This document shows, in pieces, positions 1 through 64,000 of a stretch of DNA of 64,000 nucleotides (positions within the stretch are counted from its first letter, which is position 1; each line of letters opens with the position of its first letter). The stretch is taken from contig JAFSOQ010000055.1 of NCBI GenBank assembly GCA_017446845.1, positions 983-64,982 on the forward strand. Reading direction: 5' to 3'. The translations under genes and the position numbers were made by a program. A model generated the notes under the pieces. The model did not search any database. It had not been told where the DNA came from and was given only the letters and a program-made list of their open reading frames with translations. Source of the stretch: Selenomonadaceae bacterium. Its GTDB lineage: Bacteria > Bacillota > Negativicutes > Selenomonadales > Selenomonadaceae.

Positions 1-728
1 ATTTCGGACAAACGACCTTGAACTTTGCCGGTGAATTGTTTTTCTTGCCCGTTTGCCAGCGGCATTGAACCGATAGTACCTGCGGCGGCTTGCAAGTTTT
101 GTTCGTTAATGGCGGCGGCAACTTCGGCAATCGTCAAGTCAAGCTCGGCAAGTTTGTCGGGATTGAGCCAAATGCGCATTGAATAATCGGAGCCGAAGAT
201 TTGAACATCACCGACGCCGTCGACGCGCTTAATCTCATCCATAAGATAAATATCGGCGTAGTTTTTCATAAAGGCGCGGTCGTATTCTCCGGTTGGCGAA
301 TACATTGACAGGAACAACGCCATTTCATTTGACGCCTTGCGAGTGGTAACGCCTTGCCGCTGAACGTCGGTGGGCAAGCTTGCGTTTGCAATGGCGACGT
401 TGTTCTGAACTTTAACGGAGTCCATGTCGCCGTCGGTGCCGACTTCAAAGATGACTTGCAAGCTGTAACGACCGGTGTCGTCGCTGTTTGAGCTCATGTA
501 GTCCATGCCGTCGGTGCCGTTTACTTGTTGTTCAATGACCTGCGCTATTGTCTCGTTGACGACACCGGCATTTGCGCCCGTGTAAGTCGTGCTGACAGAA
601 ATTGTCGGCGGAGCAATTTGCGGATATTGCGCGATTGGAAGTTGAAGTGCCGCGAGAATTCCGACGAGCGTAATTATCAAGGCAATAACTATCGCGAATA
701 TCGGTCGATGGATAAAAAATTTTGCCAT
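1..728 (-). CDS. RND (AcrB/HAE1-type) efflux permease, N-terminal ~242 aa; gene continues beyond the left window edge
   Basis: Own minus-strand translation from ATG 728-726 gives MAKFFIHRPIFAIVIALIITLVGILAALQLPIAQYPQIAPPTISVSTTYTGANAGVV..., the canonical AcrB-family N-terminus. GAGGAG lies ~8 nt upstream. It is absent from the ORF track only because it is open-ended. Confidence 0.85.
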   Translation of the reverse strand, partial: MAKFFIHRPIFAIVIALIITLVGILAALQLPIAQYPQIAPPTISVSTTYTGANAGVVNETIAQVIEQQVNGTDGMDYMSSNSDDTGRYSLQVIFEVGTDGDMDSVKVQNNVAIANASLPTDVQRQGVTTRKASNEMALFLSMYSPTGEYDRAFMKNYADIYLMDEIKRVDGVGDVQIFGSDYSMRIWLNPDKLAELDLTIAEVAAAINEQNLQAAAGTIGSMPLANGQEKQFTGKVQGRLSE

Positions 729-741
729 AAGCATTAACTCC

Positions 742-1770
742 TCAGTTTTCAAAATAAATTTTTTCGTCCAAAAGATTTTCTGTCCGCGCCAACACCGTCG
801 TCAAAGCCGTGTTTGAAACGAGATTCACGCAGGTAGCAATTCTGTCGCTCAAAGCGTCAAGACAAAACATCAACGCCGCAACTTCTTCCGGAACGCCGAA
901 GTAGCCGACAATGGTTACAACGCAAATAACGTAAGCCGCAGGAACCGCCGGTGCTCCAAAGGACAATGCCAATGACAAGAAGGAAACCAAAACGACAGTT
1001 TGCAAATCAAGTTCAACGCCGTACATTCGCAAGAACATAAAGCATAAAGTAATAAAATAAATCATACAACCTGCCTGAGGGAGGCTCGTGCCAATCGGAA
1101 TGGCAAATGAAGAAATTTTCGGCGCAATACCAAGTTTATCTGTACATAATTGCATCATGGCGGGCATAACGACGCTTGAACTGCTCGTTGCGAAAGTCGG
1201 CGGTAAAAGTGTGCTGACTTTTGCTGCGAAGAGCTTAAACAAAATTTTCCCGACACGCCAAATAAAAATCATGAAAAAAGTAACCATCACTAAGGCGGCA
1301 ATTAATTGCCCGACAAGCAGTTTTGAAATAATTCCGCAAATCAATCCGCCGACAATGCACGCTATCGTTATAATCGCTTGCGCATTGCTTTTACTGCGGA
1401 CGTTAATCGTGACGATGTTGCAATTTTGTTTGTAGAGCCAATTTAATTTTTGACGATTGGCTTTAAGAATCATCACGGTGAAATAATCGTCGTCGTCGGT
1501 GTCTTCGTTCCAATCGGCGACTTCGACAAGCGGATTGTAAGGCGAATTCTCCGACGTCATTTGTATTTGAACTTTACCGAAAAATTTTTTGAGGACTTGA
1601 ACTTTGACTTGCACGTCTTTGTCTTTGTTGACCATGCGCCAAAAAATTTCTTCAAGCAAAAGTTGAGCCGACAAAATATCTTTTTTCTCGATTTTTAATT
1701 GCTCAAGCTGCGTTTCAAGTTGGTCGGTCATATCCGAAAAATTTTCCGCGTTCATCAAAAAATATTTCAT
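742..1770 (-). CDS. DAACS (GltP / sodium:dicarboxylate symporter)-like transport-domain protein with an unrelated ~130-aa N-terminal region
   Basis: The C-terminal ~200 aa match HP1-TM7-HP2-TM8 of DAACS carriers (ATSSSSVVMPAMM, FAIPIGTSLPQAG, SFGAPAVPAA, LDALSDRIATCVNLVSN). The N-terminal scaffold TMs are missing and the NMDGT-type motif is degenerate. The gene lies between the MFP and RND pump genes. Confidence 0.6.
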   Translation of the reverse strand: MKYFLMNAENFSDMTDQLETQLEQLKIEKKDILSAQLLLEEIFWRMVNKDKDVQVKVQVLKKFFGKVQIQMTSENSPYNPLVEVADWNEDTDDDDYFTVMILKANRQKLNWLYKQNCNIVTINVRSKSNAQAIITIACIVGGLICGIISKLLVGQLIAALVMVTFFMIFIWRVGKILFKLFAAKVSTLLPPTFATSSSSVVMPAMMQLCTDKLGIAPKISSFAIPIGTSLPQAGCMIYFITLCFMFLRMYGVELDLQTVVLVSFLSLALSFGAPAVPAAYVICVVTIVGYFGVPEEVAALMFCLDALSDRIATCVNLVSNTALTTVLARTENLLDEKIYFEN

Positions 1771-1794
1771 TCCCCTAATCTCTAATCACTAAAA

Positions 1795-3075
1795 TCATTT
1801 GCTGCGCAGATTGTCGGGAGCGTTCGGATTTGTATTGGGCGCAGTAAGTCCGGCGTCCGCGTCATAAGTGCTCACGACATTTGCAAGAGTAAAGCCCATT
1901 TCGCCGGGCGTGACGGTTTTAACATCAAGTTCGACGCCTTCGCGCAAATTCGTCAAACCTTCGACGACAACGGTATCGTTCGTGCTGATTCCCTTCGTGA
2001 CGATGAAATAACTTCCGACTTGGTCGCCGAGTTCGACGGTGCGCGCCTCAGATTTATTTCCGTTTCCTACGACCATGACAAAGGATTTTCCCAAAAGTTG
2101 TTGAACGGAACGTTGAGGAACTAAAATTGCATTGGGGAAAACCTCACCGGTAAGTTTGACGCGGGCGAACATGCCGGGCATCAAAAGTCCGCTGGGATTC
2201 GGGAAAATTGCTTTCATAATAAGTGAGCCTGTGCTGTTGGCAAGTTCGCGGTCAACTTCGACGATACGACCCTCGAAAGGATATTCTTTACCGTCGGCAA
2301 GAGTTATCGTCACGGCAATCGGGTTGTGGTCGGATTGCATACCTTGCACTGTCATGAACCGCAGATAATCCGATTCGCTGATTGAAAACTGTACAAAAAT
2401 CGGGTCGGGCGCGCCGAGTGTAACCAAAGTTGTTTGACCTTGCGTCACGAAAGTTCCGACTGCCACATCGTCAACGCCGAGTTGACCTGTCATTGGCGAA
2501 TAAATTTTCGTGTCGTCAAGATTTTCCTGCGCAGTTCTCAAAGCGGCTTGGCAGGCGTAAATTGCCGCCTCGTTAGCCGCACACGTCGCCTCATCTGCGC
2601 GGACTTTTGCTGCTTGAGTTGTGACGACCTGTTCGGGAATTGCCGATTCTTTAAAAAGTTCTTCATCGCGGCGCAGGTCGGTTAAAGAATTGTTGTAAGT
2701 TGCTATCGATTGCTGGAGAACCGCTTCTGCTTGAGCTAAATCGGCTTGCGCTCGGAGCACGGCGGATCTGTACTGTCGTGAATCAATTTGATAAAGCAAC
2801 TGACCTTGTTCGACGAATTGTCCGCCGACAATGTATTTTTCTACGATGTTGCCCGAAACTTTTGATTGAACTTTAACTTCCTCTGTGCCGACAAGATGTC
2901 CCGCGTATTCGCTGGCAAGCGGCGTATCGCGTCGGATAACTTTCATTGCTTTGACTTGCGCCTTTTGAACTTGAGCCTGCTGCTGTTTGTCGTCGCCGCC
3001 GCAGCCGCTGAACATTATCGAAGACGCGGTCAAAACTGCCGCTATTGTCATCAATTTGGCTCTTGATAAAACCAC
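1795..3075 (-). CDS. Efflux RND periplasmic adaptor subunit (MFP/HlyD family) lipoprotein
   Basis: Lipoprotein signal (...SSIMFSGCGG), coiled-coil hairpin and beta-barrel regions typical of AcrA/MexA-like adaptors. It is first in the MFP, DAACS-like, RND gene order on the minus strand. Confidence 0.85.
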   Translation of the reverse strand: MVLSRAKLMTIAAVLTASSIMFSGCGGDDKQQQAQVQKAQVKAMKVIRRDTPLASEYAGHLVGTEEVKVQSKVSGNIVEKYIVGGQFVEQGQLLYQIDSRQYRSAVLRAQADLAQAEAVLQQSIATYNNSLTDLRRDEELFKESAIPEQVVTTQAAKVRADEATCAANEAAIYACQAALRTAQENLDDTKIYSPMTGQLGVDDVAVGTFVTQGQTTLVTLGAPDPIFVQFSISESDYLRFMTVQGMQSDHNPIAVTITLADGKEYPFEGRIVEVDRELANSTGSLIMKAIFPNPSGLLMPGMFARVKLTGEVFPNAILVPQRSVQQLLGKSFVMVVGNGNKSEARTVELGDQVGSYFIVTKGISTNDTVVVEGLTNLREGVELDVKTVTPGEMGFTLANVVSTYDADAGLTAPNTNPNAPDNLRSK

Positions 3076-3142
3076 TTCGACCCCTCCCGTTTCCTCAAAA
3101 AGTTACAAAGGAATTTTAAGGTTTTAGGTGCTAAATGTCAAT

Positions 3143-3171
3143 TTGAACTTGCGCGAATAATGCGCTATAAT
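3143..3171 (+). promoter_or_regulatory. Sigma-70-type promoter for the folate operon
   Basis: TTGAAC (3143-3148), 17-nt spacer, TATAAT (3166-3171), ~12-20 nt upstream of folP. Confidence 0.5.
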
Positions 3172-3182
3172 ACAAAAGGGGG

Positions 3183-4049
3183 ATGATTGTTATGAAAAAG
3201 ATTTTTAACCTGAATGCAGGACGACAAATTAAAATCGGCGGCAAAACTTTAGTGGTGGGAATTTTAAACTTTACGCCCGATTCATTTTCTGACGGCGGAA
3301 AATATTATTCCGTCGACGCGGCAACGGCTCACGTGGCGCAATTAATCGAATACGGCGCGGACATTATTGACTTGGGTGCAGAGTCTACCCGTCCCGGCGC
3401 GACGCCCGTAAGTGTGGATGAAGAAATTTCCCGACTGAGAAAAGTTTTGCCGGCTGTAAGGATTTTCGGTGTGCCGATTTCTATCGACACCTACAAGCCC
3501 GAAGTTGCCGAGTATACTCTGGAAGTCGGCGCGGATATGATTAACGACGTGCACGGCTTGGAGGATTCGCGCATGATTGACGTTGTTAAAAAATACAATG
3601 CGCCAATAATTGCAATGCACAGCGAAAAATGTTCCGAGGGCGATATTATCGAAGACATAAGAAAATTTTTCCGCCGAACCTTGGATCATTGCATCGCCAA
3701 AGATTTTGACACGTCGAAAATTATTTTTGACCCGGGCATCGGTTTCAGCAAGACACCTGCGGAAGATTTGGAGATTATGCGCCGCCTTGACGAGTTGAAA
3801 ACTTTGGACGGGAAAGAAATTCCTTTGACAATCGGTGTAAGTCGCAAAAGTTTCATCGGGCGAATTACGGGACTCAAACTCGACCAACGCGACGAAGCAA
3901 CGGGCGCGCTCTGCGTCTACGCAATTTCAAAAGGTGTCGACATTGTACGCGTCCACAATGTCAAATTGGTTTCGCGAATGTGTTCGATGACTGACATTTT
4001 GTATCAGAAACAATTTTGGGCGCGGCGTCGATTTCCAAAAAGCTTTTGA
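3183..4049 (+). CDS. folP: Dihydropteroate synthase
   Basis: GILNFTPDSFSDGG, DIIDLGAESTRPG, DPGIGF.K and VRVHNV motifs of DHPS. The real start may be the ATG at 3192 (MKKIF), which has better spacing from the GGGGG Shine-Dalgarno. Confidence 0.9.
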   Translation: MIVMKKIFNLNAGRQIKIGGKTLVVGILNFTPDSFSDGGKYYSVDAATAHVAQLIEYGADIIDLGAESTRPGATPVSVDEEISRLRKVLPAVRIFGVPISIDTYKPEVAEYTLEVGADMINDVHGLEDSRMIDVVKKYNAPIIAMHSEKCSEGDIIEDIRKFFRRTLDHCIAKDFDTSKIIFDPGIGFSKTPAEDLEIMRRLDELKTLDGKEIPLTIGVSRKSFIGRITGLKLDQRDEATGALCVYAISKGVDIVRVHNVKLVSRMCSMTDILYQKQFWARRRFPKSF

Positions 4050-4188
4050 CGGCATTTCTTGAACGTTCTTTATCGGCGTCAAAGAAAACGCTTTTGCTAT
4101 CCGTAACTGATGAATTTATTAACTTACGCAAAATCGATTTATTAAGTGTGCGCCTAATGACAGATTTCATAAGGAGGGGAATTTTTTC

Positions 4189-4551
4189 ATGGCTGATACA
4201 ATTTTTTTGACAGGAATTGAAGTTTTGGGGCGGCACGGCTGTTCGGAATCTGAACGGCAACACGAGCAACTTTTTATCGTCGACGTCGAACTTTATTTGG
4301 ATTTGTCGCGGGCGGGCAAAACTGACGACCTCGGTGACACTGTTAATTACGCGCAAGTTCTCACCGATATAAAAAAAATTGTAAGCGGCACTCCGCGTAA
4401 TTTGATTGAGACCGTCGCGGAAGATATTTGCGAAATTTTGTTGCGGAAATATTTTCTGTTGGACGGCTTGAAAATTACCCTTCATAAGCCCGCGCCGCCC
4501 GTCAAGGAAAAATTTTCGGGCGCGGCTGTTCAGATTGTCAGGAACAGATAA
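4189..4551 (+). CDS. folB: Dihydroneopterin aldolase
   Basis: 120 aa. DTIFLTGIEVLGRHGCSESERQHEQLFIVDVELYLDL...DDLGDTVNYAQV is the FolB signature. AGGAGG lies upstream. Confidence 0.85.
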   Translation: MADTIFLTGIEVLGRHGCSESERQHEQLFIVDVELYLDLSRAGKTDDLGDTVNYAQVLTDIKKIVSGTPRNLIETVAEDICEILLRKYFLLDGLKITLHKPAPPVKEKFSGAAVQIVRNR

Positions 4552-4608
4552 TGTTTGTTTGCCCGGTCTTAAATTTCACAGAAAAAATTTTTATCGGAGA
4601 ATCAGCAA

Positions 4609-5610
4609 ATGATTTATTACCTCGGACTTGGTGCGAACCTCGGCGAGTGCAAGAAAACTTTGCGTCGGGCTATCGAAAGCATAAAAAAAATTCCCGCCGT
4701 TAAACTGTTGCGGGTGTCGTCATTCTACGAAACTGAACCTTGGGGCGTCGAAAATCAACCGGATTACATCAACGCCGCCGTAAAAATTTCCACAACTCTT
4801 GAGCCGCTCACTTTACTCGACGAATTGCAGCGCATTGAATTTGAACTCGGAAGAATTCGCCGCAAACATTGGGAGGCGCGAATCATTGATATTGACATTC
4901 TTTACGGTGAAAAAATTTCTTGCGAGCGTTTGACTGTGCCGCATAAATTTCTTTTTGACCGTGACTTTGCATTGATTCCGCTTAAAGAAATTTTCCCGAC
5001 GTTTGAATTTAAACTTCACGGCGACAAAGTTTTTTTGACTGATGGTTCGCCCGTCGATTTTAAATTTAAACTCGTTGCCTGCGTCAATAAAAATTTCGGG
5101 CTTGGTCGAAACGGAAATCTCCTCTTCCGTATTCCCGAAGACTTGAAAAATTTTCGCCGCCTCACGCTCAATCACACGATTATTTTCGGGCACAATACTT
5201 TAAAAACTTTTCCGAATCAAAAACCGCTTGACGGACGCAGAAACATTATCTTGAGCCGCTCCTTGGAAAAAATTTCGGGCGCGGCAGTCGTCGGCAGTGT
5301 CGAAGAACTTTTTGGCGTGCTCAATTCGGCAGAAAATAATTTCGTCATAGGCGGCGGCAACGTGACGTTGCATCCAATGGACGCGTCCAATCTTTCAACG
5401 GCAATAACAATTCCCCGCGCTCGAACAGATAATTTCGTTATCGGTGGCGAGCAGATTTTTAATGAACTCATTCCATACGCCGAAGAAATATTTTTATCCG
5501 TCGTCGATGAAAATGCTCAAGCCGATAAATTTTTCCCAAGCGTCGACGAATTCACTTTGCGCGACGTGAAAACTTTTGCCGGCTTTGAACTTAGGAGATA
5601 CACTCGATGA
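4609..5610 (+). CDS. folK/folA: Bifunctional HPPK (FolK) / dihydrofolate reductase (FolA) fusion, with a 31-aa repeat-derived insertion in the DHFR domain
   Basis: The N-terminal half has HPPK motifs ([26 protein letters not shown]). The C-terminal half is DHFR ([54 protein letters not shown]). The VIGG motif occurs twice around an insert. Confidence 0.85.
5357..5427 (-). repeat. Copy (a) of a dispersed ~70-95-nt repeat family, inserted in frame in the DHFR-coding region
   Basis: It starts with GCAACGTGACGTTGCATCC. The 18 nt CAACGTGACGTTGCATCC are identical to the reverse complement of 9868-9885, and TCCCCGCGCTCGAAC matches 13 of 15 positions of rc(9815-9829). It is flanked by 22-nt direct repeats (5335-5356 and 5428-5449, 4 mismatches) offset by exactly 93 nt. 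Confidence 0.6.
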
Positions 5611-6305
5611 GAAAAATTTTTAAAAATGATTGGGCGGAACTTTTGAACGACGAATTGAACGAGCCGTATTACCGGGAGCTGCGCAAATTTCTGATTGACG
5701 AATACAGCACGAAAAAAATTTTCCCGAACATGTATGACATCTTCAACGCGCTGCACTTCACGAGCTACGCCGACACAAAAGTTGTAATTCTCGGTCAAGA
5801 CCCGTATCACGAGCCGGGACAAGCGCACGGCTTAAGCTTTTCTGTTTTACCGGACGTTCCGCCGCCGCCGTCGCTGATTAATATTTTTAAAGAATTGCGC
5901 GACGACCTCGGCTGTTTTATTCCAAATAACGGTTGCTTGAAACCTTGGGCGGATCAAGGCGTTTTGCTTTTGAATGCGGTCTTGACTGTCAGAGCGCACG
6001 TGGCGAATTCACATCGCGGACACGGCTGGGAAATTTTTACAGATAAAATTATTCGTCTGCTCAACGACCATGAACGCCCGCTTGCATTTATTCTTTGGGG
6101 ACGACCTGCGCGGAGTAAAAAGAGCATGATAACCAATCCGCGTCATTTTATCGTTGAATCGGCTCACCCCAGTCCGTTATCGGCGAGCGGAGGATTTTTC
6201 GGCAGCAAACCTTTTTCACGCGTCAATAAATTTCTCGAATCAATCGGCGAATCACCAATCGAATGGCAAATACCTGATATTAAGGGACAAGGAACAAGTT
6301 TTTAA
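5607..6305 (+). CDS. ung: Uracil-DNA glycosylase (family 1)
   Basis: [22 protein letters not shown] and HPSPLSA motifs. There is a 4-nt ATGA overlap with the folK/folA stop. Confidence 0.92.
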
Positions 6306-6328
6306 TTCCTCATTCCTCATTCCTCATT
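6305..6328. repeat. Tandem heptad repeat (ATTCCTC)x3.4; GAGGAAT on the minus strand
   Basis: Read directly: attcctc attcctc attcctc att, immediately after the ung stop. Confidence 0.8.
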
Positions 6329-6346
6329 GATAGAAAGGAGCTGCAC

Positions 6347-6712
6347 ATGACGAAGCAAAATATTTCGCGAATTCTTTTGGCAGTCTTGATTATCTCAAAT
6401 GTTTATCTGCTTTGGCGCGTTCATTCCAACACAATGTCGATTGCCTCTTACGACGCCGGAATTAATCAGCGCACGGGCGTCGGTCAGCTTGAAAGTTTTT
6501 GGACAAAATATATCGGCGGCTCCAAAGGTTTTGGAACTTACGAGGACAGGCAGCGAGCCGAATCCGACAGCCAAACTGCCACCACTGTTCTTATAGTTTT
6601 GGATATTGTTCTTATCGGGTCGATTTATTTTCTCAACAGAAAACCTAAGCCGAAGCCCGCGCCCGTTGATGATGATTGGAGAGTTCCGCGCAGAAGTCGC
6701 AGACGCCGTTAA
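6347..6712 (+). CDS. Small membrane protein (2 predicted TM segments, Arg-rich C-terminus), function unknown
   Basis: AAGGAG lies 7 nt upstream. Hydrophobic segments are ILLAVLIISNVYLLW and TTVLIVLDIVLIGSIYFL. It is followed by a terminator. Confidence 0.5.
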   Translation: MTKQNISRILLAVLIISNVYLLWRVHSNTMSIASYDAGINQRTGVGQLESFWTKYIGGSKGFGTYEDRQRAESDSQTATTVLIVLDIVLIGSIYFLNRKPKPKPAPVDDDWRVPRRSRRRR

Positions 6713-6720
6713 AAAATTTT

Positions 6721-6750
6721 CCCCGCCGAAATTTGACGGGGACTTTTTTA
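6721..6750 (+). terminator. Rho-independent terminator
   Basis: CCCCG (6721-6725) pairs with CGGGG (6737-6741), followed by a CTTTTTT run. Confidence 0.6.
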
Positions 6751-6783
6751 TAACTTGATTGGGACAACGTGATGTTGATTTTT

Positions 6784-6847
6784 AGGGATTAGCTTATAGC
6801 TTATAGCTTATAGGCTAATTCCTCCTATCAGATATAAGCTATCAGCT
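6784..6847. repeat. Heptad-repeat hairpin element: (AGCTTAT)x3 enclosed by the inverted repeat AGGGATTAGC / GCTAATTCCT
   Basis: Read directly. agcttat occurs x3 at 6791-6811. The flanking stem has one G:U pair. Partial inverted copies (ataagct, atcagct) lie at 6834-6847. Confidence 0.7.
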
Positions 6848-6893
6848 AAAACGCCGCGCATTGCCAACATAAAAATTTTAAGGAGTTACTTGA

Positions 6894-8483
6894 ATGGAAA
6901 AAGTTTCGCCACTCTTGAAGAATAAAAATTTTCTCTACGCCACGGAATTCTTTTCCGGCATGTCGATAATGGCGGTCGAACTCGGAGCCGCTCGGTTGCT
7001 CGCGCCTTATTTCAGCTCATCGCAAATCGTCTGGACAATTATAATCGGCACGATAATGATTGCGTTGGCTCTCGGAAATGTTTGGGGCGGTCGCCGCGCA
7101 GATTTAGACGCGAATCCCGCGAAACTTTATCGCCGATTGATTTTTGCCGCGCTGTGGATTGGTGCAATTCCCGTGCTCGGAAAATATTTAATCCTTGCGC
7201 TCGCCGGAGTTTTAATCGTCGCAATCGACACCAATCTTTTAATTTGGGCGGCGTTCCTGTCGTGCATGGCGATTTTTGTCTTGCCGCTGTTTTTACTCGG
7301 AACCGTCACGCCGTCGCTTGTAAAATATTCAACCGACAATCTCGAACATAACGGACGAATCGTCGGGAATTTAAACGCGTTCAACACAATCGGCAGCATT
7401 ATCGGAACATTCTTGCCGACTTTCGTGACGATACCCGCCGTCGGCACTGCGATAACTTTTTTGATATTTTCGGGCGTCCTCCTGCTTATCGGAATAATTT
7501 ATTTTGTGAGTATCGGAGCTAAGAAAATTTTCTGCGCGGGAGCCGTCGCGATTTTTATTTTGTGCGGCGTGCTGAGTACTTCGAACAGTTTTGCATTTTG
7601 GGAGAAAAATCTTTTGTACGAGGGCGAATCGATTTACAACTATCTTCAAGTCAAAGATACTCCCGACAAAATTATTTTTTCCACGAATGTTTTATTCGGC
7701 GTGCAGTCGCTCAAAGTCAAAGGCGGCGGCTTAACGGGCATGTATTACGATTATGCGCTGGCGGCTCCGTTGCTTGCCGAAAATAAAAAAATTTTGATTC
7801 TCGGCATGGGCACGGGCACTTTCGCCGAACAATGCAGAAAATATTTTCCGTCCGCAAAAATCACAGGCGTTGAGATTGACGATAAAATTACAATGCTCGC
7901 GAAAAAATATTTTTCCTTGCCCGAAGATGTCGAGGTCGTGACTTATGACGGGCGCGCCTTCCTGCAAGCCGATAAAAATTTTTACGACGTGATTTTGGTC
8001 GACGCCTTCCAAGATATTACAATTCCGTTTCAAATGAGTTCGACGGAATTTTTTACGCTGGTCAAGAATCATTTGACGGCGGACGGAATTTTAGTCGTGA
8101 ATATGAACATGCGGGCGAGCGGCGCAGGCAACATCAACGAATATTTGATTGACACGATTGGGAAAAATTTTTCGGCGGTAAAAATAATCGACGCGCGCGG
8201 CGTGACCAACAGAGTTTTATTCGCGGCGGCTGACGAAAAAATTTTGAATCAACTTAAACCCCGCGCAGAAGTTCTTGACGATGAAAATTTATCGCGGCTG
8301 ATGATTCACATTGCCGACACTTGGACGACGCCCGCGCTCGGAGAAAATATTTTGACTGACGACCGCGCTCCCGTCGAAATGTTGAGCATGAGAGCTTTGG
8401 ATAATCTGATTCAGCAAAATTTGCAACACTACAAAGAAATTTATCGGCGCGAAGGTTTAGACGGAATTTTGAACAGTTTTTGA
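6894..8483 (+). CDS. Fused polytopic membrane domain / spermidine-synthase-like aminopropyltransferase
   Basis: The N-terminal ~230 aa are multi-TM. The C-terminal part has a class I MTase-fold SpeE-like core (ILILGMGTGTFAEQ, VEIDDKI, YDVILVDAFQD). Confidence 0.8.
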   Translation: MEKVSPLLKNKNFLYATEFFSGMSIMAVELGAARLLAPYFSSSQIVWTIIIGTIMIALALGNVWGGRRADLDANPAKLYRRLIFAALWIGAIPVLGKYLILALAGVLIVAIDTNLLIWAAFLSCMAIFVLPLFLLGTVTPSLVKYSTDNLEHNGRIVGNLNAFNTIGSIIGTFLPTFVTIPAVGTAITFLIFSGVLLLIGIIYFVSIGAKKIFCAGAVAIFILCGVLSTSNSFAFWEKNLLYEGESIYNYLQVKDTPDKIIFSTNVLFGVQSLKVKGGGLTGMYYDYALAAPLLAENKKILILGMGTGTFAEQCRKYFPSAKITGVEIDDKITMLAKKYFSLPEDVEVVTYDGRAFLQADKNFYDVILVDAFQDITIPFQMSSTEFFTLVKNHLTADGILVVNMNMRASGAGNINEYLIDTIGKNFSAVKIIDARGVTNRVLFAAADEKILNQLKPRAEVLDDENLSRLMIHIADTWTTPALGENILTDDRAPVEMLSMRALDNLIQQNLQHYKEIYRREGLDGILNSF

Positions 8484-8565
8484 TACAAAACTTGACTAAC
8501 AGGAGTATGATTGATCGCATTGAAGTCACGGAATTTTTCATTGCGATTTGGTTTAGGAGGTTGTC

Positions 8566-9696
8566 GTGGAAAAAATTTTGCAATTCATAGCGAAGGAAAC
8601 GGGCGGCGAAAGTTATCGCACGTCCAGAATGGAACTCGATATTGAAAATTCTTCCGAGCTGATTGAATACGAAGTGCCCGCCGAAATTGTTTCCAAACAC
8701 GCGGGCGAAACTCGTCCGCCGAAAAATTATTTTTCCCTTGAGGAACACGCTAAAAATTTTTCTTCAAGCGGACAGATTTTAAATTACTTTTTGGACGGCT
8801 CGCGGCACGTCTACAAAATTGACGACATTGCTTACAATCACGGTGTGCGCAAAATGATTTATCCGATTGTCGCCGGTCAAGTCGTGGCGGGCTGTTGTCG
8901 ACGCGTCGATAAAAAATTGCACGCGGAAAATTTTTCTGCGGAGATTGTCCTTGCCGTTCCCGACGTGACCAATCCCGACAGCCACAAAGGATTTTTTCCC
9001 GCGCTTGTCAGCAAAATTAATGAGCGTTTCAAAATAAAAATTTCAAAAATTTTGCCATACAAAACGGACAGTAAGCCCGCCGAAAAATTTGAAGACCGCG
9101 CCGTCGCCAAGATTATGGAGCACATGCACAACACCGAAATAAATTTTGTCGCCGAACTCGTCAGGCGCGGCAAGCTCGACCAAAAAAATTATCTCGTCAA
9201 GGACGGTTCGCTTGAGTATAAAGTTTTGACCGAGAGAAAATTTAACCCCAAGAATTACAGCTTTGTTATCGGCGTCTCGAAAAAATTTAATCCGCTGCTC
9301 GTGAAAAATTCCAAAGACAAAAACGATCCCGGACTTGTCGCCGACCTGCCGCTTTTTTATCGCACGCCCGTCACGATTTTTGAACGCGGCAATTTCCACG
9401 AAGGAAATAAATTTGCGGTGTGGTATGTTCGTCTGCGCGATAAAAAATATTCCGATTCGCCCTTTGACGGCGTTGTTAAGGTTGAAAAAATTTTGGTCAC
9501 GGATGCCGAGCGGGATAACGACAAAATCGACAGCGACGATGTAGATCTTTTGAGCGCGTATCTTATCAACGAGCGCAATCCTGTTTGCTACGGCGCGGAC
9601 GGTCGTTGGGCGAATCACATTTATCCGATTTTTCTTACCGAAAGTTTTATCAAGTCGAGATTTATTTCCGCAGAAACATTTTTGAACTTATTTTAA
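8566..9696 (+). CDS. NurA-like (RNase H-fold) nuclease, 376 aa
   Basis: GTG start with AGGAGG 5 nt upstream. NurA-type motif order: FLDGS (D77), MEH (E185), VKDGSL (D213), VIGVSKKF, IYPIFLTE near the C-terminus. It is immediately upstream of a HerA-like ATPase, as in HerA-NurA operons. Confidence 0.6.
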   Translation: MEKILQFIAKETGGESYRTSRMELDIENSSELIEYEVPAEIVSKHAGETRPPKNYFSLEEHAKNFSSSGQILNYFLDGSRHVYKIDDIAYNHGVRKMIYPIVAGQVVAGCCRRVDKKLHAENFSAEIVLAVPDVTNPDSHKGFFPALVSKINERFKIKISKILPYKTDSKPAEKFEDRAVAKIMEHMHNTEINFVAELVRRGKLDQKNYLVKDGSLEYKVLTERKFNPKNYSFVIGVSKKFNPLLVKNSKDKNDPGLVADLPLFYRTPVTIFERGNFHEGNKFAVWYVRLRDKKYSDSPFDGVVKVEKILVTDAERDNDKIDSDDVDLLSAYLINERNPVCYGADGRWANHIYPIFLTESFIKSRFISAETFLNLF

Positions 9697-9885
9697 ATTG
9701 GGCTAGAAATGCGCATGCATTTCGTACGGACGCGGCTACTCGGATAAAAATTTTTAAGCGGTGCGGCGCGTCAGCTGTTTGTCAACTTTTTAAAAGTTGT
9801 GCGCATGCATTTTCGTACGAACGCGGGGACAACGTTAAAAATTTTTAAGCGGTGCGGCGCGTCAGCCGGATGCAACGTCACGTTG
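9697..9885 (+). repeat. Copies (b1, b2) of the dispersed repeat family: two tandem ~90-nt units inserted between the NurA-like and HerA-like genes
   Basis: GCGCATGCATTT(T)CGTACG(G/A)ACGCGG...AAAAATTTTTAAGCGGTGCGGCGCGTCAGC occurs at 9711-9776 and again at 9801-9867 (period 90). The near-palindrome CAACTTTTTAAAAGTTG lies between the units. The element ends in GCAACGTCACGTTGC and is bounded by a duplicated 29-mer (9668-9696 and 9886-9914). Confidence 0.8.
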
Positions 9886-9923
9886 CCGCAGAAACATTTT
9901 TGAATTTATTTTGAGGTGAACAC

Positions 9924-11537
9924 ATGAGCGAGATTATCGGACGCGTCGCGGCTACTGAAAAATTCCCGTCGACCATGGACAAATTTTATTTTTGGACGAA
10001 CGCCGAATTCAGATTGAATGCCTTCGACGTGGTTAAAGTAAAACATTTGGACGAATCATTTTCTTTCGGCACGGTGGAAAATATTTTTCACATAACCGAC
10101 GCGAAAAGTTTTTTGACGAATTACATTTCCTGCGATTTTGGCGACACGAACATAAGCGCGCCGACTTTGCGAATCGGCATGAATTATGTTGAGGTCGCCG
10201 TTTCTTTTAACACAAAAAATATTTATACGCCCGTCAAAAATGATTCGGCGGTTTACCTGGCAAGCGCGGAAGAAATCGAAATGGCGTTGGGGCTCGACAA
10301 GATAAAAAATAAATTGCCCTGCGGCTATCTGAAAATGTACGAAGGTCACGCCGACAAAGAAATTATTTTGCCCGTGAATCTCGACGCACAATTTATTTTA
10401 GGTCCGGAAGGTGCTCACTTAAATATTTCGGGCATATCGGGCTTGGCGGCGAAAACCAGTTACGCGATGTTCCTTATGAAGTCCGTGCAAGAAAATTTTT
10501 CCGATTGCGCGTTCATAATTTTTAACGTTAAGGGCAAAGACTTAATGGCGATTCATCAACCGAACGACGAAGACTCCGCGCCGATTTATAAAAATTTGAA
10601 TTTGAGCGGCGAGCCTTTTGAAAATGTTCATTACTACGCGCCGCGAGACAATAAAAGCGTCACGAGCTACTTGCCGCCCGAAGACGCCGAAAATTATCTT
10701 GCCGAAGGTCTGATGAAAAAATTCGCTTACATTTACGAGGACGACCGCGAGTCTTTGGAAATGCTCTTCGCCGACATTGACGACACGACGCAGACGATGG
10801 ACTCGATTATCAGCAAAATTATCGACCCGAACGATTACGACTTCGGCGGGATTTCTAATTGGGACAGTTTTTTAAATAAGGTCAACGAATTGTCGCAGAA
10901 AGGTAATGCCAAAGAAATTTCCGTTTTGAGTTGGCGCAAGTTCAAACGCATAATCAACAAGGCGATAAAAAATGATGCGATGTTCGTAAATCACACGGCT
11001 CCGAATTTTGAATGCCGCCTCGAAGACGAATTGAAAAATATTTCGGCGGGTTCGGTCAGCGTGATTGACATTGCAAAGCTCGGCAGCGATAAGCAGGCGT
11101 TTGCTTTCGGCGACGTACTCAAGACGATTTACAAACTCAAGCTCGGCGATTACGATATAACTCCGCCGTCGAAGATAATTATCTTCATGGACGAGTTAAA
11201 TAAATTTGCCGGAAAGGATACGACGAAAAATTCTCCGATATTGCGCCAGATTTTGGACGTGGCAGAGCGCGGACGGTCATTGGGAATAATTTTATTCGGC
11301 GCGGAACAATTTCGCTCGAACATTCACCCGCGAGTTACGGGGAATTGTTCAACGCTTGCTTTCGGTCGCACGAACGTTTTAGAGACGACGACCAAAGATT
11401 ATTCTGCATTGCCCTCGACATATAAAAATATTTTGACGCGACTGGAGCAGGGCGAATACGTCATACAAAATCCGATTTTCCGTTCGCTGCTCAAAGTCAA
11501 ATTCCCGAAGCCCGCTTACAAACAGTTCAAAGATTAG
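9924..11537 (+). CDS. HerA-like (FtsK-HerA superfamily, DUF87-type) ATPase with N-terminal HAS-barrel, 537 aa
   Basis: N-terminal GRVAATEKFPSTMDKFYFWTN...FDVVKV looks like a HAS barrel. The P-loop GISGLAAKTS (res 170-179) has Ala in place of the usual Gly before Lys. Walker B is IIIFMDELNKF (D423-E424). The arginine-finger region AERGRSLGIILFGAEQFRS is like HerA EGRK.G..l...SQRPS. Confidence 0.7.
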   Translation: MSEIIGRVAATEKFPSTMDKFYFWTNAEFRLNAFDVVKVKHLDESFSFGTVENIFHITDAKSFLTNYISCDFGDTNISAPTLRIGMNYVEVAVSFNTKNIYTPVKNDSAVYLASAEEIEMALGLDKIKNKLPCGYLKMYEGHADKEIILPVNLDAQFILGPEGAHLNISGISGLAAKTSYAMFLMKSVQENFSDCAFIIFNVKGKDLMAIHQPNDEDSAPIYKNLNLSGEPFENVHYYAPRDNKSVTSYLPPEDAENYLAEGLMKKFAYIYEDDRESLEMLFADIDDTTQTMDSIISKIIDPNDYDFGGISNWDSFLNKVNELSQKGNAKEISVLSWRKFKRIINKAIKNDAMFVNHTAPNFECRLEDELKNISAGSVSVIDIAKLGSDKQAFAFGDVLKTIYKLKLGDYDITPPSKIIIFMDELNKFAGKDTTKNSPILRQILDVAERGRSLGIILFGAEQFRSNIHPRVTGNCSTLAFGRTNVLETTTKDYSALPSTYKNILTRLEQGEYVIQNPIFRSLLKVKFPKPAYKQFKD

Positions 11538-11548
11538 GAGGAAAAATT

Positions 11549-12988
11549 ATGGCAAATTATGTTTTCGGCGCAAATCTAATTGAAAATCTCACAACGGGCA
11601 TGTATCAAAATCCTCTTGTGATTTTTCGCGAGTATATTCAAAATTCTTGCGACGCGATAGACAAAGCCCGCGCAGATGAAATTTTGGCGGCTGACGAAGG
11701 CTCGATAGAAATTACAATCGATAAGGACGCCCGCCGAATCACAATCGAAGACAATGGCACGGGAATTCCTGTTTTAGATTTCAAGCCGACTTTAACAAGT
11801 ATTGCCGCTTCCGATAAAAATTTGGAGAGTAACAGAGGTTTTCGCGGTATCGGACGACTTTGCGGCGTGGCTTATTGCAAAGAATTGCGTTTTACTTCGA
11901 CGGCCAAAGATGAAGTCGTTCAATCGACGATGATAATCAACGCCGAGAACATGTGCAAAAAATTTTACGGCAAAGAAAAAATCAAAGCGGAAGATTTGCT
12001 TGACGAATCCATAAATTTTCCGAAAGTTTCCGTCGCCGACCCTGACGAGCATTTTTTTCGCGTTGAGCTGATTGATATTGTCGACACCAACAACGATTTG
12101 CTCGACAAGGAAAAAGTTCGCGAGTATTTATCATTCGTCGCGCCCGTCGATTACAAAAACAGTTTAGGTTTTAAAGGTCTTCAAAATAAAATCTTAGAGC
12201 ACGCTGCTAAGCTTAATTTTAAGATTGCCGGTTATAAAATTCTTGTTGACGGCGAGCATCTTTACAAGCCTTACAAGTCGAATTTCAAGACTACTCACAA
12301 TGGAGCCGATGAAATTTTTGATATAGATTTTCGCGACTTCTACGATGACGAAAAAAATTTAATTGCGTGGAGTTGGATTGGCTTATCGAAATTTAAAGGC
12401 GTCATTGACCAAACGAGCGGCACGCCCGATAATTTGATGCGCGGCATTCGACTTCGCGCGGGCAATATTCAAATCGGCGACCAAGAGGCACTTAAGCATT
12501 TATTCAGCGAGGCACGCGGCACGAATTATTTTATCGGCGAAGTTCATGCTGTTGACAAAAATTTGATTCCGAACGGTCGACGAGATTATTTTGTCGAAAA
12601 TAAAGCTTGTAACACTTTTGAAGGCGAGCTGAGAAAATATTTCGATGAACTCTACAAAATTTATCACGCGGCGTCGGACATCAGAGGCTTTCAAAAAAGG
12701 ATTAGTGCTCCCGCTGAAGCTGTGCAAGACTTTCAACAAGGACGCTCCATATTTAAAAATCAAGCTGAACTCAATAGCGAACTTGCCAAGCTGAATAAAA
12801 TTGCAACGACTGCCGAAAATAAAATTGAGTCTGTTCGTAAAGAGGCAGAGCAAAATCCTGATTCAGCTTTGTCGCGTGTCGTACTGCGCATGACAGAAAA
12901 TAAAATACCCCCCCCGGTCAACATGATTCGGAACAAGAGGAAACAAAAACAAAACAATTTCCGCCCGTTCATTGGCGCAAAGATTTAA
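11549..12988 (+). CDS. GHKL/Bergerat-fold ATPase (HATPase_c_3 / MORC-Hsp90-like) with a coiled-coil C-terminal region; the annotated stop probably follows a frameshift
   Basis: The N box is REYIQNSCDAIDKA (E28, N32, D35). The G1 box is IEDNGTGI (D68). The G2 box is RGFRGIGRL. The start is 11 nt after the HerA-like stop, with GAGGAA as SD. A C8 run at 12908-12915 precedes an alternative frame that stays open to 13086. Confidence 0.7.
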   Translation: MANYVFGANLIENLTTGMYQNPLVIFREYIQNSCDAIDKARADEILAADEGSIEITIDKDARRITIEDNGTGIPVLDFKPTLTSIAASDKNLESNRGFRGIGRLCGVAYCKELRFTSTAKDEVVQSTMIINAENMCKKFYGKEKIKAEDLLDESINFPKVSVADPDEHFFRVELIDIVDTNNDLLDKEKVREYLSFVAPVDYKNSLGFKGLQNKILEHAAKLNFKIAGYKILVDGEHLYKPYKSNFKTTHNGADEIFDIDFRDFYDDEKNLIAWSWIGLSKFKGVIDQTSGTPDNLMRGIRLRAGNIQIGDQEALKHLFSEARGTNYFIGEVHAVDKNLIPNGRRDYFVENKACNTFEGELRKYFDELYKIYHAASDIRGFQKRISAPAEAVQDFQQGRSIFKNQAELNSELAKLNKIATTAENKIESVRKEAEQNPDSALSRVVLRMTENKIPPPVNMIRNKRKQKQNNFRPFIGAKI

Positions 12989-13082
12989 AAAGGCTTTACA
13001 CTGAAATTAAAAAGGTCATTCTCAAAAATCCTAAAATTTCGGGCGATAAGCTCCTTGACAAGATTGAAGAGGTGCTCGCCAA

Positions 13083-14921
13083 ATGAGCCGCCGCGTTTTG
13101 TTGTTGGAGCCGAATTGGAAGAACAAATATCCGCCCGCAAATTTAATGAAGTTGGCGACGTATTTTCGGAGCGTGTGCAAAGATGACGTGCGCTTTTACA
13201 AGGGCGACTTAAAAAATTTTGCCGCACAACTTTTGCTTGAAGAATTTTTTTCGGGCGAAGTCGACAAGGAAAATCTTTTTGCGCCCGAACAAAATGACGC
13301 CGCGCAGAAATTTTGGCGGCAAGAAAAATTTTTGTTGGAGTTTATAAAGACGGGGAAAAATTCTTTACTCGAATTCATGCGCGAGGAAGATTTTTTTTAC
13401 GAGTACAGCTTGAAAAAACTTCATCGCCGATTCAAAGCCGAAAACTTCCCGACGTTCGATATAATCTGTGTCAATTCGCTGTTCACGTTCTTTTTTGATG
13501 AGACAGTCAGCGCGATAAATTTTGCCAAGAAATTTCTGGCGGAAGACGGGAAAATTTTTGTCGGAGGAGTGGCGGCGACTCTCGTGCCGAAATTTTTTGA
13601 GGACGCGACCGGAATCAAACCGCATGAAGGACTTTTGGATAAGCCCGACGACCTCGGCAAAAACGACGACGTGATTATCGACACCCTGCCGCAAGATTAT
13701 TCAATCCTCGACGAAATCGACTACAAATATCCCGCCGCCGACGCTTACATAACTTACACGACGCGCGGTTGTATTCGCAAATGTTCTTTTTGCGCGGTCA
13801 GCAAGCTTGAACCCGAATATAAAGACCACGTGGAAATTTTTAATCAGCTCAAGCACACCGAAGAAAATTTCGGCGCGAAAAGAAATCTTCTGCTCATGGA
13901 TAACAACGTCCTTGCCTCGAAAAAATTTGATGAGATTATCGACGAGATTAAAGCTTGCGGTTTCGCGAAGGGCGCGAATTATCTGCCGCCCGACGAATAT
14001 TCTATCGCTCTGGAAAATCTCCGAGCCGGTTTCAACGACCGCGCTTATCTGAAAAAAATAATTTATCTCTATGACGAACTCGAAAAGAAGTTGCCCGAAA
14101 ATTTGGCGGGCGAATTTTATTCCGCGCGCGAGAAAAATTTTTTGCTCAGCTTGATAACCGCGTCTAAAGAAAAAATTTTCGCGCTTGATGATTTTGTCCG
14201 CCCGCTGTTTGAAAAATATTTCAAGCGCAAAAGTCTCGTCCGCTACGTCGATTTTAATCAGGGGCTTGACGCGCGGCTTGTCGACGATCACAAAATGGCG
14301 CGGCTTGCCGAATTGAATATCCGACCCATGCGCATTGCCTTCGACCACATTGAACAGCGCGACATTTATGAACGGGCAATTCGACTGGCGGCAAAGTACG
14401 GCATTCGTGACTTGTCGAATTATCTGCTGTATAATTTTTTGGACACGCCCGCCGATTTTTATAACCGCTTGAAAATAAATATCGACCTTTGCGAGGATTT
14501 GGACGTTGCGATTTATTCTTTCCCGATGAAATATTGTCCGATTGACGCCCCGCAATATTTCAGCAACCGCGATTATATCGGGCGGCATTGGAATAAAAAA
14601 TTTATTCGGGCGATTCAGGCGATAATAAATTCCACCAAGGGTAAAGTCGGGCGCGGACGTGAATTTTTTGAAAAGGCATTCGGGAAAAATCTCGACGAGT
14701 TCAGGGAATTGCTTTACATGCCCGAACCTTTTATAATTTACAGGTTAAGATACGAGGACAATTTGACGGAGTCTTGGCGCGAAAAATTTTCAGCCCTCAA
14801 TGACGACGAACGAACCTTGGCAGAAAAAATTATCGAACAGAATAAATTTTCCGATAAAGATATTGGCGACGCGCCGAAAAAAATTCGGGAGCTTTTGGAA
14901 TTCTACAGGATACGGCGTTAA
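13083..14921 (+). CDS. Radical SAM enzyme with an N-terminal B12-binding-like domain (class-B-like architecture), 612 aa
   Basis: The CxxxCxxC cluster is TTRGCIRKCSFCAV (C230, C234, C237; nt 13770-13793). The N-terminal RRVLLLEPNWKNKYPPANLMKLATYF resembles the B12-domain start of class B rSAMs. The C-terminal ~250 aa are uncharacterised. Confidence 0.75.
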   Translation: MSRRVLLLEPNWKNKYPPANLMKLATYFRSVCKDDVRFYKGDLKNFAAQLLLEEFFSGEVDKENLFAPEQNDAAQKFWRQEKFLLEFIKTGKNSLLEFMREEDFFYEYSLKKLHRRFKAENFPTFDIICVNSLFTFFFDETVSAINFAKKFLAEDGKIFVGGVAATLVPKFFEDATGIKPHEGLLDKPDDLGKNDDVIIDTLPQDYSILDEIDYKYPAADAYITYTTRGCIRKCSFCAVSKLEPEYKDHVEIFNQLKHTEENFGAKRNLLLMDNNVLASKKFDEIIDEIKACGFAKGANYLPPDEYSIALENLRAGFNDRAYLKKIIYLYDELEKKLPENLAGEFYSAREKNFLLSLITASKEKIFALDDFVRPLFEKYFKRKSLVRYVDFNQGLDARLVDDHKMARLAELNIRPMRIAFDHIEQRDIYERAIRLAAKYGIRDLSNYLLYNFLDTPADFYNRLKINIDLCEDLDVAIYSFPMKYCPIDAPQYFSNRDYIGRHWNKKFIRAIQAIINSTKGKVGRGREFFEKAFGKNLDEFRELLYMPEPFIIYRLRYEDNLTESWREKFSALNDDERTLAEKIIEQNKFSDKDIGDAPKKIRELLEFYRIRR

Positions 14922-14940
14922 AATTTTGGAGGATAAAAAA

Positions 14941-15342
14941 ATGGCAAAGCAACTCAGAATAGAAAAACTTCAGGAACTAATCAAACAGGAAATGAGCAAA
15001 ATGCTTTTGACGGATTTAAAAGACCCGCGAATCGGATTCGTGACGGTGACTGATGTTGAAATGACCGGCGACCTGCGCGAGGCGAAAATTTACGTCAGCA
15101 TAATGGGCGGCGAAGAACAAGTTAAAAGTTCGCTTGAAGGACTTAACAGCGCGTTGGGATTCGTCCGCCGAGAAATCGGGCAGAGAGTTCGTTTGAGATT
15201 TACGCCCGAAATTTCTTTCGCGCTCGACACGTCACTTGACTACGGCGACCACATTCAAAAGCTTTTGTTGCAGGTGGAAGGAGATTTAAAAAATGATGAT
15301 AACGCTCAAGGAGGCGGCGCAGAAAATCAAAGCCGCGAATAA
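14941..15342 (+). CDS. rbfA: Ribosome-binding factor A
   Basis: MAKQLRIEKLQELIKQEMSKMLL..DPRIGFVTVTDVEMTGDLREAKIYVS is the RbfA signature. GGAGGA lies 8 nt upstream of the ATG at 14941. The track ORF starting at 14800 is an upstream in-frame extension. Confidence 0.9.
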   Translation: MAKQLRIEKLQELIKQEMSKMLLTDLKDPRIGFVTVTDVEMTGDLREAKIYVSIMGGEEQVKSSLEGLNSALGFVRREIGQRVRLRFTPEISFALDTSLDYGDHIQKLLLQVEGDLKNDDNAQGGGAENQSRE

Positions 15343-16231
15343 AATTTTAATCACGGCGCACATTCAGCCCGACGGCGACGCAATCGGCTCGACGCTGGCT
15401 TTAATGCAAATGCTCCGTTCAATCGGGAAGTCCGCGCAGATTTTCATTGACGATACCGTCAGAAAAAATTTGCACGCCTTGCCGCACTTTGAAGAAATTC
15501 GCCGACCGGAGGACGGAGAAAAATTCGACGCGGATTTAATGATTGTTTTGGACACTTCGATTGACAGGATTGGCGGCGTGAGAAAATTGACCGACGCGCC
15601 GATTTTGAATATTGATCACCACGTCACGAACAAAGGCGGCGATTTTGAACTTTACGTTGAGACGTCGGCGGCAGCGACTTGCGAAATTATTTTCAAGCTT
15701 GCCGCCGAACTCGAAGTTGAAATCACGCCCGAAATTGCCACGTGTCTTTACACGGGTTTGGCGACGGACACGGGCTTTTTCCAATTCTCGAACACTCGCG
15801 CGGAAACTCTTGCTACTGCCTCCGAATTGATTCGACGCGGTGTGAGTCCGCATTTTATTTCCGAACAGCTTGAGCAAAAATCTTTGTCGGAAGTGCGCGG
15901 GCTTAGTGCGGCTTTGAATTCGCTGAAAATGTTTTACGACGAAAAAGTTGCGGGCATGATTCTCGACCATGACACTGCGAAAAAATTTGACTCGACGGAA
16001 GGCTTTATCGATGAAATTCGCGTAATTGAGACCGTCGACGTGGCGTTTCTTATCACGGAAAAAGCTCCGAATTTTTGTCGCGTGAGCATGAGGTCAAAGG
16101 GCGTCAACGTTGCGCAAATTGCTGACAAACTCGGCGGCGGCGGACATATCAGAGCGGCGGGTTGCACGTTGAAAATGCCGCTTGACGAAGCAGAAAAAAT
16201 TTTAGTCGCGGCAATCGGCGAAGCGTTATGA
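15293..16231 (+). CDS. nrnA: DHH-family phosphoesterase NrnA (oligoribonuclease / pAp phosphatase)
   Basis: Motifs HIQPDGDAIGS, DHH (IDHHV), DTGFF and GGGH; ~310 aa. Confidence 0.85.
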   Translation: MMITLKEAAQKIKAANKILITAHIQPDGDAIGSTLALMQMLRSIGKSAQIFIDDTVRKNLHALPHFEEIRRPEDGEKFDADLMIVLDTSIDRIGGVRKLTDAPILNIDHHVTNKGGDFELYVETSAAATCEIIFKLAAELEVEITPEIATCLYTGLATDTGFFQFSNTRAETLATASELIRRGVSPHFISEQLEQKSLSEVRGLSAALNSLKMFYDEKVAGMILDHDTAKKFDSTEGFIDEIRVIETVDVAFLITEKAPNFCRVSMRSKGVNVAQIADKLGGGGHIRAAGCTLKMPLDEAEKILVAAIGEAL

Positions 16232-17085
16232 TTGACGGCTTTATAAATCTGAACAAACCTTCGGGCATGACGAGCCACGACGCAGTTAATCATGTACGGA
16301 GGATTTTTTCTACGCGCAAAGTCGGACATGCGGGCACGCTTGACCCTTTGGCGAGCGGAGTTTTGCCGATTGCGATTAATCGCGCGACAAAGTTTATCGA
16401 ATACGTTATCGACTGCTGCAAAAGTTATCGCGCGGAAATTTTATTCGGCACAGCGACGGACAGCGGCGACTTGGAAGGAAAAATTATTTCCCGCGCAGAA
16501 AATTTTCATATGCCGACAGTTGACGAACTCAACGACGCCTTGAAAGATTTTGTCGGTGAAATTGAACAGACGCCGCCGAAATTTTCCGCGATAAAAATTC
16601 ACGGGCGCAAAGCTTACGACCTTGCAAAAAAAAATATTGATTTTGAGATGCCGCGCAGGCTTGTAAAAATTTTTCGGCTGGAAGTTATCGCCTCGGATAA
16701 AAATTCTGCGACGATTGAAATTGATTGCAGCAAGGGTACTTACGTCAGAAGTTTGGCGATTGATTTGGGCGAGCGATTGAATTTGCCCGCGACGCTGAAA
16801 AATTTAATTCGGCTTCGAGTCGGCGATTTTGATTTAAAAAATTCTTTGACGTTCGATGAAATAAAAAAATTCGGCGAGGATTGTCTCCTGCCGATTGAAA
16901 ATTGTTTGAACCGCTTGCCGATATTTGAACTCGACGAACGAAGAATCCGCGCTTTCATGAACGGTTTGCCGACGAATGTTCGCGCGGCGGACGAAAAATT
17001 TTTGCGAATAATTTCAGGCGGAAAATTTTTGGGTGTCGGAAGAATTGAGGGCGGCGAGTTGCGGTCGTCAAAAATAATGTCTTGA
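16228..17085 (+). CDS. truB: tRNA pseudouridine(55) synthase
   Basis: GFINLNKPSGMTSHDAV...KVGHAGTLDPLASGVLPI contains the catalytic Asp motif. ATGA overlap with nrnA. Confidence 0.92.
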   Translation: MIDGFINLNKPSGMTSHDAVNHVRRIFSTRKVGHAGTLDPLASGVLPIAINRATKFIEYVIDCCKSYRAEILFGTATDSGDLEGKIISRAENFHMPTVDELNDALKDFVGEIEQTPPKFSAIKIHGRKAYDLAKKNIDFEMPRRLVKIFRLEVIASDKNSATIEIDCSKGTYVRSLAIDLGERLNLPATLKNLIRLRVGDFDLKNSLTFDEIKKFGEDCLLPIENCLNRLPIFELDERRIRAFMNGLPTNVRAADEKFLRIISGGKFLGVGRIEGGELRSSKIMS

Positions 17086-17110
17086 AAAATTTTTCGGCGT
17101 GTGATATGAT
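17082..17110 (+). promoter_or_regulatory. Strong sigma-70 promoter with extended -10, driving a short non-coding transcript
   Basis: TTGAAA (17082-17087), 17-nt spacer, TGaTATGAT (-10 at 17105-17110). It overlaps the truB stop codon. Confidence 0.6.
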
Positions 17111-17116
17111 TTACAA

Positions 17117-17222
17117 CGTTAAAAAGACAATTTTAATGGCAGGAGTTCGATGTTGATCCCGTCGACTCCTTCCTCGTTAATAGTTATCTGATTTCAGAGC
17201 CGTGGCGCGGCTTATTTTTTTC
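17117..17222 (+). ncRNA. Putative antitoxin sRNA (~105 nt) of a type I toxin-antitoxin-like module
   Basis: It starts ~7 nt after the -10. It has the hairpin AGGAGT...ACTCCT and an anti-SD stretch CTCCTTCCTCG. It ends in the terminator AGCCG-tggcg-CGGCT plus TATTTTTTT. It converges on, and overlaps, the 3' end of the minus-strand peptide gene. No plausible ORF. Confidence 0.45.
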
Positions 17223-17298
17223 CGTTGAAGTGGTCGATGAGCGAGAGGACGAAACTTCCGACCAAGCAAATGGGCTCAATCCAGTCCTTAATGTCCAT
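17212..17298 (-). CDS. 28-aa hydrophobic peptide, type I toxin-like (MDIKDWIEPICLVGSFVLSLIDHFNGKK)
   Basis: Own translation. The strong SD GGAAGGAGGTG lies 7 nt upstream. The central hydrophobic helix and C-terminal Lys-Lys resemble Fst/Ldr-type toxins. The 5' UTR can fold CTTCC-tcga-GGAAG over the SD. Not in the ORF track because it is too short. Confidence 0.45.
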   Translation of the reverse strand: MDIKDWIEPICLVGSFVLSLIDHFNGKK

Positions 17299-17357
17299 AC
17301 GCGTCACCTCCTTCCTTCGAGGAAGAAAGCCGACACATCGAACTGTCTGCCGCGCAG

Positions 17358-17386
17358 ATAATATCATTTCTTTAGAAATTTTTCAA
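17358..17386 (-). promoter_or_regulatory. Sigma-70 promoter for the toxin-like peptide mRNA
   Basis: On the minus strand: TTGAAA (17386-17381), 17-nt spacer, TATTAT (17363-17358). Confidence 0.55.
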
Positions 17387-17431
17387 GATAAAATTCAGCT
17401 GGTCAAATAACTTGCCTTGAGTATCGCGGGC

Positions 17432-17530
17432 TTAAAAAATTTTTCGTCATGTGATATGATTTTCTACGTTAAGAAGACAATTTTATCCATGACATCACCC
17501 CCTCTCTTGCGAGAGGAAGCCGAGCCGCTT
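17432..17530 (+). repeat. Degenerate, rearranged second copy of the TA-like module (sRNA promoter and 5' end fused to the antisense of a toxin-type leader)
   Basis: 17436-17486 repeats 17085-17135 (AAAATTTTTCG.C.TGTGATATGATT...ACGTTAA.AAGACAATTTTA). The minus strand then reads CTTCCTCTCGCAAGAGAGGGGGTGATGTCATGGATAAAATTGTCTTCTTAACGTAG. That is a leader plus SD plus an 8-codon ORF only. Confidence 0.5.
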
Positions 17531-17544
17531 TAAAAGCGGCGGAA

Positions 17545-17610
17545 CAACGACCGCGTTGTAGCGTTATCATAATTTTAAATTAATCGCCGCGCCTTCGACA
17601 GCCTCGCGAC
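17545..17610 (+). repeat. Probable copy (d) of the dispersed repeat family (same orientation as the copy at 47215-47305)
   Basis: TCATAATTTTAAATTAATCGCCGCGCCTTCGAC compared with 47260-47292 CGATAATTTTAACGTAGACGCCGCGCCGGAACG gives about 21 of 27 identities in the core, by eye. Confidence 0.35.
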
Positions 17611-17632
17611 TAAAATTTTTAAGGGCGGAATT

Positions 17633-18286
17633 TTGGTTACCGTCGTCATCACGATAAGCATATTTATCGGCTGCGTCATAGAATTTTGGGCGAATGATAT
17701 TCCGAGTCTCGCCGCGCAAGTTTTCGTTCAAGCGTTCGTGTTGAGTTTTATGATTTCCCCGCGCTCATTGGGCGACGCCGCTCGCGAAATTCATTTTTTA
17801 TTGGAGCAAGAAAATTTGGTTCGTGCTCGCGAAAAAGTCGGTTGGATTGTCGGGCGCGATACTCAAAATTTAAACGAGGCTGAAGTTGTTCGCGCCACCG
17901 TCGAGACAGTCGCCGAAAATACTGTTGACGGAATCATTTCGCCGCTGTTTTATTTTGCGCTCGGCGGTTTGCCGCTTGCCATTGCCTATCGCGCAATCAA
18001 CACCATGGATTCCATGCTCGGCTACAAAAACGAAAAATATTTTTACTTCGGGCGCGTGGCAGCTCGTTTCGACGACATTGCCAATTACATTCCCGCCGGG
18101 TTGACGGCTTTGCTTTTCATATGCGCGGCGATGATTTTGAACTTGGATTATAAAAATGCTTTTGAAATGGCAAAACGCGATGCCAAAAAACATCCGAGTC
18201 CGAACGGCGGCTGGGCTGAGGCGACTGTCGCAGGTGCGTTGAAAATTCAACTCGGCGGCACGAATTATTATTTAGTTAGGAGTTAG
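17633..18286 (+). pseudogene. cbiB: Adenosylcobinamide-phosphate synthase (CbiB/CobD) remnant, truncated at both ends
   Basis: Core CbiB motifs are present (GWIVGRDTQNL, TVETVAENTVDGIISPLFYFALGG, AYRAINTMDSMLGYKN, RFDDIANYIPAGLTAL, HPSPNGGW). The N-terminal ~50-60 aa are absent. The frame runs into the heptad repeat (..GGTNYYLVRS*) instead of the normal C-terminal ~60 aa. Confidence 0.65.
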
Positions 18287-18299
18287 GAGTTAGGAGTTA
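18272..18299. repeat. Tandem heptad repeat (TTAGGAG)x3.5
   Basis: Read directly: ttag ttaggag ttaggag ttaggag ttaa. It supplies the stop codon of the cbiB remnant. Confidence 0.8.
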
Positions 18300-18316
18300 A
18301 AAATTTTGTCCCTAAT

Positions 18317-19423
18317 TCAATAAAGTTTTTTCAGCTTGGTGTCTTTGTAGTAGTGCGCCAAAATTTTTTCGTAAGACCAACCGTTTCCGGCGTAATCTCT
18401 CGCGCCGACTTGACTCATGCCGACGCCGTGTCCGCGTCCGTAGCCCGTAAAAATAATTTCGTCGCCGTCAAGTTTCATGTCGAAAAGAGTACTCGGCAAA
18501 GAAAATTTCCTGCGTAAATCGTTACCCGTGAGCGTGACGGTTTTTTTTGTGCCGACAATCTGCGCGGACTTCACGCGACCCGAAGAAGTTCTGTCACCGG
18601 AACTTTTGCCGATAGTCAACTTGCTCAGCTTAATTTCCTTCGTGTCGCCGAAATTGTCGCCGAACCTTGAAGAAAAATCTTTGACGGGAACTTTAACACT
18701 CCACGGCTCGCCGAGCTTGATAATTTCTCTGACTGCGACAAGATACGGCGTGGCAGTCCCCCAAACATCACCGACGTCCTCCGTCATGCCGCCGCTGTCC
18801 GCGTGAAAATTCGTGTCGATGAGTTTTTCCTTGTAAACCAAAACTCCGCCGCGCGTCTCGTCAATCGCCCTGTTAATCGAATCAAAATTCGTGACGCCGA
18901 TATAAACTTGACAGTGAGTCGAGTCACACAAGTCGTAGCCGTCTTTAACGTGCCGTCCGCGATTTTTCAACGCAAACGAACGCGCTGCCACCGCTTGAGC
19001 TTTCAGAGCCTCCAAAGGATACGACGGCGACATTTCCTTCGACACGACCCCGCGCAGATATTCTTCGACCGGCGCAATGTTTATTACCTTGAGCGAATCT
19101 TTTTCCTTGTTGACGCTGACGCCGCCGTAATATTCCTTGTCGTTAATCGTTATGCGCAAATCTTGCAGCGGAACTTTTTCGGGAAGAATTTCAATCGCAT
19201 TAATATCCATCTTCGCGAACTCGACGACAAAACTGCCGTCCGCCGGAATTTTTTTCAGGATATTGCCTTTGGCGGCGTTAATCATGACGCAGGGCGCGGA
19301 AACTTTCAAAGACACCTGCTTGAGTCCGTCGACGAGTCCGACTTTAACTACGGGTTGCCAAGTTCCTGCCTCCGCCCGACTCATCATCAATAAAATTATC
19401 AGTACAAAAATTTTTTTAATCAT
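18317..19423 (-). CDS. SpoIID/LytB-domain protein (lytic transglycosylase / amidase enhancer family)
   Basis: Signal peptide [19 protein letters not shown]. SpoIID motifs are EEYLRGVVSKEMSPSYPLEALKAQAVAARSFAL, CDSTHCQVY and FHADSGGMTE. The start is set at ATG 19423, giving an 8-nt ATGATTAA overlap with the upstream gene. Confidence 0.85.
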   Translation of the reverse strand: MIKKIFVLIILLMMSRAEAGTWQPVVKVGLVDGLKQVSLKVSAPCVMINAAKGNILKKIPADGSFVVEFAKMDINAIEILPEKVPLQDLRITINDKEYYGGVSVNKEKDSLKVINIAPVEEYLRGVVSKEMSPSYPLEALKAQAVAARSFALKNRGRHVKDGYDLCDSTHCQVYIGVTNFDSINRAIDETRGGVLVYKEKLIDTNFHADSGGMTEDVGDVWGTATPYLVAVREIIKLGEPWSVKVPVKDFSSRFGDNFGDTKEIKLSKLTIGKSSGDRTSSGRVKSAQIVGTKKTVTLTGNDLRRKFSLPSTLFDMKLDGDEIIFTGYGRGHGVGMSQVGARDYAGNGWSYEKILAHYYKDTKLKKLY

Positions 19424-21038
19424 GTTCAACCTTCTTAAAAATTTTACAACGAATAACTTCCGAACCGACCGCTTGCTCGCTCTCGTAGAGTACGCGGAAA
19501 TTTTTATCGCTCGACAGCTCATCAAAAAGATACGGTTTTTCGCTCGTAACGATTATGTGCGTGAAATCGTAACGATTGAAAAAATCTTTGTAATTGATTT
19601 TGCCGTTCATGAAGTCCAGATACTCTCCGAGAATATTTTTTTGAGTGCCGTTGTTGGCAGGAATGAAAACTTCCGAGCGCGAGTCGATATAATATTTTAT
19701 TCCGTAACTGCCCGCCAGCCCGCCGATACCTTGAGGAACGTAAAGCGAAATATTTTCGGGTCGTTCATCTCGGAGCAAAAATTCTATCGCGTTCGTATAA
19801 GTTCGCAGCGGCTTGCTTTGAGTGCCTTGGAGCGTCGTGAAGAAAATTACGCTGACAACTACAAAACCGATAAGCAGTGACAAAACTTTTCGCGGGAGTA
19901 GCGTCGGATAAAGTATTCGCCCTTCGATTTTTACAATCAGCAAATTATACGCTATAAACAGCAGCGTAGCGAAGAATAAAATTTTCGGCAACAACGCAAC
20001 GTTTTCAAAATCACTTTGGATAAAACTTATAATGACTGTGGTATTTGCGGCGACGAGCAGGAAAACCAATATCGTCATGGGCATACGCATGGTTTTGAAT
20101 TTTTCAACGCTGAGTTCTCGCCACGCATAAGCAATCGGAATCGTCGCCAAAAGATAAAATAAAATCACATTGCGCCCGTGCATTATCGCCATAAAAGTTA
20201 GTCCGCCGCTTAGGAAAATATATCTCAACGGAACTTTGAATCTTGCCAGAGAAATAATCAGTAAAGCTTCTGTGGCGTAAAAAAATTTTCCGCGGAAATC
20301 ATGCGCACTGGGCGTGAACATTTCGGGAATGTTTTCGCTAATCATGCTTATGCCGTAAGAGCGGAAAACGTAAGTCATTGCCTCGACGCCGTAAGGATTA
20401 ATCAGCCCGCCGATAAAAATCCCGCCCAGTGCCGCGAGTAAAAATTTTATGTGGCGAAAATTTTTTACGAACAGAAACGGCAGACATAAAACCAACGACA
20501 TCAGCCAAACCGCCGCGTGAAAATTTACCAGCGCAATACTCAAGAACGGCAACGGAATTAAAAATTTTGCGTTTTCGGTGCGCGTAAATTTTTCCAGGCA
20601 GAAAACTTCGATTAAAAATAACATCGCCGATAAAATGTGCGGACGCGTGACAATCGCCGGCGCGATTAAAAATCCGACGATTAAACTCATAACGAACGAT
20701 AAAACTTTATTGCCGTCGCTGACGAACAAACACAGCCGCCAATAAATTAAAACAATCGCCGTCCCGACAACAGCGTCAATGGCTACGAGTCCGTCGAAAC
20801 CGAAATTTTTATACGCCTCCCAAAACAAAACTCCGCTCAACCACTGTTGCGCGACGAGTTGTAAATTTTCATGGACAGTAAACGGGTCGACGTGCGGAAA
20901 GCCGTGCTCAAGAATATATTTTCCCAAATTAATCACAAAGCGCGTGTCTGCCTCTTCGATCCATTTGAAAAATATTTGCCAATAAACCACGCATGCCGAC
21001 AAAGAAATTGCTTGGATAAGCGGTAAAAATCTATTCAT
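19416..21038 (-). CDS. Large polytopic membrane protein, GT-C-like (putative glycosyltransferase / polymerase); function uncertain
   Basis: About 12 or more hydrophobic segments followed by a C-terminal soluble ~120 aa. The start is set at ATG 21038 (ATGAATAG overlap with the upstream stop). No diagnostic motif was recognised. Confidence 0.4.
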
Positions 21039-22593
21039 TTTTTTTGTCCTCATGGTAAACTTTTTCGGCGTTGATTTTCCAAACGTCTGCCTTCGGAAAT
21101 TTCCCGCCAATCGCACAAACCGCCGCAATTGCCGTCAACATGCTGTGATCCATGTTGTTATAACGGTGCTGACCGTTGCGCCCGATGCAGTAAAGATTTT
21201 TAATTTCGTCGAGCGCGGTGCGCAGTTCGGAAATATTTTCGTAGGTGTCGAAGTAGGCGGGATAAGCCTTCGGAACTTTGACTTGCACGCCGTGGCGAAC
21301 GGCAGCCGCGTCGATAACGCCGATTGAGGCGAGTTCGTCCGCCGCGAATTTTATAAAGTCGTCACTGCTCATTTGCCAGAGTTCGTCGCCTTCCGCGCAA
21401 AAATATTCTAAGCCGAGCCAAACAGTATTTTCAGGGTCGGCAACCATGTACGGCGACCAGTTGTTGAAAATTTGCAGGCGACCGAGTTTAACCGACGGCT
21501 CTTGAATATAAATCCAGCAATCGGGAACAATGTCGCCGAGCGTTTTTATTTTGGTCTGATTTTTTAAAAGAAGTTTATCGACGAGCAACCCGACGGTTAT
21601 AAAGTCGCGATAAGGCAAGCCGCGAGCAATTTGCAGCTGACGAAGATTTAATCCGTCGTCGAGAGCTTCGGCAAGTTCGGCAAGCGGCCTACTCGACAAA
21701 AAATAATCGGCGGGAAAAGTCAACATACCTGCAGGAGATTCGACGCGCACGGATTTTATAACGTTATTCACGACATGAAAACTTTTGACGTTGGAAGATG
21801 TAAGAACTTCGCCGCCGAGTTTTTTAATGTCGTCAGCCAATTTTCCCCAGAGTTGCCCCGGACCGAACTTCGGGTAGAAAAATCTTTCGATAAGGGAAGT
21901 TTCGCCCGCGCCGTCTTTTGAGCCGAAAGTTTTTTTGAAAAAGTCCAAAATTGTTTTGCCGAGCGACAAACCTTTGATTCGTTGGGAACCCCAATCCGCG
22001 CCGATTTGTTTAGGCGAACGTCCCCAAACTTTGGTTGTATAATCGCGGAAAAAAGTTTCGTAGAGTTTTTGCCCGAAGCGATTAATCATAAAATCTTCAA
22101 GCGTATTTTCCTCGCGCTGACTTAACTTAGCCTTGAGAAAACTCGTGCCGATAGAAAACATTTCAACAAGTCCGAGATTTTTAATCGTCTCCAAACTCAA
22201 CGAAATCGGATAGGAAAAAAATTTCCGCCGATAAAAAATTCTGGACACGCGATTGCGATTTAAAAAAACTTCGTCGACTTCTTCGGGATTGGCACCGCCC
22301 TCCGTCAAAACCGATTCGCGTCCCAAAATTTTATCGTCGAGAGCGGGCGCACCTTGAGGTTGCAAAAGTTCATTCCACAGCTTTAAAATTTCCTCGTCCT
22401 TGGAAAAAAATCTGTGCCCGCCGATGTCCATGCGGTTGCCGTTGAAATTCATTGTGCGCGAAATGCCGCCGACGAAATTTTCTTTTTCCAAAACAATCGG
22501 CTTGATTTCGGTATGTTTCAAAAGATAATAAGCGGCAGTCAAGCCGGCAGGTCCCGCGCCGATTATTATCGCGTGTTGTTTCCTTTTAAGCAA
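21031..22593 (-). CDS. NAD(P)/FAD-dependent oxidoreductase (amine-oxidase / UDP-galactopyranose-mutase-like fold)
   Basis: N-terminal dinucleotide-binding motif [17 protein letters not shown]...[13 protein letters not shown], followed by DIGGHRFF. Confidence 0.7.
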
Positions 22594-22632
22594 AAAATTA
22601 TTCCCTCCGTTATTTTGTTTTATTTTAAAGGC

Positions 22633-24222
22633 TTAAAAATTTCTGTCGACGTTGTATTTCGTGACGGCTTCGACGGGCGACTTGACGGAATTCATAGGGC
22701 AACAAACTTGGCAACCGCGAAAATCATCGTGCAAAATCCGATAGCGTGCGGACGCATACTCGAACGAATTCAAAATCTTTTCCCAGTCGACAAATTCTTT
22801 TCCGTCGGCGTCGTGCTCGATAAAATTTTTTATGTTCAAAGTCGGCTCGAACCAGCCGCAAAAATCCAATCTGCCGTCGGGATATAAATCAATCTCATTC
22901 CACGGCGCAAAACAAATTTCCCTGTCAGCCTCCTGCTTTAAATGCAAACTCGGCGAAATGTCATCGACCATTGAAAGTTCTTTTTTACCGCACGCGCGGC
23001 GAATCTCGTTGCGTTTTTTAAATTCGTTTAGTATCGAACGACCTTCCGCCAATTTTAAAATCTTCGCGTATTTTTTATTCAGCTCGTCAATCGGAATTGC
23101 CTCGACTTCCTGCTGAAGACTTGCCGCCTCGCCCGTCGGCATCCACAAGCGGAAATAAATTATAATCTTCTCGGCAAGCACCCGCTCCAATTCCATCATG
23201 GTTTTCATTGCCGGGCGCGATATTTCCGGATTGGAAAAAAATTCGCCGCTCATGTCGTTTTCCGTGTAGTCGAAGAAAAATACGATAAAGCCCGCGTGCA
23301 ATTCCAACGACAGCTCCACAAAGTCTAAAATATCGTCGGCGTTGTCTTTATTCACGACCATCGACAAATCGGGCGCGAAACAAAGTTTGTCAGCTGCCTC
23401 AAGTTTCTTGAGATAATTTTTGATGTTGCGAATCATAATCGGGAACATTTTTTTAGCGGTCGACGAGTCGTCCGAATCCCAACAACTTTTCGCGAAAACG
23501 TCGGCATTGGACGCGTTGATTGAGAAATGCGCCTTGAAAAGATTTTTCGCGGCAAGTTCCTGAAATTTTTCGTTGAAGGCAATTCCGTTCGATTCGGTCA
23601 TCAAAGTTATATGCGGGAAATTTTCGCTCATGAACTTCATGTAGTTATAACTTTCCTTGGCAAAGAACGCGTCGCCGCCCGTGATTAGCACCACGCCTAT
23701 TTTATCGTAAATCGGTCGGCAAAGTTCATAATACCAACTCGGAATCATGGCATGGGTCGCCTCGTCGCCGAAACCGCACCGCACTCCGCAATAGCGACAT
23801 TTGGCGTTGCAGGCGTTCGTTATTCTGATTCTCAAGAGTCCGTCTTTAAGTTCGGTCTTGCAATCGGGATGACGCTCCAAAATTTTCGGCAAGGCACTTT
23901 CAATTTCTGCGCGGTAACGATTTTCCTTGAAACCGAACTTTTCAAAGTGCACGAGCGGATTTATATTCACGTCGGGATTTTTTTTCAAGTAATCGGTCGT
24001 CGAGAAAAATGCCGACGGATTTTTTCCCTCGCGCCAACCGACATTCAAATAATGATTCGCCGCGTCGAGATATTTTCCAAAGCCGTAAGTTTTGCAATAC
24101 CATTCCGAATCAAACAGCAGAGAATTTTCAATCAGTTTTTTATCTTCCGAGTCGGGCACTTGCGGCGGCTCGGATTTTTTTTCACTGCCGAAAAGTTTAT
24201 CTAAGATTTTCAATTCAATCAC
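22633..24222 (-). CDS. Radical SAM / SPASM-domain protein with an N-terminal repeat region
   Basis: CxxxCxxC in ITNACNAKCRYCGV. Cys-rich C-terminus (CFAPW...FCGWF...FRGCQVCCPMN) of SPASM/twitch type. GTG start at 24222. Confidence 0.75.
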   Translation of the reverse strand: MIELKILDKLFGSEKKSEPPQVPDSEDKKLIENSLLFDSEWYCKTYGFGKYLDAANHYLNVGWREGKNPSAFFSTTDYLKKNPDVNINPLVHFEKFGFKENRYRAEIESALPKILERHPDCKTELKDGLLRIRITNACNAKCRYCGVRCGFGDEATHAMIPSWYYELCRPIYDKIGVVLITGGDAFFAKESYNYMKFMSENFPHITLMTESNGIAFNEKFQELAAKNLFKAHFSINASNADVFAKSCWDSDDSSTAKKMFPIMIRNIKNYLKKLEAADKLCFAPDLSMVVNKDNADDILDFVELSLELHAGFIVFFFDYTENDMSGEFFSNPEISRPAMKTMMELERVLAEKIIIYFRLWMPTGEAASLQQEVEAIPIDELNKKYAKILKLAEGRSILNEFKKRNEIRRACGKKELSMVDDISPSLHLKQEADREICFAPWNEIDLYPDGRLDFCGWFEPTLNIKNFIEHDADGKEFVDWEKILNSFEYASARYRILHDDFRGCQVCCPMNSVKSPVEAVTKYNVDRNF

Positions 24223-24247
24223 CCGCCGCGAATATACAAAAGTTTTA

Positions 24248-24276
24248 TTGCAATGTCAATTTCCAAAAACTATAAT
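24248..24276 (+). promoter_or_regulatory. Near-consensus sigma-70 promoter for lepA
   Basis: TTGCAA (24248-24253), 17-nt spacer, TATAAT (24271-24276). Confidence 0.6.
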
Positions 24277-24277
24277 G

Positions 24278-24346
24278 TAAGGAGTTAGGAGTTAGGAGTT
24301 AGAGAAAAAAACCTAAATCCTAAATCCTAAATCCTAAAACCTCTAA
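24278..24346 (+). repeat. Heptad-repeat hairpin in the lepA leader: (TTAGGAG)x3.5 facing (CCTAAAT)x4-5
   Basis: Read directly. UUAGGA hexamers (24285-90, 24292-97) are complementary to UCCUAA hexamers (24325-30, 24318-23), in register with one G-A mismatch per heptad. Confidence 0.8.
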
Positions 24347-24361
24347 ACAGGAGGAATTTTC

Positions 24362-26161
24362 TTGAACGACAAGATTAGAAATTTTTCAATCATAGCGCAC
24401 ATCGACCACGGCAAATCGACTTTGGCGGACAGATTGATTGAGATGACCGGCACCGTCGAAAAACGCGAGATGAGCGAACAATTTTTGGACAACATGGAAC
24501 TTGAACGCGAACGCGGCATCACGATTAAGGCGCAGACCGTCAGATTAAAATACACCGCCGCCGACGGCGAAACTTATCAGCTGAATTTAATCGACACGCC
24601 CGGTCACGTCGACTTTACTTACGAAGTTTCCAGAAGTCTTGCCGCCTGCGAAGGTGCTTTGCTCGTCGTGGACGCTACTCAAGGCGTTGAGGCTCAAACT
24701 TTGTCCAACGTCTACCTTGCGCTTGAGCACGACTTGGAAATTGTTCCCGTCATTAACAAAATCGATTTGCCCGGCGCAGATGTCGAACGTGTCCGCGCAG
24801 AAATTGAAGAGGCTATCGGGCTTGACGCAAGCGACGCCGTTAAATGTTCGGCAAAAACCGGCGCGGGTGTCGATGAAATTTTGGAGGCGATTGTCCAAAG
24901 AATTCCGCCGCCCGAAGGTTCCGGCTCCAAACCTCTTCAAGCTCTGATTTTCGATTCCTATTTTGACTCTTACAAAGGCGCGGTTGCTCACGTCAGAATT
25001 TTCGACGGCAAAGTTAAAAAAGGTGACAAGCTGAAACTTTTGGCGACGGGTAAAGAATTCGAGGCGACGGAGATTGGAATTTTCGCGCCGAATATGACCG
25101 AACTCGGCGAACTCAACGCGGGCGAAGTCGGCTACATTTGCGGCAGTTTAAAAGACGTTCGCGACGTTCGAGTCGGCGACACCGTTACAACTTCTCAAAA
25201 ACCTGCCGAAGCTCTCGCGGGTTATCGTGCGCCCGTGCCCATGGTTTTCTGCGGACTTTATCCCACCGACAGCGTTGACTACGACAATTTAAAAGACGCG
25301 CTCGAAAAACTTCAACTCAACGACGCCGCACTTGTCTACGAGCCGGAAACTTCTGCAGCACTCGGATTCGGTTTTCGTTGCGGATTTTTGGGACTGTTGC
25401 ACATGGACGTTATTCAAGAACGTTTGGAGCGCGAATACAAATTAAAAATCGTCACGACCGCTCCGAGTGTCGTTTACCAAGTTCACAAGACCAACGGAGA
25501 AATTTTTAAAATCGACAACCCCGCCGCACTTCCGCCGACGACCGAAATTAATTTTATCGAAGAACCGATGGTCAAGGCGACCGTCATTGTTCCGAGCGAT
25601 TATATCGGCGCGGTCATGGAACTTTGCCGGGATAAGCGCGGCACTTATAAGAGCATGGATTATATCGACAAAACCCGCGTCATGATTGTTTACGAAATGC
25701 CGCTCAACGAAATTATCTACGACTTCTTTGACAAGCTGAAATCTGTGACTCGCGGCTATGCAAGTTTGGACTACGAACTTTCCGAGTACAAACAATCCGA
25801 CCTTGCAAAGCTCGATATTCTTTTGAACGGCGATTTGATTGACGCGCTCAGCTCGATTGTCCACCGCACTCGCGCCGCAAAAATCGGAAGGATTCTCGCT
25901 TTGAAGTTGAAAAGAATTATTCCCGAACAGCTTTTTGATATTCCCGTTCAAGCGGCAATCGGCGGAAGGATTATCGCCCGCGAAACTGTCAAAGCTCGGC
26001 GCAAAGACGTTTTGGCTAAATGTTACGGCGGCGACGTCTCGCGCAAGAGAAAACTCCTTGAGAAACAAAAAGCCGGTAAAAAACGCATGAAAGCCGTCGG
26101 CAGCGTCGAACTCCCGCAAGAAGCTTTTATGGCAGTTTTGACTGTCGGCGACGAGGAATAA
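24362..26161 (+). CDS. lepA: Elongation factor 4
   Basis: [34 protein letters not shown], and the characteristic LepA C-terminal domain. TTG start with AGGAGG 7 nt upstream. Confidence 0.95.
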
Positions 26162-26187
26162 GCTTTAAAGACTGCAAGAACCAACGA

Positions 26188-26222
26188 AATTAGAGGTCGC
26201 CATGGACGACCTCTAATTTTAT
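26188..26222. terminator. Bidirectional rho-independent terminator between lepA and tcdA
   Basis: TTAGAGGTCG (26190-26199) pairs with CGACCTCTAA (26207-26216). It is flanked by an A-rich stretch and a T-run. Confidence 0.7.
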
Positions 26223-26225
26223 ACG

Positions 26226-26912
26226 TTATTCGCCTGTCAAATCTTTGACAACTTTGCCGGCAAGAATTAATCCCGCAACTGACGGGACAAAAGCTGTGCT
26301 GCCGATAAAATTTTTCACGGGACGCGGAGTTTCGTCCGACCAAACGACTTTTAAATTTTTTATCCCGCGCTCTTTTAATTTCTTGCGCATAATCTTTGCC
26401 ACGGGGTCAATCGACGTTTGAAAAATATCCGAGACTTTAAATCTGGTCGGGTCAAGCTTATTGCCCGCGCCCATGCTTGAAATAATTTTTATCCCGCGAC
26501 GAGTGCACTCCTCGACCAAAAAAATTTTCGCGGTCAAAGTGTCAATCGCGTCGATAACGTAATCATATCGGCAAATAAAAAAATTGTTGACCTCTTCCGT
26601 CGGCAAAAAAAATTTCTGAATCGTATCGACCTGCGCGGCAGGATTTATGTCAAGAATTCGTTCGCGCATGACTTCGACCTTGGACTTGCCGACGGAAGAG
26701 CCGAGCGCGTGAATTTGTCTGTTGATATTGGTTTCGTCAATGTTGTCCTTGTCAATCAAAATCAAATGCCCGACGCCCGAACGCGCCAAAGCTTCGACTG
26801 CAAACGAGCCGACACCGCCCACGCCGAAAATTGCAACCGTCGCCGAAGTCAGCTTGGAAAAATTTTCTTCGCCGATTAAAAGTTTAAGCCGCTGAAATCT
26901 GTCGTCAATCAT
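26226..26912 (-). CDS. tcdA: ThiF/MoeB-family tRNA threonylcarbamoyladenosine dehydratase
   Basis: RLKLLIGEENFSKL...VAIFGVGGVGSFAVEALARSGVGHLILIDKDNIDETNINRQ is typical of TcdA/CsdL. Confidence 0.8.
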   Translation of the reverse strand: MIDDRFQRLKLLIGEENFSKLTSATVAIFGVGGVGSFAVEALARSGVGHLILIDKDNIDETNINRQIHALGSSVGKSKVEVMRERILDINPAAQVDTIQKFFLPTEEVNNFFICRYDYVIDAIDTLTAKIFLVEECTRRGIKIISSMGAGNKLDPTRFKVSDIFQTSIDPVAKIMRKKLKERGIKNLKVVWSDETPRPVKNFIGSTAFVPSVAGLILAGKVVKDLTGE

Positions 26913-28093
26913 TTGTTATCACGCGGACGGAAATTGAACGTCGGCATTTGAAAATTACTTTCGGGCGGAGGAGGAGCGTTGAAATTAAATCCCTTCGACA
27001 CAGCGACCGTTGATTTCGGGACTTCAACCGTCGGCGATTTTAGCGCGAGACTGTCCGCAAAATCCGTCGCGATTATCGTCGCTTGAATCATGCCGTTCAT
27101 GCTCTTATCAATGACAGTGCCCAAAATTATATTTACGTCGTCTTCGGTCTGGCTGAAAATGTAACCGGCGGCGGCGTTCACGTCGTGGATAGGGAGCGTT
27201 TCATCGCCCGTGATGTTCAAAATAATTCCGCGCGCGCCTTTCAACGATTTATCAATCAGCGGACTGTGAATCGCTTCTTTTACGGCTTGCACCGCGCTGA
27301 TTTTACTTCTGCCGATACCGAGGAGCGCGTCGCTTGATTCACTCTGGCGGAAAATCGTCGTCATGTCCGCGAAGTCAACATTAATCACGCCGGTTGTGAG
27401 AATCAGTTCGGCTACGCAACGAATTGCCTGCCGCAAAACAGAATCCGCCGCGTGGAAGGCACTGACCATATTTAAATCTTTGTTTTCGGGGAGCTTCATC
27501 AAATTATCGTTCTTAACGACAATCAGCGCGTCCATGTATGATTGCATACGGACGACGCCTTCAGTGGCAATGCGTTGCTTGCGGCTACCTTCAAATCTGA
27601 AAGGTAAAGTCACAACTCCGACAGTCAATATTCCGAGTTCTTTGGCGAGCCGAGCCACAATCGGAGCCGCGCCCGTTCCTGTTCCGCCGCCCATGCCCGC
27701 CGTTATAAAAATCATATCCGCGCCGACCATCATATCTTTTAAGCGTTCGGAATCACTTTTGGCAGCTTGTTCGCCCAAATCAACTCTGCCGCCCGTGCCG
27801 CGACTTTTAGTCAAAGTTTCGCCGATTTGCACAGTTTTAACTTTGTCGAAATTTAAAACGCTCAATGCGTGCGAATCGGTATTGACCGCGACCAATTCAA
27901 TTTCCAGAAAATCGCTTTCGGCAATTCGTTTCAAGACGCTGTTGCCGCCGCCGCCCACGCCGAACACTTTTATCGTGACGAGGGCTTTTTTTATCGCCGC
28001 GTCGTCTTGAGCCTTCTGTTGATCATTGTTCAGGCGAAGTTTCTTTAACGCCTCCTTGATTTCATTAGCCCCCATATGTTTCGTTCCTCTCAA
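26909..28093 (-). CDS. ftsZ: Cell division protein FtsZ
   Basis: IKVFGVGGGGNS, the GMGGGTGTGAAPIVA tubulin signature and NVDFADM. No ftsA or dcw genes are adjacent. Confidence 0.92.
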   Translation of the reverse strand: MRGTKHMGANEIKEALKKLRLNNDQQKAQDDAAIKKALVTIKVFGVGGGGNSVLKRIAESDFLEIELVAVNTDSHALSVLNFDKVKTVQIGETLTKSRGTGGRVDLGEQAAKSDSERLKDMMVGADMIFITAGMGGGTGTGAAPIVARLAKELGILTVGVVTLPFRFEGSRKQRIATEGVVRMQSYMDALIVVKNDNLMKLPENKDLNMVSAFHAADSVLRQAIRCVAELILTTGVINVDFADMTTIFRQSESSDALLGIGRSKISAVQAVKEAIHSPLIDKSLKGARGIILNITGDETLPIHDVNAAAGYIFSQTEDDVNIILGTVIDKSMNGMIQATIIATDFADSLALKSPTVEVPKSTVAVSKGFNFNAPPPPESNFQMPTFNFRPRDNK

Positions 28094-28135
28094 AAAATAT
28101 TTTTGGCAAATTTCGACGCGCAGTTATAATTTCCT

Positions 28136-29014
28136 TCACAGCGATTTTTTTATAAGCGTCCACTGCGTCGCGAACATGCCGAGCAACATTAACACGCAAC
28201 CGAAAATTTCCCGCGAGGTCATGACTTCGTTAAGGAAGAACCAACCCGCCAATGCTCCGAAGATTGCCTCGAAACTCATCAAGATTGCGGCGGTCGAAGG
28301 CTCCGCGTATCGTTGTCCGTAATTTTGCAACGTGAACGCCACGCCCGAACTCATTATTCCGCCGTAAAGAATCGGAAAAGCCGCCTTCAGCATTGCCGAT
28401 AAGTTTGGAGTTTCAAGCGCGAACATTGCCGCGAAACTCAAAATCATCACGATAAAAATCTGCGCGGTCGACAATTCGATTAAGTCAACTTTTGACGCGA
28501 ATCGGTCGATTAATAAAATTTGCGCCGTCCAGACAAATGCGCTGACAAAAAGTATTGCGTCGCCGAGCTGAATCGAAAAATCTCCGCCGACTGCCAAAAG
28601 ATATAATCCGACGATTGCAAGTCCCGCGCCCAACCAATTTTCACGACGAATTATTTTTCCCAAGAGTTTTGCTCCGAGCGGCACGAAGACTATGTAAAGA
28701 CACGTGATGAACGCCGCCTTGCCCGCCGTCGAATATTGCAGGGCGATTTGTTGCATTGAAGTCGCAATGAACAACACGACGCCGATTATCAGCCCGATTA
28801 AAAATCCGCGTTGATAATTTTTTTTCCGACGTTCCTTAGCCCGATTTTTGCGCGTGAAAATCAAAATTATCAGCAACGATAAAAATCCCGTCAAATATCT
28901 CGGTGCCGCGTATGAAAATGGTCCGATTCCGTCCATGCCTTCAAGTTGTGCTACAAACGTCGTTCCCCAAAAAAACGCTGCGCCCAAAAGCATCAGCGTT
29001 CCTTTTATTTGCAT
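28136..29014 (-). CDS. EamA/DMT-family transporter
   Basis: Ten hydrophobic segments forming two EamA repeats. The start is set at ATG 29014 (GGAGGA upstream), which avoids overlap with the GGDEF gene. Confidence 0.75.
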   Translation of the reverse strand: MQIKGTLMLLGAAFFWGTTFVAQLEGMDGIGPFSYAAPRYLTGFLSLLIILIFTRKNRAKERRKKNYQRGFLIGLIIGVVLFIATSMQQIALQYSTAGKAAFITCLYIVFVPLGAKLLGKIIRRENWLGAGLAIVGLYLLAVGGDFSIQLGDAILFVSAFVWTAQILLIDRFASKVDLIELSTAQIFIVMILSFAAMFALETPNLSAMLKAAFPILYGGIMSSGVAFTLQNYGQRYAEPSTAAILMSFEAIFGALAGWFFLNEVMTSREIFGCVLMLLGMFATQWTLIKKSL

Positions 29015-29036
29015 AAAAAATTTTTCCTCCGTTCGA

Positions 29037-30050
29037 TTAATCCTCAAAGACAACGCGATTTCTTCCCGTGGTTTTGGCACGATAAAGACGCGCGTCCGCT
29101 ATTTTTATATTTTCTTCGGCAGAAAGTTTGAAATCAATTTCCGCGCAACCGAAACTCATTGTCACTCGAATTGCTTTATCCTCGAAATTGCAAACGGAAT
29201 TCAGGACGGCAAGTCTTATCTTCTCCGCCGTGGCAGCCGCGTCAGAAATATTTGCACCCTCAAGGACAAGGATAAATTCTTCGCCGCCCCATCTGTAAGC
29301 ATTGCCGCAAGCCGTCGACAAAATTTTTGCCACGTGAATCAAAACCGCGTCGCCGGCGTTGTGCCCGTAAGTGTCGTTGACCTTTTTAAAAAAATCTATG
29401 TCGCATATGACGATTGACAAGGGCGTTGCACTTTGACTCGTCCGGTAATCGCTGTAGAAGCCGAAACGATTTTTCAGCTCCGTGAGTTTATCGCGTTGAG
29501 AATCGTCCAAAAACATATCGGATTCGAGAGCCATGCCGCAAATAAATGCCGCGATTGAAAGTCGTTTGGTGTCTTCGATTTCGTCGAAGCCTTCGCCGCC
29601 GAGTTTGTTAATGACTTGGAAAGCCCCGATGATTTCGCCGCGACAATTCGATACCGGCATGACGAGAATTGATTTTGTCAAGTAACCTGTTTTCTTGTCG
29701 ACGGCGGAATTAAAGTTCGGGTGCTTGTAAGGGGCGTTCGTCAAAATCGCGCGGTTTTCGGCAAGTGCCTGACCGACCAATCCTGTAGTGTCGCTTATGA
29801 CAATTTGACTTGTACCTGTCGCGGCAGTCGTCATTAAAAGTTGCGCTCGTTTATCCCAACGCCAAAAACTTGCTCTGTCCGCTTCGACCAATGTCCGTCC
29901 CAATTCGGCGAAAATCTCAAATACCTTTAGGTGATTGCCGGGATTGTTTTCGTTCAAGCGCATTTCGTTGTAAAGGCGTTGCATAATGTCGAAGATTTTA
30001 TTCAGCATTTGTTCCGCAGAAAGTTTTTCCATTGCAATTTCCTCTGTCAC
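29037..30050 (-). CDS. GAF-domain diguanylate cyclase (GGDEF)
   Basis: N-terminal GAF-like region (...ADRASFWRWD...ILVMPV...GEIIGAFQV). C-terminal GGDEF domain (DIDFFKKVNDTYGHNAGD, RWGGEEF). Confidence 0.85.
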   Translation of the reverse strand: MTEEIAMEKLSAEQMLNKIFDIMQRLYNEMRLNENNPGNHLKVFEIFAELGRTLVEADRASFWRWDKRAQLLMTTAATGTSQIVISDTTGLVGQALAENRAILTNAPYKHPNFNSAVDKKTGYLTKSILVMPVSNCRGEIIGAFQVINKLGGEGFDEIEDTKRLSIAAFICGMALESDMFLDDSQRDKLTELKNRFGFYSDYRTSQSATPLSIVICDIDFFKKVNDTYGHNAGDAVLIHVAKILSTACGNAYRWGGEEFILVLEGANISDAAATAEKIRLAVLNSVCNFEDKAIRVTMSFGCAEIDFKLSAEENIKIADARLYRAKTTGRNRVVFED

Positions 30051-30841
30051 AAAAAAAATTCATCACCGGCTTTCGCGAACGATATTTTATCGCCAAGCCC
30101 GAAGGTGTTTTCCATTTCTGCAAGTTCTTTATCGGTTCGAAGCGGCGCGTGGTGCACGAAAATTAATTTTTTTGCGGCGGCTTTGTCGGCGATTTTAATT
30201 CCCTCTTCCGGCGTGGAATGCCCGTAACCTTTGTAGCGTTCATATTCAGCCGCCGTGTATTGCGCGTCGTAAAGCAACAGGTCACAATCTTTGGCAAAGT
30301 TCGCCAACGCCTCGCAAGCTTCGGGATTGTGTTCAAAGTCCGTGGCGTGAACGACAGATTTGCCTTTATACGACAGCCGATAAATCGTCGAGCCTTTCGG
30401 GTGTGAGCCTTCCAAAGTTTCGACTTCAACTTCCCCGATAAAAAATTTTTTCGGCAGAAGATGAAAACTTACTTTCGCGGGATAATCTTCAATCTTGCAA
30501 GGCCAGAAAGGATTGGAAATCAATCGGTCAATCGCTTCTTTGGGCATGAGTCCGACTCTTTCGGCGGCGTAAATATCAATCGGTCTGTCCTTTTGAGTCA
30601 ACGCGATAAAAAACGGAAGTCCGACCAAGTGATCCAAGTGCATATGCGTCAACAAAATTGTTATGCGGGAATTCGGTTTGGGCAATGCGCTTACTATGCC
30701 GGAGCCTGCGTCCAAATAAATTTCTTCGTTGCCGATTTGAACTTTGTAGCAGGAAGTCGCGCCGCCGTAAATTGAAAAATTTTTTCCTTCCACGGGCACC
30801 GAGCCGCGTGTCCCCAAAACAGTCAATTTAAAATTTTCCAT
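30047..30841 (-). CDS. MBL-fold metallo-hydrolase (class II cNMP-phosphodiesterase-like motif)
   Basis: LLTHMHLDHLVGLPFF matches the core H-x-H-L-D-H-[LIVM]-x-G of the class II cAMP-PDE signature but diverges afterwards. ATGA-type overlap with the GGDEF gene. Confidence 0.7.
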   Translation of the reverse strand: MENFKLTVLGTRGSVPVEGKNFSIYGGATSCYKVQIGNEEIYLDAGSGIVSALPKPNSRITILLTHMHLDHLVGLPFFIALTQKDRPIDIYAAERVGLMPKEAIDRLISNPFWPCKIEDYPAKVSFHLLPKKFFIGEVEVETLEGSHPKGSTIYRLSYKGKSVVHATDFEHNPEACEALANFAKDCDLLLYDAQYTAAEYERYKGYGHSTPEEGIKIADKAAAKKLIFVHHAPLRTDKELAEMENTFGLGDKISFAKAGDEFFL

Positions 30842-30848
30842 AAAAAAT

Positions 30849-32663
30849 TTAGTCCTCCTCCGTTTCCTCCAGGGAATTGAGAATCAAAACTTCAAAGCCG
30901 TCCGCCTTGCCTTTAAGCTTGACGGTATCGCCCAGCGACGTGACATCTGCCGAACTGCCGAGAACATCTGCCACAGCACGAGAGATAAAAATTTTCCCGC
31001 CGGGAGCATTTGCCTCAAGTCGCGCCGCCGTATTAACGGTATCGCCAATGGCGGTGTAATCCATGCGGAAAGGACTGCCGATATTTCCCACGACCGCGCT
31101 TCCCCAGTGAATACCTACGCCGAAAGCAATTTCACAACCGTAACGACTTTTGAGTTCCGCTTTTAATTTTTCGGAACCTTTAATCATGTCCAAGGCAGCG
31201 CGGCAGGCAAGATGAACAGGTTTATCTTGAGTAAGCGGCGCGTTCCAAAAAGCCATTGTGCAATCGCCGACAAATTTGTCTAAAGTTCCGTGGCGGCGTC
31301 TTATGCAATCGGTTGTAAGCGTCAAGTATTGATTGAGTATCTCGACGACGGCGGGCGCGGGCAGTTGCTCGCTCATGGATGTGAAGCCGCGAATATCCAC
31401 GAAGAGCACGGCGATATTTTTCAACGAGCCGCCGACATCCAAAGCCTCGGTGTTGAGCAGTTGACTCATAATAGTCGGGTCAACGTAGCGTCCGAAAGTT
31501 TCGGTTACCTTGTCCCTCTCTGCGCGGGCGTAAACGTAATTAATCGTGACGGAGCCGACAAATAAAATGCTGACGGCAAGCGGTATCCATAGGACGTGAA
31601 GTATAACAGAGTTTTGATAAAAAATTTTACACAGCCCGAACCAGCCGAAAAAAAACGTTGCCCATGCAATCAAAACAAAATGCATCTTGCTCGTTCCGAA
31701 AAAGACTGCCGCCGTAAAACTCACAAGGAAAAGTATAATCAGCTGAAAATTTTCTCCGACTTCGCGCGGGAAAAAACCTTTCTGAAAAGCTTGAATCGCA
31801 TTGGCATGAATGTTTACGCCGTACATGGAAGAAGAACGATCCAAGACGGTTGAAAATTCATCATTCATACCCGGCAAGTAAAGACCGATAAGTACAATTT
31901 TATTTTGGAAAAAATCTGCGCTCACATTTCCTTCAAGCAGGTCGACGAAACTGATATTGTCGTAACTTTTGGCGGTGAACGGCAGATAATAAATTCCGTT
32001 GCCTTCGGTGAAGGGCGGGGGATTGGGAGAAATTCCTTTGGCTTCACAAAATTTTTCGTAGATAACTCTCGCAAAAGAATAAAGCCGCCCGCGCTCCACA
32101 GTATTTATAAATAAAAGTTGTCGGCGTACAATTCCGTCCGCGTCGAAAGGTTCATATATATGCCCCGTTTCGGTAACTTTTGCCAAAGCGGGGAAGGGCG
32201 AATCCCAAGCCCAAGTCTCATTCCATACGGCGTAAGGGTCGTCGGCGTCAAAATCATCATCGATAACGGCTGCCGAAGCAATTACAATGTTGTCGAATAG
32301 GGCGGCAGTTTTGGCAAGATTTTTGTCGGATTCCGGGTCATTGGAATTATCGCCCGAAAAAAGAAAATCTATCCCTATGACGGCAGGACGCATTTCGGAA
32401 TCAGCGTTGAGATAATTAATTGCCTTCGACATGTCACGCCGAATCCAAGACGACAGGGGTCCGAGTTTATTTATCGTTTTGGAATCAATGCCGACGATGA
32501 CAATATCCGAACTTACTTTTTCGGGTTTTTGGTAAAGCCAATCCGAAACTTTATAATCGAGGTCGTCCAACCCCCCCGGCGATACAATCGCCGTAATTAT
32601 AAAGGCAATCCATATTGAGTGAAGCAAAAGCCACTTCCAAAAAATTTTTACATTTGCAGACAT
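30849..32663 (-). CDS. CHASE2-sensor class III adenylate/guanylate cyclase
   Basis: The order is N-terminal TM, periplasmic CHASE2-like region, 3 TM, then a cyclase domain (VLFVDIRGFTSMSE, GDCTMAFWNAP, DYTAIGDTVNTAARLE). Confidence 0.85.
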   Translation of the reverse strand: MSANVKIFWKWLLLHSIWIAFIITAIVSPGGLDDLDYKVSDWLYQKPEKVSSDIVIVGIDSKTINKLGPLSSWIRRDMSKAINYLNADSEMRPAVIGIDFLFSGDNSNDPESDKNLAKTAALFDNIVIASAAVIDDDFDADDPYAVWNETWAWDSPFPALAKVTETGHIYEPFDADGIVRRQLLFINTVERGRLYSFARVIYEKFCEAKGISPNPPPFTEGNGIYYLPFTAKSYDNISFVDLLEGNVSADFFQNKIVLIGLYLPGMNDEFSTVLDRSSSMYGVNIHANAIQAFQKGFFPREVGENFQLIILFLVSFTAAVFFGTSKMHFVLIAWATFFFGWFGLCKIFYQNSVILHVLWIPLAVSILFVGSVTINYVYARAERDKVTETFGRYVDPTIMSQLLNTEALDVGGSLKNIAVLFVDIRGFTSMSEQLPAPAVVEILNQYLTLTTDCIRRRHGTLDKFVGDCTMAFWNAPLTQDKPVHLACRAALDMIKGSEKLKAELKSRYGCEIAFGVGIHWGSAVVGNIGSPFRMDYTAIGDTVNTAARLEANAPGGKIFISRAVADVLGSSADVTSLGDTVKLKGKADGFEVLILNSLEETEED

Positions 32664-32667
32664 AAGC

Positions 32668-33582
32668 TTACACTCTGGTGCCGCCGATACGATAGCTCGT
32701 GAACACTACGGCACCGTTATCAAGAAAGTGAGTGATTTGATTTTCCGCAAGAATTTTATCGGCATCGCTCGTCGACACTACAGGGCAACTGTTATCGTCC
32801 GACAACTTTTGCGCCCTGATTATCAAAGGATTGCTTCCGGCTCCGGAAATATTTTTTTCAGAACTCGGAGCAGTCAAAAGCTCGGTGTAGGATAGAAAAT
32901 TTTTTCGCGAAAGCAACATGGAGCCGTTATCTTTTTTAACGTAGCTGACCATGCCGTTTGAAATAACTTTGTCGTAATCAAGATTATTGTAGCTGTAAAT
33001 TGAAACATTATCGGCATTGCGAATGACGGGCAATAACACCGGATTTAAATCCAAATCGCCGCAATCGATTATAAGTCCCGTGTAATTTCCCTTAGCGGAA
33101 AAATTTTCGGACGGGAAGGGAAAATTTTCTTTGTTGACAGGTTTAAAAACAGTCTTTGCCAAAGAATCCGTCACGCCAAAAACGGGAACCCGCAAGGTAA
33201 CGACACAGCTGCCGTCCTCGGAAAATTCTTCCGACAAAATTTCTGCGCCCTTAATCACAGCTTCCAATCTGCTCTCAACAATGTCGCCCGTAAGGATTTG
33301 AGATTCTATAGTAGTTTCTGCCGTGATGTGAATTTCTCTGACTTGTTCGGCTAAATTGCGATAACCGTCCATAATTGCGGCTCTGCGAGACAAAATGCGC
33401 GCGTAATTTTTCTTATCAGCTTTTTTTGGCGGAAAGCCGTAGCCCTTGGCAGTGAGCATGTTGTTATTCCACCAATTTGAAGTATTTTCTTCTTGAGCGT
33501 TTGACGAGCACAGCATGCACGTCAAGAAGGTTATCATAATCCAAAAAAGATTTTTTGTTCTCGTGACCCGCATTAGTATCAA
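32668..33582 (-). CDS. Secreted LPP20-like domain protein
   Basis: Signal peptide. GYGFPP...ARILSRRAAIMDGYRNLAEQV...LEAVIKGAEI resembles the LPP20 lipoprotein family. The C-terminal half is unassigned. Confidence 0.45.
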   Translation of the reverse strand: MILMRVTRTKNLFWIMITFLTCMLCSSNAQEENTSNWWNNNMLTAKGYGFPPKKADKKNYARILSRRAAIMDGYRNLAEQVREIHITAETTIESQILTGDIVESRLEAVIKGAEILSEEFSEDGSCVVTLRVPVFGVTDSLAKTVFKPVNKENFPFPSENFSAKGNYTGLIIDCGDLDLNPVLLPVIRNADNVSIYSYNNLDYDKVISNGMVSYVKKDNGSMLLSRKNFLSYTELLTAPSSEKNISGAGSNPLIIRAQKLSDDNSCPVVSTSDADKILAENQITHFLDNGAVVFTSYRIGGTRV

Positions 33583-33595
33583 CCCCCACTAATCG

Positions 33596-34042
33596 CTAAA
33601 GTCGCGTGTTCCACATAATCAGAGCATCTTCGCCGTTGTCAAGATAGTAACCTTTGCGCCGCCCGACGCTTTTTAGTCCGAAACTCGTATAAAGTTTAAT
33701 CGCCGCCGTGTTGCTCGGACGAACTTCCAAAGTTATCGCGGTCGCGCCGCGTGCTTTGACGGCTTTAATCAGTTCGCCGAAAAGAATTGTGCCGATACCT
33801 TGTCCGCGATATTCCGGCTCGACTGCAATGCTCATGACTTCCGCTTGATTGAACGAAACCCACGCGCCCGCATATGCCACGATTTTTCCGTCAAGTTCGC
33901 CGACAATATAAGTTGCAAGTTCGTTCTTTGCCTCGCGCCAAAAATCTTCGCGTTTCCAAGGCATGACGAAACTTTTTTCCTCAATTGCGGCAACGGCGTC
34001 GGCATCATCTTGCGTCATTGCTCGAAAAATAATTTGGCTCAT
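33596..34042 (-). CDS. rimI: Ribosomal-protein-alanine N-acetyltransferase (GNAT)
   Basis: 148 aa. IAVEPEYRGQGIGTILF is the acetyl-CoA motif. It is linked to tsaB and tsaE. Confidence 0.85.
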   Translation of the reverse strand: MSQIIFRAMTQDDADAVAAIEEKSFVMPWKREDFWREAKNELATYIVGELDGKIVAYAGAWVSFNQAEVMSIAVEPEYRGQGIGTILFGELIKAVKARGATAITLEVRPSNTAAIKLYTSFGLKSVGRRKGYYLDNGEDALIMWNTRL

Positions 34043-34171
34043 AAATTTTTACCAACAATCTTTTTCACTGCTTCATATCTTTCGCGGCGCGTCTTCGGTA
34101 AAAAGTTGCGTGCCGATGCTATGAAAAACATTAAACTTGATAAAAAGAATTAACGAATTTAATCTTTTTCT

Positions 34172-34495
34172 TTATACTCCGACAAGGCAGACTTGCCACA
34201 ATAACGGGACTACGCCCTCTATCCCGTCCGCTTTCGGGAATACTTTTCTTATAATTTGAAATGCTCCATTTACATCAGCATTGATTGTCTTTCCGTCAGC
34301 TGTTCTGAATAAACCCCGATGTATTCTTCGCTTTTTGTCATAATTCTCTTTTGTGGGTAACTCATTGTCTAAAAATGACGTACCGCTCGTATAACTTTCC
34401 TCTGTTAAGAGAACCGTTATGCCTTTATCTTCTGCCTTGTACTTAATCATTTCAATGAGCTTCGCAAACGGCAGCAGCCTCTTTCGCGTCCTCAA
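34172..34495 (-). pseudogene. tnpB: IS200/IS605-family TnpB (OrfB) C-terminal remnant
   Basis: The 107 aa end with the RuvC-III region ...LTEESYTSGTSFLD...RGLFRTADGKTINADVNGAFQIIRK. The N-terminal ~300 aa of a normal TnpB are absent. It is wedged between tsaB and rimI. Confidence 0.7.
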
Positions 34496-34498
34496 TTT

Positions 34499-35173
34499 CT
34501 ATTTCTCGGATGGTAAATTGTGCCGTTTCTCCCATAATTCTTCTGCCTCCGCTCGTCGGACATAAAGCGGCTCCAAATTCATCACGTTATCAAATTTTTT
34601 CAAGTCTTCCGCGCAGATTGCAACGCACGACGCTCGCGGCATTTTTAAATTCGGCGGGGCAAGTTTCACGTTCGGCGGCAACGGAATTTTTATTTTGTGG
34701 AGCACGTCGCCGCATAAAAAAATTTCTCCGTCAAGCTTTCCAAGTTCCGCGACCGCCTCATCTGTCGATTTAACTTCCAACTTTGACAGCGGCAAAAAAT
34801 TCTCGAACAGCTGACAGTAAGCCCGATTTTTTTGCGCGTCGATTAGCGGCAAAACTTTCGCCGACGGGAAATTATAAGCCATTGCCTGCAAAGTCGGCAC
34901 ACCGATTATTTTTATTCCCCACGCATATGCCAACGCCTTAGCCGTCGCCAAACCGATTCGCAAGCCTGTGAACGAGCCGGGACCGATACTCACTGCCACT
35001 GCGTCCAAATTTTCAAACGCACCCGAAATTTTTATGACTTCCTCGACTTGTGGCATTAATGTTTCCGAAAAACTTTGCGGCGATTCGCGAAGACTTTCCG
35101 CCAAAATTTTCCCGTCAAAAATTACCGCGACCGAAGCCGCCCGCGTTGAAGTTTCAATTCCCAAAATCCGCAT
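34499..35173 (-). CDS. tsaB: tRNA t6A37 biosynthesis protein TsaB
   Basis: MRILGIETSTRAASVAV... and GPGSFTGLRIGLATAKALA. Confidence 0.9.
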   Translation of the reverse strand: MRILGIETSTRAASVAVIFDGKILAESLRESPQSFSETLMPQVEEVIKISGAFENLDAVAVSIGPGSFTGLRIGLATAKALAYAWGIKIIGVPTLQAMAYNFPSAKVLPLIDAQKNRAYCQLFENFLPLSKLEVKSTDEAVAELGKLDGEIFLCGDVLHKIKIPLPPNVKLAPPNLKMPRASCVAICAEDLKKFDNVMNLEPLYVRRAEAEELWEKRHNLPSEK

Positions 35174-35668
35174 TTAATCATCCTTCGCAACGAAATCCTC
35201 AAGCTCTTTGATAAAATCTTCGTGCTCTTCGCCGACGCAATCAAAAGTTATCCGCCGCATGTTCTTTGAATCTTTGATACGCTCAATTTTTATAACGACG
35301 TAATCTTCGGGCAAAGCTTGCGGAAATTTCTCCGCCCACTCGATAAAGACAATCCCCTCCGGAAAATCGGTGTACTCGTAAAAGCCGATGTCCTCAAGTT
35401 CGTTCTCGCTGTGCAAGCGATAAAGGTCGAAATGAACAATCGGGCAGAAACCTTCGTAGACGCTCATCAAGTTGAAGGTCGGGCTGGTGACTTCGCCTTG
35501 GACGCCGAGTGTCCGCGCCATGCTCTGAACAAAAAGCGTTTTGCCTGCACCCAAACCGCCCTCCAAACAAATTACAGTTCCTTCGCGCACGCGTTGTGCA
35601 ACTTTCGATGCCAATTTTACCGTCCCGTAAGGGGACTGGGTTATGTGGGTAAACAAAACAAACTTCAC
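35174..35668 (-). CDS. tsaE: tRNA t6A37 biosynthesis ATPase TsaE
   Basis: LEGGLGAGKTLFVQ P-loop, SPTFNLMSVYE, HFDLYRL. Confidence 0.9.
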   Translation of the reverse strand: MKFVLFTHITQSPYGTVKLASKVAQRVREGTVICLEGGLGAGKTLFVQSMARTLGVQGEVTSPTFNLMSVYEGFCPIVHFDLYRLHSENELEDIGFYEYTDFPEGIVFIEWAEKFPQALPEDYVVIKIERIKDSKNMRRITFDCVGEEHEDFIKELEDFVAKDD

Positions 35669-35842
35669 TCCTCAAAAAATTTTTCCTGTCCGAATTTTTT
35701 ATCAAACCCCCTCCGCGCCGGAAGGGGAAAATTTTTTTTAGTGATAAGCGCAGTTTATCAAACAGCAAAAAATTTTTCAACATGGAAACGGTTTTTATTG
35801 CGGTTATGTGGTAAAATACGCAAGTTAAGAAAATTTTTGGAG

Positions 35843-36475
35843 ATGATAACTTTGAAGGTCGAAGAAATTTTTTTCCGCGACATGTATCGGCAAATTTGTC
35901 TGCTGACAGATAAAGGACTTACTGCTTTGGTTAATCTTAATGACGTGTTCGATTTCCCGCCCGAAGAAAAACTCGACGGCTTTTTGACTTACGCTTACAT
36001 TGACGGCGAAACTTTTGTTTTTGAAATTTTGGCGGGCGCACAACTTACAGGCGGGCGCATGAAAATTTTTCCTGCGGGCTATAAAAAATCTGTCACGTTC
36101 AAGCGCGGGCAAGTCGATAATGCCGAGCTGAGAATTTTAACGGCGGAATATTCGATTGCCTTCCGCGATAAAATTCAAATGATTAACGACAGAGTTATCA
36201 ACGAGGCTCGCGAACAAACTCGCCTTATAAAAAATCTCGACGCGTTCCGCCACCCGTATTATCCCGACGATGTTGTTGTTTATTTTATCAATGAGGAGCG
36301 CAAGCCCGAACTTTTATGGGTGCGTTGCATGTCAGTTGATGAAAATATTTTGACGGGCGAACTTTTGAACGAGCCGAGTAAAAATTTCGGCTGTCATGCG
36401 GGCGATTTGGTAAAGTTCGGCGACGCACAGATTGGCGAACAAAATATTTTGCTTTACTTGCCGCCGACGGAGTGA
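35843..36475 (+). CDS. Hypothetical protein, C-terminal DUF2314-like region (tentative)
   Basis: The start is set at the in-frame ATG 35843 (GGAG upstream). An extended -10 promoter TGgTAAAAT lies at ~35806-35814. The longer track ORF (35318) overlaps tsaE antisense. C-terminal E.LWVRC...GELLNEP...GDLVKF pattern. Confidence 0.45.
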   Translation: MITLKVEEIFFRDMYRQICLLTDKGLTALVNLNDVFDFPPEEKLDGFLTYAYIDGETFVFEILAGAQLTGGRMKIFPAGYKKSVTFKRGQVDNAELRILTAEYSIAFRDKIQMINDRVINEAREQTRLIKNLDAFRHPYYPDDVVVYFINEERKPELLWVRCMSVDENILTGELLNEPSKNFGCHAGDLVKFGDAQIGEQNILLYLPPTE

Positions 36476-36637
36476 GTCTTCTCTTTTCAAAGTGTGGACT
36501 GCGCAGAATCCGTTCCGGTTTGATAAGATTCATTATCCTAAAATAAATATATCCTATGTTGCAGGAAATACCTTTGACGCAACGAATATTTTTTTGCGAA
36601 ATAATTTGCAGGTTTTTTTTAGGAGAGGTGGATTTTT

Positions 36638-37978
36638 ATGGAGATGCTCTTGGGATTTCTGGTGCTGCTGGCGTGTTTACTCGTCGGCGTGCGCCACGGC
36701 GGTATCGGGCTGGCCGTCATAAGCGGTATTGGTCTCGTAGTTTTTACATTCGTATTCGGCTACAAGCCCGGCACTCCGCCTATCGATGTTATGTTGACGA
36801 TTTTGGCGGTCGTCACCTGCGCGGGCTTTCTGCAAACTTCGGGCGGCTTAACAGTCATGCTCAAGTACGCGGAAAAATTTCTGCGCAACAATCCAAAGCA
36901 CGTCACAATCCTCGCGCCGCTGACGACGTGGTTTTTAACGGTCTTGTGCGGCACGGGTCACGTTGTCTACACAATGTTCCCGATTATCTACGACATAGCG
37001 ATTAAACAAAATATCCGCCCCGAACGTCCCATGGCAGTTGCGTCGGTTGCCTCGCAGATGGGTATTTGCGCATCGCCCGTTTCGGTCGCTATCGTCTCAA
37101 TCGTCGGTTTCATGGCCTCGGCGGGTCACAATTATTCCGTCCTCCAACTTTTGGCGGTCGCAATGCCCGCAACAGGTCTCGGAGTCTTATTCGCGGCACT
37201 GTGGAGTTATCGTCGCGGTAAAGACCTCGACAAGGACGAACGTTTCCAAGAATTTATCAAAGACCCCGAAAACAAAGCTTATGTCTACGGCGAATCCGAA
37301 TCGCTTATGGACAAAGAACTTCCGCAAAGTTTTTATCATGCAATGTATATTTTCTTCCTCGGCATCATCGTTATTGCTATCCTCGGCAACTTCTCCGAGC
37401 TTCTCCCGCACTTCCCCAACGCTAAAGGTGACCTTAAACCGATTTCAATGACTGCCGTTATCCAGATGGTTATGTTGCTCGTCGCTGCGGCTATTCTTTT
37501 TGTCTGCAAAGTCAAGGCAAAAGACGTCGGCAACAGCCAAGTTTTTAAATCGGGTATTGTCGCATTGGTTTCGGTTTACGGCGTCGCGTGGATGGCAAAT
37601 ACTTTCTTCAGCGCGCACATGGCATTTTTGAAAGATTTCCTCGGCAATGCCGTCGCAACTTATCCTTGGGCTTTTGCAATTATCGCCTTCCTGACTTCAA
37701 AGCTTGTCAACTCGCAGGCGGCGGCTATCGCCATCGTCTTCCCAATGGCTTTGAGTGTCGGCATGGACCCCGTTATCATAATGTCGTTTATCAGCGCGTG
37801 CTACGGTTATTTCTTCCTTCCGACTTATCCTTCCGACCTTGCCTGTATCGGTTTTGACCGTTCGGGCACCACGCGTATCGGCAAATACATTTTGAACCAT
37901 TCGTTCATGATTCCGGGTCTTATCGGCGTCATTAGCGGTTGCTGTGTCGGTTTCGTCATGGCGCACATCGTTCTTTAA
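36638..37978 (+). CDS. Anaerobic C4-dicarboxylate transporter (DcuA/DcuB family)
   Basis: 446 aa, polytopic. The N-terminus LLVGVRHGGIGLAVISGIGLVVF..GYKPG.PPIDVML is typical of the Dcu family. Confidence 0.85.
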   Translation: MEMLLGFLVLLACLLVGVRHGGIGLAVISGIGLVVFTFVFGYKPGTPPIDVMLTILAVVTCAGFLQTSGGLTVMLKYAEKFLRNNPKHVTILAPLTTWFLTVLCGTGHVVYTMFPIIYDIAIKQNIRPERPMAVASVASQMGICASPVSVAIVSIVGFMASAGHNYSVLQLLAVAMPATGLGVLFAALWSYRRGKDLDKDERFQEFIKDPENKAYVYGESESLMDKELPQSFYHAMYIFFLGIIVIAILGNFSELLPHFPNAKGDLKPISMTAVIQMVMLLVAAAILFVCKVKAKDVGNSQVFKSGIVALVSVYGVAWMANTFFSAHMAFLKDFLGNAVATYPWAFAIIAFLTSKLVNSQAAAIAIVFPMALSVGMDPVIIMSFISACYGYFFLPTYPSDLACIGFDRSGTTRIGKYILNHSFMIPGLIGVISGCCVGFVMAHIVL

Positions 37979-38029
37979 GGGACAAAGGACAAGGAACATG
38001 GGAACCGGTTCAATTCATAATTCCTAACT
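37979..38029. repeat. Degenerate heptad tract (GGACAAA GGACAAG GAACATG GGAACCG ...TCCTAAC)
   Basis: Read directly after the dcu stop. 7-nt periodicity with related units. Confidence 0.45.
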
Positions 38030-38030
38030 A

Positions 38031-38066
38031 AAAAGACGGGCTTAAAATTTTAGGCTCGTCTTTTTT
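38031..38066 (+). terminator. Rho-independent terminator after the dcu gene
   Basis: AGACGGGCTTAAAA pairs with TTTTAGGCTCGTCT (two G:U pairs), followed by a T-run at 38061-38066. Confidence 0.7.
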
Positions 38067-38105
38067 AATTTAGTTGTGCAGTTTAGCAAAAAAATTTTCC
38101 GAAAT

Positions 38106-39170
38106 CTATACGTTGCTTAGACGATTTTGTTGCACGTCCGACAAAAATTTTTTTGCGGCGTCGAGAACTTGAGCGGGCGTGACATTTTGTAAGCAGGCGG
38201 GTTTCGGATAAGTCGGACACTGCTCGGCTTTGAAAGTGCACGGACAACACGACTCGCGGCTTGTAAGGACGACGGCATTTTTATTAATCGGGTGCCAGCG
38301 GTCGGGACTCGTGCAACCGTACATTGTAATCATTTTAACGCCGGTCGTCGCGGCAATGTGCGTTGCGCCCGTGTCCACCGTTATGAATAAATCTGCGCGG
38401 CGAAAAAGTTCAGCCAAGTCAGTCAGCGAAGTTTCGCCGCAAAAATTTTCAACGCCGCCGCCAATCTCTTTTATGACTTCATCGGCGTAATCTTTATCAT
38501 TTGGCGCACCGACGATAAAAAATGCCGCGTCGAAACTTTTTTTAAGCTCGCGAACGACTTCGGCAAAATATTCCTTGCTCCAAGTTTTCAGCGGAAAAGT
38601 TCCCTTGACACACAACGCGATTTTAAATTCGGCTTTCGGAAGGCGGGCAAGCAATTTATCGGCGACGGGAGAATTTTTTTTCGGAAAGACCGGTTCGGCG
38701 TGACCTTCAATCTTAAAAAATTTTCGGACGATTTCTTGATAAGTCTCGGCTTGCAATGTTTGATTGAGGTCGTGAGAAATTTCCACAACATCGGTATAAA
38801 ACAAAGTCACGCGGCTTTTGTTATCGTCAAAAACTTTAGACGGTCCGACGCGGCACGGTATCCTTGCCAAAAAAGTTATCAGCGCGGGACGTAATTTCCT
38901 GTCGAATGAAATTGCCAAGTCAAAATTTCTCCGCCGAATCTCCTTAACGAGTTCGCGCATCTTTTGAAAAGAATTTTCCTTAGCTTTGTAATCCAAAACA
39001 ATCACATCGTCGACAACGGGATTGTCAATGACGGCGTCCTTAACGACGGGTTTAACGAGCATTGTAATTTTTGTATCGGGGAAATTTTTTTTGATGAGTG
39101 CAAGCGCGGAAGTCGTCAACACCACGTCGCCGAGATTAACCAGAGCATTGACCAAAATATTTTTAAACAT
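38106..39170 (-). CDS. Glycosyltransferase family 9 (LPS heptosyltransferase-like)
   Basis: NILVNALVNLGDVVLTTSALALIK, VDTGATHIAAT and the overall GT9 layout. Confidence 0.8.
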   Translation of the reverse strand: MFKNILVNALVNLGDVVLTTSALALIKKNFPDTKITMLVKPVVKDAVIDNPVVDDVIVLDYKAKENSFQKMRELVKEIRRRNFDLAISFDRKLRPALITFLARIPCRVGPSKVFDDNKSRVTLFYTDVVEISHDLNQTLQAETYQEIVRKFFKIEGHAEPVFPKKNSPVADKLLARLPKAEFKIALCVKGTFPLKTWSKEYFAEVVRELKKSFDAAFFIVGAPNDKDYADEVIKEIGGGVENFCGETSLTDLAELFRRADLFITVDTGATHIAATTGVKMITMYGCTSPDRWHPINKNAVVLTSRESCCPCTFKAEQCPTYPKPACLQNVTPAQVLDAAKKFLSDVQQNRLSNV

Positions 39171-39948
39171 TGTCCGCCTCCGTCACATGAACATTTTCTT
39201 TGCCGTAGTAGTAAAGCTTGACGTATTTTGCCATCGTGTAGAAATAATGGAAGCCCGCCAACACAAAACCGATTTTTCCGTCGAGGAAACCGCCGCGTAA
39301 AAAATACATGCGGAAACTCGCCCAAAGCGGGTGCAAAATCATATCCAAAATATTCGCCGACTTGCCTTGCTCGTGAGCTTTTTTGGCGGCAAGCGTCGTG
39401 TACATGTTCAGCTTGTTGAAATAATGATTCCAATCGCGATAAGGATAGTGGACGAGGTACGCCGATTCGGGAAAATCTTTTTCTTGGCAAGTGTGATGAA
39501 TTTGCGGGTGAACAAAGCCGGTAACGTAACTGCCCGCCGTCGGAAAAAGCCGCGTGACATAATCGGGGAACCAGCCGCCGTGTCGGAGCGGTTGTCCCCA
39601 AAAATAACTCAGCCGCGCCGTCCGCCAAGCAAAATTTTTATCGTCGCCCGCAAGAATTTTTTTTATCTCGGCGGAAAGAGCGGGCGTGGAGCGTTCGTCA
39701 GCATCGATAAAAAAAATCCAGTCAAACTTTGCCTGCTTGATTGCAAAAGTTTGTTGTCCGCCCCAATCGCCGTTCAGCCCGTGTTGAATCACTCGCGCAC
39801 CTAACTCGGCAGAAATTTTCGCGGTCGCGTCGCTGCTGAAGTCGTCGATAACAACAATTTCGTCCGCGAAGTCCTTAACGCTTTTTATACATGCGGCGAT
39901 AAATTTTTCTTCGTTCTTCGCCAAAATCAGCACGGATACTTTAGCCAC
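39163..39948 (-). CDS. Glycosyltransferase family 2
   Basis: VSVLILAKNEEKFIAACIKSV...VVIDDFSSDAT...IDADE. The start is set at in-frame GTG 39948 (GGTGGTGA upstream). The track ORF extends upstream over the neighbouring small gene. Confidence 0.75.
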   Translation of the reverse strand: MAKVSVLILAKNEEKFIAACIKSVKDFADEIVVIDDFSSDATAKISAELGARVIQHGLNGDWGGQQTFAIKQAKFDWIFFIDADERSTPALSAEIKKILAGDDKNFAWRTARLSYFWGQPLRHGGWFPDYVTRLFPTAGSYVTGFVHPQIHHTCQEKDFPESAYLVHYPYRDWNHYFNKLNMYTTLAAKKAHEQGKSANILDMILHPLWASFRMYFLRGGFLDGKIGFVLAGFHYFYTMAKYVKLYYYGKENVHVTEADNV

Positions 39949-39952
39949 AGTT

Positions 39953-40153
39953 TCACCACCACGACTTCCACAGTTTATCCAAAACTTTATTACGCCTGTG
40001 CATTTTATGCTTGGGCTTGGGCAACGAGCAGATTCGATTAATATTTGCCAATGTCTCTTCGTAATCGCGTTTTCGTTCGTCGCTGTTGTACCACGCCGCA
40101 AACTCGGAATCATTTTTCAGCAGTTCGTTCTTGTATTCGTCGAAGGTTTTCAT
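39953..40153 (-). CDS. Small hypothetical protein (66 aa)
   Basis: ATG 40153 with GAGGA 7 nt upstream: MKTFDEYKNELLKNDSEFAAWYNSDERKRDYEETLANI... It is packed between the GT1 and GT2 genes. Confidence 0.4.
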   Translation of the reverse strand: MKTFDEYKNELLKNDSEFAAWYNSDERKRDYEETLANINRICSLPKPKHKMHRRNKVLDKLWKSWW

Positions 40154-40183
40154 TCTGCATTCCTCACATACCATTTGAGAATT

Positions 40184-41320
40184 TCAATCTTTGATGATTT
40201 TTTCGAGCCGCTTGGCAAAATTCACGGGCGAAAAATCTTCACCCGCCGCCTTGAGATTTTTTGAGTACGTCGAGAAATTTTTATCGAAGTCATTTATAAA
40301 AGTCTCCAGCACGCGGGCGAGGTCGTCAAGGTTGCCGCTTTGGAAAGTTTCGCCGACGCGGTACAGGTCAAAAACTTCGGGGTTCATGTCGTCACTTGCC
40401 ACGACGGGTTTGCCGAATCCTATCGCCGTGAAAAGCATTCCGCCCCAATGATATTTATAACGCGGCGCAGAATACGGCATCAACAGCGCGTCGACGTTCA
40501 AAATAGCTTGCTGCCACTCCGTACCGATTAAGCCCTTATGCAAAAAGCTCAAGCCGTCAACGTCTTTATATTGCCGAATAATTTTTTCAAAGTCCTCAGA
40601 GTCTTCCGCGTGCATCGTCGAGCCTTGAACTTGCAATTCAACCTTGCGCGTGTAATTTCCCTTAAGATAAACTTCCAACAGCCCGCGCAGATTTTTTTCA
40701 CGTCGATATTGCCCAAAAAATCCGACCTTCAAAACTTCGCCCGCCGCAGAAATTTTCGGCTCAACTTTCAAATCACGGGCGGTATAAGTCGGCGGATAAA
40801 TCGTAAAAATATTTTCGCGCCGCTCGCCAAAAATATTGTCGGTGAACGTCAACACAACGGGCTTGATATTTTTGTTTGCAGAGAGTTTATCAGCCGCCGC
40901 CAAAAATTTCGGAGCCTCGGCGGGATTTATTCCGTGCAAAATAAAAATCAGCGGCACGGAAATTTTTTTCAACGCGCTGTGATTCAATGCCCTCAAATAT
41001 CTGTAAGTTGACGTCGGGATTATCAACGCGTCGAAATTTTTTTGCGCGTCGAAAAGTTGGCTGTACCAACGCTGACGATTAATTTCACGCTTTGCCGCCG
41101 CCAAAAGTTTTTTCAGTCCGCGCGAGTTCGTATAAGTCACGGCGTCGCCTTTGAGACGCTTGACGGGCGTTTGATAATCGAATTGGAACGAAAAATTTTC
41201 GGGGACGTAAAATTCTACCTCGTGACCGAGTCCGCGAAATTCTTCAACCAAAATCCTGTCGAATTCGACTTCGTGACCTCCGGGCGTCATTATATTTTCA
41301 AATATCGCAAGTTTCAACAT
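40184..41320 (-). CDS. Glycosyltransferase family 1/4 (GT-B)
   Basis: The start is set at ATG 41320 (AGGAGA upstream). C-terminal ...LLMPYSAPRYKYHWGGMLFTAIGFGKPVVASD is the GT-B sugar-donor region. Confidence 0.7.
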   Translation of the reverse strand: MLKLAIFENIMTPGGHEVEFDRILVEEFRGLGHEVEFYVPENFSFQFDYQTPVKRLKGDAVTYTNSRGLKKLLAAAKREINRQRWYSQLFDAQKNFDALIIPTSTYRYLRALNHSALKKISVPLIFILHGINPAEAPKFLAAADKLSANKNIKPVVLTFTDNIFGERRENIFTIYPPTYTARDLKVEPKISAAGEVLKVGFFGQYRREKNLRGLLEVYLKGNYTRKVELQVQGSTMHAEDSEDFEKIIRQYKDVDGLSFLHKGLIGTEWQQAILNVDALLMPYSAPRYKYHWGGMLFTAIGFGKPVVASDDMNPEVFDLYRVGETFQSGNLDDLARVLETFINDFDKNFSTYSKNLKAAGEDFSPVNFAKRLEKIIKD

Positions 41321-41348
41321 CGTTGTCTCCTGTCGGAGAGCTTTAAGC

Positions 41349-42257
41349 TTAAAGTTTAAAGCCTCGTAAAGTTTTTTCAATCGCCGCGTCCAATTCGTCA
41401 AGCAATGCAAATCGCCGCCGATATTGTGCGCGTTTATGCGTCGGAATCTCTTCAAAAGTTTTGCGCGTCTCCGTCAAAGGAAGTTCGTAAAATCTCGCGT
41501 CGTCCGTCGGAGTGCCGCCCGCTTCTTTCCAAAAATCGCTGAACGAAGTTTTCAACTTCCTGTCGCTGCGCATGTGATTGTTTGCGTAGTAGCCTTCGTT
41601 CGTGACGGCAAAAATTTTTTTCACGCCGAAATTTCTCGCAACCGCCTGCGCGGCGTACAAAATTAAATTTTTCGTGCGGTAGGCGTGGCACTTTTTAGTT
41701 ATGCGCTTGACCAAATCTTTTGCGTCGTTGACGTTGGGACCTTGCATCGCGCCAATCCACATCGCCCAATCATCGTCACGAGTTCGCGCTATCCAAAACA
41801 AAATCTGATAAACGGGCACTTCGCCGGGCAAATCGAACATGACCGCCGCCAATCCTTCCTTACGTTGACCCGGCTCCGCACACAAAACCAAATTCATTTC
41901 GCCGAGAGTTTCATCAAGCGGCATTCGCCACAGCTCAATTTTTTTGTCGCCGTAAAGTTTCAACATGAAATCTTCGTTGAATCGCTCCGATAAAAATTTC
42001 ATGTTGTCTTCGATAATTCGCGCCCGCTCCTCGAACGTCGACCGATAATAAAAAAATGCCCGCGTCGCCTGTTCGTAGACAAAAGGATAACCTTCCGCAA
42101 CTTTAGATAAAAGTTCCGATTGCTTAAAAAATTTTTCCAGATGATTCATGCGTTGCGGGTGCAGACAACATCTCGCCACGAACACTGCAAATCGGTGCGC
42201 CTCGCGCGGATTGTTTAAGTCGTAAATTTTTTTTCCAAGTTCAATAAAGTTGCTCAT
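41349..42257 (-). CDS. VirK/YbjX (DUF535) family protein
   Basis: HPQRMNHLEKFF, EGLAAVMFDL, IGAMQGPN...ITKKCHAYRTKNLILYAAQAVARNFGVKKIFAVTNE are characteristic of DUF535. Confidence 0.75.
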   Translation of the reverse strand: MSNFIELGKKIYDLNNPREAHRFAVFVARCCLHPQRMNHLEKFFKQSELLSKVAEGYPFVYEQATRAFFYYRSTFEERARIIEDNMKFLSERFNEDFMLKLYGDKKIELWRMPLDETLGEMNLVLCAEPGQRKEGLAAVMFDLPGEVPVYQILFWIARTRDDDWAMWIGAMQGPNVNDAKDLVKRITKKCHAYRTKNLILYAAQAVARNFGVKKIFAVTNEGYYANNHMRSDRKLKTSFSDFWKEAGGTPTDDARFYELPLTETRKTFEEIPTHKRAQYRRRFALLDELDAAIEKTLRGFKL

Positions 42258-42311
42258 AATCTTTCTCCTGCGAGGTGATTATAAATTTTCTCGCGTCAAA
42301 TATCAATGCGC

Positions 42312-42500
42312 TCAAATATCTTGCGCCAGTGAAATTAAATTGTCGTATTGAGAAGAAGATAACAAGCCCGCTTCGTAATCCCGTTGAATATCTTCTTGCA
42401 AGTCGTCAAGATTTATTTCGTTGTCTTCGCCCTGATAAATTCGCGATAAAATATCTCGGTATTGAAAAAATTTTCCTGACGAAATGTGATTATCATACAT
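42312..42500 (-). CDS. Small acidic hypothetical protein (62 aa)
   Basis: GGAGGA lies 8 nt upstream of the ATG. No recognisable domain. Confidence 0.4.
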   Translation of the reverse strand: MYDNHISSGKFFQYRDILSRIYQGEDNEINLDDLQEDIQRDYEAGLLSSSQYDNLISLAQDI

Positions 42501-42564
42501 AAAAATTTTCCTCCAAAGTTGTTTAAATGTCGGGCGGCTAATTATAGCATAAACAAAATTAAAA

Positions 42565-42593
42565 TTGCATTGCCCCTGCCGATTTGATAAAAT
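42565..42593 (+). promoter_or_regulatory. Sigma-70 promoter with extended -10 for rnj
   Basis: TTGCAT (42565-42570), 17-nt spacer, TGaTAAAAT (-10 at 42588-42593). Confidence 0.6.
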
Positions 42594-42623
42594 TACTTTT
42601 AAGCGTTGAGAGTTCGGATAAAA

Positions 42624-42696
42624 GTGGTTAGTGATTAGTGGTTAGTGATTAGGGATTTTTCCCTAACTCCCAAATCCTAACTCCTAAATCCTAAAA
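42624..42696 (+). repeat. Heptad-repeat hairpin in the rnj leader: (TGRTTAG)x4 facing (CTCCYAA/ATCCTAA)x5 around the TTAGGGA-ttttt-CCCTAA tip
   Basis: Read directly. The arms are roughly complementary, with about one mismatch per heptad. The SD GGGAGGAG follows at ~42699-42706. Confidence 0.75.
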
Positions 42697-42713
42697 AAGG
42701 GAGGAGATTATAT

Positions 42714-44387
42714 TTGAGAATTGACCAAAGAGGCGATAACAAATTAAAAATTATTCCGCTGGGCGGGCTTGGTGAAATCGGAAAAAATATGACAATAATT
42801 CGCTACGGCGACGAAATGATTATGATTGACGCGGGATTGATGTTCCCCGAAAATGATATGCTCGGAATCGATTTGGTTATCCCCGACATTTCCTACGTTT
42901 TGGAAAATAAAAATTGCTTGAAGGCAATTATTCTAACCCACGGTCACGAAGATCATATCGGCGCATTGCCTTACATCTTGAAAAAACTTACCGTTCCCGT
43001 TTACGGCACGAAACTTACGCTCGGAATTTTATCGGGACGATTAAAAGAAGACGGCGTCGAGTGCAGAAATTTGCGTTCGGTATCGAGCGGAGAAATTGTC
43101 ATGATTGGTTGTTTCAGCGTCGGATTTATTCGCGTGAATCATTCAATCCCCGATTCGGTCGGCTTGTCGATTAAAACGCCCGTCGGCATGATTGTTCACA
43201 CGGGCGACTTTAAATTGGACTACACGCCGATTGATGGCAAAATGACTGACTTCCGTCGCTTTGCAGACTTGGGCGCGCGGGGCGTCCTGCTTTTAATGGC
43301 TGATTCGACAAATTCCGAAAAGGAAGGTCACACGCCCAGCGAACGGACTGTCGGAGCGGCATTCAATCGAGTTTTCCAAAATGCAAACGGAAGAATAATC
43401 GTCGCAACTTTTTCGTCGAACGTGCACAGGATTCAACAGGCGATTGATACGGCAATTCGCTATCGTCGACGCGTGGCGATTTTGGGTCGCAGCATGGTAA
43501 ACGTCGTCACCACTTCCTTGGAGCTTGGCTATCTTCACGCGCCCGAAGGCACAATAATTGACATTGAGGACATAAGAAGTTATCCCGCGAATAAAATTGT
43601 AATCATAACGACGGGCAGCCAGGGCGAACCGATGAGCGCGTTGACGCGCATGGCTATGAGCGACCACAGGCAAGTTGACGTTATCCCCGGCGACACCGTG
43701 ATTATTTCCGCCACGCCCATTCCCGGCAATGAAAAACTCGTTGCCAAGACCGTCGACAATCTTTTACGGCTCGGAGCAAATGTCGTTCACCGCCGCGAAG
43801 AAGGTATCCACGTTTCGGGACACGCCGCCCGCGACGAGTTGCGCTTGATTCTTAATTTGATTAAGCCGAAATTTTTTATGCCCGTCCACGGCGAATTACA
43901 TCATTTATTTTCGCACGCCAAACTTGCCGAGGAAATGGGCATGAATCGCGAAAATATTTTGGTCGGCGAAAACGGAGCGGTAATTGAACTTTCTCGCGAC
44001 AGCGGAAAAATCGCGGGTCATGTCAATGCGGGCGTGATTATGGTTGACGGACTGGGTGTCGGCGACGTTGGCAATATCGTTTTGCGCGACCGCCGTCAAC
44101 TTTCCCAGGACGGAATTTTAATCGTGGTTGTGACCATGAATCGCGCTTCGGGCAGAATCGTTTCCGGTCCCGATATTGTATCGCGCGGCTTTGTCTACGT
44201 CCGCGAGTCCGAACAACTCATGGACGACGCAAGAAACAGAGTTTTCCACGTTCTCCGACGCTGCAGAGATGAACAAGTTTCCGATTGGATGACGATTAAG
44301 CTGAATATCCGCGACGCACTTGCGCAATTTCTTTTTGAACAAACTCGACGACGCCCGATGATTTTGCCGATTATCGTTGAGGTATAA
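42714..44387 (+). CDS. rnj: Ribonuclease J
   Basis: KIIPLGGLGEIGKNM, ILTHGHEDHIGALPY, beta-CASP region, HVSGHA. 557 aa. TTG start. Confidence 0.93.
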   Translation: MRIDQRGDNKLKIIPLGGLGEIGKNMTIIRYGDEMIMIDAGLMFPENDMLGIDLVIPDISYVLENKNCLKAIILTHGHEDHIGALPYILKKLTVPVYGTKLTLGILSGRLKEDGVECRNLRSVSSGEIVMIGCFSVGFIRVNHSIPDSVGLSIKTPVGMIVHTGDFKLDYTPIDGKMTDFRRFADLGARGVLLLMADSTNSEKEGHTPSERTVGAAFNRVFQNANGRIIVATFSSNVHRIQQAIDTAIRYRRRVAILGRSMVNVVTTSLELGYLHAPEGTIIDIEDIRSYPANKIVIITTGSQGEPMSALTRMAMSDHRQVDVIPGDTVIISATPIPGNEKLVAKTVDNLLRLGANVVHRREEGIHVSGHAARDELRLILNLIKPKFFMPVHGELHHLFSHAKLAEEMGMNRENILVGENGAVIELSRDSGKIAGHVNAGVIMVDGLGVGDVGNIVLRDRRQLSQDGILIVVVTMNRASGRIVSGPDIVSRGFVYVRESEQLMDDARNRVFHVLRRCRDEQVSDWMTIKLNIRDALAQFLFEQTRRRPMILPIIVEV

Positions 44388-44604
44388 AAAAATCTTCGTT
44401 CGTTTTGAACGGAGAACAGCCTGCAGACAAAAAGCACCCTCGGCTATAATTAAGTTGGGAGGTGCTTTTATATACGGCTTCAAAAAATAAAAATCTGTTC
44501 GGATATACAGCGCGTTTTTGGTAAAAAATTTTTTCCATATAATTTTGTCGTCCAAAGAATTTTTATTCGGAAGGCGGCTTTTTAAAACGGAATGGGGAAT
44601 TAAT

Positions 44605-45162
44605 ATGCGATTGATTGTCGGAATGACGGGCGCGAGCGGCGTCGTAATTGCGGTGGAACTTTTGAAGCGGCTTAAAGAAATTGATTCGGTCGAAACGCAT
44701 TTAATCATAACAGAGGGTGCGCAACTTACAATTCGTGACGAAACGGACTTTGACATTTTCGAGATTCGCAGACTTGCCGATTGCGTTTACGACGTCAATC
44801 AAATGGACGCCTCCATTGCCAGCGGCAGTTTTCTCGTCGACGGCATGATTATCGTCCCGTGCACCATGAAAACTTTGGCGGGAATTAGCGCGGGCTATTG
44901 TGAAAATCTTTTGCTCCGAGCCGCTGACGTTTGCTTGAAGGAAAATCGAAAACTTTTACTCGTGCCGCGCGAAATGCCGTTCAGTCGAATTCACTTGCGC
45001 AACATGAAAGAACTTGCCGATTGCGGCGCGATAATCATGCCGCCCGTCATGACTTTTTACAACACGCCCTCGAACTTGCAAGCGCAAATAAATCACATTG
45101 TCAATAAAATTTTGCGCCTGTTCAATCTGCCCGACGATATGCGGGAATGGCGCACGCCTTAA
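44605..45162 (+). CDS. ubiX: Flavin prenyltransferase UbiX
   Basis: MRLIVGMTGASGVVIAVELLKRL, VPCTMKTLAGI, LLLVPREMP. The start is set at ATG 44605. Confidence 0.88.
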   Translation: MRLIVGMTGASGVVIAVELLKRLKEIDSVETHLIITEGAQLTIRDETDFDIFEIRRLADCVYDVNQMDASIASGSFLVDGMIIVPCTMKTLAGISAGYCENLLLRAADVCLKENRKLLLVPREMPFSRIHLRNMKELADCGAIIMPPVMTFYNTPSNLQAQINHIVNKILRLFNLPDDMREWRTP

Positions 45163-45171
45163 AAAAATTTT

Positions 45172-45207
45172 AGCCGTAAAGTCAAATCGACCTTACGGCT
45201 GTTTTTT
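45172..45207. terminator. Bidirectional terminator between ubiX and the gpx-type gene
   Basis: AGCCGTAAG pairs with CTTACGGCT. An A-run lies upstream and GTTTTTT downstream. Confidence 0.7.
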
Positions 45208-45224
45208 ACGTGCAGAAAAATATT

Positions 45225-45770
45225 TTACAAAAGATTTTCAATGTCTTTAGCAATAGATGCGGGAGTAGTCGTCGGCTCGAAACGCGCAACAACATTTCCG
45301 TCACGGTCAATCAAAAATTTCGTGAAGTTCCATTTAATGCCGTCGCCTTCCAAATATTCGGGGAAATTTTTCTTCAAGGCGTCAAGCAATTTTGCGGCAA
45401 CGGGATGGTTCATGTCAAAGCCCTCGAACTTTTTCTGCTCGGTGAGATATTTGAACAACGGTTGAGCAGTTTCGCCGCGAACGTCGCCTTTGGCAAAAAT
45501 CGTGAACGTCACGCCGTAATTGAACTTGCAGAACTGCTGAACTTCGTCGTTGGTACCGGGTTCCTGACCTGCGAACTGATTGCAGGGGAATCCGAGAATT
45601 TCAAAGCCTTTATCCTTGTAAGTCTTGTAAAGCGTCTGCAGCTCCTCGAATTGCGGAGTAAAGCCGCATTTGCTGGCGGTGTTGACGATGAGCAAAACTT
45701 TGCCCTTGTAATCCGCCAACGATTTGTCCGCGCCGTTTTTAGTCTTAACAGTAAAATCGTAAACGCTCAT
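45225..45770 (-). CDS. Glutathione peroxidase family protein
   Basis: [32 protein letters not shown] motifs. Confidence 0.88.
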
Positions 45771-45785
45771 GAAAAAACCTCCCGA

Positions 45786-46019
45786 TTAAGCACTTGTGAG
45801 CAATTCTTCAAGCTTGCGCTTGTCGAAACCGACGACGTAATTTTTTCCGTCTATCGTCGTGACGGGGACCGCCAAATCGCCGGAAATTCTTTCGCACTCT
45901 GCGCGAGCCTCTTCGCTCTCTTCAATGTCGCAAGTTTCGTATTCCATGCCGCGTGCCTGAAGAAATTTCTTAACTTTTTCGCACCACGGACAGCCCTCGA
46001 ATGAATAAACTTTAACCAT
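45786..46019 (-). CDS. Glutaredoxin-like protein (CPWC)
   Basis: 77 aa: MVKVYSFEGCPWCEKVKKFL..., thioredoxin fold. Confidence 0.8.
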   Translation of the reverse strand: MVKVYSFEGCPWCEKVKKFLQARGMEYETCDIEESEEARAECERISGDLAVPVTTIDGKNYVVGFDKRKLEELLTSA

Positions 46020-46031
46020 AAAATTTCCTCC

Positions 46032-46265
46032 TTACAAGCAAAGCAATTTATCGAGTTCTTCTTTGTCGTAATCAATAACAAAAGTCTCGTTGTCAATGGT
46101 CGTGACGGGAACCGCCCAATCCATGCCGGTGAGTTTTTTGCAAGCCTCGCGAGCGGCGGGGTCTTTTTCGATGTCGAGTTCTTCAAACTCAACGTCTTTG
46201 GATTTGAGATAGCGTTTAACTTTAGCACAATACGGGCAAGTTGCCGTTGTGTAAACTTTGACCAA
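46032..46265 (-). CDS. Glutaredoxin-like protein (CPYC), tandem paralogue
   Basis: 77 aa: MVKVYTTATCPYCAKVKRYL... Same length and layout as the neighbouring gene. Confidence 0.8.
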   Translation of the reverse strand: MVKVYTTATCPYCAKVKRYLKSKDVEFEELDIEKDPAAREACKKLTGMDWAVPVTTIDNETFVIDYDKEELDKLLCL

Positions 46266-47201
46266 TTAAATCGTCTCCTTGAGTTTTGCCAAATATTTTT
46301 CTGCGAGCAGAGCTGCAGTCGTTCCGTCAGCTGCTGCGGTTGTGAGTTGCCGAATTTGTTTTTCACGAACGTCGCCGGCTGCAAAGACTCCGGGAATTTC
46401 CGTCCGACAATCTTCGCCCGCAGGGATCCTTCCGCTTGCCGTCAACTGCAATTCGTCCTTAAAAAGTTTCGTATTCGGTTCGACGCCAATATTAACAAAA
46501 ATTCCGTCGATTAGCAAGGTTTTGGTCTCGCCCGACTTTTTATCGAGAACTTCAACTTCCTCAAGTTTTTTATTGCCGCGCAGAGCTTTTATCTCCGTCT
46601 GCAACATGATTGTAACTTTGTCATTGGCGCGAAGTTTTTTCTGCGAAACTTCATCCGCACGGAATTCCGAACGATGAATCAGATAAAGTTTTTTGGCGTA
46701 CTTGGTTAAAAAGTTCGCCGCGTCGACAGCAGCATTTCCGCCGCCCGCGACCGCAATAATTTTTCCGTCGTAAGCATGACCGTCGCAAAGTTCGCAGTAG
46801 TGGACGCCGCGACCTGCGAATTTTTTTTCTTCGGGCAAGGGAAGTTTACGGCGATTCATTCCCGACGCGATTATCACGACATCAGCCTCGTAAATATTTT
46901 CTTGCGTCTCAATAATTTTGGGCATTGACTTCAGCGAAACTTTTTCAATCTCGTCGAATTCGTCAATGACCGCGCCGAAGTTTTCTGCTTGCGTTTGAAC
47001 CGTCGAAATTAAATCGCCGCCGCGAACGCTGACGAAACCGGGATAATTTTCAATATCGGTCGCGTTGGCAATTTGTCCGCCGATTAAACCGTTTTCGAGG
47101 ACGAGCGTGTTGAGATTCATGCGCCCGCAGTAAAGAGCCGCCGTCAAACCCGCCATGCCCGCGCCGATTATCACGACGTCTTTTTTAATGTGTTCCTTCA
47201 T
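46266..47201 (-). CDS. trxB: Thioredoxin-disulfide reductase family protein
   Basis: VVIIGAGMAGLTAA, redox CELC in HYCELCDGHAY, GGGNAAVD, AAGDV. Confidence 0.85.
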   Translation of the reverse strand: MKEHIKKDVVIIGAGMAGLTAALYCGRMNLNTLVLENGLIGGQIANATDIENYPGFVSVRGGDLISTVQTQAENFGAVIDEFDEIEKVSLKSMPKIIETQENIYEADVVIIASGMNRRKLPLPEEKKFAGRGVHYCELCDGHAYDGKIIAVAGGGNAAVDAANFLTKYAKKLYLIHRSEFRADEVSQKKLRANDKVTIMLQTEIKALRGNKKLEEVEVLDKKSGETKTLLIDGIFVNIGVEPNTKLFKDELQLTASGRIPAGEDCRTEIPGVFAAGDVREKQIRQLTTAAADGTTAALLAEKYLAKLKETI

Positions 47202-47214
47202 AAATATGCCTCCT

Positions 47215-47305
47215 CAACTTTTAAAAAGTTGCCAAATAGTTGACGCGCCGAAACGTTTCGATAATTTTAACGTAGACGCCGCGCCGGAACGCAACCATTG
47301 CTAGC
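47215..47305 (-). repeat. Copy (c) of the dispersed repeat family, intergenic (trxB / yjiH-like)
   Basis: CAACTTTTAAAAAGTTGCCAAATAGTTGACGCGCCG...GCTAGC aligns end to end with the reverse complement of unit b1 (9701-9799: GGCTAG...GGCGCGTCAGCTGTTTGTCAACTTTTTAAAAGTTG). Confidence 0.65.
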
Positions 47306-47332
47306 TTTATATTTTTAAAAGCAAAATTTTTC

Positions 47333-48706
47333 TCAAGTTGTAAAGAACATATGCGATACGGGAGCCGCAATCAGTAAGCTGATGATTGTGCGTTCAAGGA
47401 AAAGGATAAAAAGTTCGGGCAAGTTGACGGGGATTTTCGAGCCGAGGATAAGTCCGCCGACTTCCGACAAATAAATCAGTTGCGTGACGGAAATGACTGC
47501 CACGATAAATTTTGCCATGGGGCTGGTGATTGTGCCCGCCGCGAGTACCGACGGCGTAAACATATCCGTAAAGCCGACTATCATTGTTTTGGAAACTGCT
47601 TCCGCTTGAGGAACGTCGAGCAACTGCAACAGCGGCATGAACGGCAATCCGAGCGTGTCGAAAATCGTCGTGTGATTCGCCAAGACCAATGCCAATGTTC
47701 CTATGCACATGACGACCGGCAAAACTCCGAACCACATGCCCGCCGCGTTTTTGAATGCACCTTCCATAAATTGTTCAAGTCCTTTGTGTTCACCTACGCG
47801 CTCCCTTGCAAGTGCCAGCCCGTATTGAAATGACGTCGTGTAACCTTCGGGCAGTGATTCGCCCATTGCTTTGCCCGGAACCAAGTATTCGTCCTTCTTC
47901 AAAGACAGCGGCGGGATTCGCGGCAAGATTAACGCGCAGACAATTCCTATCGCGCAGATTAAAAGATAATACAGCCCGAAATATTCCATTAAGTCAACTT
48001 GCGCCAAGACGACGATTGAAAAAGTTATCGACACGGCAGAAAAAGTCGTGGAGATAATCGCCGCCTCGCGCTTTGAATAGTAGCCGCCTTCGTATTGGTT
48101 AGCCGTGAGCATGACGCCCAAAGTGCCGTCGCCAATCCAACTCGTGATACAGTCGACGGCAGCGCGTCCGGGTATCGTGAACAGCGGGCGCATGATTTTC
48201 GTCAACAGCGCGCCGATAAATTCAAGCAGTCCGAAATCCAAGAGCAACGGCAATAAAAGTCCTGCCAACAAAAAAATTACCACGAGGACAGTCAGCAAGT
48301 CATGAAGGACAAAGCCGCCGTTGTCAGCTGAAGTTATCAAACTTATGACGCCTGCGCCGCCTTCGCCCGATTGAATACCGAGATAAGTCAGCCAAATAAA
48401 AATCGCGCCGAAAATTCTAATTACGACCCAAATCGCTGTCGTCGAAAAAGTGTTGGCGACAATCGGATAAGTCGCAATGAAATTCGGCTTGCCCAAAAAA
48501 ATTATTCCGAGAATTGCCGACAGCGTAACGATACCTACGCAAAGTGCCGGCAAAAATTCTCCTATCGCGTTGCTTATCATGTCCGCGATGATTTTGACAA
48601 CGATTGTCCAGCTCCCGTCGTATTGCACGGGAATCATGAACAAAATAATTCCGACGATTGACGGCACCAAAAAGCCCGCCAGTGACCCCTGCTGTTTGTT
48701 TTCCAT
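47333..48706 (-). CDS. YjiH-like polytopic membrane protein (nucleoside-recognition/Gate-domain family)
   Basis: 457 aa with about 12 hydrophobic segments. The family assignment comes from overall pattern only. Confidence 0.5.
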   Translation of the reverse strand: MENKQQGSLAGFLVPSIVGIILFMIPVQYDGSWTIVVKIIADMISNAIGEFLPALCVGIVTLSAILGIIFLGKPNFIATYPIVANTFSTTAIWVVIRIFGAIFIWLTYLGIQSGEGGAGVISLITSADNGGFVLHDLLTVLVVIFLLAGLLLPLLLDFGLLEFIGALLTKIMRPLFTIPGRAAVDCITSWIGDGTLGVMLTANQYEGGYYSKREAAIISTTFSAVSITFSIVVLAQVDLMEYFGLYYLLICAIGIVCALILPRIPPLSLKKDEYLVPGKAMGESLPEGYTTSFQYGLALARERVGEHKGLEQFMEGAFKNAAGMWFGVLPVVMCIGTLALVLANHTTIFDTLGLPFMPLLQLLDVPQAEAVSKTMIVGFTDMFTPSVLAAGTITSPMAKFIVAVISVTQLIYLSEVGGLILGSKIPVNLPELFILFLERTIISLLIAAPVSHMFFTT

Positions 48707-48873
48707 TTCAATCTCCTTCGCTAAAAAATTTAGAGAGAAACTCTCGAAACAAAATCCGAATTATTATAACACTAATCGATTGAGTTTCAATAGTTGGGCG
48801 GCTGAGTCATGCCGATTGTCTGCATTAATTTTCAGAAAGGCTTTAACGATATTTTTCACGGAGGGGATTTTTT

Positions 48874-51800
48874 ATGAACTTACAGGAATTGACGGCGGGG
48901 AAAAAAATAAAAGGTTTGCTTTCAGAGCAAGTTGCAGAAATTATCGCGGTGAATTTTTACGGCGACGCTGCGGAAGTTTTTTACAAGGACGAGCACGGAA
49001 ATTTTGGCAACAAACTGATTTACGCCGACCAAATATCGGAATTAACTTTGGCAGAAAATTTATCTCTATGGCAATTTGATTCGGACTCAAAAATTTTTCG
49101 ATTGGTCTCGGAGGCGTACAGGATAAGTGTTGCGCATCTCGTTGAACCTTATTTGGCAATTTACTCCTCGTTGATTGAACCGTTGCCGCATCAAATTTCC
49201 GCAGTCTATGAAAAAATGCTTGTAATGCAACCGTTGCGCTTTGTCCTGGCCGATGACCCCGGCGCAGGTAAAACTGTCATGACGGGTTTGTTGATTAAGG
49301 AATTAATTCTGCGCGGCGATGTTCGGCGATGTTTAATCGTTTGCCCCGGAACACTCGCCGAACAATGGCAGGAAGAACTTCAGCAAAAATTTCATCTCAA
49401 GTTTGAAATTCTCACGAGCGACAGGATAAATCAGGTCGGCAATGTTTTTTCCGAAGTAAATCGCGCAATCGTAAGCATTGACACCTTGGCACGCAACGGC
49501 GACTTTCAAGACAAATTGCACGCCAAAGATTGGGATTTAATCGTTTGCGACGAAGCTCACAAAATGTCCGCCACCGTTTGGAGCAACGAAGTCAAATACA
49601 CGAAACGTTTTCATCTCGGACAACTGCTCGGAAAAATTACGCGCCATTTTCTTTTGCTGACTGCCACACCTCATAACGGCAAGGAAAAAGATTTTCAGCT
49701 GTTCATGTCGCTTATCGACCCCGACCGCTTCGAAGGCGCGCAGAGAATTAAAAATTCCGTCGACGTGTCGGATATTATGCGGCGGCTCGTCAAAGAAGAT
49801 TTGCTGACTTTTGAGGGCAAACCGCTTTTCCCCGAACGCCGCGCTTACACCGTCAATTACAGCCTGTCGCCCGAAGAAATGCAACTTTATGAACTCGTCA
49901 CCGCTTACGTTTCCGACGGATTCAATCGTGCGGAAAAACTTTCGGGCGGCAAAAAAAATTCCGTCGGTTTTGCCATGACCATTTTGCAACGTCGACTTGC
50001 CTCCTCCCCGAAAGCAATTTATAAATCCTTGGAGCGCAGGACAGAACGACTTCAAAAAATTCTGCGCGAAAAAAATTTCGTGCCCGACGAAGAAAAATCT
50101 TTCGACGACGAGGAACTAAGCAATCATGAAGAATTCCCGGACGGCGAATTTGAAAATAAAGAAGACGAACTGTCAGAGCGCGTGACAGCTGCTCAAACGT
50201 TCGCCGAACTGAAAAAAGAAATTCAAACGTTGAAATTACTCACCGAAAAGGCAAAACAGGTTTTCCTTAACGGCGACGATAAAAAATGGCGCGAACTGTC
50301 CGAACTGCTTCAAGACGATAAAAAATTTTCAAAGGGTAACGGCGAACGCGAAAAGCTCATAATCTTCACCGAACACCGCGACACTTTGGATTACTTGCAA
50401 GAAAAAATTTCTTCGCTGTTCGGGCAAAATGAAATCGTCGTAACCATTCACGGCGGATTTAATCACAGGGAACGCCACAAGATTGAAGAGCAATTCCGTC
50501 AAGATAAAAAAGTTTCCATACTCATTGCAACCGACGCCGCCGGCGAAGGTATCAACTTGCAGAACGCGCACTTGATGATTAACTACGACCTGCCCTGGAA
50601 TCCCAATCGCTTGGAACAACGCTTCGGGCGTATTCATCGTATCGGGCAAAAGGAAGTTTGTCACCTGTGGAATTTGGTTGCCAATGAAACTCGCGAAGGT
50701 CAAGTTTTCCAACGTCTGCTTAAAAAATTGGAGCAGGAACGCGCCGCGCTCGGCGGAAAAGTTTTTGACATTCTCGGCAAAATTTCCTTCGACAACAAAC
50801 CCTTGCGCGAATTGCTCCTTGAGGCTGTTCGTTACGGCAATGACCCCGAAACTGTTCGCAAGCTTGATGAAGTCGTCGATAAAAGTTTCGACCCAAATAA
50901 AATTCGCGAACTTATCCGCCAACGCGCTTTGACCAATGACGTGCTCGACTTCGATAAAATTGCCGATATGAATCAAAATATGGAACGCGTCGACGCTCAC
51001 AAGCTTCAGCCGTATTTTATAGAAAAATTTTTCGACGAAGCCTTTAAAAAATTGGGCGGGCAAATATTCAGTCGCGGCAGCGGTCGCTATGAAATTATTC
51101 GCGTCCCGAAAGATATTCGTACTCATGCTTTGCAAAATAATTTCGGCGAACCCGTCGCGGAAAGTTACAAGCGAATTTGTTTCGAGAAAAAATTTTGCAA
51201 TATCGCGGGCGTCGTGCCCGCCGTGCTTATTGCTCCCGGCAATCCTCTTTTGGAATCGGTCAGTTCCCTGATTTTGAAACGCTTCGGCAATGTCTTAAGG
51301 CAGGGAACAGTTTTTATCGACGACAACGCCGAAAAAAATTTCAGACTGCTTTTCTACATTGAAACAAAAATTTTAAACGACAAGTCGGAAATTATTTCCC
51401 GCAGATTGCATTTCGTAGAAATTTCCGAGGACGGGCAAGCCGTTCTGCTGAATCGCGCTCCTTATTTCGATTATGACTCGCCAAAAGATCCCGACACTCT
51501 AAAAAAAATTTTGTCGGCTGCTCAAAATATGCAGTGGCTTAAAAGCAATGTCGAAAAGCTTGCAATCAACTACGCGATAAAAAATCTCGTGCCGCCCCAC
51601 CGTCAAGAAATCGCCGCCAAAAGAAAAGCTTATCTCGATAAACTCGAACGGGAAGTTAAGACCCGACTCAACGGCGAAATCCGTTATTTGGACAGATACG
51701 CCGCCGATTTGCGCGATAAAGATAAATTGAACTCCGATAAAGCCTATCGACGCGCGGGCGAATTGGCTGAACGTTTGAATCGGCGAATTGCCGAAATTAA

Positions 51801-52323
51801 GTTGGAGCGAGAAATTTCCACGCCCGCTCCCGTTATCGTCGGTGGCGCGTTAATCGTTCCGAAAAATTTCCTTCAAGACTCCGAACAAGATAATTTTTCT
51901 GCCGATGCCCTTGCTCGTTCTCGCGTCGAAAAAATCGCAATGAATGCCGTCATGAGTATCGAACGCGAATTCGGCTTTGAACCCGTCGACGTAAGCGCAA
52001 ACAAGTGCGGCTACGACATCGAAGCCCGCGATAAAAATTTCGTCCGCTTTATCGAAGTCAAAGGCAGAATTGCCGACGCCACGGAAGTCACCGTCACCAA
52101 AAACGAAATCATTACCGCACTCAACGCGCCCGATAATTTTATCCTCGCCATCGTCACCGTCGACGCCGACAACGCCCACGTCGTTTACCTTAAATCGCCT
52201 TTTTCGCGCTCGCCCGATTTTTATTCCGTCAACGTCACTTATCCAATCGCCGCTCTTAAACAGCAGGGAAAAATCCTTCTCGATAGAAAAACATCTGTCA
52301 AAATTGAAAGCACCACAACATAA
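48874..52323 (+). CDS. SNF2-family helicase fused to a C-terminal DUF3883-type PD-(D/E)xK nuclease-like domain, 1149 aa
   Basis: Helicase motifs LADDPGAGKTVMTG (I), VCDEAHKM (II), LLTATPHNGKE (III), ILIATDAAGEGINLQ, NYDLPWNPNRLEQRFGRIHRIGQ (VI). The C-terminus (~nt 51870-52200) has CGYDIEA...FIEVKGR..., the DUF3883 / restriction-endonuclease-like pattern. Confidence 0.8.
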   Translation: MNLQELTAGKKIKGLLSEQVAEIIAVNFYGDAAEVFYKDEHGNFGNKLIYADQISELTLAENLSLWQFDSDSKIFRLVSEAYRISVAHLVEPYLAIYSSLIEPLPHQISAVYEKMLVMQPLRFVLADDPGAGKTVMTGLLIKELILRGDVRRCLIVCPGTLAEQWQEELQQKFHLKFEILTSDRINQVGNVFSEVNRAIVSIDTLARNGDFQDKLHAKDWDLIVCDEAHKMSATVWSNEVKYTKRFHLGQLLGKITRHFLLLTATPHNGKEKDFQLFMSLIDPDRFEGAQRIKNSVDVSDIMRRLVKEDLLTFEGKPLFPERRAYTVNYSLSPEEMQLYELVTAYVSDGFNRAEKLSGGKKNSVGFAMTILQRRLASSPKAIYKSLERRTERLQKILREKNFVPDEEKSFDDEELSNHEEFPDGEFENKEDELSERVTAAQTFAELKKEIQTLKLLTEKAKQVFLNGDDKKWRELSELLQDDKKFSKGNGEREKLIIFTEHRDTLDYLQEKISSLFGQNEIVVTIHGGFNHRERHKIEEQFRQDKKVSILIATDAAGEGINLQNAHLMINYDLPWNPNRLEQRFGRIHRIGQKEVCHLWNLVANETREGQVFQRLLKKLEQERAALGGKVFDILGKISFDNKPLRELLLEAVRYGNDPETVRKLDEVVDKSFDPNKIRELIRQRALTNDVLDFDKIADMNQNMERVDAHKLQPYFIEKFFDEAFKKLGGQIFSRGSGRYEIIRVPKDIRTHALQNNFGEPVAESYKRICFEKKFCNIAGVVPAVLIAPGNPLLESVSSLILKRFGNVLRQGTVFIDDNAEKNFRLLFYIETKILNDKSEIISRRLHFVEISEDGQAVLLNRAPYFDYDSPKDPDTLKKILSAAQNMQWLKSNVEKLAINYAIKNLVPPHRQEIAAKRKAYLDKLEREVKTRLNGEIRYLDRYAADLRDKDKLNSDKAYRRAGELAERLNRRIAEIKLEREISTPAPVIVGGALIVPKNFLQDSEQDNFSADALARSRVEKIAMNAVMSIEREFGFEPVDVSANKCGYDIEARDKNFVRFIEVKGRIADATEVTVTKNEIITALNAPDNFILAIVTVDADNAHVVYLKSPFSRSPDFYSVNVTYPIAALKQQGKILLDRKTSVKIESTTT

Positions 52324-52357
52324 AAAAATCTCCCGCAACATTCAGGGAGATTTTTTG
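52324..52357. terminator. Bidirectional terminator between the SNF2 gene and ligA
   Basis: AAATCTCCC (52326-52334) pairs with GGGAGATTT (52345-52353), with an A-run before and a T-run after. Confidence 0.7.
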
Positions 52358-52373
52358 TCGCATTGTAAAAATT

Positions 52374-56647
<4,274 letters not shown>

Positions 56648-56700
56648 AAGAGTATCCTCCTTTCAGTCTTGAGCAATTATATTTCGTATGAAATTTTTTA

Positions 56701-58425
56701 TCAAGCGGCGGCGTTCGTGGAAAGATTGTAATAAACGCCGCGACGAGCCATTAAATGTTCGTGAGTGCCTTCCTCGGTTATGTTGCCGTGTTCCAAAACC
56801 AAAATTCTGTTGGAGTTGCGGATTGTCGCCAAACGATGAGCAACTGTTATGGTCGTGCGATTCTCGGAAAGTTTTTGCATGGCGCGTTGAATTTGACGTT
56901 CGGTTTCGTTGTCGAGTGCGCTGGTTGCTTCGTCGAGAATCAAAATTTTCGGATTGCGCAAAAACATTCTGGCTATTGCAAGACGTTGTTTTTGACCGCC
57001 GCTGAGTTTTACGCCGCGTTCGCCGATAAAAGTATCGTAGCCTTGAGGAAGTGCGCTTATAAATTCGTGAGCCTCTGCAAGTCGCGCCGCGTTGATAATT
57101 TCTTCGTCGGTAGCATCCTCGCGCCCGTAAGCAATGTTATCTTTGACGCTCGCGGAGAAAAGGAACGTGTCCTGCTGAATCATTCCGACTTCCTTGCGCA
57201 AGCTGTCAGTCTTGACGGTTTTAATGTCGCGCCCGTCGATAGAAATTTTCCCGCCGTTAAGTTCGTACATGCCGAGCAAAAGTTCGCACAAAGTCGTTTT
57301 GCCGCCGCCGGTCATGCCGACAATTCCGACGTGTTCGCCCGCCGCTATGTTCAAATTAAAATCGTTAAAAATCGGCGCGTTGTTTTCGTAGCCGAAATTC
57401 ACATGAGAAAATTCAATCGACTTGGCGTTTTCGAGTTTGGCGACGCGTTCGGCGGAAAGTTCGCTGCTTTCGGGCATGTTCATCAGTTCGCGATAACGTT
57501 CGACACCCGCCATGCCGCGCTGATAAACTTCCGTCAACATCATCAGCTGAAAAACGGGACGCATGCAAAGCATCATGTACAAAAGAAAAGCAACCAGGTC
57601 GCTGATTGACATTGCGCCGAAACTTATCAGCGCGCCGCCCAAAACAATTATCGTTAAGTTCATGACGTTGGAGAAAAAGTCAACGCCGCCGTGAAGTTTG
57701 CCGACTGTGCGGAAGGAATTTTCTTGCACCGACAAAAGATTTTCACCTGCGCGGAGCATTTTGTTAAGTTCTTTATCTTCGTTGCTGAAAACTTTTACGA
57801 GACGAATTCCCTGCAAACTTTCGGAGATTTGTCCGCTGAGGTCGCCGGTATTTTCTCTTGCACGCATGAACATTTTTTTCATGTCGCTGTTGAGTTTGAA
57901 TGTCGTAAAAGTTTTGATCAGCAGCAGAGCAGTCACGACCGTTGCGAGTTGCCAGTTAAGATAAAACAGCAACGCAACCGAGCCGAGCATTGTTATCGAG
58001 CAAGTAACGAACAGGTGAGGGATTGCGAACATCAGCCCGCCGACTTCCGAAATATCATTGACGAGCCTTGAGAGGAGTTGTCCGCTTTGTGCGTTGTCGT
58101 AGAAGGAATAGCCCATTCTCAACAGGTGGCGGAAAAGTTTTTTGCGCATTGTGAATTCGATTTTGGCACCCATGCCGCGTCCGACAACTTCGACTTTGTA
58201 ATTAAGAAAATAATTTGCCGCGTAAATCGTCAGCAATGCGCCCGCCGTCAAAATCATTTCCGCCGAAATGCCGTGCGGTAAAAGTTCGTCCATGACTTGG
58301 CGAATCAACATCGGCGACAGAAGTCCGAGACCCGCGCCGACAAGCGAGCCGATTACCACGAACGAAAATGCTTTTTTGTGTGCCGCGTAACTTTCCGCAA
58401 AAAAATTCAGCCTGTCCTTGACCAT
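56701..58425 (-). CDS. ABC exporter, fused permease / ATP-binding protein (MsbA/MdlB-like)
   Basis: Six TM segments followed by an NBD (GMTGGGKTT, LSGGQKQRLAIAR, ILILDEATSALD). The start is set at ATG 58425 (GGAGGGA upstream). Confidence 0.85.
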   Translation of the reverse strand: MVKDRLNFFAESYAAHKKAFSFVVIGSLVGAGLGLLSPMLIRQVMDELLPHGISAEMILTAGALLTIYAANYFLNYKVEVVGRGMGAKIEFTMRKKLFRHLLRMGYSFYDNAQSGQLLSRLVNDISEVGGLMFAIPHLFVTCSITMLGSVALLFYLNWQLATVVTALLLIKTFTTFKLNSDMKKMFMRARENTGDLSGQISESLQGIRLVKVFSNEDKELNKMLRAGENLLSVQENSFRTVGKLHGGVDFFSNVMNLTIIVLGGALISFGAMSISDLVAFLLYMMLCMRPVFQLMMLTEVYQRGMAGVERYRELMNMPESSELSAERVAKLENAKSIEFSHVNFGYENNAPIFNDFNLNIAAGEHVGIVGMTGGGKTTLCELLLGMYELNGGKISIDGRDIKTVKTDSLRKEVGMIQQDTFLFSASVKDNIAYGREDATDEEIINAARLAEAHEFISALPQGYDTFIGERGVKLSGGQKQRLAIARMFLRNPKILILDEATSALDNETERQIQRAMQKLSENRTTITVAHRLATIRNSNRILVLEHGNITEEGTHEHLMARRGVYYNLSTNAAA

Positions 58426-58447
58426 TATGAATCCCTCCCTGCCGGTT

Positions 58448-58502
58448 AAGGAACAAGGATTTAGGAACAAGGAACAAGTTTAAAACTCTTGTCCCTTGTC
58501 CC
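58448..58502 (-). repeat. Heptad-repeat hairpin between marR and the ABC exporter gene
   Basis: Plus strand: (AAGGAAC/AAGGATT)x4 then (CTTGTCC)x2. On the transcribed minus strand GGGACAAGGGACAAG pairs with CUUGUUCCUUGUUCC over 15 bp (2 G:U). The loop is 9 nt and no U-run follows. Confidence 0.75.
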
Positions 58503-58519
58503 GTTTGCCTTTTCCCTTA

Positions 58520-58972
58520 TCAAAAAAAGTTATCTTCATGTTCTTTTTCTATTTGCGTTTTAAGTTGCATGGAAATTTTTTCCAGCGATTCTTGTAAAAC
58601 TTTTTTTTCTCTAAAGCTGAGGTCGATAAAAAGTTCGTCGTAGTTCGGCTTTTGCAGTTGAAAATGTTCGCCTTCCTCGGTGAGTTCCACGACGAGTACC
58701 CGCTTGTCGTCCGTCGAACGTGTCCGCCGAATGTAGCCGCTGTTCTCCAATTTCTGCAGAAGTTCGCCCAACGATTGCGGACGCATATCCAAAATAAATC
58801 CGAGTTCCTTTTGAGTCGCTCTTTTCATGCGCCGCAGTGCCGTCAAGATTCTTCCTTGCCCTTGCCGAGGATCCAAGCCGCCGTAATTTTTTCCGTACCA
58901 CATCATGTTATATCGCCGCAAAAGAAGACTCATTTCAAGGAGCGCGCTCGTTAAATCATTTTGTTCAGCCAT
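58520..58972 (-). CDS. MarR-family transcriptional regulator
   Basis: 150 aa, winged-HTH region ...QGRILTALRRMKRATQKELGFILDMRPQSLGELLQKLENSGYIRR..DDKR. Confidence 0.8.
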   Translation of the reverse strand: MAEQNDLTSALLEMSLLLRRYNMMWYGKNYGGLDPRQGQGRILTALRRMKRATQKELGFILDMRPQSLGELLQKLENSGYIRRTRSTDDKRVLVVELTEEGEHFQLQKPNYDELFIDLSFREKKVLQESLEKISMQLKTQIEKEHEDNFF

Positions 58973-58997
58973 TTGTACATGCCTCCCGTAAATTCAC

Positions 58998-59043
58998 GGT
59001 ACTTTACGATTCGTATAATACATGGTACCTTACGATTAGTCAA
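58998..59043 (-). promoter_or_regulatory. marR promoter with two direct-repeat operator-like boxes
   Basis: Minus strand: TTGACT (59043-59038), 17-nt spacer, TATTAT (59020-59015). AATCGTAAGGTACC fills the spacer (59037-59024) and AATCGTAAAGTACC lies just downstream of the -10 (59011-58998). Confidence 0.5.
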
Positions 59044-59070
59044 TATGAACTCAAGACTTTTAACCGAGAT

Positions 59071-59637
59071 TTAACGATTCTTTTCCGCTGAAATAATCCA
59101 AACCGGATTCAACGCTTGACACATGTCATAGGCGCGGATTTTTTTCAGGCGAGTGATTTGAACTTGAAACGCGTCGTATTTCCAATCGTGTGCTCTGAAG
59201 TATTCCAACGCGCCCGCTGAAGTCTGAATCGTTATCGCATTGACGACAACACGCCCGCCCATTTTTAACTTTGTATTGAGCACGTCAAGAATTTTTTCCG
59301 TGTAACCACCGGAGCCGCCGATTATCACCACGTCAATTTCCGGCAAGTCTTCCAAGCCGTCGGGTGCCTCCGCGAAAATTATTTCAACGTTGTTCACGGA
59401 AAATTTTTCGACGTTGCGCCGAATTAATTCGACTGCCTCTGCCTTCCGCTCTATCGCAAAAATTTTTCCCTTCGGTGCAAGCAGTGCCGCTTCAACCGTT
59501 ATCGAACCCGTGCCCGCTCCCACGTCGACAACAACCGAATCACTTTTTATCTGCGCCTTCGCCAACGTCAATATTCTTATTTCCTGCTTTGTCATGGGAG
59601 TTTGTCCGCGTATAAATTCTTCATCGGCTATCATCAC
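59071..59637 (-). CDS. cbiT: Precorrin-6Y C5,15-methyltransferase (decarboxylating) CbiT-like SAM methyltransferase
   Basis: F.RG..PMTKQEIRILTLAKA......VVDVGAGTGSITVEAA is the CbiT pattern. No other cob/cbi biosynthesis genes are adjacent. Confidence 0.7.
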   Translation of the reverse strand: MMIADEEFIRGQTPMTKQEIRILTLAKAQIKSDSVVVDVGAGTGSITVEAALLAPKGKIFAIERKAEAVELIRRNVEKFSVNNVEIIFAEAPDGLEDLPEIDVVIIGGSGGYTEKILDVLNTKLKMGGRVVVNAITIQTSAGALEYFRAHDWKYDAFQVQITRLKKIRAYDMCQALNPVWIISAEKNR

Positions 59638-60680
59638 GTCATCCCCTTAACATGCGTTTCAATGAAGTTTATTTCTTCCGTCGACAAGTCGTATTTACGA
59701 TAAAGTTGCTCGTCAACGTCCAAGCTCCACTTTATATCCGAAGACACTGTAAAATCTTGCAACGGAACTTTTGCCCACGTTGCCTTTGGATTGACGGGAG
59801 TAACTTTTAACGCACCAAGCAGACAGCGTGCAAATTTGCTCTTGATATATTTCAAGCAAGCGTCCATTTCATCACGAGTATCGAACGCGCCGACAACTAA
59901 AAATGTATCCGTGGAAATATCCAACGGCTCGCCGATAACAGGTTTGCTGATAATTCGTGCCGCCTCTTTATCGCTGAGCTTGCCCGACGCGCCGTTTGCT
60001 TTTGGTAAAAAAATTTTCCATTTACCAATATATTCTTTGACACGACTGCAAACATATTCTTTTTTAATCCAGCAATAAGCGCGTTCGTTATTCAGCCGTC
60101 CCAAAACTCTCAAGCAATCGTCATTTGGTTTTTCTGAAGAAAAAATTTCAGGCAACGCAGCGAACGCATTTGATGAAATATCGTAAAGATGACCGTTGCT
60201 TAATTTTGTTTTGGCGTCGGGAAAATCTTCGTGCATTTTGTCTGTAAAAAGATATGGTGTTCTGCCCGAAATAATTTTTCCTAAGTCAACAAAATCGGTA
60301 CGAGTGATAATTTTTTCGCAGGCACTTCGCAATTCTTTAAAGGGCGTAAAAGTTCCGATTGCTCCAAAATTTTTAGTCTCGTCACGAAAAGTAATTGCAA
60401 CGCCGCCTTCAATGTCGACGCCCTTAAAATATTTTTTCGCGTCGGGCGCGTAGTCCAAAACCTTGAAGTGGGGGTCGTTGAGCATACGACGATTAAAATC
60501 TTTGGGAGTTGCGCCTGCGTCGAAGAGAAATCTTGCGGGCGTGATGAAAGCAGCCTTATCGGCGATTTTAAAAGCGGCCTCCATGATTTTGTTGTAGACG
60601 GGCGGCGCGAAACTTTTATTGTCGCCTGTGGTGTCGTCTTGATAGGGCGGGTTGCCGATAACAAAGTCAAATTTCTTCAT
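59634..60680 (-). CDS. Eco57I-type N6-adenine DNA-methylase catalytic-half / TRD protein lacking a recognisable SAM-binding motif I
   Basis: It begins MKKFDFVIGNPPYQDD, so motif IV (NPPY) is at residues 10-13. The C-terminus resembles TaqI_C-like specificity domains (...LYRKYDLSTEEINFIETHV). GAGGAGG lies 8 nt upstream. Only 12 nt separate it from the upstream gene. Confidence 0.6.
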   Translation of the reverse strand: MKKFDFVIGNPPYQDDTTGDNKSFAPPVYNKIMEAAFKIADKAAFITPARFLFDAGATPKDFNRRMLNDPHFKVLDYAPDAKKYFKGVDIEGGVAITFRDETKNFGAIGTFTPFKELRSACEKIITRTDFVDLGKIISGRTPYLFTDKMHEDFPDAKTKLSNGHLYDISSNAFAALPEIFSSEKPNDDCLRVLGRLNNERAYCWIKKEYVCSRVKEYIGKWKIFLPKANGASGKLSDKEAARIISKPVIGEPLDISTDTFLVVGAFDTRDEMDACLKYIKSKFARCLLGALKVTPVNPKATWAKVPLQDFTVSSDIKWSLDVDEQLYRKYDLSTEEINFIETHVKGMT

Positions 60681-60692
60681 GGCGGAGCCTCC

Positions 60693-61811
60693 TCAAAGTT
60701 TAATGATGATGTTGCGTTTATAAAAAAGTTCGGCAATGGGCAACCAGAGCAAAGCCCAAATCGCGCAGAAAAGAGTTGCACCAAATTCGGTCGAGATTAA
60801 ACCTTGGGTCGTGTGCTGATAAAGTTGCAGATAAACGCCGCCGAAACTTTTTCCGTCGGGCAAAACGTAGAGGAAAGTTAAAATGGCGTTATTCATTACG
60901 AAAAAGAACAGCGGATTGATACCGAGAGCAACGAGCGGTTGAGAAAATTTTTTGGCGTCGGGGAAGGCGTCGAAAATTTTCATGAACAGCGCGAGCAAAA
61001 TAAAATCGATTCCGGCATCAATCAGGGCGTAAGGCGTTGTCCAAAGTTTTTTGGTGATGATGTCGAAGTTGCTCCAAATGCCGCCCGCGACAAGAAGAAT
61101 GACGCCCGCCGCGCAGAAGGTAAAAATTTTATCGCGAGTCGTAGCAGAATTATCGACGAAAATTCTTCCCGCCAAAACTCCGAACAAAACAGAGGCAGTG
61201 CCCGCCAAACAGCCGTAAAGCCCTTCGGGGTCGTGCGTGGGACGGTAAATGTGATTGACGCCGGGGAAAATGTAATCGACGGCTTGGCTGATGTTGTGAG
61301 CCTCGTCGAAGGGATTATCGGGCGCGTAGATGTGATAGCCCGCCGAAGAGACAATCAGCAAGACAAGAGCCGCGATTAAAATTCCGAGATTATTTTTGAC
61401 AGCACGCGTGATGAAAATTCCGAGCGCGTAGGTTATGGCGAGCCGCTGAATAATTCCGAAAAGTCTTCCGTGGACAATCGCCTGCTCAAAAAAATTTGCC
61501 GTCGTAAAATCGGCGTCGAATATCATCAAGAGGATAAACGGCTCCATTTCCAAGAGCACGCCAATCAAGAACATGAACGCCGTCCGCTTGAGAATTTTTT
61601 TTACGGGCGGTTCGCGCTTCGACATGGAAATAGCCGCTGCCGCTCCCATTGCGAACGCGAACATCGGCAAGGCAATATCGGGGATTGTAAAGCCTGCCCA
61701 TTGCGGGTGTTCGAGTATTGAATAAATTTTATCGGGCGGTCCGTCGAGGAAAAGCATAATTGAAATTGCCACGCCGCGCAGCACGTCCAGTGAATAAATT
61801 CGTTTCGTCAT
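60693..61811 (-). CDS. Membrane acyltransferase-like protein (DUF1624/DUF5009, heparan-alpha-glucosaminide N-acetyltransferase-like)
   Basis: The start is set at ATG 61811. RIYSLDVLRGVAISIMLF at the N-terminus, then ~10 TM segments. Confidence 0.6.
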   Translation of the reverse strand: MTKRIYSLDVLRGVAISIMLFLDGPPDKIYSILEHPQWAGFTIPDIALPMFAFAMGAAAAISMSKREPPVKKILKRTAFMFLIGVLLEMEPFILLMIFDADFTTANFFEQAIVHGRLFGIIQRLAITYALGIFITRAVKNNLGILIAALVLLIVSSAGYHIYAPDNPFDEAHNISQAVDYIFPGVNHIYRPTHDPEGLYGCLAGTASVLFGVLAGRIFVDNSATTRDKIFTFCAAGVILLVAGGIWSNFDIITKKLWTTPYALIDAGIDFILLALFMKIFDAFPDAKKFSQPLVALGINPLFFFVMNNAILTFLYVLPDGKSFGGVYLQLYQHTTQGLISTEFGATLFCAIWALLWLPIAELFYKRNIIIKL

Positions 61812-61896
61812 GAGCTTTCTCCATGAAATTTTTTGTCGGATAAATTTTATCACAGTGCGCAAAAAAAATCTTCCCTCCGATTGTCGAAGAGGAAAA

Positions 61897-61930
61897 TAAA
61901 AAAAAAATCCCGCCGAAAAAACTCGACGGG
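61897..61930 (-). terminator. Rho-independent terminator after efp
   Basis: On the minus strand CCCGUCG pairs with CGGCGGG (one U:G), followed by AUUUUUUUUUU. Confidence 0.7.
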
Positions 61931-61955
61931 AAAAAATTTTTTTGTCCGAAATTTT

Positions 61956-62513
61956 TTAAGCGCGTTCGATGTAATTTCCGGTGCGCGTATCGATTCTGAG
62001 AACGTCGCCTTCGTTGATGAACAGCGGCACGCGAACGACATAGCCCGTCTCAAGCGTGGCATTTTTAGTCGCGCCGGTCGCAGTGTTGCCTTTAACGGCG
62101 GGTTCACATTCGGTGACTTTGAGTTCGACGCTGTTGGGCAAGTTAATTCCGATAATGCGCCCCTTGAAAGTTTGCAGATTGACTTCCATATTTTCCATTA
62201 AGAAGTTGAGCGCGTTACCGAGTTGATCTTTGTTCAGTTCAATCTGCTCGTAAGTCTCAACGTCCATGAAAGTATATTGCCCGTCGGATTCGTAGAGGAA
62301 TTGCATTTTGCTGGTGTCGAGGCGGGCGGGCGGCATTTTTTCATTGGGGTTGAAAGTGCGTTCGACGACGGCTCCGGTTTCGACGTTTTTAATTTTCGTG
62401 CGAACGAACGCCGCGCCCTTGCCGGGTTTGACGTGTTGGAACTCGACGACCTGCCAAGCCATGCCGTCAATCTCAATCGTTAAGCCTGTCCTAAAATCTG
62501 TACTTGAAATCAT
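61956..62513 (-). CDS. efp: Elongation factor P
   Basis: [40 protein letters not shown]. 185 aa. Confidence 0.95.
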
Positions 62514-62527
62514 TTTTTTTACCTCCT

Positions 62528-62606
62528 TAGGAACTAGTAAATAGGAACCGGGAACCGGTAGTGATTAGTGATTAGAAACCAGTTCCCGGTTCCCAATTCC
62601 CAGTTC
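62528..62606 (-). repeat. Heptad-repeat hairpin between pepP and efp
   Basis: GGAACCGGGAACCGG (62544-62558) pairs with CCAGTTCCCGGTTCC (62579-62593). The loop carries TAGTGAT x2. More GGAAC/GTTCC-type units flank it. Confidence 0.75.
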
Positions 62607-63671
62607 CTATAATTCTATCAAATTTTTTGGCGAGCGCGTCAAAGGTTGAGCCTTGCCGCTCGTGACCAAAACGGTATCTTCAATCCTCACGCCGCCGAAA
62701 TTTTCGATGTAAAGCCCCGGCTCGTCGGTAACAATCATATTCGGCAAAAGTTTTTCGCATTTGCTGAGTTTGCTTAAGCGCGGCTCTTCATGAATTTCCA
62801 AGCCGACACCGTGTCCCAAACCGTGGACGAAAAATTTTTCGTAGCCCGCCGCCGTAAATCTGTCGCGAACAGCCGAATCAATTTCCTTGCCGCCTTTGCC
62901 CGCCGTAATTATTTCCAAGCCGTAAAGTTGCGCGTCGAGGACAAGATTATAAATTTTCTTCTGCTCGTCCGAAATTTTTCCTACACAAATCGTCCGCGTG
63001 ATGTCAGAGCAATAACCTTTATAAATCGCGCCGAAATCCATTGTGACGAGTTCGCCCGCGCAGATTTTTTTTTCGGTAGCGGTGCCGTGCGGGAGACTGC
63101 CTCTCCAGCCCGAAGCGACAATCGTCGTGAACGCCGCCGCCTCCGAGCCGAATCGCCGCATAAAATATTCCAACTCCGCCGCAACTTCAATCTCACGAAT
63201 TCCGGGCTTTATAACTCCCAAAATTTTTTTAAAGGCATCGTCGGCAATTTCACACGCCACGCGAATTTTATCAATCTCCGCCGCGTCTTTGACCTGTCGC
63301 AACGTATCCAACTCGACCGATTTAAATTCGACGCCTTCAAGTTCTTTTTTCAAGTAGCTGTGTTCGGCGACCGTCATAACGAGTCCTTCAAAGCCGATTT
63401 TTTTACAGCCCGAAAGTTTTATCTCGTCGACGATTTTTTTATAAAGCCCTTCGGTCTGTTCGACGAGCGTAAAATTTTTTGCTTGCCGAATCGCTTGTTC
63501 GGTGTATCGCCCGTCGGTTATCAGCTTGCGAAAATTTTTCCCGACAAACAATGCCGAACTGTCTCCGCGAAATCCGCTTAAGTAAGTGACGTTCGGAATC
63601 TTCGTGATTAAAATTGAGTCGACCTCTTCGGCAGAAATTTTCTCGTAAAGATTAATCAATCGCTCGTTCAT
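62607..63671 (-). CDS. pepP: Xaa-Pro aminopeptidase / M24B peptidase
   Basis: Creatinase-like N-domain plus the M24 core (DFGAIYKGYCSDITRT, HGLGHGVGLEIHE, TDEPG, VRIEDTV). Confidence 0.9.
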   Translation of the reverse strand: MNERLINLYEKISAEEVDSILITKIPNVTYLSGFRGDSSALFVGKNFRKLITDGRYTEQAIRQAKNFTLVEQTEGLYKKIVDEIKLSGCKKIGFEGLVMTVAEHSYLKKELEGVEFKSVELDTLRQVKDAAEIDKIRVACEIADDAFKKILGVIKPGIREIEVAAELEYFMRRFGSEAAAFTTIVASGWRGSLPHGTATEKKICAGELVTMDFGAIYKGYCSDITRTICVGKISDEQKKIYNLVLDAQLYGLEIITAGKGGKEIDSAVRDRFTAAGYEKFFVHGLGHGVGLEIHEEPRLSKLSKCEKLLPNMIVTDEPGLYIENFGGVRIEDTVLVTSGKAQPLTRSPKNLIEL

Positions 63672-64000
63672 TTTGTATCCTTCTGAATTCTGCGGATTGC
63701 AATATCAAGCGCGGCAATGTAGCTGTCGACGCCGAAACCGCAAATTTGTCCCATGACGACCGGCGCAAGAACGGAAGTATGGCGAAATTCTTCGCGGCGA
63801 TGAATATTCGATAAATGCAACTCAATCACGGGCACGGGCACGGCGGCAATCGCGTCGCGAAGTGCAATGCTGTAATGAGTGAGCGCGCCCGCATTGAGCA
63901 AAATAAAATCGTAACGCCCGCGAGCATTTTGAATCGCCTCGACCAATGCGCCCTCGTAATTCGATTGAAAAAAATCTATCGTGTCAACGCCCGATTGTAC
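63668..64000 (-). CDS. aroQ: Type II 3-dehydroquinate dehydratase, C-terminal part; the 5' end lies beyond the right window edge
   Basis: ...FFQSNYEGALVEAIQNA..DFILLNAGALTHYSIALRDAI..V..PVIELHLSNIHRREEFRH. ATGA overlap with the pepP start. Confidence 0.88.
   Translation of the reverse strand, partial: VQSGVDTIDFFQSNYEGALVEAIQNARGRYDFILLNAGALTHYSIALRDAIAAVPVPVIELHLSNIHRREEFRHTSVLAPVVMGQICGFGVDSYIAALDIAIRRIQKDTK

Follow-up and report, generated by a model that had tools for sequence, protein, structure and literature searches.

The window, by which is meant the whole 64,000-nt stretch of DNA that was analysed, carries on its forward strand (4609..5610) a folK-folA fusion gene which joins an HPPK to a DHFR domain and is part of a folP-folB-folK/folA operon. 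The encoded protein of 333 aa, insert included, matches Pfam HPPK over residues 4–130 (E 5e-36) and DHFR_1 (PF00186; E 3e-34, 118.6 bits versus a cut-off of 25), the latter in two stretches separated by an insert. Three consecutive features, all on the strand of the gene, make up this region of the DHFR half: the upstream copy (c1) of a duplicated 22-nt target (5335..5356), AATAATTTCGTCATAGGCGGCG, encoding N243-N-F-V-I-G-G and the first base of G250; a repeat unit of 71 nt (5357..5427), read in frame as residues 250/251–273 (24 aa); and the downstream copy of the target (c2, 5428..5449), GATAATTTCGTTATCGGTGGCG, encoding D274-N-F-V-I-G-G and contiguous with helix αF (EQIFNEL). The unit opens with P1 (5357..5371), a perfect 15-nt palindrome, GCAACGTGACGTTGC, which is the exact and invariant end of the repeat family described below and is read here as (G)NVTL; it continues with ATCC, 4 nt, GACGCG, about 30 nt, CCCCGCG and CTCGAACA.

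A sequence-only reading of this DNA had noticed the recurrence of 22 nt at a distance of 93 nt, the in-frame position of the intervening segment and the long flanking duplication that doubles the nucleotide-binding motif, and all of this was borne out, coordinates and frame included. The two copies are identical at 18 of 22 positions and start 93 nt (31 codons) apart, NFVIGG is encoded twice, and the ORF (4609–5610) is read through the insert with neither a stop nor a frameshift. Copies c1 and c2 differ at 3 of about 5 synonymous sites, so the DHFR copy of the repeat is not a recent one.

The same reading had placed the insert in one repeat family with an element located further downstream (9697–9885). 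The insert opens with GCAACGTGACGTTGCATCC, identical over 19 of 19 nt to the reverse complement of 9868–9886; the match itself thus stood, and only its length, given as 18 nt, had to be corrected. If the preceding GCG is included the exact match grows to 22 nt (22/22, E 1e-5), and a longer alignment of the insert start with the element covers 32 nt at 88%. The resemblance claimed for the end of the insert was also found (TCCCCGCGCTCGAAC, 13/15 versus the reverse complement of 9815–9829). Five other loci match 29–31 nt of the insert at 97–100%, and its whole length can be aligned with the family unit of 64–68 nt and is collinear with 32 other units; outside P1 it resembles other copies in the same genome at no more than 70% (median 57%). 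Common membership of one family is upheld by these exact and collinear matches, and the suspicion that the similarity might be insignificant fails in view of the exact matches of 22–31 nt and the 36 exact copies of P1 in the genome.

The repeats are referred to here as the P1-core family, defined in this analysis by P1 plus the collinear unit. In the assembly (2.19 Mb, 142 contigs) P1 occurs in 36 exact copies, or at 43 sites when one mismatch is allowed, while the reversed P1, taken as a control, has none in the same assembly; the estimated chance expectation is about 0.004. The family unit consists of P1, ATCC, 4 nt, G(A/T)CGCGCCG, about 30 A/T-rich nt and GCCGCG (64–68 nt in total), and occurs singly, in tandem arrays (with periods of 64 and 82 nt) or joined to other hairpin modules. 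Two further copies lie in the window. One of them (9668..9914, reverse strand) comprises two units with P1 at 9872–9886, is located between a NurA-like and a HerA-like gene and is flanked by a 26-nt duplication (25/26 identical; 9671–9696 and 9887–9912). The other (47215..47305, forward strand) is a core unit devoid of an exact P1 and oriented opposite to the unit at 9720–9799, to which it is 76% complementary over 80 nt. The DHFR copy is the only gene-internal one among the 43 copies in this genome (G000); five others supply only a C-terminal tail to an ORF.

Of 11 genomes belonging to the same genus, 6 contain exact P1, five of them in 17–43 copies and the sixth in 2. G075, G093, G127 and G141 are among the carriers; G014, G108, G119, G134 and G147 are without it. 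A further 140 genomes, which represent 39 other genera of the bacterial family, yielded no exact P1; the P1-core family is confined to one subclade within a Quinella-like genus of the rumen. A reading of the repeats as a structured RNA was dropped: Rfam covariance models gave nothing at E ≤ 1 between 5200 and 10000, the 32 aligned units contain no compensatory base pairs, only the invariant P1 and CGCG stems, and the DHFR insert folds no better than shuffled sequences.

An empty site was sought in an alignment with the DHFRs of relatives and was found in most orthologues. Most of the best 120 database homologues are 302 aa long and have no insert, which adds 31 residues. At this site P0003 and P0002, the closest orthologues, whose identity is about 90% when the insert is disregarded, have AEENFV(V/I)GGEQIF, and in their DNA the 22-mer occurs once (GAAAATTTCGTTGTCGGCGGCG in the closest relative). 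Compared with such an empty allele, that of the window is thus longer by 93 nt, made up of one extra 22-mer and the 71-nt unit. Because orthologues with an empty site carry exactly one copy, the duplication is real and not a coincidence of coding sequence; and because an independent assembly contains the same allele (P0001, a 333-aa protein with the insert, 99% identical), an assembly artefact is unlikely. The relatives named here are rumen MAGs labelled Quinella or Selenomonadaceae. A search for the locus with a single protein gave only distant HPPK genes and an alignment-based query was used instead; a second protein search, aimed at diverse DHFRs, returned the same close relatives again.

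The best explanation overall, to which a probability of roughly 0.8 is given, is that a P1-core unit has been inserted in frame with a 22-nt target duplication into an enzyme that is most likely still active, at a boundary that has probably received such insertions recurrently.

Inserts of the family occur at one shared codon boundary in 9 of 162 aligned orthologues and differ in what accompanies them. The 22-nt duplication is present in the window allele and in P0001, P0010, P0018 and L049; the L047 DHFR has a duplication of 55 nt (53/55 identical) which doubles NFVIGGGQIFNELIAYAA; the inserts of P0085 and P0020 stand without a duplication, and in P0115 the left module is a different one. All filled alleles have the non-palindrome junction in common; the one on the palindrome side varies, the palindrome being always joined by its first base (in P0020 its first two bases are missing or changed). 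In G134 an unrelated heptad-repeat hairpin occupies the same boundary.

In the gene tree the filled alleles are scattered over at least eight lineages and 8 changes of state are needed, as compared with the 32 losses that a single gain would demand. Constraining the nine filled alleles together (a group that was named after the first tree had been seen) costs 460 lnL units (p-AU 2e-61), and their monophyly is rejected. The two halves of the L047 duplication are separated by a pS of 0.08, versus 0.14 for the split of this allele from the nearest empty one, so the duplication is no older than that split, and both of its 55-nt copies carry lineage-specific states. The L047 insert resembles copies from its own genome at 79% and 73% and a DHFR insert of another species at 76%; the DHFR inserts are 62–81% alike among themselves. 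Import of filled alleles from another species by homologous recombination is unlikely, as the flanks of the window insert are of its own clade up to the 22-mers and the L047 copies are native to their lineage. A comparable situation exists at the NurA/HerA junction, which is empty in 12 of 14 genus genomes and filled in G000 and G165 with clearly different units, placed within 4 nt of each other and accompanied by duplications of 26 nt and about 4 nt, respectively. Judging from this distribution, the DHFR boundary is most likely a preferred or permissive target that was filled repeatedly and in some lineages emptied again.

The strongest competitor of recurrent insertion, still an unlikely one, is a single insertion long ago, in the ancestor of the subclade with P1, followed by many precise losses and by remodelling of the palindrome-side flank through break repair into the forms with duplications of 0, 22 and 55 nt. 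Such a history would account for the junction that is identical to the nucleotide at the non-palindrome end and variable on the palindrome side, and for DHFR inserts that are somewhat more alike (62–81%) than the window insert is to any copy in its own genome (70% at most); flank repeats ease scar-free loss by recombination or single-strand annealing, arrays (L142, L119) and a truncated P1 (L119) show that loci of this kind rearrange, and c1 and c2 of the window are well diverged. It would require about 32 independent precise losses rather than 8 gains, however, and P0085 and P0020, which have no duplication, are incapable of precise loss. The different left module of P0115, the L047 insert that is as near to copies of its own genome as to a DHFR insert of another species, and the clearly different units of the two species filled at NurA/HerA also argue against one founding event.

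How the copies are placed can be approached through their ends. A flank repeat abutting P1 and reaching at least the 99th percentile of 3000 random sites was found at 30 of 80 P1 sites. In G000 these repeats measure 9, 9, 17, 19, 22 and 26 nt; at 40 loci of two other species lengths of 17, 18, 18, 22, 30, 38, 43, 55, 78, 113, at least 127 and 190 nt were recorded, and one flank repeat of G152 is about 51 nt long. At the vsr/dcm junction of G093, three copies of a stretch comprising the ribosome-binding site, the start codon and the first 19 methyltransferase codons are separated by units. The non-palindrome end is not fixed: the shortest copied segment, located within an array, is P1 itself (15 nt), others exceed 100 nt, and P0095 has a unit truncated to 30 nt within its HPPK domain. 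What characterises the family is an exact P1 end abutted by long flank duplications of differing length (9–190 nt), together with another end that varies. The variable junction falls in CGCG common to unit and target at L142, C129 and L128, and in a common stretch of 11 nt at L119; joining driven purely by microhomology was rejected as a rule, since many copies have no microhomology at this end. The starts and ends of 17 duplications display a weak tendency towards A-tracts at the non-palindrome junction.

Where duplicated flanks abut an element, they classically indicate that the target was cut in a staggered manner. The family could be an ordinary non-autonomous transposon (MITE) moved by a transposase encoded elsewhere with a very long and variable stagger, like IS1549/IS1634, whose direct repeats of 8–514 bp have no known mechanism (PMC2266710). 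This explanation is considered improbable, a little more so than the single ancient insertion. IS copies are often missing from MAGs, which speaks for it; the P1-core repeats, on the other hand, have no terminal inverted repeats but one defined end and another that varies from 15 to more than 100 nt, and no full-length element bounded by P1 was seen. No IS1634-family transposase (NF033559) matched above the cut-off in 41 genus genomes, although MAGs may be incomplete, and the DDE_Tnp_1 matches of G000 are fragmentary only. A Y1 transposase (Y1_Tnp, PF01797) was not found in G000, G093 or G141, and the genus genomes searched contain fragments at most. The mobilising enzyme could be encoded in an unassembled part of the genome, which is 73.6% complete. 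A retroposon reading (target-primed reverse transcription) was discarded, as no reverse transcriptase (RVT_1, PF00078) was found in G000 or in G093, a 100%-complete genome with 32 copies.

Insertion without a classical transposase, by fill-in of staggered breaks or by polymerase template switching, is proposed tentatively and is given somewhat less than an even chance. According to this proposal a copy would be placed by the fill-in of widely staggered breaks or by a switch of template onto a donor strand that ends at P1. Long target duplications would follow automatically from either process and would rebuild the interrupted sequence: the β-strand and cofactor motif in DHFR, the stop codon and ribosome-binding site at NurA/HerA, and, at vsr/dcm, the N-terminus with its start codon. 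The unit would then be open to precise loss through recombination between its flank repeats. More doubtful is the full extension of this idea, that the P1-core family represents a new kind of bacterial repeat which spreads without a transposase of its own, with P1 marking a site-specific break or strand end, duplications that rebuild what was interrupted and excision that leaves no scar. If this is true, the insertions would be 'self-healing' and able to persist in essential genes, and their flank repeats would provide for scar-free excision.

Several groups of known elements share traits with the family. The Rickettsia palindromic elements (RPEs) are small, palindromic, dispersed repeats found in frame in unrelated housekeeping genes, where they encode a peptide compatible with the fold, and the DHFR copy is like them in function, a selfish sequence that a housekeeping enzyme tolerates in its reading frame (PMC10969869). 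RPEs measure about 100–150 bp and nearly half of their copies are intragenic, in contrast to about 65–70 nt and a single gene-internal copy out of 43 in G000 for P1-core. Their hosts are Rickettsia, which belong to another phylum than the Selenomonadaceae host of P1-core. To our knowledge, long target duplications have not been described for RPEs.

MITEs are, like P1-core, short, non-coding, present in multiple copies, flanked by direct repeats of the target and sometimes fused in frame; P1-core differs from them in having no terminal inverted repeats, a palindrome at one end only with a variable other end, flank repeats of 9–190 nt instead of a fixed short length, and no parent IS that could be found. 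IS1549 and IS1634 have been reported with long and variable direct repeats (8–514 bp) but without a mechanism (PMC2266710), and our literature search found no other bacterial elements reported with direct repeats of long and variable length. Both are autonomous DDE elements of 1.5–2 kb with two defined ends, as opposed to the one defined end of P1-core.

The REP, BIME and REPIN sequences resemble P1-core in their short palindromic units, mosaic combinations, tandem clusters and mostly intergenic location. They differ in that no Y1 (RAYT/IS200-like) transposase was found for P1-core in G000, G093 and G141, and in that REP is a stem-loop with a GTAG head whereas P1 is a perfect 15-nt palindrome; as far as we know, REPINs do not duplicate their target. 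The MIRUs of mycobacteria and the BOX elements of pneumococci are built of modular units in variable tandem number, and MIRUs sit at tight gene junctions within operons, overlapping stop and start signals, a position which the P1-core copies at NurA/HerA and vsr/dcm recall. We know of no sequence relation between either of these and P1-core, nor of a definition of either by a terminal palindrome with long flank duplications. By the features that define these groups the P1-core family lies outside MITEs, REPINs and IS1634 derivatives and, as judged from traits other than sequence, outside RPEs.

The consequences of the insertion for the enzyme can be assessed from alignments and from a predicted structure. 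In alignments with solved DHFRs the two NFVIGG copies fall on identical positions, those of strand βE and of the conserved diglycine which contacts NADPH (e.g., residues 90–100 of 1df7). Copy c1 is changed in other alleles at positions that are otherwise invariant (NFIIDGG in P0010, NFVLGG in L049), while c2 is canonical and contiguous with helix αF in every insert-bearing allele except P0001 (NLVIGG); in the alignment of orthologues, little or no variation is seen at N275, F276, V277, G279 and G280. An AlphaFold model of the domain alone was used (mean pLDDT 75, pTM 0.72), the full-length model (pLDDT 54) having been discarded. It falls below 50 only at residues 243–271, predicted to be unstructured, and places a strand at 275–278 followed by a helix at 281–290 (pLDDT 87–91); compared with solved DHFRs by Foldseek it reaches target-normalised TM-scores of 0.80–0.85. 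The model thus loops out residues 243–271 and keeps the DHFR fold.

On the alignments and the model, c2 is the copy that appears to serve as βE and diglycine motif, c1 being seemingly redundant and decaying, and c1 plus the 24 element-coded residues probably form a disordered surface excursion of 31 residues between αE and βE. The course of events would be as follows: the 71-nt unit entered folK-folA within its DHFR half, with 22 nt of the target duplicated as a direct repeat; the gene stayed open because unit and duplication add up to 93 nt without a stop in the frame used; and NFVIGG was re-created directly before αF, by which the native βE-diglycine-αF junction was rebuilt downstream. The physical point of insertion would lie after the diglycine, and the rebuilt strand would shift the effective site to the surface loop between αE and βE. 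We infer that it is the long duplication that made the insertion harmless.

Of the two outcomes foreseen by the earlier reading, a tolerated loop and an inactive DHFR replaced by another enzyme, the first is the one that the data favour. The DHFR looks functional because c2 is canonical while c1 decays, the model uses c2 as βE, and dN/dS versus the nearest empty allele (P0003; dS 0.49) amounts to 0.125 over the entire gene and to 0.168 when only the DHFR part is counted. The filled enzyme is most likely still active, the confidence of the model being moderate. A second folA was not found either: there is a single DHFR match in the genome, which lies in the fol operon, although a second reductase could be unassembled, as the assembly is 73.6% complete. 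At the same completeness ThyX is present and ThyA was not detected, so DHFR demand would be limited to de novo folate synthesis.

This lower demand is what gives some room to the view that the DHFR has been inactivated and that the organism relies on ThyX, which does not oxidise folate to dihydrofolate, together with another reductase or with folate salvage; the position of the duplication at the NADPH-binding diglycine and the Ser found by eye in the window allele at the position of E. coli T113, which is Thr in relatives, point the same way. It is nevertheless quite improbable, given an intact frame with dN/dS of 0.13–0.17, the conservation (by eye) of c2 with its diglycine (G95-G96) and of the residues aligned to E. 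coli D27, F31 and R57, a fold kept in the predicted model, the persistence of similar open-frame inserts in at least eight lineages and a place in an operon for de novo folate synthesis, which depends on the last reduction step. That the 31 residues are merely an old lineage-specific loop of a DHFR clade or an assembly chimera, as extra residues at the same position in several species might suggest, is scarcely credible, because the closest orthologues and most others do not have them, the DNA is collinear with the other members of a dispersed repeat family (36 copies), and the same allele occurs in an independent assembly (P0001).

Rickettsia provides the best-known examples of selfish DNA read in frame within housekeeping enzymes. 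The present one is a clear case from an unrelated and uncultured rumen lineage, and its insert is situated at the cofactor-binding strand of an enzyme that ranks among the most thoroughly studied. The orthologues form a natural series of DHFR variants, empty or with about 23–25, 31–32 or 42 extra residues, with or without a duplicated βE and part of αF. The exact palindromic end, the variable other end, duplications of up to 190 nt and the absence of a detected transposase or reverse transcriptase point to an undescribed route of insertion for small bacterial repeats, and the mode of insertion of P1-core may be new. The finding suggests that long duplications are a way to render insertions into genes both harmless and reversible.

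The tight junction between the NurA-like and HerA-like genes, where the TGA overlaps the ribosome-binding site, lacks an insert in 12 of 14 genomes from the genus and is filled in two species (window 9668-9914; L147, G165:C69), the units being different and at most 4 nt apart. At a vsr-dcm junction (L142, G093:C148:2563-3723) two units bearing P1, the 15-nt palindrome that ends the repeat family, separate three repeated segments with a period of 146 nt, each comprising the ribosome-binding site and the start of the cytosine methyltransferase gene from the ATG through its initial 19 codons, which include the motif DLFAGIGG. The flank duplication at L119 (G075:C23:33546-34560) spans 190 nt (179/190 identical). 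The left half of P1 is missing from the upstream unit there, leaving just the right half (GTTGCCTCC), a state that resembles the outcome of a break in the palindrome followed by resection.

The HPPK domain of the homologous protein P0095 (locus L045) carries, in frame and 3' of IKK at a point equivalent to window ~4690, a truncated 30-nt unit (P1 + ATCC + 11 nt) that encodes SNVTLHPMRQ and has no flank duplication. Five P1 copies in the genome assembly (G000) overlap the 3' ends of ORFs (C22:2027, C72:15418, C97:3024, C101:1272, and C138:6151), providing the final residues and the stop codon; the resulting C-terminal tails read (K/R)QRDVAS... or SNVTLHP....

Other repeat modules also occur within DHFR. 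A different element lies in frame at L013 (G134:C46), at the codon boundary equivalent to window 5335 and directly upstream of AATTTTGTC; it is a hairpin of four GGGAAGA heptads opposite four TCCCTAA heptads and contributes the residues GRGKKNSSPSNLSLIPNPYSL. A second site of in-frame inserts in this domain is the C-terminal β-hairpin (equivalent to window ~5580-5595), where other repeat modules are found in several species (P0073, L009/L078, L071, L016; for instance GTGDWGLGTRKKFLIPNSSFL and LRIAHCALRIA). Hairpins of opposed heptad arrays (TTAGGAG and CCTAAAT types) are common across the window (e.g., 24280-24337, 42628-42685, and 62528-62609) and often adjoin the P1-core units of the genome (...cctaatcattcctaactcc).

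Residue S304 of the folK-folA product (window 5518-5520, in IFLSVVD) aligns with T113 of E. coli DHFR; this position is Ser in the window allele and the homolog P0001, and Thr in nearly all relatives. Beyond the window, the assembly encodes the flavin-dependent thymidylate synthase ThyX (G000:C14:25978-26514, minus strand), and a search of the same assembly for ThyA found none; DHFR is therefore required for de novo folate synthesis only.

Follow-up and report, generated by a model that had tools for sequence, protein, structure and literature searches.

The NurA-HerA pair of Deinococcus radiodurans, represented by structure 7f6d, has been studied as a two-protein repair machine, and DNA-degrading translocase-nuclease activity has been shown for this complex and for homologous archaeal NurA-HerA complexes. 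In Sir2-HerA and DUF4297-HerA (Gao_Her), which spread horizontally, a hexameric HerA-family ATPase is combined with a nuclease or other effector. To our knowledge, no defence system based on NurA-HerA has been described. DISARM consists of DrmA, DrmB and DrmC together with a DrmMI or DrmMII methyltransferase. PD-Lambda-5 is a compact pair with both restriction-modification and abortive infection character (Vassallo et al. 2022, PMC9519451), in which partner B is a 291-aa Dam-like methyltransferase. Iyer, Abhiman and Aravind (2008, PMC2292703) described GHKL/MORC-type ATPases in restriction-modification systems, in a paper that makes no mention of HerA, NurA or radical SAM.

The window considered here, that is, the whole stretch of DNA that was analysed, covers 64,000 nucleotides from a Selenomonadaceae bacterium. 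The initial annotation proposed a four-gene, same-strand operon within it, and all four reading frames are found on the plus strand: gene A, a NurA-like nuclease with a GTG start (8566-9696, 376 aa); gene B, a Deinococcus-type HerA ATPase (9924-11537, 537 aa); gene C, a GHKL (Bergerat-fold) ATPase truncated by a frameshift (11549-12988, 479 aa); and gene D, a class-B-like radical-SAM enzyme with an N-terminal B12-binding-like Rossmann domain (13083-14921, 612 aa). The spacer between HerA and GHKL measures 11 nt, as had been claimed. The neighbours of the cassette in the window are housekeeping genes (folate genes, udg and rbfA-nrnA-truB). We lean, without strong conviction, toward reading the cassette as a mobile four-gene, DNA-targeting, restriction-like immunity system of anaerobic prokaryotes; no member of the family has experimental evidence for defence.

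Each of the described systems shares part of this architecture. Genes A and B are homologous to the D. radiodurans pair, with the same variant P-loop and the same adjacency of the two genes, but the pair in the cassette is nearly always accompanied by GHKL and rSAM and is mobile. In contrast to Sir2-HerA and DUF4297-HerA, the partner of HerA is NurA, two further enzymes are present, and HerA belongs to the Deinococcus-type clade. The cassette resembles DISARM in its inferred logic, a helicase/nuclease restriction module with a modification module, yet the window has no Drm genes. PD-Lambda-5_A is likewise missing from the window. As in the GHKL/MORC systems, a HATPase_c_3-type Bergerat-fold ATPase occurs in a DNA-conflict operon, but its partner is a radical-SAM enzyme rather than a methylase or restriction endonuclease. 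The proposal that the set corresponds to no named system was borne out: PADLOC v2 gave no significant match for any of the four proteins (the best, mad8 for HerA at 7.5e-4, is marginal) and no Her/Sir2/DUF4297 (Gao_Her), MADS, pVip or Drm signature in the window proteins, NCBIfam has no model for the cassette families, and a full-text literature search found no paper uniting NurA, HerA, GHKL and radical SAM.

The description of the 376-aa protein as NurA-like stands by predicted fold but not by sequence profile. No Pfam model, NurA PF09376 included, matches gene A at E<=0.1; the sole phmmer match in PDB, 7f6d_H, is not significant (E 2.6), and a family profile search against PDB sequences returned no match. 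An AF2 model of the protein (pLDDT 72.5), compared with PDB by Foldseek, matches D. radiodurans NurA 7f6d_G (E 1.3e-11, TM 0.56/0.62) and Sulfolobus solfataricus NurA 2ygk_A (E 2.1e-6), and these NurA structures are the only matches at E<=1e-3. Residues D77, E126, D213 and H351 are invariant in the homologue alignment, with D77 (FLDGSR) and D213 (KDGSLEY) on predicted beta-strands of the model; we infer that the four form the active site.

Gene B is far more readily placed. A single-sequence phmmer search matches D. radiodurans HerA 7f6d_B at E 2.6e-35, and the family profile does so at E 2.9e-48, spanning the N-terminal region and the ATPase core (residues 4-258 and 403-561). Walker A (K177/T178), Walker B (D423/E424) and the arginine finger (R449/R451) are intact and invariant among homologues. 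The P-loop, NISGISGLAAKTS, had been called atypical; this is no defect, since the motif recurs in the D. radiodurans HerA structure as GGHINISGISGVATKTSYA. Assignment to the bacterial Deinococcus-type HerA clade of the FtsK-HerA superfamily holds, as judged by sequence comparison. The herA gene is directly downstream of nurA in most loci, and the two genes abut in most relatives. In the window they are parted by an insertion of 218 nt (9695-9912, no strand assigned). Here a 30-nt duplication of the NurA 3' end (9665-9694 and 9883-9912) flanks a repeat, 91 nt from start to start, with a 56-nt core at 9720-9775 and 9811-9866. An Rfam search of the insertion gave no match, and the repeat is confined to three assemblies of the window's own strain.

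Gene C matches Pfam HATPase_c_3 at 1.4e-11 (45 bits, cut-off 25), and its profile matches the HtpG/Hsp90 N-domain at 1.9e-9; the best sequence matches are to Hsp90/HtpG N-domains only. The GHKL boxes had been described as intact, and every residue in question is invariant: E28, N32 and D35 in the N box, D68 and G72 in G1, and G97-G102 in G2. Relatives are about 505-560 aa long, compared with 479 aa in the window, where the reading frame shifts at a tract of 8 C (12908-12915, plus strand, inside gene C). The displaced 3' end, read from the sequence in the -1 frame (12916-13086, plus strand), encodes a conserved C-terminal helix and matches the family consensus ...ERKLISKIFxII...KIExEL. Its TGA stop (13084-13086) overlaps the ATG of gene D at 13083, so that the ATGA overlap predicted after correction of the C tract is real. 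GHKL stop and rSAM start overlap in most loci checked. As it stands, the window gene has lost the conserved C-terminal stretch of about 55 residues and the coupling to rSAM.

The 64-kb window contains just one other C or G run of at least seven. At least 12 relatives with diverged flanking sequence carry a homopolymer at the corresponding position, 6-12 C long or, in locus L031, 12 G, and both in-frame and out-of-frame states occur among relatives. All three assemblies of the window's strain have 8 C. Because the tract recurs at the same position with lengths from 6 to 12, it is a candidate phase-variation switch; this role is inferred, switching within a population has not been shown, and assembly error could explain part of the length differences among metagenome-assembled genomes. 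Phase-variable modification genes of defence systems include Streptomyces pglX, with its G tract, and the mod genes of phasevarions. Like these, the cassette carries a homopolymer in a gene of a putative modification module, with a length that varies and a frame that is ON in some strains and OFF in others; here, however, the tract is near the 3' end, and the OFF state cuts off no more than the C-terminal helix and uncouples the downstream gene. The hypervariability of this homopolymer resembles that of contingency loci.

Gene D scores just below the cut-off of Pfam Radical_SAM PF04055 (2.9e-6, 28.0 bits against 29.5), and PF04055 is precomputed for many of its homologues. Its cysteines C230-x3-C234-x2-C237, a CxxxCxxC motif, are invariant in the homologue alignment. 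The best Foldseek matches of the AF2 model (pLDDT 80.9) are TsrM 6wte (2e-6) and AprD4 6fd2 (5e-3), with modest TM scores of 0.35-0.49 and about 10% identity. The likeness lies in a two-domain layout, a Rossmann-like N-domain followed by the rSAM barrel; the gene D family differs in its large helical insertions and in a C-terminal extension that is likewise helical. Of these closest structural relatives, both of which act on small molecules, TsrM binds B12 and AprD4 does not. Divergent relatives of gene D show weak matches to B12-binding PF02310 (1.4e-4, below cut-off). A DNA-binding domain was not recognised in the gene D protein. On the strength of CxxxCxxC and the modelled fold, gene D can be taken as a class-B-like radical-SAM enzyme, for which there are no cobalamin-binding data and no known substrate. 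The motif residues named in the initial annotation for the four proteins are all invariant in alignments of 27-30 diverse homologues, and, since the catalytic motifs are thus kept across phyla, each of the four is probably an active enzyme.

Elsewhere the gene order is kept across distant phyla, in the majority of loci whether these are anchored on gene A or on gene D. Of 65 rSAM-anchored genome loci whose upstream sequence was long enough to judge, 52 have the order A-B-C-D, as do 39 of 40 NurA-anchored metagenome loci and 12 of 21 IMG/VR loci (predicted viral contigs). Fortuitous adjacency can be set aside with near certainty, given that over 100 loci from different phyla share the order and the overlapping stop and start. 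The loci span seven bacterial phyla and one archaeon, with hosts among the Bacillota, Synergistota, Planctomycetota, Bacteroidota, Chloroflexota, Endomicrobia and Cloacimonadota and in the Methanomicrobiales. The distribution is patchy, with about 558 loci in 185,579 species-representative genomes. The family also numbers 405 clusters at 50% identity (E<=1e-30). The rSAM gene occurs alone in 4 of 65 loci and with GHKL alone in 5 of 65; the window-type NurA-HerA clade lacks GHKL-rSAM in a single locus of 40, and HerA is truncated there. Such an asymmetry is typical of restriction-modification.

Close relatives within Selenomonadaceae carry the cassette at different sites, and no flanking family exceeds 8 of 80 loci. 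The cassette is conserved and horizontally mobile, and, as the flanks differ between genomes, the rSAM is not a housekeeping family fixed at this locus. Recombinases or known defence genes are frequent in these flanks. Immediate neighbours include serine recombinases, IS21 IstB, HNH and SLFN-AlbA_2; pAgo (four ORFs, best 1e-48) with SIR2-APAZ (four); and type IV restriction enzymes, PbeA and PD-Lambda-5_A, none of these being compared with genomic background. In some relatives the neighbours are housekeeping or repair genes (ClpB, an AddA-like helicase-nuclease, PolA, UvrC). GHKL-rSAM-only, rSAM-only and fragmented versions are also present among Selenomonadaceae.

A portable core, made up of the rSAM gene and frequently the GHKL gene as well, is swapped among effectors. 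Two DISARM-like variant loci, L049 and L182, encode true homologues of DrmA (8.6e-163) and DrmB (6e-53), a NERD-UvrD helicase and rSAM, and in L182 the GHKL gene and then an Mrr_cat gene follow rSAM. DrmA and DrmB are confined to these two loci, which carry NERD-UvrD and Mrr_cat in place of the PLD protein DrmC; 14.5 kb of sequence showed no recognisable methyltransferase. In L175, L177 and L179, PD-Lambda-5_A (up to 9.5e-72) lies directly upstream of rSAM, which holds the position of the Dam-like methyltransferase of canonical PD-Lambda-5; the canonical pair was confirmed in Pseudomonas phage OQ658368, where B scores 2.9e-111 and has a DPPY motif. The PD-Lambda-5_A-rSAM pair lies in accessory regions and adjoins an integrase in L177 and L179, with AbiD as well in L179. 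L180 combines HNH-WYL with GHKL-rSAM. In Marinitoga camini virus 1 a short rSAM gene is convergent with HerA (3.3e-99) and NurA (2.2e-33), and L185 is a phage-borne rSAM-only copy among replication genes (DnaE and a RecA-like gene). Occupancy of the methyltransferase slot in two restriction-like systems lends indirect support to the earlier guess of a nucleic-acid or nucleotide modifier. That rSAM replaces the methyltransferase is an inference from position, and a methyltransferase encoded elsewhere is not excluded.

In the restriction-like system that we favour, NurA-HerA would be the effector against invading DNA, an ATP-driven hexameric translocase with a nuclease dimer that, we infer, threads DNA in from its ends or at nicks and degrades it. 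GHKL-rSAM, translationally coupled and portable, would be the discrimination or modification module. Its GHKL ATPase may engage DNA, and rSAM may mark host DNA by radical chemistry, or tell self from invader in some other way, thereby licensing or restraining the NurA-HerA nuclease. Both roles are inferred from the combination of rSAM with other effectors in the methyltransferase slot; the defence role itself and DNA as the rSAM substrate are inferences also. The window system is in an altered state, in which the poly-C frameshift breaks the GHKL/rSAM overlap and the 218-nt insertion parts NurA from HerA. A bolder version, which we hold only tentatively and think doubtful as a whole, makes GHKL-rSAM a new epigenetic module: a clamp delivers a cobalamin-type rSAM to host DNA, and the resulting carbon or phosphorus mark, impossible for conventional SAM methyltransferases, is an oxygen-sensitive self label serving interchangeable effectors (NurA-HerA, DrmAB/NERD/Mrr, PD-Lambda-5_A, HNH-WYL) and switched by poly-C in Selenomonadaceae.

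The same core could instead defend by other chemistry, with GHKL sensing infection, rSAM making a viperin-like nucleotide analogue or damaging nucleic acid, and NurA-HerA as a second effector. Radical-SAM defence effectors are known (pVips; Ophion OpnA), the nearest rSAM folds act on small molecules, and phage-borne rSAM-only copies among replication genes, as in L185, also fit nucleotide metabolism; but there is no PADLOC pVip match, rSAM occupies the methyltransferase position in two restriction-like systems, and the persistence of rSAM-only and GHKL-rSAM-only loci in housekeeping contexts fits a harmless modifier better than a toxin. We consider rSAM unlikely to be an effector or signal-maker of this kind. 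Rather more improbable is an anaerobe-specific pathway of DNA repair or recombination, with end resection by NurA-HerA of the kind known from Deinococcus and archaea, a MutL-like GHKL protein, and an rSAM that reverses or otherwise processes lesions in the manner of spore photoproduct lyase. The nearest homologues of known structure (7f6d) were studied as repair proteins, and the housekeeping surroundings in the window, like the AddA-like, PolA or UvrC genes next to some relatives, would suit such a role. Repair is hard to reconcile with so patchy a distribution, with insertion sites that vary within one family, with carriage by an isolated temperate virus and by contigs predicted to be viral, with combination of the core with DrmAB, PD-Lambda-5_A, Mrr and HNH modules, or with a GHKL gene that contains a hypervariable homopolymer.

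The window locus might, irrespective of the family's role in other genomes, be a decaying, non-functional remnant. Loss of the GHKL C-terminus and of rSAM coupling, the insertion between NurA and HerA, and the partial or fragmented cassettes of Selenomonadaceae relatives keep this a possibility to be taken seriously, if not one we expect to prove right. In other respects, however, the four ORFs are intact and keep every catalytic residue, the frameshift falls exactly in the conserved variable-length homopolymer, which suggests reversible switching, and the same state is found in three assemblies.

The cassette is found in gut, rumen and sediment anaerobes, a group that defence screens built on E. 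coli or Bacillus cover poorly. Should it prove to be a defence system, it would represent a widespread new family of prokaryotic immunity in such anaerobes and would give the Deinococcus-type bacterial NurA-HerA clade a function outside repair. If rSAM marks DNA, it would represent a DNA modification enzyme of a new class, with a new self/non-self chemistry, relevant to phage therapy and to the genetic tractability of anaerobes, and possibly an enzymatic tool. Its function is directly testable, since Selenomonas noxia ATCC 43541, Frisingicoccus caecimuris DSM 28559 and Desulfosporosinus sp. HMP52, all of them in culture, carry the cassette.

The four-gene cassette occupies the plus strand of the window, with open reading frames at 8566-9696 (gene A, a NurA-like nuclease), 9924-11537 (gene B, a HerA ATPase), 11549-12988 (gene C, a GHKL ATPase of 479 residues) and 13083-14921 (gene D, a radical-SAM enzyme, here rSAM). 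The initial annotation had the same four same-strand genes and the same flanks, a spermidine-synthase-like gene on one side and rbfA-nrnA-truB on the other; the former proves to be membrane-fused. The source is a rumen Selenomonadaceae MAG, and assemblies from at least three samples, in NCBI and ENA, encode identical proteins. At 0.43-0.46 the G+C content is unremarkable, the window ranging from 0.43 to 0.48. A 218-nt insertion (9695-9912), specific to this strain and missing from all other loci, separates the NurA stop from the HerA start. Its components are 30 nt duplicated from the 3' end of NurA and a repeat with a palindromic core, the copies of which start 91 nt apart. The 227-nt spacer between genes A and B gave no Rfam family match and no convincing terminator.

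Species-representative genomes were scanned with an rSAM alignment, giving at least 558 loci, of which 80 were fetched. A metagenome scan with a NurA alignment supplied 80 further loci, and IMG/VR supplied 22. Family HMMs answered positively the question of whether the four families co-occur elsewhere: the order NurA-HerA-GHKL-rSAM was recovered in 52 of the 65 genome loci that extend far enough upstream, in 39 of the 40 NurA-anchored loci that extend far enough downstream, and in 12 of 21 loci on viral contigs. The GHKL stop and rSAM start overlap as ATGA in most loci checked. Hosts include Bacillota, Synergistota, Planctomycetota, Bacteroidota, Chloroflexota, Endomicrobia, Cloacimonadota and one Methanomicrobiales archaeon, all anaerobe-type lineages judging from record names. 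An exhaustive profile search returned 405 clusters at 50% identity (E<=1e-30).

By sequence, gene A matches nothing in Pfam, NCBIfam or the PDB in single-sequence or profile searches, and its proposed NurA-like identity finds no support there; it is supported by predicted structure. An AlphaFold2 model (pLDDT 72.5, built on 28 homologues) has significant structural matches to NurA only, namely 7f6d_G from the solved Deinococcus radiodurans NurA-HerA complex (E 1.3e-11) and 2ygk from S. solfataricus (2e-6). The family of gene A is thus resolved by structure prediction alone, and the structure models used in this work were built on shallow alignments (28 and 12 sequences). Gene B matches D. radiodurans HerA with an E-value of 2.6e-35, or 2.9e-48 using the family profile, as expected for the HerA-like ATPase that was proposed. 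Its P-loop, NISGISGLAAKTS, had been called atypical. The variant is real but is not a defect, as the solved D. radiodurans HerA aligns with the same motif; on alignment evidence it is a hallmark of the HerA clade of gene B. Gene C scores 45 bits to HATPase_c_3, over the cut-off of 25, and also matches Hsp90/HtpG N-domains, in keeping with the Bergerat fold assigned to it.

The radical-SAM assignment of gene D rests on an invariant CxxxCxxC motif and on a model (pLDDT 80.9) whose predicted fold resembles TsrM and AprD4, two-domain enzymes of the class-B type; the Pfam Radical_SAM score, 28.0 bits, is slightly below the 29.5 cut-off. The catalytic residues named for the cassette proteins from sequence alone are all invariant across multi-phylum alignments. 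Searches of rSAM against PDB sequences, single-sequence and profile, returned noise only; NCBIfam gave marginal matches (E of at least 0.0018, to P-methyltransferase, BchE and HpnJ) that were not taken as membership; a fold search of BFVD found only generic COG1032 radical-SAM proteins; and long rSAM relatives checked for domain fusions included none that was informative.

The key new result is that where NurA-HerA is missing, rSAM joins other partners, and so constitutes a portable core. In two loci, L049 from Selenomonas and L182, the genes upstream of rSAM encode DrmA (PADLOC, 8.6e-163), DrmB (6e-53) and a NERD-UvrD helicase, with an SF1-helicase-like gene preceding DrmA. The DISARM-like operon spans 982-12138 in L049 and 23-14586 in L182, and in the latter genes for a GHKL protein and an Mrr_cat protein lie 3' of rSAM. 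These loci share DrmA and DrmB with DISARM but have no recognisable methyltransferase within the 14.5 kb available. This arrangement with rSAM is undescribed in the literature searched.

In three other loci a PD-Lambda-5_A homologue (up to 9.5e-72), with a ParB-like N-terminus and a DGNRR motif, is encoded directly upstream of rSAM (L175, 7897-11620; L177, 8352-11611; L179, 8383-11623). The pair has an integrase nearby in L177 and L179; L179 also has AbiD. A divergent GHKL protein had been considered as the partner in L175 and L177 and was rejected (hhalign probability <1%). PD-Lambda-5 was originally described as a compact RM+Abi system (PMC9519451). In agreement with this, its canonical B component, checked in Pseudomonas phage OQ658368 (2.9e-111), is a Dam-like methyltransferase of 291 residues that carries a DPPY motif. 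Since that methyltransferase is the canonical partner of PD-Lambda-5_A, rSAM occupies the methyltransferase slot in these three loci. Another locus, L180, has an HNH-WYL gene and an unknown gene followed by GHKL-rSAM. In Marinitoga camini virus 1 (KP836355.1; L187, 5860-9686), an isolated temperate virus, a short rSAM gene is convergent with HerA (3.3e-99) and NurA (2.2e-33) genes of the same clade as those of the cassette, and there is no GHKL gene. The viral rSAM, at 360 residues, is minimal, without the helical inserts and C-terminal extension.

Among the 65 genome loci, four have rSAM only and five have GHKL-rSAM only. NurA-HerA without GHKL-rSAM occurs in 1 of 40 loci, where HerA is truncated. 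Such an imbalance would be expected if the nuclease module depended on GHKL-rSAM and not the reverse, a one-way dependence also seen in restriction-modification.

As separate observations, full-length rSAM stands alone, with none of the other three cassette genes, in two Synergistales/Fretibacterium MAGs (L027, 7111-11803; L045, 7204-11800), directly 3' of a ClpB-like gene in the first and of a same-sized reading frame, its identity not scanned, in the second. An 80-kb viral contig has a distant relative of rSAM, at 37% identity, amid phage replication genes for a DnaE-type polymerase and a RecA-like protein (L185, 3033-10975).

Relatives compared at the speE-like/rbfA junction have the rbfA side in common in only three close cases and the upstream side in none. 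Flanking gene content varies: when flank reading frames were clustered in search of a conserved fifth gene, no family reached more than 8 of the 80 loci. The 150 nearest-neighbour reading frames include serine recombinases, IS21 IstB, HNH, XRE-type HTH and SLFN-AlbA_2/HATPase_c_4 proteins, pAgo (four, best 1e-48) with SIR2-APAZ (four), type IV restriction enzymes, PbeA, DolB, mad3 and PD-Lambda-5_A. These recombinases, insertion sequence and defence genes suggest mobile, defence-island-like neighbourhoods, although no genomic background comparison was made. In one locus (L051, 11870-14138) an unknown 258-residue reading frame lies directly downstream of a complete cassette, and after it comes another HATPase_c_3 protein, a different one of 489 residues.

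The GHKL protein of the window is short, at 479 residues versus about 505-560 in relatives. A tract of eight C at 12908-12915 shifts the reading frame, and the -1 frame encodes the conserved C-terminal helix as far as the ATGA overlap with rSAM, an overlap that had been predicted for a corrected frameshift. Local decay of this copy is a rival explanation to a contingency tract. A homopolymer of 6-12 C is present at the same position near the GHKL 3' end, between completely diverged flanks, in at least 12 relatives (L004, L005, L007, L008, L009, L012, L017, L018, L021, L023, L087 and L031, the last a Synergistaceae locus with 12 G). Only one other C or G run of at least 7 occurs in the 64-kb window. 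The tract is in frame in L004, L006, L012, L031, L084 and L087, and out of frame in the window, L005, L007, L008, L009, L021, L023 and L088. The poly-C thus bears the signature of phase variation and is a candidate contingency tract; switching is not demonstrated, because all three assemblies of this strain show eight C.

The best-supported reading of the cassette is a restriction-like immunity system. NurA-HerA would degrade DNA, an activity known for homologues, and GHKL-rSAM would serve as a discrimination or modification module. Gene position, modular swapping and the asymmetry among loci are the grounds for inferring that role and that rSAM probably acts on DNA; no chemistry has been shown. 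Marking of self DNA by a radical-SAM enzyme would be categorically new, and we hold it only as a tentative and rather doubtful possibility. A rival is that rSAM acts as an effector or makes a nucleotide analogue. Another rival, an anaerobe-specific repair pathway, is a poor fit to the patchy distribution, to the presence on viral contigs, to the variable homopolymer and to the Drm, PD-Lambda-5 and Mrr partners.

The claim that no named system unites the four components stands against PADLOC v2, NCBIfam and full-text literature, subscription-only papers not being covered. The cassette is not described in the literature examined on radical-SAM-containing, HerA-based and DISARM-related systems, in that on Ophion, ARMADA and the YprA-family survey, or in the 2008 MORC paper and the 2026 domain-centric screen. 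Ophion combines a radical-SAM component with PHP and PRTase. We class the cassette within a known kind, the multi-gene nuclease/ATPase defence systems.

Elsewhere in the window, gene calls of the identical contig place a separate minus-strand cluster at about 18317-24213. It encodes SpoIID, a 540-residue protein without a Pfam match, an amine-oxidase/FAD protein and a further radical-SAM protein, of 526 residues and unrelated to gene D.

What the first reader, a model, noticed from the sequence alone, without database searches (positions are those of the whole stretch)
9668..9914. 218-bp repeat insertion splits the NurA-like/HerA-like junction and duplicates the last 29 bp of the nuclease gene
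The 29-mer CCGCAGAAACATTTTTGAACTTATTTTAA (9668-9696) encodes the last 9 codons and stop of the NurA-like gene. It recurs as CCGCAGAAACATTTTTGAATTTATTTTGA at 9886-9914, with 2 mismatches, one of which changes TAA to TGA. The second copy is followed by GGTGAACAC-ATG of the HerA-like gene. This looks like the ancestral tight junction (stop, SD, start). Between the copies lie two tandem ~90-nt units and a terminal palindrome GCAACGTCACGTTGC. Flanking duplications of 20-30 bp are much longer than classical transposon target-site duplications. That points to an unusual insertion or repair mechanism, or to an element that carries a replacement gene end.
Basis: seen in the sequence. Interest (0 to 1): 0.6.

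Follow-up and report, generated by a model that had tools for sequence, protein, structure and literature searches.

The report
Hairpin repeat insertion duplicating gene end
A 190-base mobile hairpin repeat landed between two DNA-repair-type genes and copied the last 28-29 bases of the first gene, and it belongs to an apparently undescribed family, found in several bacterial phyla, that shares a fixed 19-base end and often makes unusually long, variable target duplications.

Summary
Bases 9668-9696 recur at 9886-9914 with 2 mismatches, flanking two tandem repeat units that end in GCAACGTCACGTTGC.

The nearest sister lineage (91.5% nt) and 11 of 13 related genomes carry the empty site ...TTATTTTGA-GGTGAxCAC-ATG. 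The 29-mer occurs nowhere else in the genome. An independent assembly (99.4% nt) has the same insertion.

The insert belongs to a family at about 70 loci in this genome. About a dozen of those loci carry locus-specific flank duplications of 15-44 nt, against 4 of 3000 control sites.

The family's 19-nt tail, GGATGCAACGTCACGTTGC, is exact in Selenomonadales (including Quinella), Clostridia, Fusobacteria, Verrucomicrobia, Planctomycetes and an Alphaproteobacterium, attached to different bodies. Of 198 tails, 68 are followed at once by a copy of upstream sequence (non-tandem cases 15-61 nt). That copy starts with C in 31 of 40 non-tandem cases. The other element end is variable or truncated.

I infer a one-ended, tail-anchored insertion with a long staggered target break. 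The enzyme is unknown: reverse transcriptase, RAYT, IS4-type transposase and small GIY-YIG nucleases do not track the tails.

Earlier notes of this scan describe similar gene-end duplications beside other hairpins in other phyla.

The parts
8566..9696 (+). NurA-like gene (376 aa). Its last 9 codons and TAA stop are the upstream copy of the duplication.
   Evidence: ORF list. Orthologues lie next to HerA-like genes in 13 related genomes. No Pfam or PADLOC hit.
9668..9696 (+). Upstream (functional) copy of the duplicated target, CCGCAGAAACATTTTTGAACTTATTTTAA. It carries two derived synonymous changes (AAC, TAA).
   Evidence: The sister lineage has AAT and TGA.
9697..9799 (+). Unit 1 of the insert. 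It has a full head (ATTGGGCTAG plus hairpin 9706-9723), a core bounded by GACGCGG (9729-9735) and GGCGCGTC (9765-9772), and the tail-c hairpin CAACTTTTTAAAAGTTG (9783-9799).
   Evidence: It is 96-97% identical to copies at G000 C128:15709-15780 and C37:13420-13490.
9800..9886 (+). Unit 2 of the insert. Its head is truncated (starts TGCGCATGCATTTTCG). A core follows, then the universal tail GGATGCAACGTCACGTTGC (9868-9886), which includes the palindrome at 9872-9886.
   Evidence: The same two-unit composite occurs at G000 C29:66600-66856.
9887..9914 (+). Downstream (remnant) copy of the target, CGCAGAAACATTTTTGAATTTATTTTGA. It retains the ancestral AAT and TGA and starts directly after the tail.
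9915..9923 (+). Native spacer with the Shine-Dalgarno-like GGTGA (GGTGAACAC) in front of the HerA-like start codon.
   Evidence: It is identical in the sister lineage and near-identical in 11 relatives.
9924..11537 (+). HerA-like ATPase gene (537 aa).
   Evidence: Matches PDB 7f6d HerA at E = 2.6e-35. ORF list.
5335..5449 (-). A second member of the family in the window. A head-truncated unit (5357-5427, reverse orientation) is inserted in frame in the DHFR domain, between 22-nt direct repeats (5335-5356 and 5428-5449) that each encode NFVIGG.
   Evidence: The insertion is missing in 20 or more genomes of the genus and shared with G023.
47227..47294 (-). A third member of the family in the window (G000 C29:48209-48276). 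It has the tail-c hairpin, directly followed by AGGAGG and an ATG.

Best explanation
WHAT IT IS. Bases 9697-9886 are a recent insertion of a two-unit composite from a small, gene-less, hairpin-rich mobile repeat family. The insertion went into the tight stop/SD/start junction of a NurA-like/HerA-like operon. It was accompanied by a 28-29-nt duplication of the target.

EFFECT ON THE GENES. The upstream copy completes the NurA-like gene. The downstream copy preserves the native sequence in front of the HerA-like ribosome-binding site. Neither gene is damaged, but the stop-to-start gap (last stop base to ATG) grows from 9 to 227 nt.

HOW IT LIKELY WORKS (inferred). The family inserts by a one-ended, tail-anchored route:
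- The 3' foot of the terminal hairpin (...GGATGCAACGTCACGTTGC) is joined precisely to the target, usually 5' of a C (R|C-G/C).
- The other junction forms 15-60 nt further along the target and at a variable point within the element. This gives truncated heads or extra sequence at that end.
- Filling in the long staggered break, or re-copying the target after a template switch, produces the long, variable direct repeat.
- Afterwards, unequal crossing-over between the repeats builds F-E-F-E-F arrays.

SHOWN VERSUS INFERRED. Shown here: the insertion, the empty site, the target duplication, the polarity (exact tail junction, loose head junction), the preference for C, the family-wide and cross-phylum occurrence, and the fixed 19-nt tail. 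Inferred: the staggered cleavage or primed copying. The enzyme is unknown.
For: THIS LOCUS.
- Empty sites in 11 of 13 relatives and in the 91.5%-identical sister lineage.
- The same insertion in an independent 99.4%-identical contig from another sample.
- The 29-mer is unique to the locus.

THE FAMILY IN THIS GENOME.
- The family occupies about 70 loci in the genome.
- 11-12 of those loci have locus-specific flank repeats of 15-44 nt, against 4 of 3000 controls.

OTHER GENOMES.
- The same pattern, with repeats up to 61 nt, appears in another species of the genus and in other phyla.
- Pooled, 68 of 198 tails are followed within 2 nt by a repeat of 14 nt or more. Random positions in the same loci give 27 of 3000.
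- Tail copy numbers include 70 in Propionigenium maris and 85 in an Oscillospiraceae MAG.

POLARITY AND TARGET.
- In 33 of 40 non-tandem cases the identity stops exactly at the tail end.
- The repeat starts with C in 31 of 40 cases, and the base before it is a purine in 28 of 40.
- Inserts range from 32 nt (13 nt plus tail, with a 37-nt repeat) to 313 nt, showing a variable head end.
- Other tail hairpins of the family (GTCGCTTTTAAAGCGAC, CAACTTTTTAAAAGTTG) also abut repeats.

OTHER.
- An independent insertion of a different member sits at the same junction in G018, with only about 7 nt duplicated.
- No terminator or promoter signal in the insert exceeds shuffled controls.
Against: No enzyme was found. 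RVT_1, Y1_Tnp and DDE_Tnp_1 do not co-occur with tail abundance. No gene recurs next to tails in 120 loci. No larger repeat-flanked element was seen.

Two thirds of tails show no flank repeat. Either those insertions are old or more than one process is at work.

Mismatches between repeat copies follow a 3-nt period (31 of 52 pairs, p about 1.5e-4). They often cluster at the head-side end. Simple duplication followed by neutral decay of the unused copy does not predict this.

The pooled 198-tail set mixes three sources and is not a random sample of genomes.
Confidence: 0.62

Rival explanations
1. Replacement gene end carried in by recombination or homing. Under this reading, the element with the gene end attached to it moves between diverged strains or species by gene conversion. 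This resembles yeast WHO elements, which replace the 3' end of FBA1 at each homing event. The upstream copy would be foreign and the downstream copy would be the displaced native end.
For: Differences between repeat copies follow a 3-nt period and are often synonymous (L051, L070 and L119 with 4 of 4 in one phase; 31 of 52 pairs; p about 1.5e-4).

Divergence rises stepwise near the head junction while the reading frame and the stop position are kept (L051, L060, L098, L113, L120).

F-E-F-E-F arrays hold different 'alleles' of one gene end (L068, L070).

The WHO precedent is described in PMC7282813.
Against: At this locus only two differences exist. Both are derived in the functional copy, and that number is compatible with ordinary drift along an 8.5%-diverged branch.

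No other species among those searched carries this insertion to act as a donor.

The family sits at about 70 different loci, each with its own flank repeat, including non-coding targets and a terminator hairpin. No endonuclease gene travels with it.

The 3-nt period can also come from later import of diverged empty alleles by ordinary homologous recombination.
Confidence: 0.15
2. No dedicated mobility. Under this reading, host replication slips or switches template at strong hairpins, copies a hairpin unit from elsewhere and re-copies 15-60 nt of the local template (copy-choice or microhomology-mediated repair).
For: No enzyme was found. Three different hairpin tails abut flank repeats. The microhomology AACGCG lies at the head junction of C129 and CGACGA/CGACGC at that of L052. 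Tandem arrays restart at a point that is fixed within each array but differs between arrays.
Against: An exact 19-mer that is invariant across several phyla, attached to unrelated bodies, argues for sequence-specific recognition and not for structure alone. There is no microhomology at the tail junction in 33 of 40 cases. The preference for a target C is unexplained.
Confidence: 0.15
3. Assembly artefact of a metagenome-assembled genome, in which repeat-induced mis-joining created the duplicated 29-mer.
For: The genome is a 142-contig, 73.6%-complete MAG. Family copies often lie at contig ends (C103, L243). Reads could not be checked.
Against: The left junction is reproduced in an independent assembly from another sample. 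The two copies differ at 2 positions. The same architecture recurs in many genomes from many projects, including cultured isolates. The in-frame DHFR insertion is shared by two species.
Confidence: 0.03
4. A selected regulatory or structural element, like REP/BIME (mRNA stabiliser, protein-binding site). Under this reading its presence here is functional and the duplication is incidental.
For: The tail and the CGCGG...GCGCG clamp are invariant across copies. Compensatory changes occur in the head and tail-c hairpins. Many copies sit just upstream of SD sequences.
Against: This reading does not explain how the insert arrived or why the flanks are duplicated. The insert is absent from nearly all orthologous junctions. 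No terminator or promoter signal exceeds chance, and the whole-insert fold has z = -0.73. No pair covaries in the core.
Confidence: 0.05

Closest known systems
IS1634 / IS1549 (IS1634 family of DDE insertion sequences)
   Same: They generate long direct repeats of variable length on insertion (8-514 bp), by a mechanism that remains unexplained (PMC2266710).
   Different: They are autonomous elements (about 1.5-2 kb; size from my own knowledge) that encode a large DDE transposase. Here the elements are 30-300 nt and carry no gene. Only one end is exact. DDE_Tnp_1 genes are missing from tail-rich genomes G021 and G026, with only a weak sub-threshold fragment in G016.
SINE/LINE-type target-primed insertion in eukaryotes (own knowledge)
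   Same: Unrelated bodies share a conserved 3' tail hairpin. The 3' junction is exact, the 5' end is truncated or carries extra sequence, and the target duplications vary in length.
   Different: No reverse transcriptase tracks the tails: G011 has 122 tails and no RVT_1 hit, and G016 is 100% complete with 32 tails and no RVT_1 hit. There is no A-rich tail. The hosts are bacteria, where no such retroposon is known.
REP/BIME, MITEs (Correia/NEMIS, RUP, BOX, ERIC) and Rickettsia palindromic elements (own knowledge; REP/RAYT in PMC2817692)
   Same: These are short, hairpin-forming, modular, mostly intergenic dispersed repeats. Mosaic composites occur. In-frame insertion into genes occurs, as with RPEs (here in DHFR).
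   Different: MITEs have terminal inverted repeats and short duplications of fixed length. REPs have no duplication and a RAYT partner. Here there is no RAYT, no clear terminal inverted repeat, duplications of 15-61 nt, and a terminus conserved across phyla.
Ssn nucleases with NTS/SRM hairpin repeats (PMC11893778)
   Same: Hundreds of oriented hairpin repeats per genome, related across several phyla, recognised as single-stranded DNA by a small nuclease.
   Different: The NTS/SRM motif (CGTCATTCCCGCG...GGGAATC) differs from this tail. No small GIY-YIG gene lies next to tails. GIY-YIG counts follow tail counts only loosely. I saw no mention of flank duplications in the parts of that paper I read.
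WHO homing elements of yeasts (PMC7282813)
   Same: The gene's 3' end is duplicated, and a displaced remnant lies downstream. Arrays of remnants build up.
   Different: WHO elements encode their own endonuclease and target one gene. Here gene-less elements sit at dozens of unrelated sites.
CRISPR spacer acquisition and casposon integration by Cas1 (own knowledge)
   Same: Staggered attacks roughly 14-36 bp apart on the target, followed by fill-in, duplicate a long stretch on either side of a short insert.
   Different: In those systems the duplicated length is fixed by the repeat or the enzyme, and the inserted DNA has no constant end. Cas1 co-occurrence was not tested.

Membership tests
MITE (non-autonomous DDE-transposon derivative) | Terminal inverted repeats at both ends | tested here: not met
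   Only the tail end is constant. The head end is truncated at many positions or separated from the flank repeat by other sequence. The head/tail resemblance AACGYGRCG is weak.
MITE (non-autonomous DDE-transposon derivative) | Short target duplication of fixed length | tested here: not met
   Flank repeats range from 15 to 61 nt in 40 non-tandem cases, about 7 nt in G018, and 28-29 nt here.
REP/REPIN with RAYT | A Y1 (RAYT) transposase gene in the genome, usually flanked by its REPs | tested here: not met
   No Y1_Tnp hit in G000 or in 5 tail-rich genomes of the genus, including one that is 100% complete. Y1 genes in other tail-bearing genomes have no tails nearby.
IS1634-family element or its derivative | An IS4-type DDE transposase present where the element is active | tested here: not met
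   DDE_Tnp_1: 21 hits in G011 and 9 in G018, but 0 in G026 (63 tails) and G021 (36 tails), and one weak fragment in G016. G000 has only degraded copies.
IS1634-family element or its derivative | Long direct repeats of variable length on insertion | tested here: met
Retroposon inserted by target-primed reverse transcription | A reverse transcriptase encoded in genomes that hold active copies | tested here: not met
   RVT_1 is absent from G000, G011, G016, G018, G023, G031, G034 and G064 despite 25-122 tails each (counts). It is abundant in G019, which has 6 tails.
Retroposon inserted by target-primed reverse transcription | Exact 3' junction, 5' truncation, variable target duplication | tested here: met
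Ssn/SRM system | A small single-domain GIY-YIG nuclease gene associated with the repeats | tested here: not met
   No such ORF lies near tails in 120 loci. The GIY-YIG hits in G000 are UvrC plus I-TevI/Seg-like proteins with NUMOD3 motifs, and no tail lies within 3 kb of them.
Homing element carrying a replacement gene end (WHO-like) | An endonuclease gene carried by the element, and one specific target gene | tested here: not met
   The elements carry no gene and sit at about 70 different loci.
Homing element carrying a replacement gene end (WHO-like) | The upstream gene-end copy derives from a foreign allele | tested here: inconclusive
   At this locus there are two synonymous derived changes, compatible with drift. 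At other loci the mismatches follow a 3-nt period.
Known RNA families (Rfam 15) | A match at or near the gathering score | tested here: not met
   The only hit is a chance-level Hsp90_CRE match (16.8 bits against a threshold of 50, E = 6.3).
HerA/NurA pair (host operon) | HerA-type ATPase | tested here: met
   PDB 7f6d HerA, E = 2.6e-35, over residues 378-534.
HerA/NurA pair (host operon) | NurA nuclease domain | tested here: inconclusive
   No Pfam or PADLOC hit. Only the conserved adjacency to HerA-like genes supports it. No structure was predicted.

The most novel reading that the evidence does not exclude
The 19-nt tail would mark a previously unrecognised, cross-phylum class of minimal mobile DNA. 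Members can be as short as about 30 nt. They would spread by a one-ended, hairpin-anchored copy-in reaction, catalysed by an as yet unidentified and probably widely conserved trans-acting protein that nicks at the hairpin foot and at R|C target sites. Such a reaction inherently produces 15-60-nt target duplications. This would let the elements colonise gene ends, gene starts and even coding regions of compact genomes without breaking genes.
Probability: 0.3. Interest if true: 0.9.

Novelty: new variant of a known kind. Interest (0 to 1): 0.75.

Why it matters
Classical bacterial transposons are defined by short target duplications of fixed length. Only two insertion sequences are reported to make long, variable ones, and how they do so is unexplained.

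This family has no gene of its own. It has one exact end that is identical from rumen Selenomonadales to soil Verrucomicrobia and a marine Fusobacterium relative. It often carries duplications longer than the insert itself.

If an enzyme reads this tail, it is a widespread and unknown DNA-processing activity, and possibly a useful site-specific tool.

The long duplication also explains how such elements can enter operon junctions with 9-nt spacers, gene starts and a DHFR coding region without inactivating genes. That bears on genome annotation (pseudo-starts, remnant gene ends, in-frame insertions) and on how intergenic regions grow.

Cultured carriers exist, including Propionigenium maris DSM 9537 with 70 tails, so the question can be tested directly.

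Tried and rejected
- Rfam scan of 9000-10600 with permissive filters found nothing above chance.
- Reverse transcriptase (PF00078), RAYT/IS200 transposase (PF01797) and IS4-type DDE transposase (PF01609) were searched in the own genome, 60 relatives, 5 tail-rich genus genomes and 4 tail-bearing genomes of other phyla. None co-occurs with tails.
No small GIY-YIG lies beside tails. The copies in G000 are I-TevI/Seg-like and far from tails.
- Clustering all ORFs of 120 aa or more in 120 cross-phylum 8-kb loci gave no protein family recurrently adjacent to tails.
- A search for larger elements bounded by the same flank repeat up to 9 kb away found none.
- Plasmid and phage collections hold no whole tail, only chance-level partial matches.
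- Full-text search for the tail sequence gave no relevant paper. Keyword searches for long target duplications returned only the IS1634/IS1549 and REP/RAYT literature. Two searches failed on term-length rules.
- RNAalifold on 48 core-plus-tail units found only invariant clamps and no covariation, so a conserved RNA structure is not shown.
- My automatic assignment of reading frames to mismatches was unreliable. I replaced it with a frame-free 3-periodicity test.
- The metagenome scan with the NurA-like protein gave only distant relatives, 59% identity or less.
- One coincidence was set aside as a curiosity: from my own memory of the enzyme, untested here, a GGATG(10/14) type IIS enzyme such as StsI would cut the bottom strand exactly at the tail end.
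Full report
1. THE OBSERVATION

CCGCAGAAACATTTTTGAACTTATTTTAA at 9668-9696 ends ORF 8566-9696. CCGCAGAAACATTTTTGAATTTATTTTGA at 9886-9914 is followed by GGTGAACAC and the ATG of ORF 9924-11537.

The repeat finder reports 9665-9694 and 9883-9912 as a 30-nt pair at 93% identity, 218 nt apart. It also reports two internal units, 9720-9775 and 9811-9866, at 88% identity and 91 nt apart.

The palindrome GCAACGTCACGTTGC lies at 9872-9886. Its last base is therefore shared with the second 29-mer, and the duplication is 28 or 29 nt.

The 29-mer occurs only at these two places in the 2.19-Mb assembly.

The downstream gene is HerA-like: it matches PDB 7f6d HerA at E = 2.6e-35. The upstream gene has no Pfam or PADLOC hit, so its NurA label is unconfirmed. 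It is, however, paired with the HerA-like gene in all 13 relatives that have it.

2. IT IS AN INSERTION INTO A TIGHT JUNCTION

Thirteen orthologous junctions were read from genomes of the same genus and class. Eleven run ...TTT-stop-9 nt-ATG, mostly ...TTATTT TGA GGTGAxCAC ATG.

The nearest relative without the insert was found through the protein database. It is 93% identical in protein and 91.5% in DNA, and it reads ...CCGCAGAAACTTTTTTGAATTTATTTTGA|GGTGAACACATGAGCGAG.

The downstream copy in the window therefore keeps the ancestral AAT and TGA. The upstream, functional copy carries two derived changes, AAC and TAA, and both are synonymous. Two changes in 29 nt along a branch of a few per cent need no special explanation.

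A contig from a different sample (99.4% nt identity) shows the same left junction...TTATTTTAA|ATTGGGCTAGAAATGCG..., before it ends inside the repeat. The event is thus real. It is younger than the 8.5% split from the sister lineage and older than the 0.6% split from that contig.

One other species (G018) has a different member of the family inserted at the same junction, directly after TGAG, with only about 7 nt duplicated. That is an independent hit.

3. THE INSERT BELONGS TO A DISPERSED, MODULAR FAMILY

The 189-nt insert finds 56 matches in its own genome, which merge into about 70 loci. Copies are built from three kinds of module:
- An optional head: (ATTAGG)CTAG plus a 7-bp hairpin that shows compensatory variants (GCAATGC.../GAAATGC...).
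- A core bounded by invariant CGCGG and GGCGCG.
- One of several tail hairpins: (a) GGATGCAACGTCACGTTGC, (b) GTCGCTTTTAAAGCGAC, (c) CAACTTTTTAAAAGTTG.

The insert here is unit 1 (full head, core, tail c; 9697-9799) followed by unit 2 (truncated head, core, tail a; 9800-9886). The same two-unit composite lies at the far end of the same contig, with a compensatory change in the tail-c stem. The composite probably moved as one piece.

There is no Rfam match. No promoter-like or terminator-like signal exceeds shuffled controls. The whole insert folds no better than shuffles (z = -0.73).

An alignment of 48 core-plus-tail units shows only invariant clamps and an invariant tail, with no covariation.

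4. LONG FLANK DUPLICATIONS ARE THE FAMILY'S HABIT

I searched the flanks of all about 70 loci for direct repeats that occur nowhere else in the genome. Eleven or twelve loci have them. Their lengths are 15, 17, 17, 19, 19, 24 (extending to 40), 25, 26, 29, 31, 33 and 44 nt. Random non-coding pseudo-sites give 4 of 3000.

The repeats often contain a gene end or a gene start. Examples are the SD plus the first 8 codons at C35, and the SD plus ATG of a minus-strand gene at C57. After insertion one complete copy of the gene end or start survives.

A head-truncated unit lies in frame in the DHFR domain (5357-5427), between 22-nt repeats that each encode NFVIGG. I confirmed three things:
- At least 20 genomes of the genus lack these 31 codons.
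- One species (G023) shares them.
- The reverse complement of the tail is translated as GNVTLHP.

5. THE TAIL IS SHARED ACROSS PHYLA

Within the class sampled, the 19-mer (one mismatch or fewer) occurs in 21 of 37 genomes of the genus, at 2-120 copies. It occurs in none of 24 genomes of other genera.

The carriers include:
- Selenomonadales, including Quinella (the window's genus holds Quinella sp. 2Q5)
- Oscillospiraceae, Christensenellaceae, Ruminococcus and Lachnoclostridium
- Fusobacteriaceae, including Propionigenium maris DSM 9537
- Chthoniobacterales, Udaeobacter and Methylacidiphilaceae
- Planctomycetes
- an Alphaproteobacterium

Copy numbers reach 70 in P. maris and 85 in an Oscillospiraceae MAG.

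The sequence upstream of the tail differs between lineages, usually another hairpin. The 19-mer itself is constant.

In many of these genomes the bases right after the tail repeat a stretch 30-110 nt upstream. One example is L098, where ...AACACCAAAATTTAA (gene end) is followed by a 34-nt body, the tail, and then ...AACACCAAGCTTTAGGAGG...ATG. This is the same picture as in the window.

6. POOLED ANATOMY

I pooled three sources: this genome, 28 loci of another species of the genus (G011) and the 120 cross-phylum loci. This gave 198 distinct tails.

Sixty-eight tails (34%) are followed within 2 nt by a repeat of 14 nt or more, 65 of them at offset 0. Random positions in the same loci give 27 of 3000.

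Among the 40 non-tandem cases:
- The repeats are 15-61 nt long.
- Identity stops exactly at the tail end in 33.
- The repeat begins with C in 31, often as CGGCG, CGCCG or CCGC.
- The base before the upstream copy is a purine in 28.

The distance from the end of the upstream copy to the tail end ranges from 32 to 313 nt. In L120 a 37-nt repeat flanks only 13 nt plus the tail. In L117 a 46-nt repeat flanks 22 nt plus the tail.

So the tail junction is exact and has a target preference. The head junction is loose: heads are truncated, extra sequence occurs, and now and then there is microhomology, such as AACGCG at C129.

Arrays of the form F-E-F-E-F (L068, L070, C82) are what unequal crossing-over between such repeats would make. 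Tails b and c also abut repeats.

7. HOW IT MOST LIKELY WORKS

The data fit a one-ended, tail-anchored insertion. The foot of the terminal hairpin is joined to the target at R|C. The second junction forms 15-60 nt away on the target and at a variable point in the element. Repair of the staggered break, or re-copying after a template switch, then duplicates the interval.

This is an inference from anatomy. No intermediate or enzyme was seen.

The pattern resembles target-primed insertion of eukaryotic SINEs: a shared 3' tail on different bodies, 5' truncation and variable duplications. But reverse transcriptase genes do not track the tails. G011 has 122 tails and none. G016 is 100% complete with 32 tails and none. 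G019 has 6 tails and 15.

The other candidates also fail:
- RAYT-type Y1 transposases are absent from the genus genomes tested.
- IS4-type DDE transposases are absent from several tail-rich genomes.
- Small GIY-YIG nucleases of the Ssn type (PMC11893778) are not found beside tails.
- No gene recurs near tails, and no larger repeat-flanked element exists in the data.
- Plasmid and phage collections lack the tail.

The invariance of the 19-mer across phyla argues for a sequence-reading protein acting in trans. The fact that other hairpin tails behave alike argues that structure matters too.

8. AN UNEXPLAINED FEATURE

Differences between the two copies of a repeat follow a 3-nt period: 31 of 52 mismatch pairs are congruent, against one third expected, with permutation p about 1.5e-4. 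They often cluster at the head-side end, while the frame and the stop position are kept (L051, L060, L098, L113, L120). Stop codons frequently differ between copies (TAA, TGA, TAG).

Neutral decay of the unused copy does not predict this. Two explanations remain:
- Later homologous import of diverged empty alleles.
- Spread of the element together with a donor's gene end, as in yeast WHO elements (PMC7282813).

At the locus in hand the polarity is resolved. Both changes are derived in the functional copy and both are synonymous, so neither explanation is needed here.

9. CONSEQUENCES AT THIS LOCUS

The NurA-like protein is unchanged. The HerA-like gene keeps its native 28 nt of upstream context, its SD and its start. 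The stop-to-start gap (last stop base to ATG) grows from 9 to 227 nt, so any translational coupling is probably lost. No terminator is predicted. These effects are inferred, not measured.

10. COMPARISON AND NOVELTY

The closest precedent for long, variable duplications is IS1549/IS1634 (8-514 bp, mechanism unknown; PMC2266710). Those are autonomous DDE elements.

REP/BIME elements, MITEs and Rickettsia palindromic elements share the small, hairpin-rich, sometimes in-frame lifestyle. They do not share the one-ended precision, the long duplications or a terminus common to several phyla.

I found no paper that holds the tail sequence. The paper library is limited to open-access text.

Earlier notes of this scan report gene-end duplications beside other hairpins in CPR bacteria, Woesearchaeota and Flavobacteriaceae. 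These are unchecked AI notes. They suggest the phenomenon is broader than this tail.

I file the finding as a new variant of a known kind (small non-autonomous mobile repeats). I give about a 30% chance that the mechanism is categorically new.

11. LIMITS

The genome is a 73.6%-complete MAG. Read mapping was unavailable. The pooled tail set is a convenience sample. Absence of a gene family in a MAG is weak evidence. The mechanism is inferred from sequence alone.

Noticed in passing
window 5335-5449: A head-truncated member of the same family is inserted in frame in the DHFR domain of the folK/folA ORF (4609-5610). It adds 31 codons (..[13 protein letters not shown]...TD NFVIGG..) and duplicates the NFVIGG-coding 22 nt. 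The insertion is absent in at least 20 genomes of the genus and shared with G023, so it has survived a speciation while being translated.
   Followed up: yes
L036 (G018:C69, NurA/HerA junction): A different member of the family (78 nt, same 19-nt tail) is inserted independently at the same NurA-stop/HerA-SD junction in another species, with only about 7 nt (TTYTGAG) duplicated.
   Followed up: partly
G000 C121:4993-5715, C118:35877-36884, C38:472-1065, C34:9073-10290 (outside the window): The genome has four intact (plus two fragmentary) free-standing GIY-YIG proteins with repeated NUMOD3-like motifs, some also with HTH-like tails. They resemble I-TevI/Seg homing endonucleases and are multi-copy in several genomes of the genus. 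No tail repeat lies within 3 kb of them.
   Followed up: partly
many family loci, e.g. G000 C8:7260-7300, C52:26922-26960, C35:75877-75960: Arrays of TTAGGAG/TTAGGAA heptads and their inverse (TCCTAA...) often sit directly upstream of the head module ATTAGGCTAG. They may be a further module of the mosaic.
   Followed up: no
window 47227-47294 (G000 C29:48209-48276, minus strand) and C53:52624, C118:6504, C9:14744: Copies with the tail-c hairpin are directly followed by AGGAGG and a start codon. The element ends within a few bases of the ribosome-binding site of the next gene.
   Followed up: no
L241/L242 (sister lineage of the operon): In the 91.5%-identical sister lineage a 244-aa gene with a weak HNH hit lies immediately upstream of the NurA-like gene. 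The window has a spermidine-synthase-like methyltransferase gene (6894-8483) there instead. The operon's upstream neighbourhood therefore differs between close relatives.
   Followed up: no
G000 C91:15761-15793 and 16050-16082: A 33-nt locus-specific direct repeat with 2 mismatches turned up among the random control sites. It lies about 440 nt from the family copy at C91:15257-15323, so it fell outside my exclusion zone. It may flank another kind of insert.
   Followed up: no
tail, window 9868-9886: The tail starts with GGATG. From my own memory of the enzyme, untested here, a type IIS enzyme of the StsI kind (GGATG 10/14) would cut the bottom strand exactly at the tail/target junction. This is recorded only as a coincidence.
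   Followed up: no

Follow-up and report, generated by a model that had tools for sequence, protein, structure and literature searches.

A poly-C tract in an Hsp90-like ATPase gene as a probable phase-variable switch of a NurA-like/HerA/radical-SAM cassette in Selenomonadaceae

Our analysis of the window (the whole stretch of DNA under study, 64,000 nucleotides) indicates, with a probability of about 85%, that a run of eight C near the 3′ end of a GHKL gene is a genuine slipped-strand, phase-variable contingency locus of the C-terminal type. It would gate a cassette of four genes, which encode a NurA-like protein, a HerA-type ATPase, a GHL (Hsp90-like) ATPase and a radical-SAM (rSAM) protein. 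The earlier note had offered either a homopolymer sequencing error or a slipped-strand switch as the cause of the interrupted frame, and the switch is strongly supported by a conserved long frame, a C9 allele, a C10–C13 series and frameshifts linked to the tract. Four of the features by which phase-variable loci are recognised were found here, namely tract length, length polymorphism, frame switching and enrichment over the genomic background.

The poly-C tract, its reading frames and the conserved tail

The tract consists of exactly eight C, as had been read before (Table 1). Sequence and translation place it at codons 454–456 of the 512-codon full-length GHKL gene, which is 89% of the way along the CDS and inside its last fifth. 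The called open reading frame (ORF) reads C8 as PPP and then runs into a 23-residue out-of-frame basic tail, VNMIRNKRKQKQNNFRPFIGAKI, followed by a stop. Coordinates and translation confirmed this ending and the 94-nt gap that lies between the stop, which ends at 12988, and the rSAM ATG at 13083. Beyond C8 the neighbouring frame reads ...TPPGQHDSEQEETKTKQFPPVHWRKDLKRLYTEIKKVILKNPKISGDKLLDKIEEVLAK up to a TGA at 13084–13086 within AAATGA. This frame had been described as open, through C9 or C6, to a TGA overlapping the rSAM ATG, and our translation agreed: it is reached from C8 by the gain of one C or the loss of two. It encodes the rest of a linker and two helices. The probability of an open frame of 56 codons by chance is ~0.05 at the base composition of the window, and the open shifted frame exceeds chance expectation. 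A Shine-Dalgarno-like GAGG is present upstream of the rSAM ATG, and it may allow some rSAM initiation that is independent of coupling.

Table 1. Positions of the tract, the reading frames and the cassette genes in the window.
Feature	Position	Strand	Basis or remark
Conserved 376-aa protein, first cassette gene	8566..9696	+	NurA-like by position and motifs only
HerA-type ATPase, 537 aa, second cassette gene	9924..11537	+	Profile, synteny
GHKL gene, OFF reading: Hsp90-like (GHL) ATPase, 479 aa	11549..12988	+	ORF, Pfam, fold
Poly-C tract C8, putative hypermutable switch	12908..12915	+	Encodes Pro run of disordered linker
Shifted-frame segment, putative ancestral C-terminus, 56 residues and TGA	12916..13086	+	Translation, homologue matches
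GAGG, Shine-Dalgarno-like, 10 nt upstream of rSAM ATG	13069..13072	+	Sequence; putative function
ATGA, full-length GHKL stop overlapping rSAM start codon	13083..13086	+	Sequence
rSAM gene, 612 aa, last of cassette	13083..14921	+	CxxxCxxC at C230/C234/C237

Most GHKL homologues are 505–523 aa long. The shifted-frame peptide aligned to the exact C-termini of more than 30 of them, with E values from 1e-19 to 1e-6, and an HMM of the tail scored the shifted frame of the window at E 1e-21. The ATGA junction between the GHKL and rSAM genes was present in 109 of 133 related loci, and 19 more had a TAATG-type overlap. Because the tail matches the C-termini of homologues and the ATGA junction recurs in these 109 loci, the long GHKL frame is taken to be the ancestral one. 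When both alternative C-termini were aligned to homologues, the long tail matched, while the short basic tail had no true counterpart. The only good match of the short tail (P0016) turned out to be an out-of-frame reading of the same conserved DNA, and the short tail was rejected as a genuine conserved C-terminus.

The tail frame also remains open in most OFF loci, where the tail HMM scored it at E 1e-14 to 1e-23, and this indicates that the tail is still under selection. These results bear on irreversible pseudogenisation, by which the GHKL gene would have been inactivated by frameshift and the cassette would be decaying in this lineage. In the window, as in most relatives that carry the tract, the GHKL gene is indeed out of frame. 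It also diverges much faster than its neighbours in the cassette. Two further loci (L027 and L013) are out of frame with shortened or interrupted tracts and may be locked-OFF remnants, and another (L006) is frameshifted without any tract. However, the 56-codon tail of the window is intact and identical to that of an in-frame C9 strain, and the probability that the tail frame would be open and conserved in the OFF loci by chance is ~3e-12. The NurA-like, HerA and rSAM genes are intact, the sole lesion being at the tract, and in-frame alleles coexist in the same species. We therefore regard pseudogenisation as very unlikely and prefer a phase-variable tract.

Tract-length alleles and distribution of the tract

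Near-identical strains were found to differ in tract length. A 512-aa protein (P0122, from Logan SRR30684057) falls in the same 90% cluster as the GHKL protein of the window and carries the exact predicted tail. Its locus (L083), which comes from another sample, is 99.1% identical to the window over 6231 nt with 55 mismatches, and the single gap in this alignment is C9 versus C8. In a sister species the flanks of the tract are identical, and C10 (2 samples) and C13 are in frame, while C11 (9 contigs) and C12 (5 contigs) are out of frame. Two loci of this species (L176 and L173), one with C12 and the other with C13, align over 2739 nt without a mismatch, and the only gap between them is a single C. 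Members in two or three frame states were found in 8 of the 10 other 90%-identity clusters, and in-frame variants differing by one Pro were also present among these. The cluster P0014, which represents one species, contained OFF forms alone, and the GHKL gene could be drifting toward loss there. A scan of JGI metagenomes, in which the nearest relative had 63% identity, added new species but no further alleles of the species of the window. All the sequences compared are metagenome assemblies, in which homopolymers are the most error-prone parts and samples of one project may share strains, and it is from differences between such assemblies that we infer heterogeneity within one population and reversibility.

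This bears directly on sequencing or assembly error, according to which the true sequence would be C9, the gene would be full length and C8 would be a homopolymer miscall. The window comes from a metagenome-assembled genome (MAG) that is 73.6% complete and consists of 142 contigs, homopolymers are prone to error, and a C9 version does exist. However, the exact 479-aa product of C8 is on record for 5 contigs, which belong to several length classes and come from several sources, and a plain error in the window is thus unlikely. The C11 and C12 alleles of the sister species recur across independent samples and assemblers, and a consensus spread from C10 to C13 is unlike Illumina consensus error. 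Moreover, each of the two wrong frames is represented, as are in-frame variants with three extra bases, and the OFF fraction is the random 2/3 rather than a small minority. Taken on this evidence, error is a very unlikely explanation of C8.

Variation in the DNA also argues against recoding at the RNA level, in which −1 ribosomal frameshifting or transcriptional slippage would yield the full-length protein from a fixed C8. The sequence C CCC CCC is formally slippery for tRNA-Pro, shifting by −1 at C8 leads exactly to the conserved frame, and low-level slippage is possible. However, the relation between the frames varies, some relatives being in frame and others needing +1 or −1, and the tract length itself differs in the DNA of identical strains. 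No stimulatory structure was predicted downstream of the tract (MFE −9.8 kcal/mol, z = +1.15; 176 of 200 shuffled sequences folded equally well or better), and no match was found in Rfam. Most documented cases of transcriptional slippage involve A/T runs of at least 9. Having neither a fixed frame nor a downstream structure, the tract was rejected as a programmed frameshift site or known RNA element, and we consider recoding very unlikely.

The distribution of the tract was restricted to one position and one clade. Throughout 778 kb of cassette DNA, all C/G runs of at least 8 but one sit 135–181 nt upstream of the rSAM start, and those at this position are always poly-C. All of the tract-bearing loci (17/17) belong to a single Selenomonadales clade (branch support 100%) and have the tract in the same position, and no tract was found in the 40 rows from other taxa in the same tree. 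Of the loci with a tract of at least 8, 11 were OFF and 6 were ON, with both wrong frames in use, versus 1 OFF and 56 ON among the loci without a tract (Fisher p = 3e-8). The OFF share among the tract-bearing loci fits the random 2/3 expectation.

In the genome as a whole, C/G runs of 6–7 are depleted 12- to 20-fold (30 versus 374 expected for length 6, and 4 versus 86 for length 7, with independent bases), yet nine runs of at least 8 were present, and the distribution is bimodal. Several of the other long C/G tracts are located in R-M, methyltransferase and surface-modification genes, and a G11 tract lies in an M.HpaII/R.HpaII-like ORF of the same genome. The organism encodes MutS and MutL. 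This suggests that its tract may switch less often than those of Campylobacter-like species that lack mismatch repair.

The GHKL protein and its cassette

The GHKL protein matched Pfam HATPase_c_3 above the cut-off (E 1.4e-11), and its profile matched the N-domains of HtpG, TRAP1 and GRP94 (E 1e-10). In the alignment E28, N32, D68 and G72 are invariant, and so is the motif GFRGIGRL (G97–L104), with F98, I101 and L104 nearly so. The protein is thereby assigned a predicted Bergerat-fold ATP-binding domain, N-terminal motifs included. Its fold was nearest to the N-terminal and middle domains of Hsp90, TRAP1 and GRP94 (Foldseek E ~1e-15, TM ~0.47). In an AF2 monomer model the linker at 452–468, within which the tract lies, has a pLDDT of ~40 and is followed by helices at 478–493 and 499–511. 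Both OFF forms, of 479 and ~459 aa, retain the ATPase, middle and helical regions.

The protein thus resembles Hsp90/HtpG in the Bergerat N-domain by sequence and in the N-terminal and middle fold by Foldseek. However, its identity to them is 12–17% alone, it is shorter (512 aa), and it did not reach the NCBIfam cut-off for HtpG (42.9 bits versus 371). Where Hsp90 has its C-terminal domain, the GHKL protein has a long helical segment resembling a coiled coil and a minimal tail of two helices, and its gene, unlike those of Hsp90/HtpG, always lies between the HerA and rSAM genes. In Hsp90 the last helices form a constitutive dimer interface. By analogy, the helical C-terminal end of the GHKL protein could serve in dimerisation, and the two-helix tail predicted in the monomer model is compatible with this.

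As for the other genes of the cassette, the rSAM gene was directly downstream of the GHKL gene in every locus that reached that far. The match of its product to Pfam Radical_SAM (E 2.9e-6) fell just short of the curated cut-off, and a sequence-profile search of the PDB gave no match. A profile of 21 orthologues of the HerA-type protein matched PDB 7f6d_B (HerA) at E 1.1e-48 and, more weakly, HerA of defence complexes; its motifs GISGLAAKTS and DELNK are invariant, and the protein belongs with the HerA clade of FtsK/HerA ATPases. The 376-aa protein had no match in Pfam, NCBIfam or PDB sequences, and its DG(S) motifs are invariant among the orthologues aligned.

The earlier note had pointed out that phase variation is common in defence and R-M loci. 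A 529-aa protein encoded upstream, outside the cassette, had been taken for a methyltransferase, but NCBIfam identifies it as an MFS/spermidine synthase fusion (E 4e-59), and its PADLOC mad2 match covers the generic methyltransferase fold alone; the reading of the locus as R-M-like on account of this gene was rejected. Therefore, a defence or R-M locus is here what we infer and not a finding, and a defence-type role of the cassette is put forward as a proposal. No system model of PADLOC-DB 2.0 was recognised in the cassette and the GHKL protein had no match there. Sub-significant matches were obtained for the HerA-type protein (mad8, E 7.5e-4) and the rSAM protein (PDC-M51A, E 2.8e-3). We found no description of a HerA/NurA/GHKL/rSAM cassette in the literature, and none of phase variation in Selenomonas.

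Proposed switch and comparison with known systems

We propose that the run would gain or lose C by slipped-strand mispairing at replication. The changes would fall in the disordered linker between the long helices of the GHL ATPase and its putative C-terminal two-helix module. In the species of the window, C9 (also C6 or C12) would give the full 512-aa protein, with its stop overlapping the rSAM start as ATGA. The 479-aa form, which ends short of the rSAM gene, would result from C8 or C11, so that the window would represent one OFF state (OFF-a). With C7 or C10 the product would be ~459 aa long and end in PPRST. Either OFF state would remove the conserved C-terminal helical hairpin, on which dimerisation or the binding of a partner probably depends if Hsp90 is a guide, and would uncouple translation of the rSAM gene from that of the GHKL gene. 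In sum, the cassette would be switched ON and OFF (or attenuated) within a population in a stochastic, heritable and reversible manner.

A broader reading is tentative, and we hold it at somewhat less than even odds. It states that selection maintains a three-state switch across the rumen Selenomonadales clade, gating an undescribed, widespread NurA-like/HerA/Hsp90-like/rSAM conflict system, in which loss of the tail would remove a hairpin for dimerisation or docking and uncouple the rSAM gene. If this is true, the tract and the eight other long G/C tracts would together amount to a phasome like that of Campylobacter, here in a commensal Negativicute, and the GHL ATPase would be the control subunit of the conflict system, costly and evolving fast.

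Phase variation has been documented mostly in host-adapted pathogens, whereas the tract described here has been kept in many species of a family of rumen commensals and the four-gene cassette is found in many phyla. That an ON/OFF switch has been conserved speaks for a conditional cost of the cassette, as is typical of DNA-targeting defence systems, and the natural pair of ON and OFF alleles is available for testing its role. For annotation, about 2/3 of the GHKL calls in the clade are truncated or run out of frame into the rSAM gene. Such calls are best read as phase-OFF alleles, neither distinct proteins nor pseudogenes.

The cassette shares with NurA-HerA of Deinococcus radiodurans (PDB 7f6d), Sir2-HerA and HerA-DUF4297 a clear HerA homologue preceded by a candidate nuclease partner. 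However, the 376-aa partner has no detectable sequence similarity to the solved NurA, and the cassette encodes a GHL ATPase and an rSAM enzyme in addition to what NurA-HerA and the HerA defence systems contain. Phase-variable R-M and Pgl/BREX systems, with examples in Neisseria and Campylobacter, carry poly-G/C tracts in mod, hsdS, res and pglX. The present locus may be like them in the stochastic slipped-strand switching of a DNA-targeting, probably costly system. It differs from them in that the product of the switched gene is an Hsp90-like GHL ATPase, and in that neither a methyltransferase nor a PADLOC match was found in the cassette.

In tract position the locus resembles those of Helicobacter canadensis, in which C-terminal phase variation by 3′-proximal homopolymeric tracts has been reported (Snyder et al. 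2010, PMC2823697). As in that species, the final fifth of the CDS contains a poly-G/C tract, the C-terminus is replaced or truncated while translation is not abolished, and the tract belongs to a small set of long genomic G/C tracts. Unlike there, the switched segment is a conserved module of 56 residues instead of a few residues, with a stop that is coupled to the gene downstream. The host, too, is different, being a Negativicute of the rumen and not an epsilonproteobacterial pathogen, and the alleles come from metagenomes rather than from read pile-ups. The mechanism is a known one, and what is new is the gene family that hosts it and the bacterial clade.

Reading frames at the tract and the conserved GHKL C-terminus

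Sequence inspection and ORF translation bore out what the earlier note had described near the 3′ end of the GHKL gene: a run of eight C, a 94-nt gap before the radical-SAM (rSAM) gene, and a neighbouring frame open to a TGA within AAATGA. A TAA directly 5′ of the tract closes this shifted frame in the window. By frame arithmetic, one C more or two C fewer joins both GHKL frames, in agreement with the 9 C or 6 C proposed there for entry into the long frame.

Features of the window, of the in-frame GHKL model (AlphaFold2) and further long C/G tracts of the same genome (contig:position)
Feature	Position	Strand	Remark
Poly-C tract, C8	12908-12915	+	read as PPP in called ORF
GHKL ORF (P0001), 479 aa	11549-12988	+	ends in VNMIRNKRKQKQNNFRPFIGAKI*
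rSAM gene, 612 aa	ATG at 13083	+	94 nt beyond GHKL ORF end
Shifted frame	tract to TGA 13084-13086	+	GQHDSEQEETKTKQFPPVHWRKDLKRLYTEIKKVILKNPKISGDKLLDKIEEVLAK
Bergerat ATPase and beta-rich middle domains			GHKL model
Long helices	residues 352-449		GHKL model
Disordered linker with Pro run	residues 452-468		GHKL model, pLDDT ~40
Two terminal helices	residues 478-493, 499-511		GHKL model
G11	C35:78445
C9	C42:30946
G9	C52:9500
C8	C70:12422
G8	C85:4120
C9	C91:39543
G8	C110:1358
C9	C130:1500

Homologues of P0001, the GHKL product of the window, number in the thousands. Most are 505–523 aa long, and their alignments span about 94–95% of P0001, that is, all except the basic tail of the called C8 frame. 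When both C-termini were compared with homologues, as the earlier note had suggested, the shifted-frame peptide matched the extreme C-termini of more than 30 (E 1e-19 to 1e-6), while the basic tail had a single meaningful match, itself an out-of-frame reading. Of 133 related loci, 109 have ATGA where GHKL meets rSAM and 19 a TAATG-type overlap. These matches and junctions mark the long frame, with its ATGA end, as the ancestral, selected arrangement. In most loci whose tract length puts the tail out of frame (OFF, as opposed to ON), the frame of the tail is uninterrupted and matches the tail HMM at E 1e-14 to 1e-23; the chance of an open, conserved tail in OFF loci without selection is about 3e-12.

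Tract-length alleles and their distribution

P0122 (512 aa; Logan assembly of SRR30684057) is the only other protein in the 90%-identity cluster of P0001, and it is the exact predicted C9 product, ...KIPPPGQHDSEQ...LAK. Over 6231 nt the P0122 locus (L083) shares 99.1% identity with the window; there are 55 mismatches, and the one gap is the tract. The C8 product is recorded on 5 contigs of three length classes. In the sister species (genome record JAFPVP01, locus L005/L173), for which DNA was compared for four proteins of one 90% cluster, we found two in-frame lengths, C10 (2 samples) and C13, and one length for each of the two wrong frames, C11 (9 contigs) and C12 (5 contigs), all with identical flanks. 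Loci L170–L172 (C11) differ from L168 (C10) by 1–5 mismatches and one gap, and L176 (C13) from L173 (C12) by one gap and no mismatch over 2739 nt. Two or three frame states occur within 8/10 other clusters examined, and some in-frame alleles differ by one Pro.

It is very improbable that C8 is a homopolymer miscall from sequencing or assembly, since a consensus homopolymer error would not give recurrent, sample-reproducible alleles over four lengths. Irreversible pseudogenisation of the GHKL gene is scarcely more credible, because such decay would not give in-frame alleles three bases longer together with coexisting ON alleles. Programmed frameshifting on the C run is not supported: the GHKL frame relation varies among relatives, no downstream RNA structure was found (z = +1.15 against shuffles), and an Rfam search gave no match. 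The C8/C9 pair, the C10–C13 series and the tail conserved in OFF loci strongly favour the slipped-strand switch that the earlier note had offered as one alternative. The tract is very probably a case of classical slipped-strand phase variation; we infer heterogeneity and reversible switching in one population from allele differences between assemblies.

In one cluster, P0006, P0127 and P0129 carry a terminal GGGG(GG) at the very position of PPP in the other members. These ends imply poly-G, not poly-C, in the called strand, and may have arisen as an artefact of sequencing or of a contig end at a long tract.

The comparison drew on species-representative genomes (80 loci) and metagenomes (75 loci). 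All but one of the C/G runs of at least 8 in 778 kb of cassette DNA lie 135–181 nt 5′ of the rSAM start, and these linker runs are always poly-C on the coding strand. In a GHKL tree built on the N-terminal 450 residues, the 17 rows with a tract all group within a single clade, which comprises 29 Selenomonadales rows and has full support. The tract is absent from 40/40 rows from Lachnospiraceae, Oscillospiraceae, Desulfitobacteriaceae, Bacteroidota, Chlorobiota, Chloroflexota, Planctomycetota, Elusimicrobiota and Synergistota. Loci whose longest linker run is at least 8 are OFF in 11 cases and ON in 6, against 1 and 56 for runs below 5 (Fisher p = 3e-8 for tract presence and OFF state). Both wrong frames are used, and the OFF share, 11/17, is that expected for random length modulo 3. 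Two out-of-frame loci, L013 (C4AC6) and L027 (CAC5), have runs that resemble decayed tracts locked in a wrong frame.

The sole off-position run, a G9, lies within the rSAM gene of Selenomonadaceae RGIG4823 (L045:7731), 189 nt from the gene start. The GHKL linker of this locus has no tract, and the G9 may give the cassette an independent second site of phase variation. In another tract-free locus (L006:1605-1700) the linker is frameshifted, reading RIIEKRDV... against RIIEKRDDDSKNPQ... in the close homologue P0060; the frameshift reflects either a real pseudogene or a mistake in the assembly.

The cassette and the predicted effect of switching

Gene order and orientation of the four-gene cassette are kept in nearly all loci, and in several Selenomonadaceae it occupies the same site, upstream of rbfA-nrnA-truB. 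No family was detected for the 376-aa first gene in Pfam, NCBIfam and PDB sequence searches; its position and DG(S) motifs are the sole grounds for calling it NurA-like. The second gene encodes a HerA ATPase (PDB 7f6d_B, E 1.1e-48), and the GHKL and rSAM genes come third and fourth. PADLOC did not recognise the cassette. The gap between the first two genes (9697-9923) is 227 nt, against about 13 nt in relatives, and contains a 67-nt direct repeat (9710-9775 and 9800-9866, 88% identity by BLAST); it is probably a small inserted repeat element. The 529-aa upstream gene (6894-8483) matched a defence methyltransferase (PADLOC mad2, E 5.7e-18), but this was rejected: NCBIfam NF037959 (E 4e-59) identifies its product as a fused MFS/spermidine synthase, unrelated to the cassette. 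Methyltransferase-fold matches in defence libraries should thus be read with caution.

Among Selenomonadales relatives, GHKL identity is 48–65%, compared with 72–94% for the flanking HerA and rSAM (window 11549-12915 against L002, L004, L005, L013, L015, L016, L019, L038 and L044). Identity with L002 is mosaic, 88–90% at residues 200–350 and about 52% at residues 1–150. The pattern points to recombination, diversifying selection or a relaxation of constraint in the phase-variable gene.

The ON GHKL was modelled with pLDDT 83.7 and pTM 0.76, and its N-terminal and middle domains are nearest Hsp90/TRAP1/GRP94 (Foldseek, E ~1e-15, TM ~0.47). In the model the tract lies in the disordered linker, which is predicted to tolerate three-base in-frame changes, as observed. 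Because the constitutive dimer of Hsp90 is formed by its last helices, OFF alleles would by analogy lose GHKL dimerisation or partner docking. Translation of OFF alleles would end short of the rSAM ATG, by 94 nt with C8 and by about 160 nt with C7 or C10, and so lose its coupling through ATGA. The OFF frame of some relatives instead passes over the rSAM start for 50–130 codons. With a GAGG 10 nt before its ATG, the rSAM gene may retain some independent initiation.

Other long tracts and comparison with known systems

The MAG of the window (2.19 Mb, 73.6% complete, 45.8% G+C) has far fewer C/G runs than expected at length 6 (30 vs 374) and length 7 (4 vs 86), yet has nine of length 8–11, the GHKL tract included. 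The G11 is at the 3′ end of an ORF with DNA_methylase and RE_HpaII domains. Other hosts are an Acyl_transf_3/PGA_cap/GDSL protein, a CitC-like protein, and FkbM-like and MTS methyltransferases; a third methyltransferase is split from its MethyTransf_Reg domain precisely at a C9. As a group, the nine tracts have the hallmarks of phase-variable contingency loci and form a candidate phasome. MutS and MutL are present in this genome; Neisseria and Haemophilus likewise have both, and their tracts of this kind still switch.

Our literature search found no description of this HerA-containing cassette and no report of phase variation in rumen Selenomonadales. The target, an Hsp90-like GHL ATPase in an undescribed cassette, the host clade and the breadth of tract conservation are new. 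The sub-type is shared with a known system: C-terminal phase variation, to which the GHKL tract belongs, was proposed for Helicobacter canadensis (PMC2823697).
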